This document shows positions 1 through 18,328 of a DNA stretch of 18,328 nucleotides, piece after piece. The stretch covers positions 1 to 18,328 of the forward strand of contig PRDI01000125.1 of assembly GCA_003345595.1 (NCBI GenBank). The letters are read 5' to 3'. How positions within the stretch are numbered: the stretch's first letter is position 1; the number at the start of each line of letters is the position of its first letter. A program made the translations under genes and the position numbers. The notes under the pieces were generated by a model, which saw nothing but the letters and a program-made list of their open reading frames with translations, did no database searches and was not told the DNA's origin. The stretch is from Candidatus Thorarchaeota archaeon (lineage in GTDB: Archaea > Asgardarchaeota > Thorarchaeia > Thorarchaeales > Thorarchaeaceae).

Positions 1-269
1 CCTGCACCGGGATAAACAGGCACGCCTCCGAGAGGACCGGACGCAATACAAATCTCGTTCTCGGGGTCGTTCCACTTCACCACCTTGTCCAAGGGCAGAC
101 TGTTCCACATCAGCCATAGGTCAAAGCCTTTGCCTCCCGTGAAGGTGTCTTTCATCTTATCATCGACTGGCTTGACAACTATCGCCTTCTTGCTGAGGTC
201 TATGTAGAGAGTCTGTCCAGCGTATCCCTTGCTGACGTTTGGAACTTTGTAGGTGAATTCCTTCAGCAT
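1..269 (-). CDS. aor: Aldehyde:ferredoxin oxidoreductase family protein, N-terminal part (truncated by window edge; absent from ORF track)
   Basis: Manual translation from ATG at 269 (GTG at 272 possible): MLKEFTYKVPNVSKGYAGQTLYIDLSKKAIVVKPVDDKMKDTFTGGKGFDLWLMWNSLPLDKVVKWNDPENEICIASGPLGGVPVYPGA. Contains AOR N-terminal motifs GYAG..L.IDLS, GGKG, DPEN....GPLGG. GGTGA SD-like site at 279-283. Confidence 0.88.
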   Translation of the reverse strand, partial: MLKEFTYKVPNVSKGYAGQTLYIDLSKKAIVVKPVDDKMKDTFTGGKGFDLWLMWNSLPLDKVVKWNDPENEICIASGPLGGVPVYPGA

Positions 270-450
270 CACTCTAGGTCACCGCCCAATCTCCTGAGTA
301 TGTACGCCAAGTGAAACGCACTAGCTCATTTGGAACCACTGCGTTTCGCATTTGAGTCTTCGCCTTTATGATAAGTTTCGCATCGCACAGACAATAGCAT
401 ACCGTTGTTTCGACAGGCCTTCCTTTTTTCGACTCACTGCAACCCGAGTT

Positions 451-460
451 TCCTTATATG
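451..460 (+). promoter_or_regulatory. Putative archaeal TATA box (CTTATAT) for the alkaline phosphatase gene
   Basis: TTATAT at 454-459, about 30 nt upstream of ATG 489, the spacing expected for a leaderless transcript. Confidence 0.45.
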
Positions 461-488
461 TTCTCGAAAAGCCAGATGTACGATCCAT

Positions 489-3400
489 ATGAGAGCCGCG
501 GCCCTCATACTCATAGTGCTCATGGTTCCCGCGTCAGTGGTCAGCGTCTTCGGTCCTCTCATTGTTCCACCATCCGAGCATCGAAGACTCGCGTTTTATT
601 CATCGAGCAATGACTCTCCACATAGCATTATACTGATGATTGGCGACGGAATGGGCTATGACCATGTGCGATTAGGAACGTGGGTCGAGGCCGGAGAAAC
701 GGACACATTGTTCATGGCAGGCATGAACAACAGTTTGTCGGCCACAACACACAATGTCGATCACGCAGTGACTGATTCCGCAGCAGCCGCAACAGCCATT
801 GGTACAGGCTTCAAGACATACAACGGGAGACTTGCCATGGGGCCAAGCGGCGAAGTCCTCGAAAGCATCCTGGAAATCGCCGAAGCAATGAACAAATCTA
901 CGGGTGTTGTGAGCACAACTGAGATTCAGCATGCAACGCCGGCCGCCTTCTTGACCCATGTCCTGAGCAGAAGCGACTACGGCGAAATCACCAGGCAGAT
1001 TGTCGAGCAGACGAATGTCGATGTAATAATGGGAGGAGGACGGAGCTACTTCAGCAGTCAACAGCTTGAAGACATGCAATCGAATGGTTTCACGCTCGTC
1101 ACGAATAGGAGCGGACTCATGTCGGTCACAGACGGGAAGGTTCTGGGGCTTTTCGCCGACGGGCATGTGGGCTACGAGCAATATAGGGACTGCATCAGCA
1201 CACCCTCGCTTGCGGAAATGACCGAAAAGGCGATTGACGTATTGTCAATGGACCCCGAGGGTTTCTTCCTCATGGTGGAAGGCGGAATGATTGACCAAGG
1301 AGCCCATGCTAACAGCAGAACTGACGTCGCTCTCGAAACAATAGCATTTGACAGGGCCGTAAAGACTGCGCTTAACTACGTCTACACTGATTCTCATGCG
1401 ATGTTGATAGTGGTTGCAGACCATGAAACCGGAGGACTCTCAACAACAAGTGCAACTCTGAACGATGAGCTGCCGGCGTACGGGAATACTGAAGAGTACA
1501 ACAGATCACTTCGCATAAGCAGAGCTCTTAATGTCAGCACTTCGTGGTCGACCACGGCACATACAGGCGAGAACGTTCCCATTTTCCAGCAGGGGCGACT
1601 GCCCAGAGACTGGATCGGATTGGAAACAATCGACAACACTGACGTTTTTCATGCCATGTCCGCGTACCTCTCATTGGACCTGGCACATGAAGAGACTGGG
1701 CCAGTCGTAAGACTCAACAGTCCCTCCAATGGCTCCATCGTCAAGCCATTCTCACTGATTGACCTAAACATCAGTGATCCTGGTGGAGTTGATGTCGTGT
1801 TGTACCATTGGGACGTAATCGAGAATGACACTCTCGTTCCTCCTTACGACCTCCTTGCTCGGACTAGCCAGGTAGCACACTGGCTCTATGTTTATGCAAT
1901 TGACTTCTATGAGAACTGGGCAACCGCAGTCTTTGTCTTCACAACGGATGGCATAGTCCCCTCCGTGGCATTGTTCACCCCGTCTAACAACACTATGCAT
2001 CATTCGGGTGCCACAGTAGCTGTCAACGTCACGGACGCACACCTCACGGACGTCTTGTACCATTGGGACGCCGAAGCTGCGAATGTGACCTGGTGTTCAC
2101 CCTACGAAACCGTTCTCCCACTCGGCAACGGATTGCATGTGCTCTATGTCTATGCTAACGATAGCGCTGGAAACCTAGCGTCAAGTAGGTACGTGCTTAT
2201 CGCCCATGATGGACCGCCCATCGTCTCATTGCTTAGTCCCCTCAATGCGACAGTAGTTAGAAGCGGGCAGACAGTGTTTATTGATGTGGTCGATCAGGAA
2301 ATGGACACTGTGCTGTATGCTTGGGACAATGTAACGAACTATGCCCAATGGTCTAGTCCGTTTGAGACCTCAGCACCGTCGGGTGATCGGACTCATTCGC
2401 TCTATGTATGGGCAAATAACTCACATGCCATCTCTGCTGAAGTCCGTTTCGATTTTGATGTCGACGATACGATTCCTCAATTGACACTGATATCACCCAG
2501 TAACCTTTCTGTCTGCATAGCAGGCACCGAAGTGATTGTCGGCGTTTCGGATGAACATCTTGCGGCAGTGCTATTGCGCTGGGACGACGCAGAGTACAAT
2601 TCGACATTCTATCCTCCATACGTGACTCAGCTGCCATTGTCCGATGGCACGCACACACTGATGGTCTATGCACAGGATGCCGCTGGCAACTATGCAAGCA
2701 TCAGGGTCTTCTTCTTGGCAGACAATACGCGTCCCAGCATGATTCTGATGGGTCCCGATAACGGCACAGTGGTGAGAACTGAAGGAGGTATTACTCTCGA
2801 TATTTCAGATGCTCACTTGTCACATGTTTGGTTCAGCTGGGATGACGGATCCAATGTCACTCTGGAATATCCATTCCGGATTGCCTTTCCTGCTGGTGAT
2901 GGATGGCACCGCCTGTCCGTCGTTGCCAACGACACCGCAGGGAACTTGCTCTGCCGCACGTTCGTTTGGACCGTGGACGATACTGCGCCAGTAATCGCCA
3001 ATCAGGAAGGCTTCACCATGCGGGTTGGTGAGATAGGACGAAATGTCTCTTGGAGGGCAGAAGACCTCAGCCCAGCTTACTACCAGGTCCTTGTGAATGG
3101 ATCTCCATGGTCTTCAGGGCGCTGGAATTCCTCCTCGGATATATTCGTGATCATACTTGACGGCTTTTCAATCGGTGCCTACAATCTTACGCTTGTTCTC
3201 GAAGATCGAGCAGGAAACCGAGCATCCAACACTGTGGTCGTTGTTGTCGAGAGTACTGTGACAACAAGTACCACGTCCACATCAACGACCTCGATAAGCA
3301 GCAGTATCACAAGCGAAACGCCGACACCCACTACTCCTACGAATGATTCGCTCATCGTCATCATAACACTCTCGATTGGCATTCTCTTCGCAGGTCTTGT

Positions 3401-3506
3401 CGTCGGCGGATTTGTGCTCATTAGATCGAGAGGCTCAACTTCGGAGCGGACTGTGCTTGGTGCGCTCGGCTCGGTTGAACTGAAGCAGTCCTTTTGTCTT
3501 GATTGA
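489..3506 (+). CDS. phoA: Cell-surface alkaline phosphatase (PhoA family) with about 6 Ig-like repeats, Ser/Thr/Pro linker and C-terminal TM anchor
   Basis: Signal peptide MRAAALILIVLMV... (start 489 preferred over 405). AP motifs IGDGMG, VTDSAAAATA (catalytic Ser), HATPAAF, EGGMIDQGAHAN, ADHETGG, HTGENVP. Repeats of about 87 aa (P.V.L.SP.N...D.HL..VLY.WD...GDG.H.LYVYAND.AGN). TTSTTSTSTTS linker, then hydrophobic LIVIITLSIGILFAGLVVGGFVLI. Confidence 0.9.
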   Translation: MRAAALILIVLMVPASVVSVFGPLIVPPSEHRRLAFYSSSNDSPHSIILMIGDGMGYDHVRLGTWVEAGETDTLFMAGMNNSLSATTHNVDHAVTDSAAAATAIGTGFKTYNGRLAMGPSGEVLESILEIAEAMNKSTGVVSTTEIQHATPAAFLTHVLSRSDYGEITRQIVEQTNVDVIMGGGRSYFSSQQLEDMQSNGFTLVTNRSGLMSVTDGKVLGLFADGHVGYEQYRDCISTPSLAEMTEKAIDVLSMDPEGFFLMVEGGMIDQGAHANSRTDVALETIAFDRAVKTALNYVYTDSHAMLIVVADHETGGLSTTSATLNDELPAYGNTEEYNRSLRISRALNVSTSWSTTAHTGENVPIFQQGRLPRDWIGLETIDNTDVFHAMSAYLSLDLAHEETGPVVRLNSPSNGSIVKPFSLIDLNISDPGGVDVVLYHWDVIENDTLVPPYDLLARTSQVAHWLYVYAIDFYENWATAVFVFTTDGIVPSVALFTPSNNTMHHSGATVAVNVTDAHLTDVLYHWDAEAANVTWCSPYETVLPLGNGLHVLYVYANDSAGNLASSRYVLIAHDGPPIVSLLSPLNATVVRSGQTVFIDVVDQEMDTVLYAWDNVTNYAQWSSPFETSAPSGDRTHSLYVWANNSHAISAEVRFDFDVDDTIPQLTLISPSNLSVCIAGTEVIVGVSDEHLAAVLLRWDDAEYNSTFYPPYVTQLPLSDGTHTLMVYAQDAAGNYASIRVFFLADNTRPSMILMGPDNGTVVRTEGGITLDISDAHLSHVWFSWDDGSNVTLEYPFRIAFPAGDGWHRLSVVANDTAGNLLCRTFVWTVDDTAPVIANQEGFTMRVGEIGRNVSWRAEDLSPAYYQVLVNGSPWSSGRWNSSSDIFVIILDGFSIGAYNLTLVLEDRAGNRASNTVVVVVESTVTTSTTSTSTTSISSSITSETPTPTTPTNDSLIVIITLSIGILFAGLVVGGFVLIRSRGSTSERTVLGALGSVELKQSFCLD

Positions 3507-3516
3507 CAAAAGCTGC
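3485..3516. terminator. Inverted repeat between the convergent phoA and mttB-like genes
   Basis: CTTTTGTC (3491-3498) pairs with GACAAAAG (3505-3512), extended by GCAG/CTGC. It spans the 9-nt gap between the convergent stops. Confidence 0.4.
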
Positions 3517-4988
3517 TACACGGCCGGTATCGAGCCCGATGAAAGACCGCGATTCCTGAGAATCATGATCAGCGTAGAGTCCAACGACTCCTTGGACGCG
3601 TCGGGCAGCGGTTTTGACGAATGAGTCCTGAGAGTCTTCTCAACTCTCTCCCTTGCTCTGGCATAGGCATCGCTTGACCCGGCGTCCTTCCAAGTGTGTA
3701 CCGGTTGCCTACTTGTGATTTCAGATGGAAAGAACTGACAATGCCGAAAACTGGTGAGTGTATGGTCTGCCGAGAGGAATTCGCCACTAGGTCCTACCGA
3801 ATCTAGAAGACTCACGATGCTCTCCGTGTTCTCAGACTCAACGCCACGCATCAGCCTTCTTGCCATGCCGCATATCTCGTTGTCAATTACCAGTTTCTCG
3901 AGTGACTGGCAGTTCTCGAAAGCTAGCATGCCCGGACCTGATACTACATTGATTCTTGCCAACGATGCTAGCATCAGGCCAATAGCAGATTCGAAACCAC
4001 TCTGTGCATCTGGTAGCTTCGAATCGCTCAGACCCAAGTAGGCGTGAGTTGGAATTCCGTAGTACTTGCCAATCTGAGAAGCGGCACACTCAGCCATTGC
4101 TGTCTCTATTGCGCCGAGGCAGATTACGCCCTGTTTCATGTCGAAGAGCGCTAGTGATCCACCATAGACAACAGGCGTTCCGGGATTCGCCGTTTCTGCG
4201 ATCACGATGCCAGCGAGTATCTCTGCGTTTGATTGAACAAGAGTGCCAAAGATGGTTACTGGACCTGTCGCACCCATCATCGGAGCAGGGACTATCTCTG
4301 CAGGAATCGAACTGGTAGCACAGTCAATCAGATTCTGAGAGCTCACATCATTCCATGTGAGTGGAGATGTCGGGCAGCAGTCGAAAATGGCGTGGGGCGA
4401 CCGGACTAGTTCTTTTGAGCCTCCCGCTACGGCTTCCAGCATTAGTTTCATGTCGGCTATGCCTTCTTTCGTGAAAGCTCCCGTGACTATCGGTTTGTCT
4501 GAGTGCTTCAGAACCAAATAGAGACGAAACAGATCTGAGATTGACTCCGGCACATCGGATGTGATTACGGCCGTACTGACGGCATCCATGTAGGGAAGTG
4601 CATCCGCAAGTTCAATCAGTCTGACGAGGTCCCTTGATGTTCCTCGACGAATCTCGCCAGTTTCTGAGTCCAGGAAGTCAGAGGCCGAAGAGCCGGGATT
4701 GAATATGACTTCATTGCCTCCAACAGTGAGATAGCGATCTCGCTCACGAGTATAGAGTCTGAATGATTTTGGCACCTTTGAGAGACAAGATTCCACAAGG
4801 TCAGTTGGGAACCGGACTCGGTTTGACTCAATGCCACATCCTGCATTCTCCAATAGCTGGAGCGCTGCACTGTTCTTCACAGCCAGTCCTGTCTTCTCAA
4901 GCAGGTGAAGCGACGCCGAATGTATGCTTTCGATGTCATTCTGAGAAAGAAGTGTAAACTCTCCCATAGTGGACGCCTCAGGATCCAT
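3516..4988 (-). CDS. Trimethylamine methyltransferase (MttB) superfamily protein, non-pyrrolysine type
   Basis: 490 aa with MttB features: IHSASLHLLEKTG, SPL, MGATGPVT..GTL...NAE.LAG, PGTPVVYG, SDSKLPDAQSGFES, GMLAF....SLEKLVIDNEI, GPSGEFL..DHT. No in-frame UAG; Leu sits at the Pyl-equivalent position before SDSK. Confidence 0.9.
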   Translation of the reverse strand: MDPEASTMGEFTLLSQNDIESIHSASLHLLEKTGLAVKNSAALQLLENAGCGIESNRVRFPTDLVESCLSKVPKSFRLYTRERDRYLTVGGNEVIFNPGSSASDFLDSETGEIRRGTSRDLVRLIELADALPYMDAVSTAVITSDVPESISDLFRLYLVLKHSDKPIVTGAFTKEGIADMKLMLEAVAGGSKELVRSPHAIFDCCPTSPLTWNDVSSQNLIDCATSSIPAEIVPAPMMGATGPVTIFGTLVQSNAEILAGIVIAETANPGTPVVYGGSLALFDMKQGVICLGAIETAMAECAASQIGKYYGIPTHAYLGLSDSKLPDAQSGFESAIGLMLASLARINVVSGPGMLAFENCQSLEKLVIDNEICGMARRLMRGVESENTESIVSLLDSVGPSGEFLSADHTLTSFRHCQFFPSEITSRQPVHTWKDAGSSDAYARARERVEKTLRTHSSKPLPDASKESLDSTLIMILRNRGLSSGSIPAV

Positions 4989-5222
4989 GTTCGTGAGAAC
5001 GCCGCTCCTAATACTGTTGTTGTTTCTCTGACAGCGGCGGCCGGAGCCCTTTCGGTCCTCTTCTGTTCACTTCGAAACCCCGGCTTTTGAAGCTCAGAAC
5101 CTTCTTATGTTGCATTGCCTTGGCGGAGCTGAGCTGTCGAACCAGCCAGCTTAAGCCAGACAGGATGTGACAGCGGGTAACCAGCTAAAGTCACGCTCTT
5201 GACCTGTTCCGGAGGAGTGAAC

Positions 5223-6104
5223 ATGAAGGTGCAGAAAATAGGCACGAGGGGCCGCCTTGTGACGTTCACCGAACCCTACGTGACAAACATGTACGTGATC
5301 GAGAGCGACCAACGCCTGTTCATTTGTGACACTTCTCTTGGCCCAAGGTACATGGAGGAACTGTTGAAGATTCTGCGAAGCCCAAGTTCAGGGAAGAAAC
5401 CGGTGGTCATATTCAACTCCCACCACCACTATGACCATGTGTGGGGCAACATGAGCTTTCCTTCTTCGATAATACTGGCTCATGAAGAGTGTCGCAGAAA
5501 GTTGACTGAAACCGGCGAGAACGATTTGGTGGAATTCAAGAGCCACTCACAGGGCGACGTGAAGCTGACGCTTCCGAACATGGTCTTCGAAGAGAAGGTT
5601 TCATTTCCAGATGATGAGATCCTATTCTTCTACAGCCCCGGTCACACTGTTGATTCATCATCATGCTACGACGAGATTGACAAGGTTCTTTTTGTGGGAG
5701 ACAATGTGGAGTCACCTCTTCCATATCTAAACGAGCCCGACCTAGACTCATATGAGGCAAGTCTTGAGGCATACCTGGGAGTGGAATGGGACACGATGAT
5801 CGCTGGCCACGACCCCCCAATTACCGATGACTCCCTTCTATTGAGCAATCTTCTGTATATCAGGGGTTTTCGAGGACACGAAGTTGACTCATCTGTGATC
5901 GTTGGTAGAGACATATCACGTCACCTCACAAATCTGACGACTATTGCAGAGAAACTGAAGTCAATGGGGGAGAGCAGGGATGCCCTTGGCTACTTCAATG
6001 AGGCTACTCGGATTCTAGAGTCCATGGGCCAATCCCGGGAAGTGGCTGAACAGCTGACTCGTCTGAAGATGATTGTATCTGAGCTGTCGCTCGAAACGGC
6101 ATGA
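5223..6104 (+). CDS. Metallo-beta-lactamase fold hydrolase with C-terminal TPR-like helical extension
   Basis: SHHHYDHVWGN (HxHxDH), PGHT, VGD and AGH motifs. ATG 5223 follows GGAGGAGTGA (5211-5220). Confidence 0.85.
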   Translation: MKVQKIGTRGRLVTFTEPYVTNMYVIESDQRLFICDTSLGPRYMEELLKILRSPSSGKKPVVIFNSHHHYDHVWGNMSFPSSIILAHEECRRKLTETGENDLVEFKSHSQGDVKLTLPNMVFEEKVSFPDDEILFFYSPGHTVDSSSCYDEIDKVLFVGDNVESPLPYLNEPDLDSYEASLEAYLGVEWDTMIAGHDPPITDDSLLLSNLLYIRGFRGHEVDSSVIVGRDISRHLTNLTTIAEKLKSMGESRDALGYFNEATRILESMGQSREVAEQLTRLKMIVSELSLETA

Positions 6105-6457
6105 TGGGATATCTTCGCGGGATCGCGGTCGATGTACTAGACAATGGACGCCAATAGGATCTCCTGGTTCGCGCGTGCACACAGGTGTGACACTAGTGGG
6201 TCTGAGTCACTGCATTGTGGATATTGGATTGATCGCAGGGTTTCTACTGACTGCAGCGCTCTTCGCCGTGAGAGAAGAGCGAAATGGTCGGAGGGGTCGC
6301 ATTCTAGAAGGGGCGACAGCACACAAATCACTCGCAGGAATAGTGAATGTCATGGCTTCCGGTCCTAAGTTAGACGCGTTCAGTTTGGGGCAGACAGTGA
6401 TTACAGGAGCATTTCTGATCCTTCAGACGGCATCCGTCTTAGGGTTCTAGCACTGCG

Positions 6458-6464
6458 TTTATTA
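6458..6464 (+). promoter_or_regulatory. Putative TATA box (TTTATTA) for the HdrL-like gene
   Basis: AT-rich TATA-like box about 70-90 nt upstream of the candidate starts 6534/6552. Confidence 0.4.
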
Positions 6465-6533
6465 GTTAACAAAGCAAGAACCGCTGAACCACACCTGAGG
6501 CAGGCTCATACCGTCGACCCCAGCTACTGAGTA

Positions 6534-9302
6534 ATGAAGGGAACCGTTGACATGACGACGGAAGAAACATCAAAGCAGAACAGCAGCGCCGGACAGACGG
6601 AAAGCAAAGTCCCGGCAGCGCTTGTTGTTGGTGGAGGCGTTGCAGGTATGCAGGCTGCACTTGACATCGCCTCTCAGGGCTTCAAGGTCTATCTCCTGGA
6701 ACAGTCACCATCCATTGGCGGCCGCATGGCAATGATCGACAAGACATTTCCTACTCTTGACTGCTCTGCATGCATACTCACGCCACGGCTCAGCGAAACC
6801 TCTCGCAACCCGAACATCGAGCTTCTCACCTATTCCGAAGTCAAGTCGATTACGGGTGAAGCTGGTGACTTCAGAGTCAGAATCCGAAGAAAGGCACGAT
6901 ACGTCAATGAGAAGAAATGTTCGGCATGCGCAGAATGTGTGCCTGTGTGTCCTGTAGAGGTCCCCAATGACTTTGACCAGGGCTTGGGTTTCAGGAAGGC
7001 GATTTACTCGCCGTTCCCACAGTCGACGCCCAACGCATATACGATTGACAAAAAGGGCGAGCCGCCTTGCAGGGCAACATGCCCCGCTCATGTGAATGCT
7101 CAGGGCTTTGTCACTCTCATGAAACATGGGAAGTACGACGAGGCGCTCGAGATTGTGAGAGATGCTATACCATTCCCAGGAGTACTCGGAAGGGTGTGTA
7201 TCAGCTTCTGTGAGGCTGAGTGCGAAAGGGGAACGCTTGACGACAGTATGAGCATCAGAAACCTGCATAGGTTCTTAGCAGATTACGAGCGCGAAAACAA
7301 TCTGGCTAAGCCAGTCGTTCCAAAGATTGACAAGAAGGAGAGAGTGGCAGTCGTCGGAGCAGGACCTGCGGGTATAAGCTGTGCCTACCAGCTTGCAAGA
7401 AAGGGTTACCCTGTGACAGTCTTCGAGGCCAAGCCCGAAGCCGGTGGTCTTCTGAGGTATGCCATTCCCGAGTATCGGCTCCCTCGCAACATCCTAGATG
7501 AAGAAATCCAACGTGTCGTTGATCTAGGAGTGAAGATTAAGGTGAACACTCCCGTCAAGTCGGTGAGGGATCTGCTTGCCAAGGGCTTCAAGGCCGTGTT
7601 TGTGGGTACGGGTGCATCTGTAAGCAACAAGATTGGCCTTCCTGGAGAGGAAATTGTTGGAGTGATTCACTCCGTGGAATTCTTGGAGAAGGTCAACACA
7701 GGTCAAGACGTTAAGATCGGGGAGAAGGTTGCCGTGATTGGAGGAGGAGATGCGGCGATAGACGCAGCACGGGTCGCTGTCCGGCTCGGTGCCTCGGATG
7801 TCACTGTCATCTACCGGCGATCAAACATTGAGATACCTGCTATCCCGAGTGAGGTCGAAGACGCGAAGAGTGAGGGCGTCAAGTTCATGATGTTGACGAA
7901 TCCAATCGAAATTCTGTCCCCTAGAGGCGTTCTCACCGGCATCAGGTGCGTCCGAATGAGACTCGGTGAGCCCGATCACTCGGGCAGAAGTCGGCCCGTA
8001 CCTATAGTCGGGTCCGAGTTCACAATGGCCGTTAACACGCTGATTCTCGGTGTTGGGCAGAGTGCGAATCCTCGGGGAGTCCAGACTGAGTGTGACTGCA
8101 CGGAGTATGCTACAGTAAAAGCTGATCCGGTGACCCTGCAGACCAGCATACCTGGAGTCTTCGCAGGAGGCGATGTTGTCTTAGGTCCTCTCACAGTGGT
8201 GAAAGCGGTCGGGCAGGGCCGACAGGCTGCTGATTCGATAGACATGTACCTGAGAGGAATCCCCTTTGGACACAGTCCACCCGAGAGGCACCGCGTTCAG
8301 TCGTACGAGGTTGACAAGAGAAGAGTCTTGCCTGCAAAGCGTGCAATCATGGCAAAGCAGGGAATTCGGAGCCGCAAGTCAGACTTCTCTGAAGTTGAGC
8401 TTGGATTCAGTGAGGAAACTGCACACTCCGAGGCGGAACGATGCCTGGGATGCGCCGTGTGTTGTGACTGCAACCAGTGCGTGAAGGCTTGCCAGCGCGG
8501 AGCTATTGACCAATCGATGACGGATGAGTCCGCCGAGCTCTCAGTCGGAGCTATCATTATCGCTACTGGCTATCGACTGTTCGACATCACCGCTTATCCA
8601 CAGCTTGGATATGGAAGATACTCGAATGTTATTCACGCTATGGAGTATGAGCGACTGATCAATGCGTCCGGACCGACGAAAGGTCACCTCATACGACTAA
8701 GTGATGGCAGGATCCCGGAGTCCATGGGATTCATTCAGTGCGTTGGGGCGAGAGATGTGAGCAAGGATGTTCCATATTGCAGCCGGGTCTGTTGCATGTA
8801 CGCAATCAAGAACGCGGTCATGGCGAGAGAACATAACCCCGATGCAGATGTCACAATCTACTATGCGGACATAAGGGCCTTCGGGAAAGGATTCGAACAA
8901 TTCTATGATATGGCTCAGACAAGGTTTGGTGTGAAGTTCGTTAGAGGCCGAGTAGCCGAGGTCGCAGAGGACAAGCACACACACAATCTTACCGTCAGAT
9001 ACGAAGACACGGAAACAGGCACGCTTCACGATGTGGAACATGAAATGATAGTCATCAGTCCGGGTATCCAGCCACCCGAAGGGCTTGATGATCTTGCTGT
9101 CGAACTAGGCATGGACCTAGCCGCTGATGGGTATGTTGATGTGGCTGACCAGATCGTGACTCCGGTGGACACAAAGATCGCTGGCGTGTTCGTGTGCGGC
9201 TGCGCAGATGCGCCCAAGGATATTCCCGACTCTGTGTCAGCCGGGAGTGCCGCAGCCATGAGAGCAACCATTATTCTGAACAACATGAGGAAGAAAGTCT
9301 AG
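6534..9302 (+). CDS. hdrA: HdrA-like flavoprotein with inserted GltD/NfnB-like NAD(P)H:flavin oxidoreductase module (HdrL-like); lacks the HdrA N-terminal and C-terminal Fe-S domains
   Basis: GGGVAG FAD motif, KTFPTLDCSAC, CxxCxxCxxxCP, QCVGAR..CSRVCC. Insert of about 460 aa (about 7050-8450) with PCRATCP, GRVC...CE..C, GAGPAG, GGLLRYAIPEYRLP, GGGDAAID, YRRS, GVFAGGD, EAERCLGC. Start may be 6552. Confidence 0.9.
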   Translation: MKGTVDMTTEETSKQNSSAGQTESKVPAALVVGGGVAGMQAALDIASQGFKVYLLEQSPSIGGRMAMIDKTFPTLDCSACILTPRLSETSRNPNIELLTYSEVKSITGEAGDFRVRIRRKARYVNEKKCSACAECVPVCPVEVPNDFDQGLGFRKAIYSPFPQSTPNAYTIDKKGEPPCRATCPAHVNAQGFVTLMKHGKYDEALEIVRDAIPFPGVLGRVCISFCEAECERGTLDDSMSIRNLHRFLADYERENNLAKPVVPKIDKKERVAVVGAGPAGISCAYQLARKGYPVTVFEAKPEAGGLLRYAIPEYRLPRNILDEEIQRVVDLGVKIKVNTPVKSVRDLLAKGFKAVFVGTGASVSNKIGLPGEEIVGVIHSVEFLEKVNTGQDVKIGEKVAVIGGGDAAIDAARVAVRLGASDVTVIYRRSNIEIPAIPSEVEDAKSEGVKFMMLTNPIEILSPRGVLTGIRCVRMRLGEPDHSGRSRPVPIVGSEFTMAVNTLILGVGQSANPRGVQTECDCTEYATVKADPVTLQTSIPGVFAGGDVVLGPLTVVKAVGQGRQAADSIDMYLRGIPFGHSPPERHRVQSYEVDKRRVLPAKRAIMAKQGIRSRKSDFSEVELGFSEETAHSEAERCLGCAVCCDCNQCVKACQRGAIDQSMTDESAELSVGAIIIATGYRLFDITAYPQLGYGRYSNVIHAMEYERLINASGPTKGHLIRLSDGRIPESMGFIQCVGARDVSKDVPYCSRVCCMYAIKNAVMAREHNPDADVTIYYADIRAFGKGFEQFYDMAQTRFGVKFVRGRVAEVAEDKHTHNLTVRYEDTETGTLHDVEHEMIVISPGIQPPEGLDDLAVELGMDLAADGYVDVADQIVTPVDTKIAGVFVCGCADAPKDIPDSVSAGSAAAMRATIILNNMRKKV

Positions 9303-9586
9303 GGATGCGACACTTTCAGAAAGCAACCCCCATGTCTGATGTTGTGACAACGGGGCCTACTTCGAGCTCACAGCCCACGAAATGTGCTATGGTCCGTGGT
9401 ATCATAGTAGGAGATATCAGGTCTCTTTCACCTGGTCGCCATCCTTTGGGTGATTTAGAGTCCTCCTGCCATCATCACCACAGATATAACCGAAAATCGG
9501 ACCTCGCAGTCGCCCGATTCCTGCTCACAACAAACCATGTCACACAGCTGTGCTCCGCGAGTCGCACAGCAAGAGGATGAGATGAA

Positions 9587-10126
9587 ATGTCCGAAACAGC
9601 TCATGAACCCAGAAACAAGATTGCACATGAGCCCAAGTCCACATTCTCTCAAGAGATTGCGGCACAGCCCGGCGGCGAGTATATCAGGAAATGCATTCAG
9701 TGTGGACTATGCACGGCAAGCTGCATGGTAGCCAACTACACTGATAAGTATAGACCCCGCAAGATGGTCCAGAAGATACTCATTGGTGAACGCGAAGAGG
9801 TCCTAAGTTCTGAACTCCCTTGGCTGTGCATGACATGCAGACTCTGCGAAGAGAGATGCCAGGAAGGTGTGAGCCTTGCTGAGATATTTCACGTTGTTAG
9901 AGACATAGCCGCGAGAGAAGGTCATATCCCTAAGGTCTTCAAAGACACCGTCAATTTGGTGATGAAAGACGGTTGGCTGCTAAAGGGTTCCTATACTGAT
10001 TTCGAGCAGGACGACAGAACTAGTCTAGGGCTAGACCCAGATCTTAACTGGAATGAGGAGTTCATGAAGAAGGTCAAGGCTCGCTATTTCGGGAAAGAGC
10101 CTGTGGAAGGAGGCGAACAAGAATGA
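9587..10126 (+). CDS. hdrC: Heterodisulfide reductase subunit C
   Basis: CIQCGLCTASC and WLCMTCRLCEERC (two [4Fe-4S] motifs). ATGA overlap with hdrB. Confidence 0.92.
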   Translation: MSETAHEPRNKIAHEPKSTFSQEIAAQPGGEYIRKCIQCGLCTASCMVANYTDKYRPRKMVQKILIGEREEVLSSELPWLCMTCRLCEERCQEGVSLAEIFHVVRDIAAREGHIPKVFKDTVNLVMKDGWLLKGSYTDFEQDDRTSLGLDPDLNWNEEFMKKVKARYFGKEPVEGGEQE

Positions 10127-10998
10127 AGGAGTTCGTGCTCTATACAGGATGCACCGCCCCAGTCAGGCTGCCCGCATATGAAGCAGCCGTGAAGGCAGTC
10201 TTGGACAAAATGGGTATTAAGCTCATCGACATGAAGGGTGCCAACTGCTGCGGCGCTCAGTATGTGGAGTCCGTCAACCGACATGCATTCGCTGCCATGA
10301 GCGGGCGTATTCTTGCTCTCTCCGAGAAGTATGGTCATGATATTCTTGCTATATGCGGAGCGTGTTCGGGTTCGCTCAAGTGGGTCAAACACGAGCTCGA
10401 TGAAGACTGGAAGCTCAGAGACGAAGTGAATGCCCTTCTGGCTGATGAAGGGCTGGAGTACACGGGCAAGACACAGGTGAAGCACCTACTCCAGATATTC
10501 CACGAGGACATAGGTTATGATGCGATAAAGGCCGCGATTGTGAAACCGTATTCAGGGATTCGTCTAGCTGCCCACTATGGTTGCCATGTTACAAGGCCTT
10601 ACGACATCGTCCGTGTTGATGACCCTGAGAACCCGACGATCATCGACCGGCTAATAGAGATTGCAGGCGGCACACCAGTTGACTATACAGGCAAGACACG
10701 GTGTTGCGGTGGCCCAATGCTTGCGATGGACCAATCGCTTGCCGTCAAGATCGGCTTGGACAAGATTCGCAACATTCGGAATGAGAAAGCGGATGGCATT
10801 GTCACTGCGTGTGTCTTCTGTGATATCCAACTGACACAGGTTCAGTTTGGTGAAGGTGTTGGTGAAAAGGAACGCATCCCGGTACTAACTCTGCCGCAGT
10901 TCCTTGGTCCAGCGCTAGGCATAAGCCCGGCGAAGCTAGGAATCAGTTTCAATAAGATCAGTCCCAGCAAGATTCTTGCGGGCGTCATGGAGGTGTAG
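10123..10998 (+). CDS. hdrB: Heterodisulfide reductase subunit B
   Basis: Two CCG domains: YTGC..NCCG..CGAC and HYGCH..RCCGG..ACVFC. Confidence 0.93.
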   Translation: MKEFVLYTGCTAPVRLPAYEAAVKAVLDKMGIKLIDMKGANCCGAQYVESVNRHAFAAMSGRILALSEKYGHDILAICGACSGSLKWVKHELDEDWKLRDEVNALLADEGLEYTGKTQVKHLLQIFHEDIGYDAIKAAIVKPYSGIRLAAHYGCHVTRPYDIVRVDDPENPTIIDRLIEIAGGTPVDYTGKTRCCGGPMLAMDQSLAVKIGLDKIRNIRNEKADGIVTACVFCDIQLTQVQFGEGVGEKERIPVLTLPQFLGPALGISPAKLGISFNKISPSKILAGVMEV

Positions 10999-11000
10999 CC

Positions 11001-12383
11001 ATGCCAGCAGCAGCAAAGCCCCAATCGAGCCGGAAAGTCGCCGCGAGGTCAAGTCGAACCGCTGCCAAGCCTAAACCAGCTGCTAAGCAGGTGGCACAAG
11101 CTGCCCTTGTGGTCGGCGGTGGTGTGGCAGGTATGCAGGCATCGTTGGACCTGGCCAACCAAGGGTTCAAGGTATACTTGGTTGAGAAGTCACCTTCTAT
11201 TGGCGGCCGGATGGCAATGCTTGACAAGACATTCCCGACACTTGACTGCTCTGCTTGTATTCTCACACCAAGACTGAGCGAAGTAGCTCGTCATCCCAAC
11301 ATCAAACTATTGACATACACGGATCTGGAGGGTGTTATCGGGAAGGTCGGAAACTTCAAGGTCCGTGTCATAAAGCGGGCCAGGTACGTGAAAGAGGAGT
11401 TGTGTGCCGGATGTGGTGCCTGCGCCAAGGAATGCCCGGTTGAAGTCCCAAACGAGTTTGATCAAGGTCTCGGGTTCAGGAAAGCGATCTATGTCGGGTT
11501 TCCTCAGTCAACGCCAAGCACCTACACGATTGACATGGAATCATGCATCAAATGCAAGCGTTGTGAGAGAGCCTGCGAGCGCAAGGCCATAGACCTCGAG
11601 ATGGAAGACGAACGGGTTGAGTTCGATGTTGGCGCGATTATTATCGCGACGGGGTATCGTCTGTTTGATGTGAGAAGGTACTACCGTCTGGGTTACGGAC
11701 GGCTTCCTGACGTCATCAACGCTATGGAGTACGAGCGATTAATCAATGCGGCAGGACCCACACAAGGGCACCTCATCCGCCTAAGTGATGGCAAGACTCC
11801 GCAATCGATTGGTTTCGTGCAGTGTGTTGGTGCCAGAGATGTGAACAAGGGTGTCCCATATTGCAGCAGAGTATGTTGCATGTATGGGATCAAGAACGCA
11901 GTCATGGCCAAAGAACACAATCCCTCTACCGATGTGACCATTTACTATGCGGATATCCGTGCCTTTGGGAAGGGCTTTGAGGAGTTCTACGAAATGGCCC
12001 GCACTCGCTTCGGTGTCAAATTCCTGAGAGGGCGAGCTGCAGAGATAATCGAGGATGTCAGGACCGGCAAACTGCATCTCAGAGCAGAGGATACTGAGAC
12101 TGCTCAGCCGCAGGAGTTTGAACATGACATGGTTGTGATTTGTCCCGGGATTCAGCCTCCTGACGACTTGGACAAGATTGCCGAGAAGCTGGGTGTGGCG
12201 ATGAGTAATGACGGCTACGTCGATGTCGTGCACCGTTACTTCGGCCCTGTCGACACAAAGATGCCAGGGATCTTCGTGTGTGGTTGCGCAGACGGACCCA
12301 AGGATATCCCTGACTCGGTAACAGCAGGAAGTGCAGCAGCGATGAAGGCATCTATTATTCTTGCGAAGGGGGGTGCCGCATGA
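11001..12383 (+). CDS. hdrA: HdrA core subunit (FAD/TrxR-like domain plus inserted 2[4Fe-4S] ferredoxin), lacking the N- and C-terminal domains
   Basis: GGGVAG, KTFPTLDCSAC, CAGCGACAKECP, CIKCKRCERAC, MEYER, QCVGAR..CSRVCCMYGIK, GPKDIPDS. Ends before any C-terminal ferredoxin. Confidence 0.92.
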   Translation: MPAAAKPQSSRKVAARSSRTAAKPKPAAKQVAQAALVVGGGVAGMQASLDLANQGFKVYLVEKSPSIGGRMAMLDKTFPTLDCSACILTPRLSEVARHPNIKLLTYTDLEGVIGKVGNFKVRVIKRARYVKEELCAGCGACAKECPVEVPNEFDQGLGFRKAIYVGFPQSTPSTYTIDMESCIKCKRCERACERKAIDLEMEDERVEFDVGAIIIATGYRLFDVRRYYRLGYGRLPDVINAMEYERLINAAGPTQGHLIRLSDGKTPQSIGFVQCVGARDVNKGVPYCSRVCCMYGIKNAVMAKEHNPSTDVTIYYADIRAFGKGFEEFYEMARTRFGVKFLRGRAAEIIEDVRTGKLHLRAEDTETAQPQEFEHDMVVICPGIQPPDDLDKIAEKLGVAMSNDGYVDVVHRYFGPVDTKMPGIFVCGCADGPKDIPDSVTAGSAAAMKASIILAKGGAA

Positions 12384-14131
12384 TGACCGAGAAAGCAGAG
12401 CCGAGAATTGGAGTCTTCGTTTGCCATTGTGGTCACAACATTGCTGGAGTTGTCGACGTGGCAAAGGTCGTTGAGTCGGCAAAGTCGCTGCCCCATGTGG
12501 TCCTTTCGACAGACCACATGTTCATGTGCTCAGACGCAGGTCAGCAGTTGATTAAGGATAGAATCAAAGAGCAGAAGCTGAACCGTGTTGTGGTGGCGAG
12601 CTGTTCACCCCGAATGCATGAACCGACATTCCGTCGGGTCGTGGAGGATGCAGGTCTAAACCGTTATCTCTTTGATCAGGTAAACATACGGGAGCATGTT
12701 TCATGGTGCCACATGCGTCAGCCAAAGGAGGCTACTGACAAAGCCATTGACCTTGTCAGAATGTCTGTGGCCCGAGCAGCAGAGCTTGAGAGTCTGCCCA
12801 TAAAGTCGGTCAGTGTTACTCCGCGGACACTTGTTGTCGGTGGAGGCATTGCTGGGCTGAGGGCGTCCCTTGACATTGCAGACAGAGGTTTCGAGGCTGT
12901 CTTGGTAGAAAGGATGCCCGAACTCGGAGGCCATGTGAGGAAGTGGACACACCTCTTCCCGGCAGATGAGTCAGGAGAGCAGATAATTGCGCCGCTTGTT
13001 CGACAGGCTGAGCATCACAAGCTTGTCAGAGTCATGAAGGACAGTGAAGTCGTTGAGTTCGGTGGATACATTGGCAACTTCACTGCGAAGATCAAGAACC
13101 ACAAGACTGGTATGGTCAAGGAAGTCGATGTTGGTACTGTGATTGTGGCGACCGGTTTCGAGCCATTCAGGCCATTCGGATATTACGAATATGGTCAACA
13201 CCCTGACATAATCACGCTTGCAGAGCTTCAAGAGATGACGCCTAGGGCGGACCTAATCCGACCCAGCGACGGGAAGAAAGTCAAGAAGCTTGCATTCATT
13301 GGTTGTGTCGGATCTCGAGAGGCGGGCAAACTGGGCCACGAACATTGTTCTCGGCATTGCTGTTCGGCTGTTGCGAAAGCGGCGGCAGACCTGAGAGACA
13401 GGGTCGACGAAGTCGTAATAATGTACCAAGACATCAGGACCTATGGAAGGGGCCACGAAGAGCTGCATCGGCTCGCGAGGTCGAAGCTGGTCATCTACAG
13501 CAAGTTTCCCAAGGAGAAGAAACCGGTTGTGCAGATTGCTAACGGCAGGATAAGGATCACATGGTATGATGTACTGTCAGGTGACAATCTGGAGTACGAG
13601 CCGGACCTGCTAGTGCTGGCCTCAGCGATGATACCTCCTGCGGATGTTGCTGAGACTTCAAAGATGTTCAGTCTCACGAGGAGTGCAGACGGCTTCTTCA
13701 ACCCAGAGCACATCAAGCTTGCACCTTTGACCACACACACCGCTGGAGTCATGATTGCAGGAGCGGCCCAGGCGGCAAAGAACGCATCTGAGTCTGTTGT
13801 CGATGCCAGCGGCGCGGCAGCCAAGGCTGTCGGGCTAATGGCAAGAGGAAACGTGGAGATCGAGTCTACGGTTTCACATGTGATTCCGGAGCTGTGCTCA
13901 TCATGTCACACGTGTGTGACTGCCTGCCCGTATGGAGCAATCGCAATGGACACGAAGAAGAGCCCACCAGTGGCCTTGGTGACAGAGGCCAAGTGCAAGG
14001 GCTGCGGCACATGCGCGGCATCATGCCCGAGTAGTGCGATTATCATGTACCATTCCACGGACGAACAGATCCTGACAATGGTGGAGGCATATCTCTGTCC
14101 CTCGACTCAGACTACGGGAGGTGTCGCTTGA
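12380..14131 (+). CDS. hdrA: HdrA partner subunit (N-terminal Fe-S domain, FAD domain without inserted ferredoxin, C-terminal 2[4Fe-4S])
   Basis: RIGVFVCHCG, FMCS, ASCSPRMHE, NIREH.SW.H, GGGIAG, GCVGSR..CSRHCC, CSSCHTCVTACP, CKGCGTCAASCP. Confidence 0.92.
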   Translation: MMTEKAEPRIGVFVCHCGHNIAGVVDVAKVVESAKSLPHVVLSTDHMFMCSDAGQQLIKDRIKEQKLNRVVVASCSPRMHEPTFRRVVEDAGLNRYLFDQVNIREHVSWCHMRQPKEATDKAIDLVRMSVARAAELESLPIKSVSVTPRTLVVGGGIAGLRASLDIADRGFEAVLVERMPELGGHVRKWTHLFPADESGEQIIAPLVRQAEHHKLVRVMKDSEVVEFGGYIGNFTAKIKNHKTGMVKEVDVGTVIVATGFEPFRPFGYYEYGQHPDIITLAELQEMTPRADLIRPSDGKKVKKLAFIGCVGSREAGKLGHEHCSRHCCSAVAKAAADLRDRVDEVVIMYQDIRTYGRGHEELHRLARSKLVIYSKFPKEKKPVVQIANGRIRITWYDVLSGDNLEYEPDLLVLASAMIPPADVAETSKMFSLTRSADGFFNPEHIKLAPLTTHTAGVMIAGAAQAAKNASESVVDASGAAAKAVGLMARGNVEIESTVSHVIPELCSSCHTCVTACPYGAIAMDTKKSPPVALVTEAKCKGCGTCAASCPSSAIIMYHSTDEQILTMVEAYLCPSTQTTGGVA

Positions 14132-14574
14132 TGTCGACCACCACTGCCGAATCGAGCCCCGCAGTGAACTGGGAGCCCCGAATCATTGCATACTGCTGCA
14201 ACTGGTGTTCGTATGCAGGTGCCGATCTTGCAGGGACAAGCAGGATCCAGTACCCACCGAACGCGAGAATTCTCAGAGTCAACTGCACGGGACGTATCGA
14301 TCCCGAATTCATTCTCGTTGCTCTTGAGATGGGAGCGGATGGCGTGCTTGTGTCAGGATGCCACCCAGGCGACTGTCACTACACTTCTGGGAACTTGAAG
14401 CTCCGTGCCCGATGGGCTCTCATGCAGAAGACGATTGAACAGGCAGGCGTTGACCCCCGAAGAGTACGCCTGCAGTGGGCTAGCGCCTCAGAGGCGCAGA
14501 TTTTCGCAGATGGAGTCAAAGAGCTGACCGAGCAAGTAAGAAAGCTTGGTCCGATAAGGAGTGAATGGAAATGA
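14131..14574 (+). CDS. mvhD: Methyl-viologen-reducing hydrogenase delta subunit, [2Fe-2S] (all-Cys form)
   Basis: CCNWCSYAGAD.AG, RVNCTGR, GADGVLVSGCHPGDCHY, WASASE. TGATG coupling with hdrA'' (TTG 14128 is an alternative start). Confidence 0.95.
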   Translation: MSTTTAESSPAVNWEPRIIAYCCNWCSYAGADLAGTSRIQYPPNARILRVNCTGRIDPEFILVALEMGADGVLVSGCHPGDCHYTSGNLKLRARWALMQKTIEQAGVDPRRVRLQWASASEAQIFADGVKELTEQVRKLGPIRSEWK

Positions 14575-14804
14575 GCGCGTTCCAGAGGTTCTTCAGTCAG
14601 AAGCGCGGAGATGTACGGAAGCAACGACAGGCTATCGAAGAGTCCTTGAAGGCAGGTCCTTCCACTGTCACCAAGATAGCGGAGAAGACTGGTCTGGCCA
14701 AGGACCTGATTGTGTGGAATCTGGTTGGCATGCTGAAGTGGGGCGCCGTGGAAGTCACTGGCGAACAAGACCACGAGCTTGTTTACACACTCAAGGAGGC
14801 GTAA
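14571..14804 (+). CDS. Small winged helix-turn-helix protein
   Basis: 77 aa: IEESLKAGPSTVTKIAEKTGLAKDLIVWNLVGMLKWGAVEVTG...VYTL. SD AGGAGTGA. ATGA overlap with mvhD and TAATG overlap with mvhG. Confidence 0.8.
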   Translation: MSAFQRFFSQKRGDVRKQRQAIEESLKAGPSTVTKIAEKTGLAKDLIVWNLVGMLKWGAVEVTGEQDHELVYTLKEA

Positions 14805-15736
14805 TGTTGGCAAAGCCGGTACCGGTGGCCATGGCGCAGGGGAGTTCTTGCTGGGGTTGCTTCCAGAGTCTAGTAGACATACACCTGAAGCTCGCAGACG
14901 TGCTCCCACTGTTGGACATCAAGTACTGGCAGGCTGTGGTTGACTACAAGCTTAAGGACTTGGAAGGTTATCCCGACAAATCCATTGCAGTCGGTTTCTA
15001 TGAGGGTATGGCTCGCACTGAGGAAGATATTCACCTTCTGAAGGTCATGCGTCAGAAATGCCAGACCCTGATTGCATTTGGCTCATGCTCTTGCTTTGGC
15101 GGCATTCCCGGCATGGCCAACTTCTCGGACATCGAGCAGTGCTACGACGTCAAGTTCAGACACAACAAGACAGTCAACGGCGGTAGTGTACCATCGGTCA
15201 ACGTCCCAGCAATCACAGATGTTGTGAAACCTAATACCGACTATGCAGCCTTCGACGTCTATCTGCCGGGATGTCCCCCAACATCGAAGCTCATCCTGAC
15301 TGCTGTGACTGCATTGCTTGAGGGTAAACCACTCGAGTTACCTCCCTACACCGTATGTCATTACTGTAAACGTGAGAAGAAAGAAACGCCCATCTCAGAG
15401 ATCCTTCGACCTTATGTAGGCAAGGCTGATGTCCAGAGATGCCTCCTTGAACAGGGCTACATCTGTATGGGCCCATCAACGTGGGGTCTCTGTGAGGGGC
15501 AGTGTGTCAATAAGGGTGCGACCTGCAGAGGTTGTTTTGGTCCTTCGCCGCCCATAATGAAGGATCACGGTGCCGCTACCATATCGATGCTGGGGACATA
15601 TGCTCCGATTGACCCGGACAAGCTCATCGCACAAGTAAAGGACCCACTGGGTACGTTCTACAGATTCGATTACCCTACAAGTCATCTGGGCCGCATTCGT
15701 ATCAAGCACGAGGAAGCTGAGAGGAGGCGCAAGTAG
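14804..15736 (+). CDS. mvhG: [NiFe] group 3c hydrogenase small subunit
   Basis: True start is ATG 14804 after AAGGAGG; the ORF-track extension from 14561 overlaps the wHTH gene. SCWGC, GSCSCFGGIPG, PGCPP, VCHYC, CLLEQGYICMGP, CRGCFGP. Confidence 0.93.
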   Translation: MLAKPVPVAMAQGSSCWGCFQSLVDIHLKLADVLPLLDIKYWQAVVDYKLKDLEGYPDKSIAVGFYEGMARTEEDIHLLKVMRQKCQTLIAFGSCSCFGGIPGMANFSDIEQCYDVKFRHNKTVNGGSVPSVNVPAITDVVKPNTDYAAFDVYLPGCPPTSKLILTAVTALLEGKPLELPPYTVCHYCKREKKETPISEILRPYVGKADVQRCLLEQGYICMGPSTWGLCEGQCVNKGATCRGCFGPSPPIMKDHGAATISMLGTYAPIDPDKLIAQVKDPLGTFYRFDYPTSHLGRIRIKHEEAERRRK

Positions 15737-15737
15737 A

Positions 15738-17054
15738 GTGCCGGAGGAGAAGACAATCCACATCGACCCAGTGACTCGTCTTGAGGGTCATGGTGCTCTG
15801 ACCATCAAGCTGGGCCCTGGAAACAAGGTGAAGGATGTTCAGTTCAACATTGGGAGCACGCGCTTTTTCGAGCAGTTTCTGGTGGGCAGGCCCATGGAAG
15901 AGGTCCCAAGGATTGCCCCAAGAATCTGCGGCATCTGTCCTGAGCCTCACCATCTTGCATCAGTGAAAGCTGTCGAGGCCGCGTGGGACGTGAAACCACC
16001 TCCAGCCGCCATAAAGCTGAGGCGTCTACTTATTGAGGCGAAGCAGCTGTCATCACATGCTATCCATTTCTACGCATTAGCTGCGCCTGACTTCGTGTTC
16101 GGACCATTTGCTGACCCAAGTGTGAGAAATGTGGCCGGTGTCCTGAAACACCTGCCCGATGTTGCAGTACAAGCAATCAAGCTCATGGAGTTTGGTCAGG
16201 AACTGTGCAGAGACATTGCAGCTAAGGCAATCCATCCCGCGACCGCTATCCCGGGTGGGATGTTGAACTCACTCAAGGAGGAAGAACGCGACAAGTGGCT
16301 CAAAGCTGTTCCTGCCATGCTTGAGAACGTGCAGAAGACCGTCGACCTTGCAAAGAAGGTCGTCAACCTCTACTTCGACGTTATCACAAAAGTAGCTGTG
16401 ACCCCAACTTACTATGTGGGTCTGAGCAACAAGGGTGTGCTCGACATCTATGATGGTACCATCCACGTTATGGATCCTAGCGGGAAGATGGTTGCTGACT
16501 TCGAGCCTAAGGATTACACCAAATACTGGGGCGAGTATGTGAGCGATCATTCATATGCGACCCACATCTACTACAAACTGGCAGGATATCCGGCAGGTAT
16601 CTGGCGGGCCAACACGCTCGCACGATGCAACATCGCTGATAGAATGGCCACTCCCCTTGCTGACGCTGCCCTAAAGGAGATGCGTGCATTAATTGGTCGG
16701 CCATCGCACCACACATTTGGCTACCACTACGCAAGGATAGTTGAGATGGTTCAGGCTGCTGAGTCGATCAAGAAACTCCTTGAAGACCCCGATATAGTAA
16801 GCACGGACGTGAAACTATCGGACGTGCAGCCAAAGGCTGGAGAAGGAGTCGGGGTGGTAGAGGCACCGAGAGGCACATGCCTCCACAATTACGAATGTGA
16901 CGACCAGGGGATAGTCACCAAGGCTAACATCATAGTTGCCACAAACCACAACATCGGCGGTATTGAGAAATCTCTCACGGATGCTGCCAAGATGATCTTC
17001 GAACAGGACGGCCTCAAGAAGCTGAAGCTGCCAGAACCCCTAGTGAAGACCTAG
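15738..17054 (+). CDS. vhuA: [NiFe(Se)] group 3c hydrogenase large subunit, split VhuA-type lacking the C-terminal L2 motif
   Basis: DPVTRLEGHG, L1 motif RICGICPEPH, EAPRG..LH.Y, ANIIVATNHN. Ends at TAG with no DPCxxC. Confidence 0.93.
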   Translation: MPEEKTIHIDPVTRLEGHGALTIKLGPGNKVKDVQFNIGSTRFFEQFLVGRPMEEVPRIAPRICGICPEPHHLASVKAVEAAWDVKPPPAAIKLRRLLIEAKQLSSHAIHFYALAAPDFVFGPFADPSVRNVAGVLKHLPDVAVQAIKLMEFGQELCRDIAAKAIHPATAIPGGMLNSLKEEERDKWLKAVPAMLENVQKTVDLAKKVVNLYFDVITKVAVTPTYYVGLSNKGVLDIYDGTIHVMDPSGKMVADFEPKDYTKYWGEYVSDHSYATHIYYKLAGYPAGIWRANTLARCNIADRMATPLADAALKEMRALIGRPSHHTFGYHYARIVEMVQAAESIKKLLEDPDIVSTDVKLSDVQPKAGEGVGVVEAPRGTCLHNYECDDQGIVTKANIIVATNHNIGGIEKSLTDAAKMIFEQDGLKKLKLPEPLVKT

Positions 17055-17070
17055 ACAGGAACGAATGAAC

Positions 17071-17223
17071 ATGACAGACGAAATACCTGAAGGCGTACTC
17101 AATCTCCTTGAGATGGTTGTACGCTGCTATGACTGCTGACTCTCTTGCGCCGCTCACATCGTCATTGTAGACGAAGAGGGACGCGAGATAGTCAGCAAGG
17201 AGCTCGTGACCAGCAGCGAATGA
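17071..17223 (+). CDS. vhuU: VhuU-type selenoprotein small hydrogenase subunit (Sec codon TGA 17137-17139; absent from ORF track)
   Basis: Manual translation: MTDEIPEGVLNLLEMVVRCYDC(U)LSCAAHIVIVDEEGREIVSKELVTSSE*. In-frame ATG also at 17065. Matches the L2 motif E...R.YDP[C/U]xxCxxH plus a cleavable tail, and directly follows L2-less vhuA. Confidence 0.93.
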
Positions 17224-17281
17224 AGGCGCGGTCGCAAAGATCTGAACTGCGCTCGACGACCCTGCGAGGGTTGCTGGTCAT
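17206..17281 (+). promoter_or_regulatory. Eukaryote-like SECIS element
   Basis: Helix I GUGACCAGCAGC (17206-17217) with GUUGCUGGUCAU (17270-17281). Core AUGAA (17220-17224) with CGAC (17254-17257), giving tandem G.A pairs. Helix II GGCGCGGU (17225-17232) with ACUGCGCU (17246-17253). Apical AAA at 17236-17238. Confidence 0.85.
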
Positions 17282-17440
17282 GCTCCTTCTTCCGCTTCTG
17301 CTTGGCAGCTAGCTACGCGTGTAGTCTGTCATTTCAAAGGTCGGTCCGTGGAAGCCGGGACTTCCGGGATTATGTCCAAGGCTAGGTGGCCGAATTCCTT
17401 GTTCGCATTCGGCAGGTGTCGAGTTGAGATACGGCAATCT

Positions 17441-17454
17441 GGAAAGTATATATG
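17441..17454 (+). promoter_or_regulatory. BRE plus TATA box (GGAAAG-TATATA) for the LinD-like gene
   Basis: Purine-rich BRE followed by TATATA. GGTGA SD at 17501-17505 precedes ATG 17510. Confidence 0.6.
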
Positions 17455-17509
17455 TCACGCGTGCCGCGAGCATTGAAAGCCCTGAAACTCTGCCGACTTG
17501 GGTGATAGA

Positions 17510-18328
17510 ATGAGTAGCTACCTCAAGACCAACAAATTCATTGTGGCAGTCCTAGTTCTCTCCGTGATTATCGGAGGACTCACTTTCAGCAATCTGCCCG
17601 GACCAGCGACGCCCACGAGTGTCCAGACCGTTAATGGTGTGACCTACAACTTCGCAGACTACAACTCCTTGACCCATGAACAACTCGCCATTTTCAACTA
17701 CTTGAACACAATCGTCAGCCATGAGTATCAGCCATATGGGTCGTGGACTGGTTGGAATGCCGAGAACTTTGTAGGACTGCACCATTACGCCTTGGCGTTC
17801 ATGGCTTACGCTACTGCTAGCTTTTTTGAGTCAACTCCTGGATATCGCAGTGACTACTACAGGAATTTCGCTTATGACCTGATAGAGAAGATGAATACGA
17901 CCGAGGCACTGTGGCATAATGACTCTGTCGAGTTCAGAGAATGGGCTAATCCCGCCTATGGCTTCACTCAGTATCACTATCCAAACGCCACGAACTCTTC
18001 TGATCTGTATGTTGGCGGATTTCGTGGCCCGGCAAACATCATGTGGACAGGCCACTATGCTCTCATGATGGAGCTCTACGAGAGGAACTTCCTCCTGGGG
18101 AATATGACTAGCGAGATAGACTGGTTCGTCAGAGACTGGAACAACACCCTGACAACCGACGGATATGGGAACGCAAAGGAAGGAGGCATATTCGGTGTTG
18201 GCCTCATTCCATGTGAACCGTACATCGTGTTTGTCCAGTGCAACAGCATCCCTATCTATGCAACAGAGCTCTATGACAATCTCTATGGCACCCACTACAT
18301 GGAGGGTGGCATGTGGGACTATGGCCTC
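17510..18328 (+). CDS. Secreted or membrane-anchored linalool dehydratase/isomerase (LinD/Ldi)-like protein, truncated by window edge (absent from ORF track)
   Basis: 273 open codons. N-terminal hydrophobic FIVAVLVLSVIIGGLTF. Motifs HYALAFMAYATAS, NIMWTGH, CEPYIVFVQCNS and YDNLYGTHY resemble, as I recall them, Castellaniella LinD KYSIAFYAYGLAS, NIMYKGH, CEPDNYFVQCNS and YDRLHGTDY. Confidence 0.82.
   Translation, partial: MSSYLKTNKFIVAVLVLSVIIGGLTFSNLPGPATPTSVQTVNGVTYNFADYNSLTHEQLAIFNYLNTIVSHEYQPYGSWTGWNAENFVGLHHYALAFMAYATASFFESTPGYRSDYYRNFAYDLIEKMNTTEALWHNDSVEFREWANPAYGFTQYHYPNATNSSDLYVGGFRGPANIMWTGHYALMMELYERNFLLGNMTSEIDWFVRDWNNTLTTDGYGNAKEGGIFGVGLIPCEPYIVFVQCNSIPIYATELYDNLYGTHYMEGGMWDYGL

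Follow-up and report, generated by a model that had tools for sequence, protein, structure and literature searches.

In the periplasmic [NiFeSe] hydrogenases HysAB, which belong to group 1, selenocysteine (Sec) replaces the terminal Ni-ligand cysteine of the L2 motif, and the large subunit is unsplit. The Vhu hydrogenase of Methanococcus, as seen in the M. maripaludis Hdr-Vhu-Fwd super-assembly (PDB 9sfi; PMC13518236), has a split large subunit that consists of a 418-aa VhuA and a small Sec peptide, VhuU (chain M). In VhuU, Sec is the first L2 ligand and is followed by xxCxxH, and the partners of the enzyme are VhuG, VhuD and HdrABC. Among Asgard archaea, Mariotti et al. (2016; PMC4989117) described VhuU, VhuD, HdrA, SPS and PrxL as selenoproteins of Lokiarchaeota, together with an RNA element that they termed 'lokiSECIS'. 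Huang et al. (2024; PMC11227280) surveyed more than 400 Asgard genomes and found the FrhA/MvhA/VhuU family in 68% of the Sec-users; the thorarchaeial frhA genes had a SECIS loop that starts with G[U/G]AAA and a UGA stop that overlaps the AUGA of the element. VhuU of Atabeyarchaeia has also been published, and a 2026 review covers the Asgard VhuU selenoproteins.

The locus described here lies in an 18,328-nucleotide stretch of Thorarchaeota DNA, which is referred to below as the window. Judged by comparison of its sequence with the systems above, a short gene in this window is real, and its predicted product is a Sec-containing L2 peptide that completes a split [NiFeSe] hydrogenase (Table 1). 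The vhuA ORF encodes 438 aa and ends in TAG (17052-17054). It contains the L1 motif RICGIC inside PRICGICPEPHH, with the L1 cysteine codons at 15927-15929 and 15936-15938, and is without any L2 (DPCxxCxxH) motif. Two ATG codons follow at 17065 and 17071, 10 nt and 16 nt past the end of vhuA at 17054. Because the VhuU peptides of relatives begin at a Met that matches 17071 (MT[DE]EIPEG), this codon is the likelier start of vhuU, with 17065 as the alternative. Translated on the plus strand with TGA as U, positions 17071-17223 give MTDEIPEGVLNLLEMVVRCYDC-U-LSCAAH plus a 21-aa tail; the frame is made up of MNMTDEIPEGVLNLLEMVVRCYDC (ending in VVRCYDC), the TGA at 17137-17139, LSCAAH, 21 codons at 17158-17220 and a TGA stop at 17221-17223. 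From 17071, the product would be a precursor of 50 aa, from which a mature peptide of 29 aa is expected. A preliminary description of this DNA had reported a large subunit with RICGIC and no L2, followed after 10-16 nt by a short ORF, and both the sequence and its translation agree with that report.

Table 1. Features of the hdr-vhu cluster and of the predicted selenocysteine site in the window
Feature	Position	Strand	Evidence
HdrC-like iron-sulfur subunit	9587..10126	+	Pfam 4Fe-4S dicluster domains
HdrB, two CCG domains	10123..10998	+	PF02754, E 3.9e-26
HdrA-like flavoprotein, HdrA2 model positions 126-563, no in-frame TGA	11001..12383	+	NF040770, 598 bits
HdrA (N-terminal domain, FAD domain, C-terminal ferredoxin), Cys form, no in-frame TGA	12380..14131	+	NF040770, 547 bits
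MvhD/VhuD, Cys form	14128..14574	+	PF02662, E 2.7e-52; NF045873 VhuD, 133 bits
Hydrogenase small subunit MvhG/VhuG	14561..15736	+	PF01058; NF045875 VhuG, 211 bits
vhuA, large subunit, L1 present, L2 absent	15738..17054	+	NF041785 VhuA, 502 bits; PDB 9sfi_g, 442 bits
vhuU, 50-codon precursor of the predicted Sec-containing L2 peptide	17071..17223	+	NF041786 VhuU, E 1.7e-16; conservation
UGA predicted to be read as Sec, first L2 ligand position (terminal Ni ligand)	17137..17139	+	TGA in 42/42 loci; aligns with Cys of DPCxxC and Sec of 9sfi_M
Second L2 ligand Cys (17146-17148) and His (17155-17157) before the expected cleavage	17146..17157	+	FrhA/MvhA L2 alignment
21-aa C-terminal extension, presumed removed by maturation endopeptidase	17158..17220	+	FrhA precursor tail homology; purifying selection
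Predicted eukaryote-like (type I) SECIS	17220..17256	+	RNAalifold and pair counts, 41 loci
Second small conserved hairpin, ACCC-UGCGA-GGGU	17259..17271	+	Directly 3' of SECIS; 94.5% of cells paired

VhuA and VhuU are together collinear with an ordinary hydrogenase large subunit, since the L2 columns fall beyond the end of VhuA, in VhuU. Residues 7-421 of VhuA match positions 4-417 of 418 both in the NCBIfam model NF041785 and in the VhuA of M. maripaludis, the best solved relative (PDB 9sfi_g). The MvhA of M. thermolithotrophicus is the next-best PDB match (VhuA 7-411 against MvhA 4-408), and four more distant, unsplit homologues (~40% identity) have both L2 Cys columns past the VhuA end. The VhuU peptide, for its part, aligns with the C-terminal residues of unsplit MvhA/FrhA (RAYDPCLSCATH; MvhA 426-453), with the UGA column at the Cys of DPCLSCATH in the Cys-type enzymes. 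It also aligns with the 27-aa VhuU chain 9sfi_M, in which X (Sec) stands opposite the UGA. In FrhA, the mature chain (4ci0_A) is 386 aa long and stops at the aligned His, and the precursor (3zfs_A) has 405 aa; the 21-aa VhuU tail is homologous to the precursor extension that is absent from the mature chain. The tail is therefore presumed, on the strength of this homology, to be removed after the His by a maturation endopeptidase, and a gene of the HycI family of endopeptidases is present in the same genome (G000:C124:4692-5012). In our search, homology to HysAB of Desulfovibrio and Desulfomicrobium (PDB 2wpn, 1cc1) is confined to the N-terminal L1 region, at ~102 bits over only ~125 residues.

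Of the 18,950 models searched, the NCBIfam model NF041786 (VhuU) was the best for the peptide, at 59.8 bits, a score below the 70-bit equivalog cut-off. The VhuA, VhuG and VhuD matches are likewise under their NCBIfam equivalog cut-offs, and we infer that the 70-bit threshold of NF041786 is tuned to Methanococcales. A Pfam search gave no match for the VhuU peptide and, in the large subunit, recognised no more than the N-terminal part. The vhuU ORF is missing from the table-11 ORF list, and under table 11 it ends after 22-24 codons. The suggestion of the preliminary description that standard annotation would miss the gene is plausible, given its absence from that list and the shortfall of 59.8 against 70 bits.

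The genes around vhuU are arranged in the order hdrC-hdrB-hdrA-hdrA-mvhD-mvhG-vhuA-vhuU. The features of a group 3c enzyme are present, with large and small subunits and MvhD beside hdrABC, and the closest homologues are Mvh/Vhu. A [NiFeSe] group 3c hydrogenase wired to HdrABC, as had been proposed for this DNA, is thus the probable product of the cluster, in which Vhu-type genes adjoin HdrCBA and MvhD. The locus shares with Methanococcus the split large subunit, the place of Sec in L2 and the set of partner proteins. However, the motif is RAYDPU there and RCYDCU here, the host here is not a methanogen, and the VhuD and HdrA encoded in this cluster have Cys. HdrA and MvhD are often selenoproteins in Asgard archaea; here neither of them carries Sec. 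There are two HdrA-type genes, overlapping by ATGA (11001-14131, plus strand), where one is expected. Compared with the VhuG model, which matches from residue 84, the small subunit (14561-15736) is extended by ~85 aa at its N terminus. Further upstream, a 922-aa protein is encoded at 6534-9302 (plus strand). At its ends it shares 64-69% identity with the HdrA-like gene at 11001-12383, and its middle is a GltD/NfnB-like module (Fer4_20 and Pyr_redox_2). A HdrA fusion linked to NAD(P)H, heading the hdr-vhu cluster, is a possible reading of this protein. The window also contains an MttB-superfamily methyltransferase gene (3516-4988, minus strand) with no in-frame TAG. On another contig of the genome (G000:C106:12486-12593), aragorn, run so as to allow introns, predicts a tRNA-Pyl(cta) that contains an intron; this may be a false call.

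We also examined the region around the vhuU stop codon, where the predicted RNA element at 17220-17256, 83 nt downstream of the Sec UGA, is a eukaryote-like SECIS. Its core consists of AUGA at 17220-17223, which includes the vhuU stop codon, and of GA at 17255-17256. The stem pairs 17225-17232 with 17246-17253 (8 bp, or 9 positions including an A·C mismatch). The 13-nt apical loop CGCAAAGAUCUGA at 17233-17245 is A-rich and begins CGCAAA. Across 41 loci the ATGA is invariant, as is the A of the 3' GA, the G of which is kept in at least 90%; the vhuU stop is TGA in every locus, within an invariant ATGAA. In these 41 loci compensatory changes occur at all eight stem pairs, and pairing holds in 94% of cells. 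The covariation score was reached in none of 500 shuffles, and sliding the partner strand by one column halved the pairing. A covariance model built from 27 loci (R1) recovered, at 32.9 bits, the element of a second vhuU copy that lay outside its training set. In its own genome, the convincing matches of R1 were the 17220-17256 element and that of this paralogue on contig C16 only; two weak matches (C121:2564-2614 and C96:2038-2087, E 0.2-0.8) had no sensible upstream frame and were rejected. R1 did not pick up the SECIS of SelD in this genome; in selD genes another form of the element, type II, predominates (Huang 2024, PMC11227280). An Rfam scan of 14000-18328 with E up to 10 returned no SECIS or other credible family. 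In the small hairpin that follows the SECIS (17259-17271), two of the four pairs, the closing pair among them, have compensatory changes, and the loop is GCAA in most relatives.

The element closely resembles those already described in Asgard archaea. It fits the type I model of Huang et al. (2024; PMC11227280) in its core, in its stem (7-15 bp with at most 2 mismatches allowed) and in its loop (8-20 nt with an A-rich start). The family, the clade and the eSECIS-like type I model (core GA_[G/A]A) are the same as in that study, and from its Thorarchaeia the present locus differs in nothing substantive, the loop starting here with G-C-AAA. Methanococcal SECIS elements are of the GAA_A type (PMC11227280), whereas the one here is of the eukaryote-like kind. 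The lokiSECIS (PMC4989117) likewise combines AUGA, an A-rich apical loop and GA/AA, on a stem of ~9 bp. Loki VhuU is, as here, a peptide of ~50 aa with one Sec encoded downstream of vhuA, and in Loki VhuU.1 the AUGA also doubles as the UGA stop (PMC4989117). In contrast to the Loki form, which has an 11-nt loop beginning AAAAA, the SECIS of this locus is rich in GC, and its loop of 13 nt begins CGCAAA. Furthermore, the 3' core is GA here and AA in Loki VhuU, and the host class is Thorarchaeia. The SECIS had gone unnoticed in the preliminary description. The recoding proposed there for the UGA is upheld by the conserved TGA, the purifying selection downstream of it (see below) and this covarying element, all of which point to Sec.

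The genome to which the window belongs is a 2.73-Mb MAG in 129 contigs, 83% complete and with ~18 tRNAs assembled. The genes for SepSecS (427 bits) and SelB (288 bits) are adjacent on contig C89 and score above the cut-offs. SelD (200 bits; G000:C78:1668-2477) is above its cut-off as well and is itself a selenoprotein, with an in-frame TGA of its own in a GUSCK motif. PSTK is represented by a fragment of 129 positions at the end of a contig (C16, 24270-24659), with a score below the cut-off. No tRNA-Sec was found in this MAG by aragorn with and without introns, by Rfam RF01852 or by blastn with the tRNA-Sec of relatives, an absence that is uninformative because only ~18 tRNAs are present in an 83%-complete MAG. 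Two odd aragorn calls are intron-containing tRNA-Gln and tRNA-Arg, not tRNA-Sec. A clear tRNA-Sec(UCA) is found in the close relatives G400 and G401, one of the genomes being a closed Thorarchaeota chromosome. The search for Sec machinery that had been suggested for this organism therefore located SepSecS, SelB and SelD, and PSTK in part. With at least three machinery genes and one selenoprotein gene, the genome fits the definition of the Sec trait used by Huang et al. (2024; PMC11227280). A second MvhD-MvhG-VhuA-VhuU cluster is present in the same genome (G000:C16:12710-15583), on the contig that ends in the PSTK fragment. Compared with the genes at 15738-17223, its VhuA is 63.5% and its VhuU 92% identical; the TGA is kept, and this vhuU copy has a SECIS of its own at 15540-15583 (R1, 32.9 bits). 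Relatives also have two clades of vhu cluster, with loci at ~80% and ~65% identity.

A search with VhuA identified 56 related loci, nearly all in Thorarchaeota MAGs, with Helarchaeota and Atabeyarchaeia further out. In the closest relative (L046, CAVSBO010000003.1), a 1-nt length difference breaks the vhuA frame after 101 codons and is probably an assembly indel. These loci bear on whether the UGA at 17137-17139 might be an ordinary stop, the large subunit being truncated and decaying and the downstream frame untranslated. Such a reading would account for the short table-11 ORF, its absence from the ORF list and the Pfam coverage of the N-terminal part of the large subunit only. However, in all 42 motif-bearing loci (from Thorarchaeota, Helarchaeota and Atabeyarchaeia) the peptide follows the large subunit and has TGA at the Sec column, and the frame is conserved as well, a pattern that chance could not plausibly produce. 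In the 31 loci that share this tail length, frame 0 is free of stops for 27 codons past the TGA, and frames 1 and 2 contain stops in 30 and 27 of them, respectively. In frame, pN/pS is 0.17 upstream of the TGA and 0.32 downstream; out of frame it is 1.2-2.2, and 1.2-1.4 for the part past the TGA. By this measure purifying selection acts on the frame that follows the TGA, and such a pattern is incompatible with a decaying pseudogene. The arrangement is also phylum-wide: when 400 genomes of the phylum were searched in six frames, 301 gave a match to the VhuU peptide, and among the ~150 matches listed nearly all have exactly one internal TGA. Moreover, the SECIS covaries, Sec machinery is present, and the working enzyme of M. 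maripaludis has the same split, so that an ordinary stop is highly improbable. It could be argued instead that TGC or TGT was turned into TGA by a mistake in sequencing or assembly, a proposal in favour of which nothing was found and to which we attach almost no weight. The 42 assemblies with TGA are independent. A Cys codon is tolerated just before the TGA in every one of them (TGC in 41, TGT in one) and yet never occurs at the TGA column itself. The question of TGC or TGT at 17137-17139 in reads had been raised in the preliminary description; contigs of the DNA runs X1 and X3 and of the RNA-library run X6, three public runs of at least two studies, span these positions unchanged and keep TGA. 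Runs X1 and X2 have contigs over only parts of the stretch, and the gaps between these are not evidence. Contigs of X6, a metatranscriptomic library, extend over 17038-17188 with no difference and over 17193-17343 with one difference. They are compatible with expression of vhuU but are no proof of transcription, because DNA carry-over is possible.

One in-frame UGA alone cannot distinguish site-specific Sec from a codon that is sense throughout the genome (e.g. Trp or Gly). Elsewhere in the genome, TGA is the commonest ordinary stop, ending 538 of 1122 long ORFs, and for this reason the recoding appears to be site-specific. It also ends six of the 11 genes nearby, all of which are free of internal TGA, and it ends vhuU itself. 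In addition, the UGA aligns with a metal-ligand Cys or Sec, and SECIS, SelB and SepSecS are all present; the chance of genome-wide reassignment is close to negligible. It is also conceivable that the site is recoded but that, under Se limitation, a substantial share of the product has Cys or no peptide is made, the enzyme being facultatively [NiFeSe]. A Cys variant does occur in one Asgard genome. When the UGA/Cys column was compared across Asgard genomes, as had been recommended, TGA was found not only in the 42 loci above but also in 42 of 43 further Asgard copies, which include AT-rich genomes of another family; these 42 read DCU and the remaining one reads DCC. This sole Cys variant (L114; G199:C96:5340-5680) has DCCLSCSAH, a TAA stop and no AUGA hairpin downstream. 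As a Cys variant without the hairpin, it serves as a natural control that links the SECIS to the Sec codon. The facultative reading may also draw on the second Vhu cluster of the genome, which is likewise of the Sec and not the Cys type; no additional Cys-type isoenzyme like the methanococcal Vhc was found. However, there is no evidence of Cys misincorporation here, and TGA is kept almost universally, which speaks for Sec as the residue under selection. Facultative use of Cys is therefore unlikely, albeit less so than the other alternatives.

It is very probable, in our judgement, that 17071-17223 is vhuU, a gene for the separated C-terminal segment that belongs to the large subunit of a group 3c [NiFeSe] hydrogenase, cytoplasmic and of the Vhu/Mvh type, with SECIS-directed Sec. 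In the mechanism that we propose, the SECIS would direct SelB/EFSec with Sec-tRNA(Sec) to the first UGA, which would be read as selenocysteine, and the second UGA would terminate translation because it lies inside the SECIS core. The 50-aa precursor would join VhuA, which would supply the two L1 cysteines. A Ni-Fe centre would be inserted, with Sec25 (17137-17139) and Cys28 (17146-17148) as the remaining ligands, and a HycI-type endopeptidase would then cut the 21-aa tail after His31 (17155-17157). Together with VhuG and MvhD, the completed large subunit would take electrons from H2 and hand them on to HdrABC, the flavin-based bifurcating module encoded alongside.

The Asgard peptides also differ from VhuU of M. 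maripaludis in the residues that precede Sec. The pattern R-C-(Y/F)-D-C-U-x-x-C is found in all 84 Asgard Sec-type VhuU examined, from Thorarchaeota, Helarchaeota, Atabeyarchaeia and the AT-rich, Loki-like genomes, and RCY/FDCULSCAAH is common to the present vhuU and the AT-rich Asgard copies examined. The two extra cysteines, at -4 and -1 of Sec, form a CxxC (17125-17139), and both are also carried by the sole Cys variant. In M. maripaludis VhuU (9sfi_M) and in every aligned Cys-type Mvh/Frh, this stretch is R-A-Y-D-P-[U/C]. When candidate partner cysteines in VhuA were considered, only Cys297 stood out; it is present in 86% of split-type VhuA and is L, V or A in the unsplit forms. The Cys-Sec dyad of VhuU recalls GCUG, the redox centre of animal thioredoxin reductase. 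The Asgard Vhu might have a built-in thiol/selenol switch in the form of a reversible selenenylsulfide or disulfide. We consider this unlikely, but if true, the Ni-Fe-Se site could be gated by the switch or shielded by it, for instance from oxygen. A limited search of the main text of each of the two papers (Mariotti 2016; Huang 2024) brought up no mention of CxxC-U-xxC.

The vhuU gene, the type of its SECIS, the overlap with the stop codon and the occurrence in Thorarchaeia have all been published between 2016 and 2026. The locus is therefore a correct re-discovery and answers no open question. The interpretation given in the preliminary description is supported, but it was made in ignorance of the published VhuU selenoproteins of Asgard archaea, including Thorarchaeia. 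What the locus adds is one more well-documented eukaryote-like SECIS in which the core UGA is the gene's own stop. The CxxC-U-xxC variant is a small residual novelty that might merit a biochemist's attention. For this Thorarchaeote, the H2-oxidising module looks broken unless vhuU is annotated by hand, and the Hdr-linked hydrogen metabolism of the organism would depend on selenium.

Follow-up and report, generated by a model that had tools for sequence, protein, structure and literature searches.

A predicted eukaryote-like SECIS element with the vhuU stop codon in its core in a Thorarchaeon

The SECIS elements of Asgard archaea have been proposed to connect archaeal with eukaryotic encoding of selenocysteine (Sec). 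In describing lokiSECIS, Mariotti 2016 (PMC4989117) stated that the stop codon of Lokiarchaeota VhuU.1 overlaps the SECIS core, and reasoned in the Discussion that UGA stops near a lokiSECIS are not recodable, for structural and minimum-distance reasons. SBP2, which binds eukaryotic SECIS elements, is not known from Asgard archaea. Huang, Xiao & Zhang 2024 (PMC11227280) reported frequent overlaps between UGA stops and the AUGA motif, as well as the failure of SECISearch3 on Asgard elements. Their type I PatScan model runs from NNGAN through a 7-15 bp stem and an 8-20 nt loop to NGANN, and their study covers frhA and vhuU of Thorarchaeia, with G[U/G]AAA loops and a family-specific lower stem, [U/C]GG_C[C/U][A/G]. 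The overlap of stop codon and core, which an earlier, sequence-only reading of the locus studied here could not place in the literature, is thus already known and was published in 2016 and 2024. Novelty is possible only for a third helix, P3, and for a hairpin at the Sec codon. The article text of PMC4989117 describes a stem-loop only, with no third helix, and the article text of PMC11227280, where the terms are "internal loop and lower stem", makes no mention of one. In another class of RNA, a kink-turn (K-turn) with a third helix in its non-bulged strand has been defined on TPP riboswitches as the k-junction (PMC4005666; Wang, Daldrop, Huang & Lilley 2014).

We analyzed a window of 18,328 nucleotides from a Candidatus Thorarchaeota archaeon, and coordinates given without a contig refer to this window. 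At the window's end lies an operon with the order hdrC-hdrB-hdrA'-hdrA''-mvhD-vhuG-vhuA, followed by a small vhuU ORF. Its translation reads MTDEIPEGVLNLLEMVVRCYDC-U-LSCAAH-IVIVDEEGREIVSKELVTSSE-stop, with the Sec context ...RCYDC-U-LSCAAH, and identifies VhuU as the small subunit bearing the Ni ligands of the C terminus (motif DC-U-LSC-AAH). Sec occupies the first ligand position of CxxCxxH, the C-terminal motif of [NiFe(Se)] hydrogenases. Homologues of vhuU with an in-frame TGA, one each, are present in more than 50 relatives, and the Sec position is TGA in all Sec-type homologues. The gene ends 27 codons past the Sec codon at a second TGA (17221-17223), which lies within AATGAA and places AUGA at 17220-17223; the frame beyond this stop is open for 57 further codons in the window. 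An alternative start codon is the ATG at 17065. The features of the locus are listed below, where MFE stands for the minimum free energy structure and cells are the pair-by-sequence entries of the alignment described further on.

17071..17223, + strand: vhuU coding sequence, 50 codons plus stop, from the translation, with the conserved Met of homologues aligned with the ATG at 17071
17137..17139, + strand: Sec codon UGA, in frame, taking the place of the first Cys in the CxxCxxH Ni-ligand motif
17134..17197, + strand: hairpin within the coding region, with the Sec UGA in its 5' arm, assigned to the same recoding unit as the SECIS
17206..17214, + strand: 5' arm of P1 (helix I), codons Val-Thr-Ser, pairing with 17273-17281; present in the MFE, with compensatory changes at all 9 pairs
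17220..17223, + strand: AUGA of the SECIS K-turn core, of which 17221-17223 is the vhuU stop; ATGA is invariant in 64/64 aligned sequences
17225..17253, + strand: P2 (SECIS helix II) and apical loop, 17225-17232 pairing with 17246-17253 (8 bp) around a 13-nt loop; found unaided by RNAalifold
17255..17257, + strand: 3' half of the core, G17255 and A17256 lying opposite A17223 and G17222 (sheared pairs) and C17257 pairing with G17218
17259..17271, + strand: P3, the third helix, 17259-17263 pairing with 17267-17271, in the 3' (non-bulged) strand between core and P1; 95.7% paired
17273..17281, + strand: 3' arm of P1, non-coding; the helix is paired in 85% of cells

The hdrA and vhuD/mvhD genes of the window and the paralogues checked have no in-frame TGA, so the SECIS would serve vhuU alone. 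The regions 6534-9302 and 11001-14131 (+ strand) hold two adjacent HdrA-like genes, each carrying only a partial HdrA domain set, and, upstream, a longer third relative with a GltD/NfnB-like insert; an in-frame TGA is absent from all three. A second copy of vhuU, 90% identical, is found elsewhere in the genome (G000 contig C16, 15391-15611) and is followed by a stop-in-core SECIS junction of its own, whose helices have diverged. A weak PYLIS_3 match from the Rfam scan (3932-4030, minus strand, E = 0.054) was rejected as a recoding signal: its "UGA" is out of frame, and it sits inside an uninterrupted MttB-family ORF (3516-4988, minus strand) which, because it contains no in-frame stop, is a non-Pyl MttB homologue. 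The match reflects coding homology.

RNAfold on 17200-17290 gave an MFE of -37.8 kcal/mol (z = -2.6; 1/200 shuffles as stable) in which P1, P2 and P3 form a three-way junction. The sequence-only reading had drawn a two-helix SECIS with a helix I of 12 bp. The MFE and the covariation described below replace this with the junction, and P1 is 9-10 bp long (17206-17214/15 with 17272/73-17281), since the last two pairs of the longer helix (17216-17217 with 17270-17271) compete with the covarying P3. Helix II, put at 8-10 bp in that reading, comes to 8 bp plus an A·C mismatch (17224/17254), which adjoins tandem G·A pairs at the base of P2. Each of the features it named lies where it had placed it, including the 3' GA (17255-17256), the apical AAA (17236-17238) within the 13-nt loop CGCAAAGAUCUGA, and the 5' arm of helix I on the last codons of vhuU (17206-17214, Val-Thr-Ser). 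In the fold, GCGA-AUGA-A is single-stranded between the P1 5' arm and P2, C-GA-CG joins the 3' strand of P2 to P3, and P3 abuts the P1 3' arm. The element begins 15 nt upstream of the vhuU stop. Counted from the Sec codon's final base, the A of AUGA is 81 nt away, in agreement with the distance first read, and from AUGA to AAA the spacing is 12 nt at the locus and 11-12 nt in 59/66 relatives. A second pair of the C helix beside G17218-C17257 was considered and dropped, being unconserved and unpaired in 40/64 sequences.

Set beside lokiSECIS, the locus is alike in its gene, in an AUGA directly 5' of the stem, in an A-rich apical loop and in a purine-A after the stem. The dimensions differ: the 9-bp stem of lokiSECIS corresponds to 8 bp and an A·C mismatch at the locus, and its 11-nt loop starting AAAAA to a 13-nt loop starting CGCAAAG. 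The 3' core of lokiSECIS is GA in general but AA in VhuU, and here it is GA. A Loki-like relative in our collection (L030) has the full lokiSECIS dimensions, including the A-rich first five loop bases and a G as the last loop base, and matches the published description exactly, with P1 and P3 also present. The locus agrees with the type I description of Huang 2024 in its core, (AU)GA ... [G/A]A with a single free nucleotide flanking the upper stem on either side (AUGA-A at 17220-17224, C-GA at 17254-17256), in its stem of 7-15 bp with at most two mismatches and loop of 8-20 nt without a ministem (8 bp and 13 nt), and in its location between -30 and +600 nt of the gene's 3' end with an energy below -5 kcal/mol. 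Its loop has GCAAA, compared with the published G[U/G]AAA.

The Rfam scan of the whole window and of 17130-17330 (200 nt) at E <= 10 returned no SECIS family and, on the two hairpins, only chance miRNA-like matches. Of the eukaryotic assignment made in the first reading, the K-turn core motifs AUGA, AAA and GA stand, whereas its wording as the eukaryotic "consensus" does not hold for the family models. Its exclusion of the methanococcal GAA_A type agrees with the order AUGA...AAA...GA and the upper stem of 8 bp.

To place the element among its relatives, VhuU was searched against 61 related genomes and VhuA against the GTDB species collection, and 68 distinct Sec-type vhuU 3' ends were compared, from Thor-, Hermod-, Hel- and Atabeyarchaeia and from AT-rich relatives fitting the description of Lokiarchaeota. 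The identity of the core UGA with the in-frame vhuU stop, claimed from the single sequence, recurs widely, the stop being A+TGA in 66/68. The last codon is GGA (55), GAA (8), GCA (2) or GTA (1): the amino acid differs and the third base is always A. One exception (L045) has a premature TAA with the AUGA retained downstream, and the other (L048) has a TAA stop with the AUGA 21 nt beyond. The distance from Sec codon to stop takes two main values, 84 nt (55 sequences) and 96 nt (12 sequences).

Covariation was assessed on an unfitted MAFFT alignment of 64 sequences and 22 pairs, with controls in which the pairing partners were slid. Across the three helices 90.8% of cells are paired, compared with 26-47% in the slid controls, and 164 cells carry double changes, compared with 18-40, with compensatory changes in each helix. 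Conservation of the helices and of the stop/core overlap, which the first reading had proposed as a check, is borne out in the Asgard vhuU compared. P2 is 94.6% paired with double changes at all 8 pairs, the outer pairs of P3 exchange A-U, G-C and C-G and its loop in relatives is CGCAA/GCAA, and in an LVLGGG subgroup the P1 3' arm shifts in step with a Thr-to-Leu codon change. Given the plain MAFFT alignment, RNAalifold returned P2, P3 and a portion of P1, and the junction, P3 included, appears in the single-sequence MFEs of most relatives as it does in that of the window. Many G·U pairs assign the structure to the + strand RNA. All 64 sequences agree at ATGA, at the last two bases of GAC and at one A of the loop; the G of the 3' core is conserved in at least 90%, and G17218-C17257 is G-C in 64/64. 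An outer extension of P1 (AAGGAG 17197-17202 with CUCCUU 17283-17288) was left as "possible", its pairing of 81% against 44-62% in slid controls being raised in large part because the flanks are purine- and pyrimidine-rich.

The coding half of the element shows a corresponding pattern of codon use. The last Gly codon is GGA in 46/46 and the Val codon GTG in 42/44, and fourfold-degenerate sites of the P1 arm and core (GGA, GTG, ACY) are fixed or change only in ways that preserve pairing, while the remaining Gly and Val codons of vhuU vary freely. Synonymous sites in the P1 arm and core are constrained by the RNA. The suggestion that this dual coding is cheap fits the position of the P1 coding arm, past the His at which hydrogenase large subunits are cleaved; the mature VhuU of M. 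voltae has 26 aa (PMC9929600).

The coding-region hairpin at the Sec codon is strong, with an MFE of -37.4 kcal/mol (z = -6.3; 0/200 shuffles as stable). Nearly all Thorarchaeia vhuU yielded it independently, and a subgroup with a 4-codon insert retains it in a longer form. The pairs of the hairpin are formed in 87% of cells compared with 32-50% in slid controls, with double changes at 5 pairs, and a synonymous change 30 nt away compensates an Ala/Gly codon change. The hairpin is not apparent in vhuU from Loki-like relatives or from Hel- and Atabeyarchaeia. Its position resembles that of the eukaryotic Sec redefinition element (SRE).

The SECIS element goes with Sec. A split vhuU paralogue with Cys for Sec (...DCCLSC...) and Phe for the final His (L049; G015 contig C63, 34315-34452) ends T+TGA, and has neither the SECIS fold nor the coding hairpin, which makes it a natural control. 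Cys-type fused large subunits (L100-L102 and L106) end in TAG with no similar element after them. A scan of the genome with R1, a covariance model of the vhuU junction, recovered the two vhuU copies and otherwise a single match at E = 0.71 on contig C81, which was dismissed for having no AUGA core and no selenoprotein context. The genome encodes EFSec and SepSecS on one contig, both scoring above curated cut-offs, and its selD has an in-frame TGA. Searches of the genome with RF01852 and ARAGORN returned no tRNA-Sec, a result that does not imply absence in a metagenome-assembled genome (MAG) that is 83% complete.

The selD gene repeats the arrangement. Its TGA stop lies inside a GUGA/AUGA SECIS core (G000 contig C78, stop 2688; L112:2470-2555), and on comparison with 20 Thorarchaeia relatives (L113-L131 and L139) the overlap is present in 21/21 Thorarchaeia selD genes. 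This element is also a three-way junction, with a P1 of GAGACCG/CGGUCUC (codons I-E-T), an apical part of type II and a P3 capped by GCGA/GCAA; 93.8% of its cells are paired, compared with 31-43% in slid controls. The selD genes of Loki-like and other Asgard classes have a TAA or TAG stop immediately 5' of an (A/G)UGA core.

We conclude that the element is very probably the vhuU SECIS of this Thorarchaeon, an Asgard "eukaryote-like" type I element with a K-turn, predicted to serve Sec insertion at one UGA and to contain the UGA of termination. The analysis establishes the sequence, the fold with its conservation and covariation, the association with Sec and the presence of the machinery; its SECIS activity and the cause of termination at the second UGA we infer. 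The tandem sheared pairs G17222·A17256 and A17223·G17255 would form the kink-turn at the base of P2, with AAA 12 nt above, and P1, made of the last codons and the 3' UTR, and the side hairpin P3 would hold the three-way junction. When UGA 17137 is in the A site, the junction, which begins 66 nt downstream, should be intact and would lead to delivery of EFSec·Sec-tRNA, either directly or via a K-turn binder. By the time UGA 17221 is reached, the P1 5' arm and AUGA would be inside the ribosome, the SECIS would be gone and a release factor would terminate. The same codon would then be read in two ways, depending on whether the signal is folded, and the "self-insulating stop" of the first reading is a plausible consequence of this geometry. 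The frames past the stop, which run for 3 to 148 codons in relatives, are unconserved and therefore fit real termination at 17221.

It is a separate question whether the overlap does anything of its own. Correct termination does not need it, as L048 and selD in other Asgard classes show, and insulation may be a by-product of a SECIS packed beside a very short gene and not a selected function. That the overlap has no function of its own, the SECIS having to lie close to the Sec codon and being packed against the end of a gene that stops 27 codons later, while a minimum-distance rule makes any UGA so near terminate and thereby left UGA free to enter AUGA, has in our estimate slightly less than an even chance. 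The L048 arrangement (TAA, AUGA 21 nt downstream) and the TAA or TAG right before (A/G)UGA in selD of Loki-like and other classes favor this explanation, as does the attribution of nearby UGA stops to a minimum-distance requirement by Mariotti 2016 (PMC4989117). It accounts less well for the occurrence of the overlap in 66/68 vhuU across several Asgard classes and in 21/21 Thorarchaeia selD, a persistence beyond neutral expectation, although shared ancestry accounts for much of it.

Two further explanations bear on the element itself. We consider it very unlikely that the fold is mainly an mRNA stabilizer or terminator of the hdr-vhu operon in which AUGA, GA and AAA are incidental. Its position at the operon end ahead of a pyrimidine/T-rich tract and the weak additional AAGGAG/CUCCUU pairing at the flanks would suit such a role, but invariant motifs stand beside covarying helices, no such element follows Cys-type homologues, the same core appears again after selD, and the R1 scan of the genome placed the junction at the two vhuU copies only. 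Recoding of the terminal UGA itself, read as Sec at a useful rate to give a C-terminally extended VhuU, seems to us slightly more improbable still. The codon and the machinery are the same and no further stop is met for 57 codons; against this, the extensions in relatives (3 to 148 codons) show no conservation, the ribosome must unfold the SECIS to get to the terminal UGA, and the tail past the His is removed anyway, as in the 26-aa mature VhuU of M. voltae (PMC9929600).

With the element read as a type I SECIS that contains the vhuU stop, the locus contributes a clean, well-conserved example and comparative numbers for a published point, and its third helix and Sec-codon hairpin are possibly useful to specialists on Asgard SECIS. 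A more far-reaching proposal, which we regard as possible but rather doubtful, is that the published Asgard SECIS models are partial. In Thorarchaeia the working unit would then be a k-junction-type three-way junction with a GNRA-capped P3 common to vhuU and selD, joined in vhuU by an SRE-like hairpin at the Sec codon; these parts, and not the overlap, would select the UGA that is read as Sec, and P3 would dock a factor replacing SBP2.

Eukaryotic SECIS elements (RF00031, SECIS_1) share with the locus AUGA, an unpaired AA(A) and GA, the logic of the K-turn quartet and a lower helix. The SECISearch pattern for eukaryotic SECIS sets the As about 10-13 nt from the core, a range that includes the 12 nt seen here. 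Eukaryotic elements lie wholly in the 3' UTR, whereas the 5' half of this one is coding (17206-17223), and a third helix is not among their traits, whereas the locus folds as a three-way junction. The euryarchaeal GAA_A SECIS of Methanococcus and Methanopyrus does the same job for the same gene family at the gene's 3' end, but it is built from a GAA / A bulge between two G/C-rich stems with a short upper stem, in contrast to AUGA_GA and 8 bp. The k-junction comes from riboswitches and not from recoding signals, yet at the level of secondary structure its topology is that of the locus, with P2 as the NC helix, P1 as the C helix, P3 as the third helix and the invariant G17218-C17257 as the counterpart of its closing pair.
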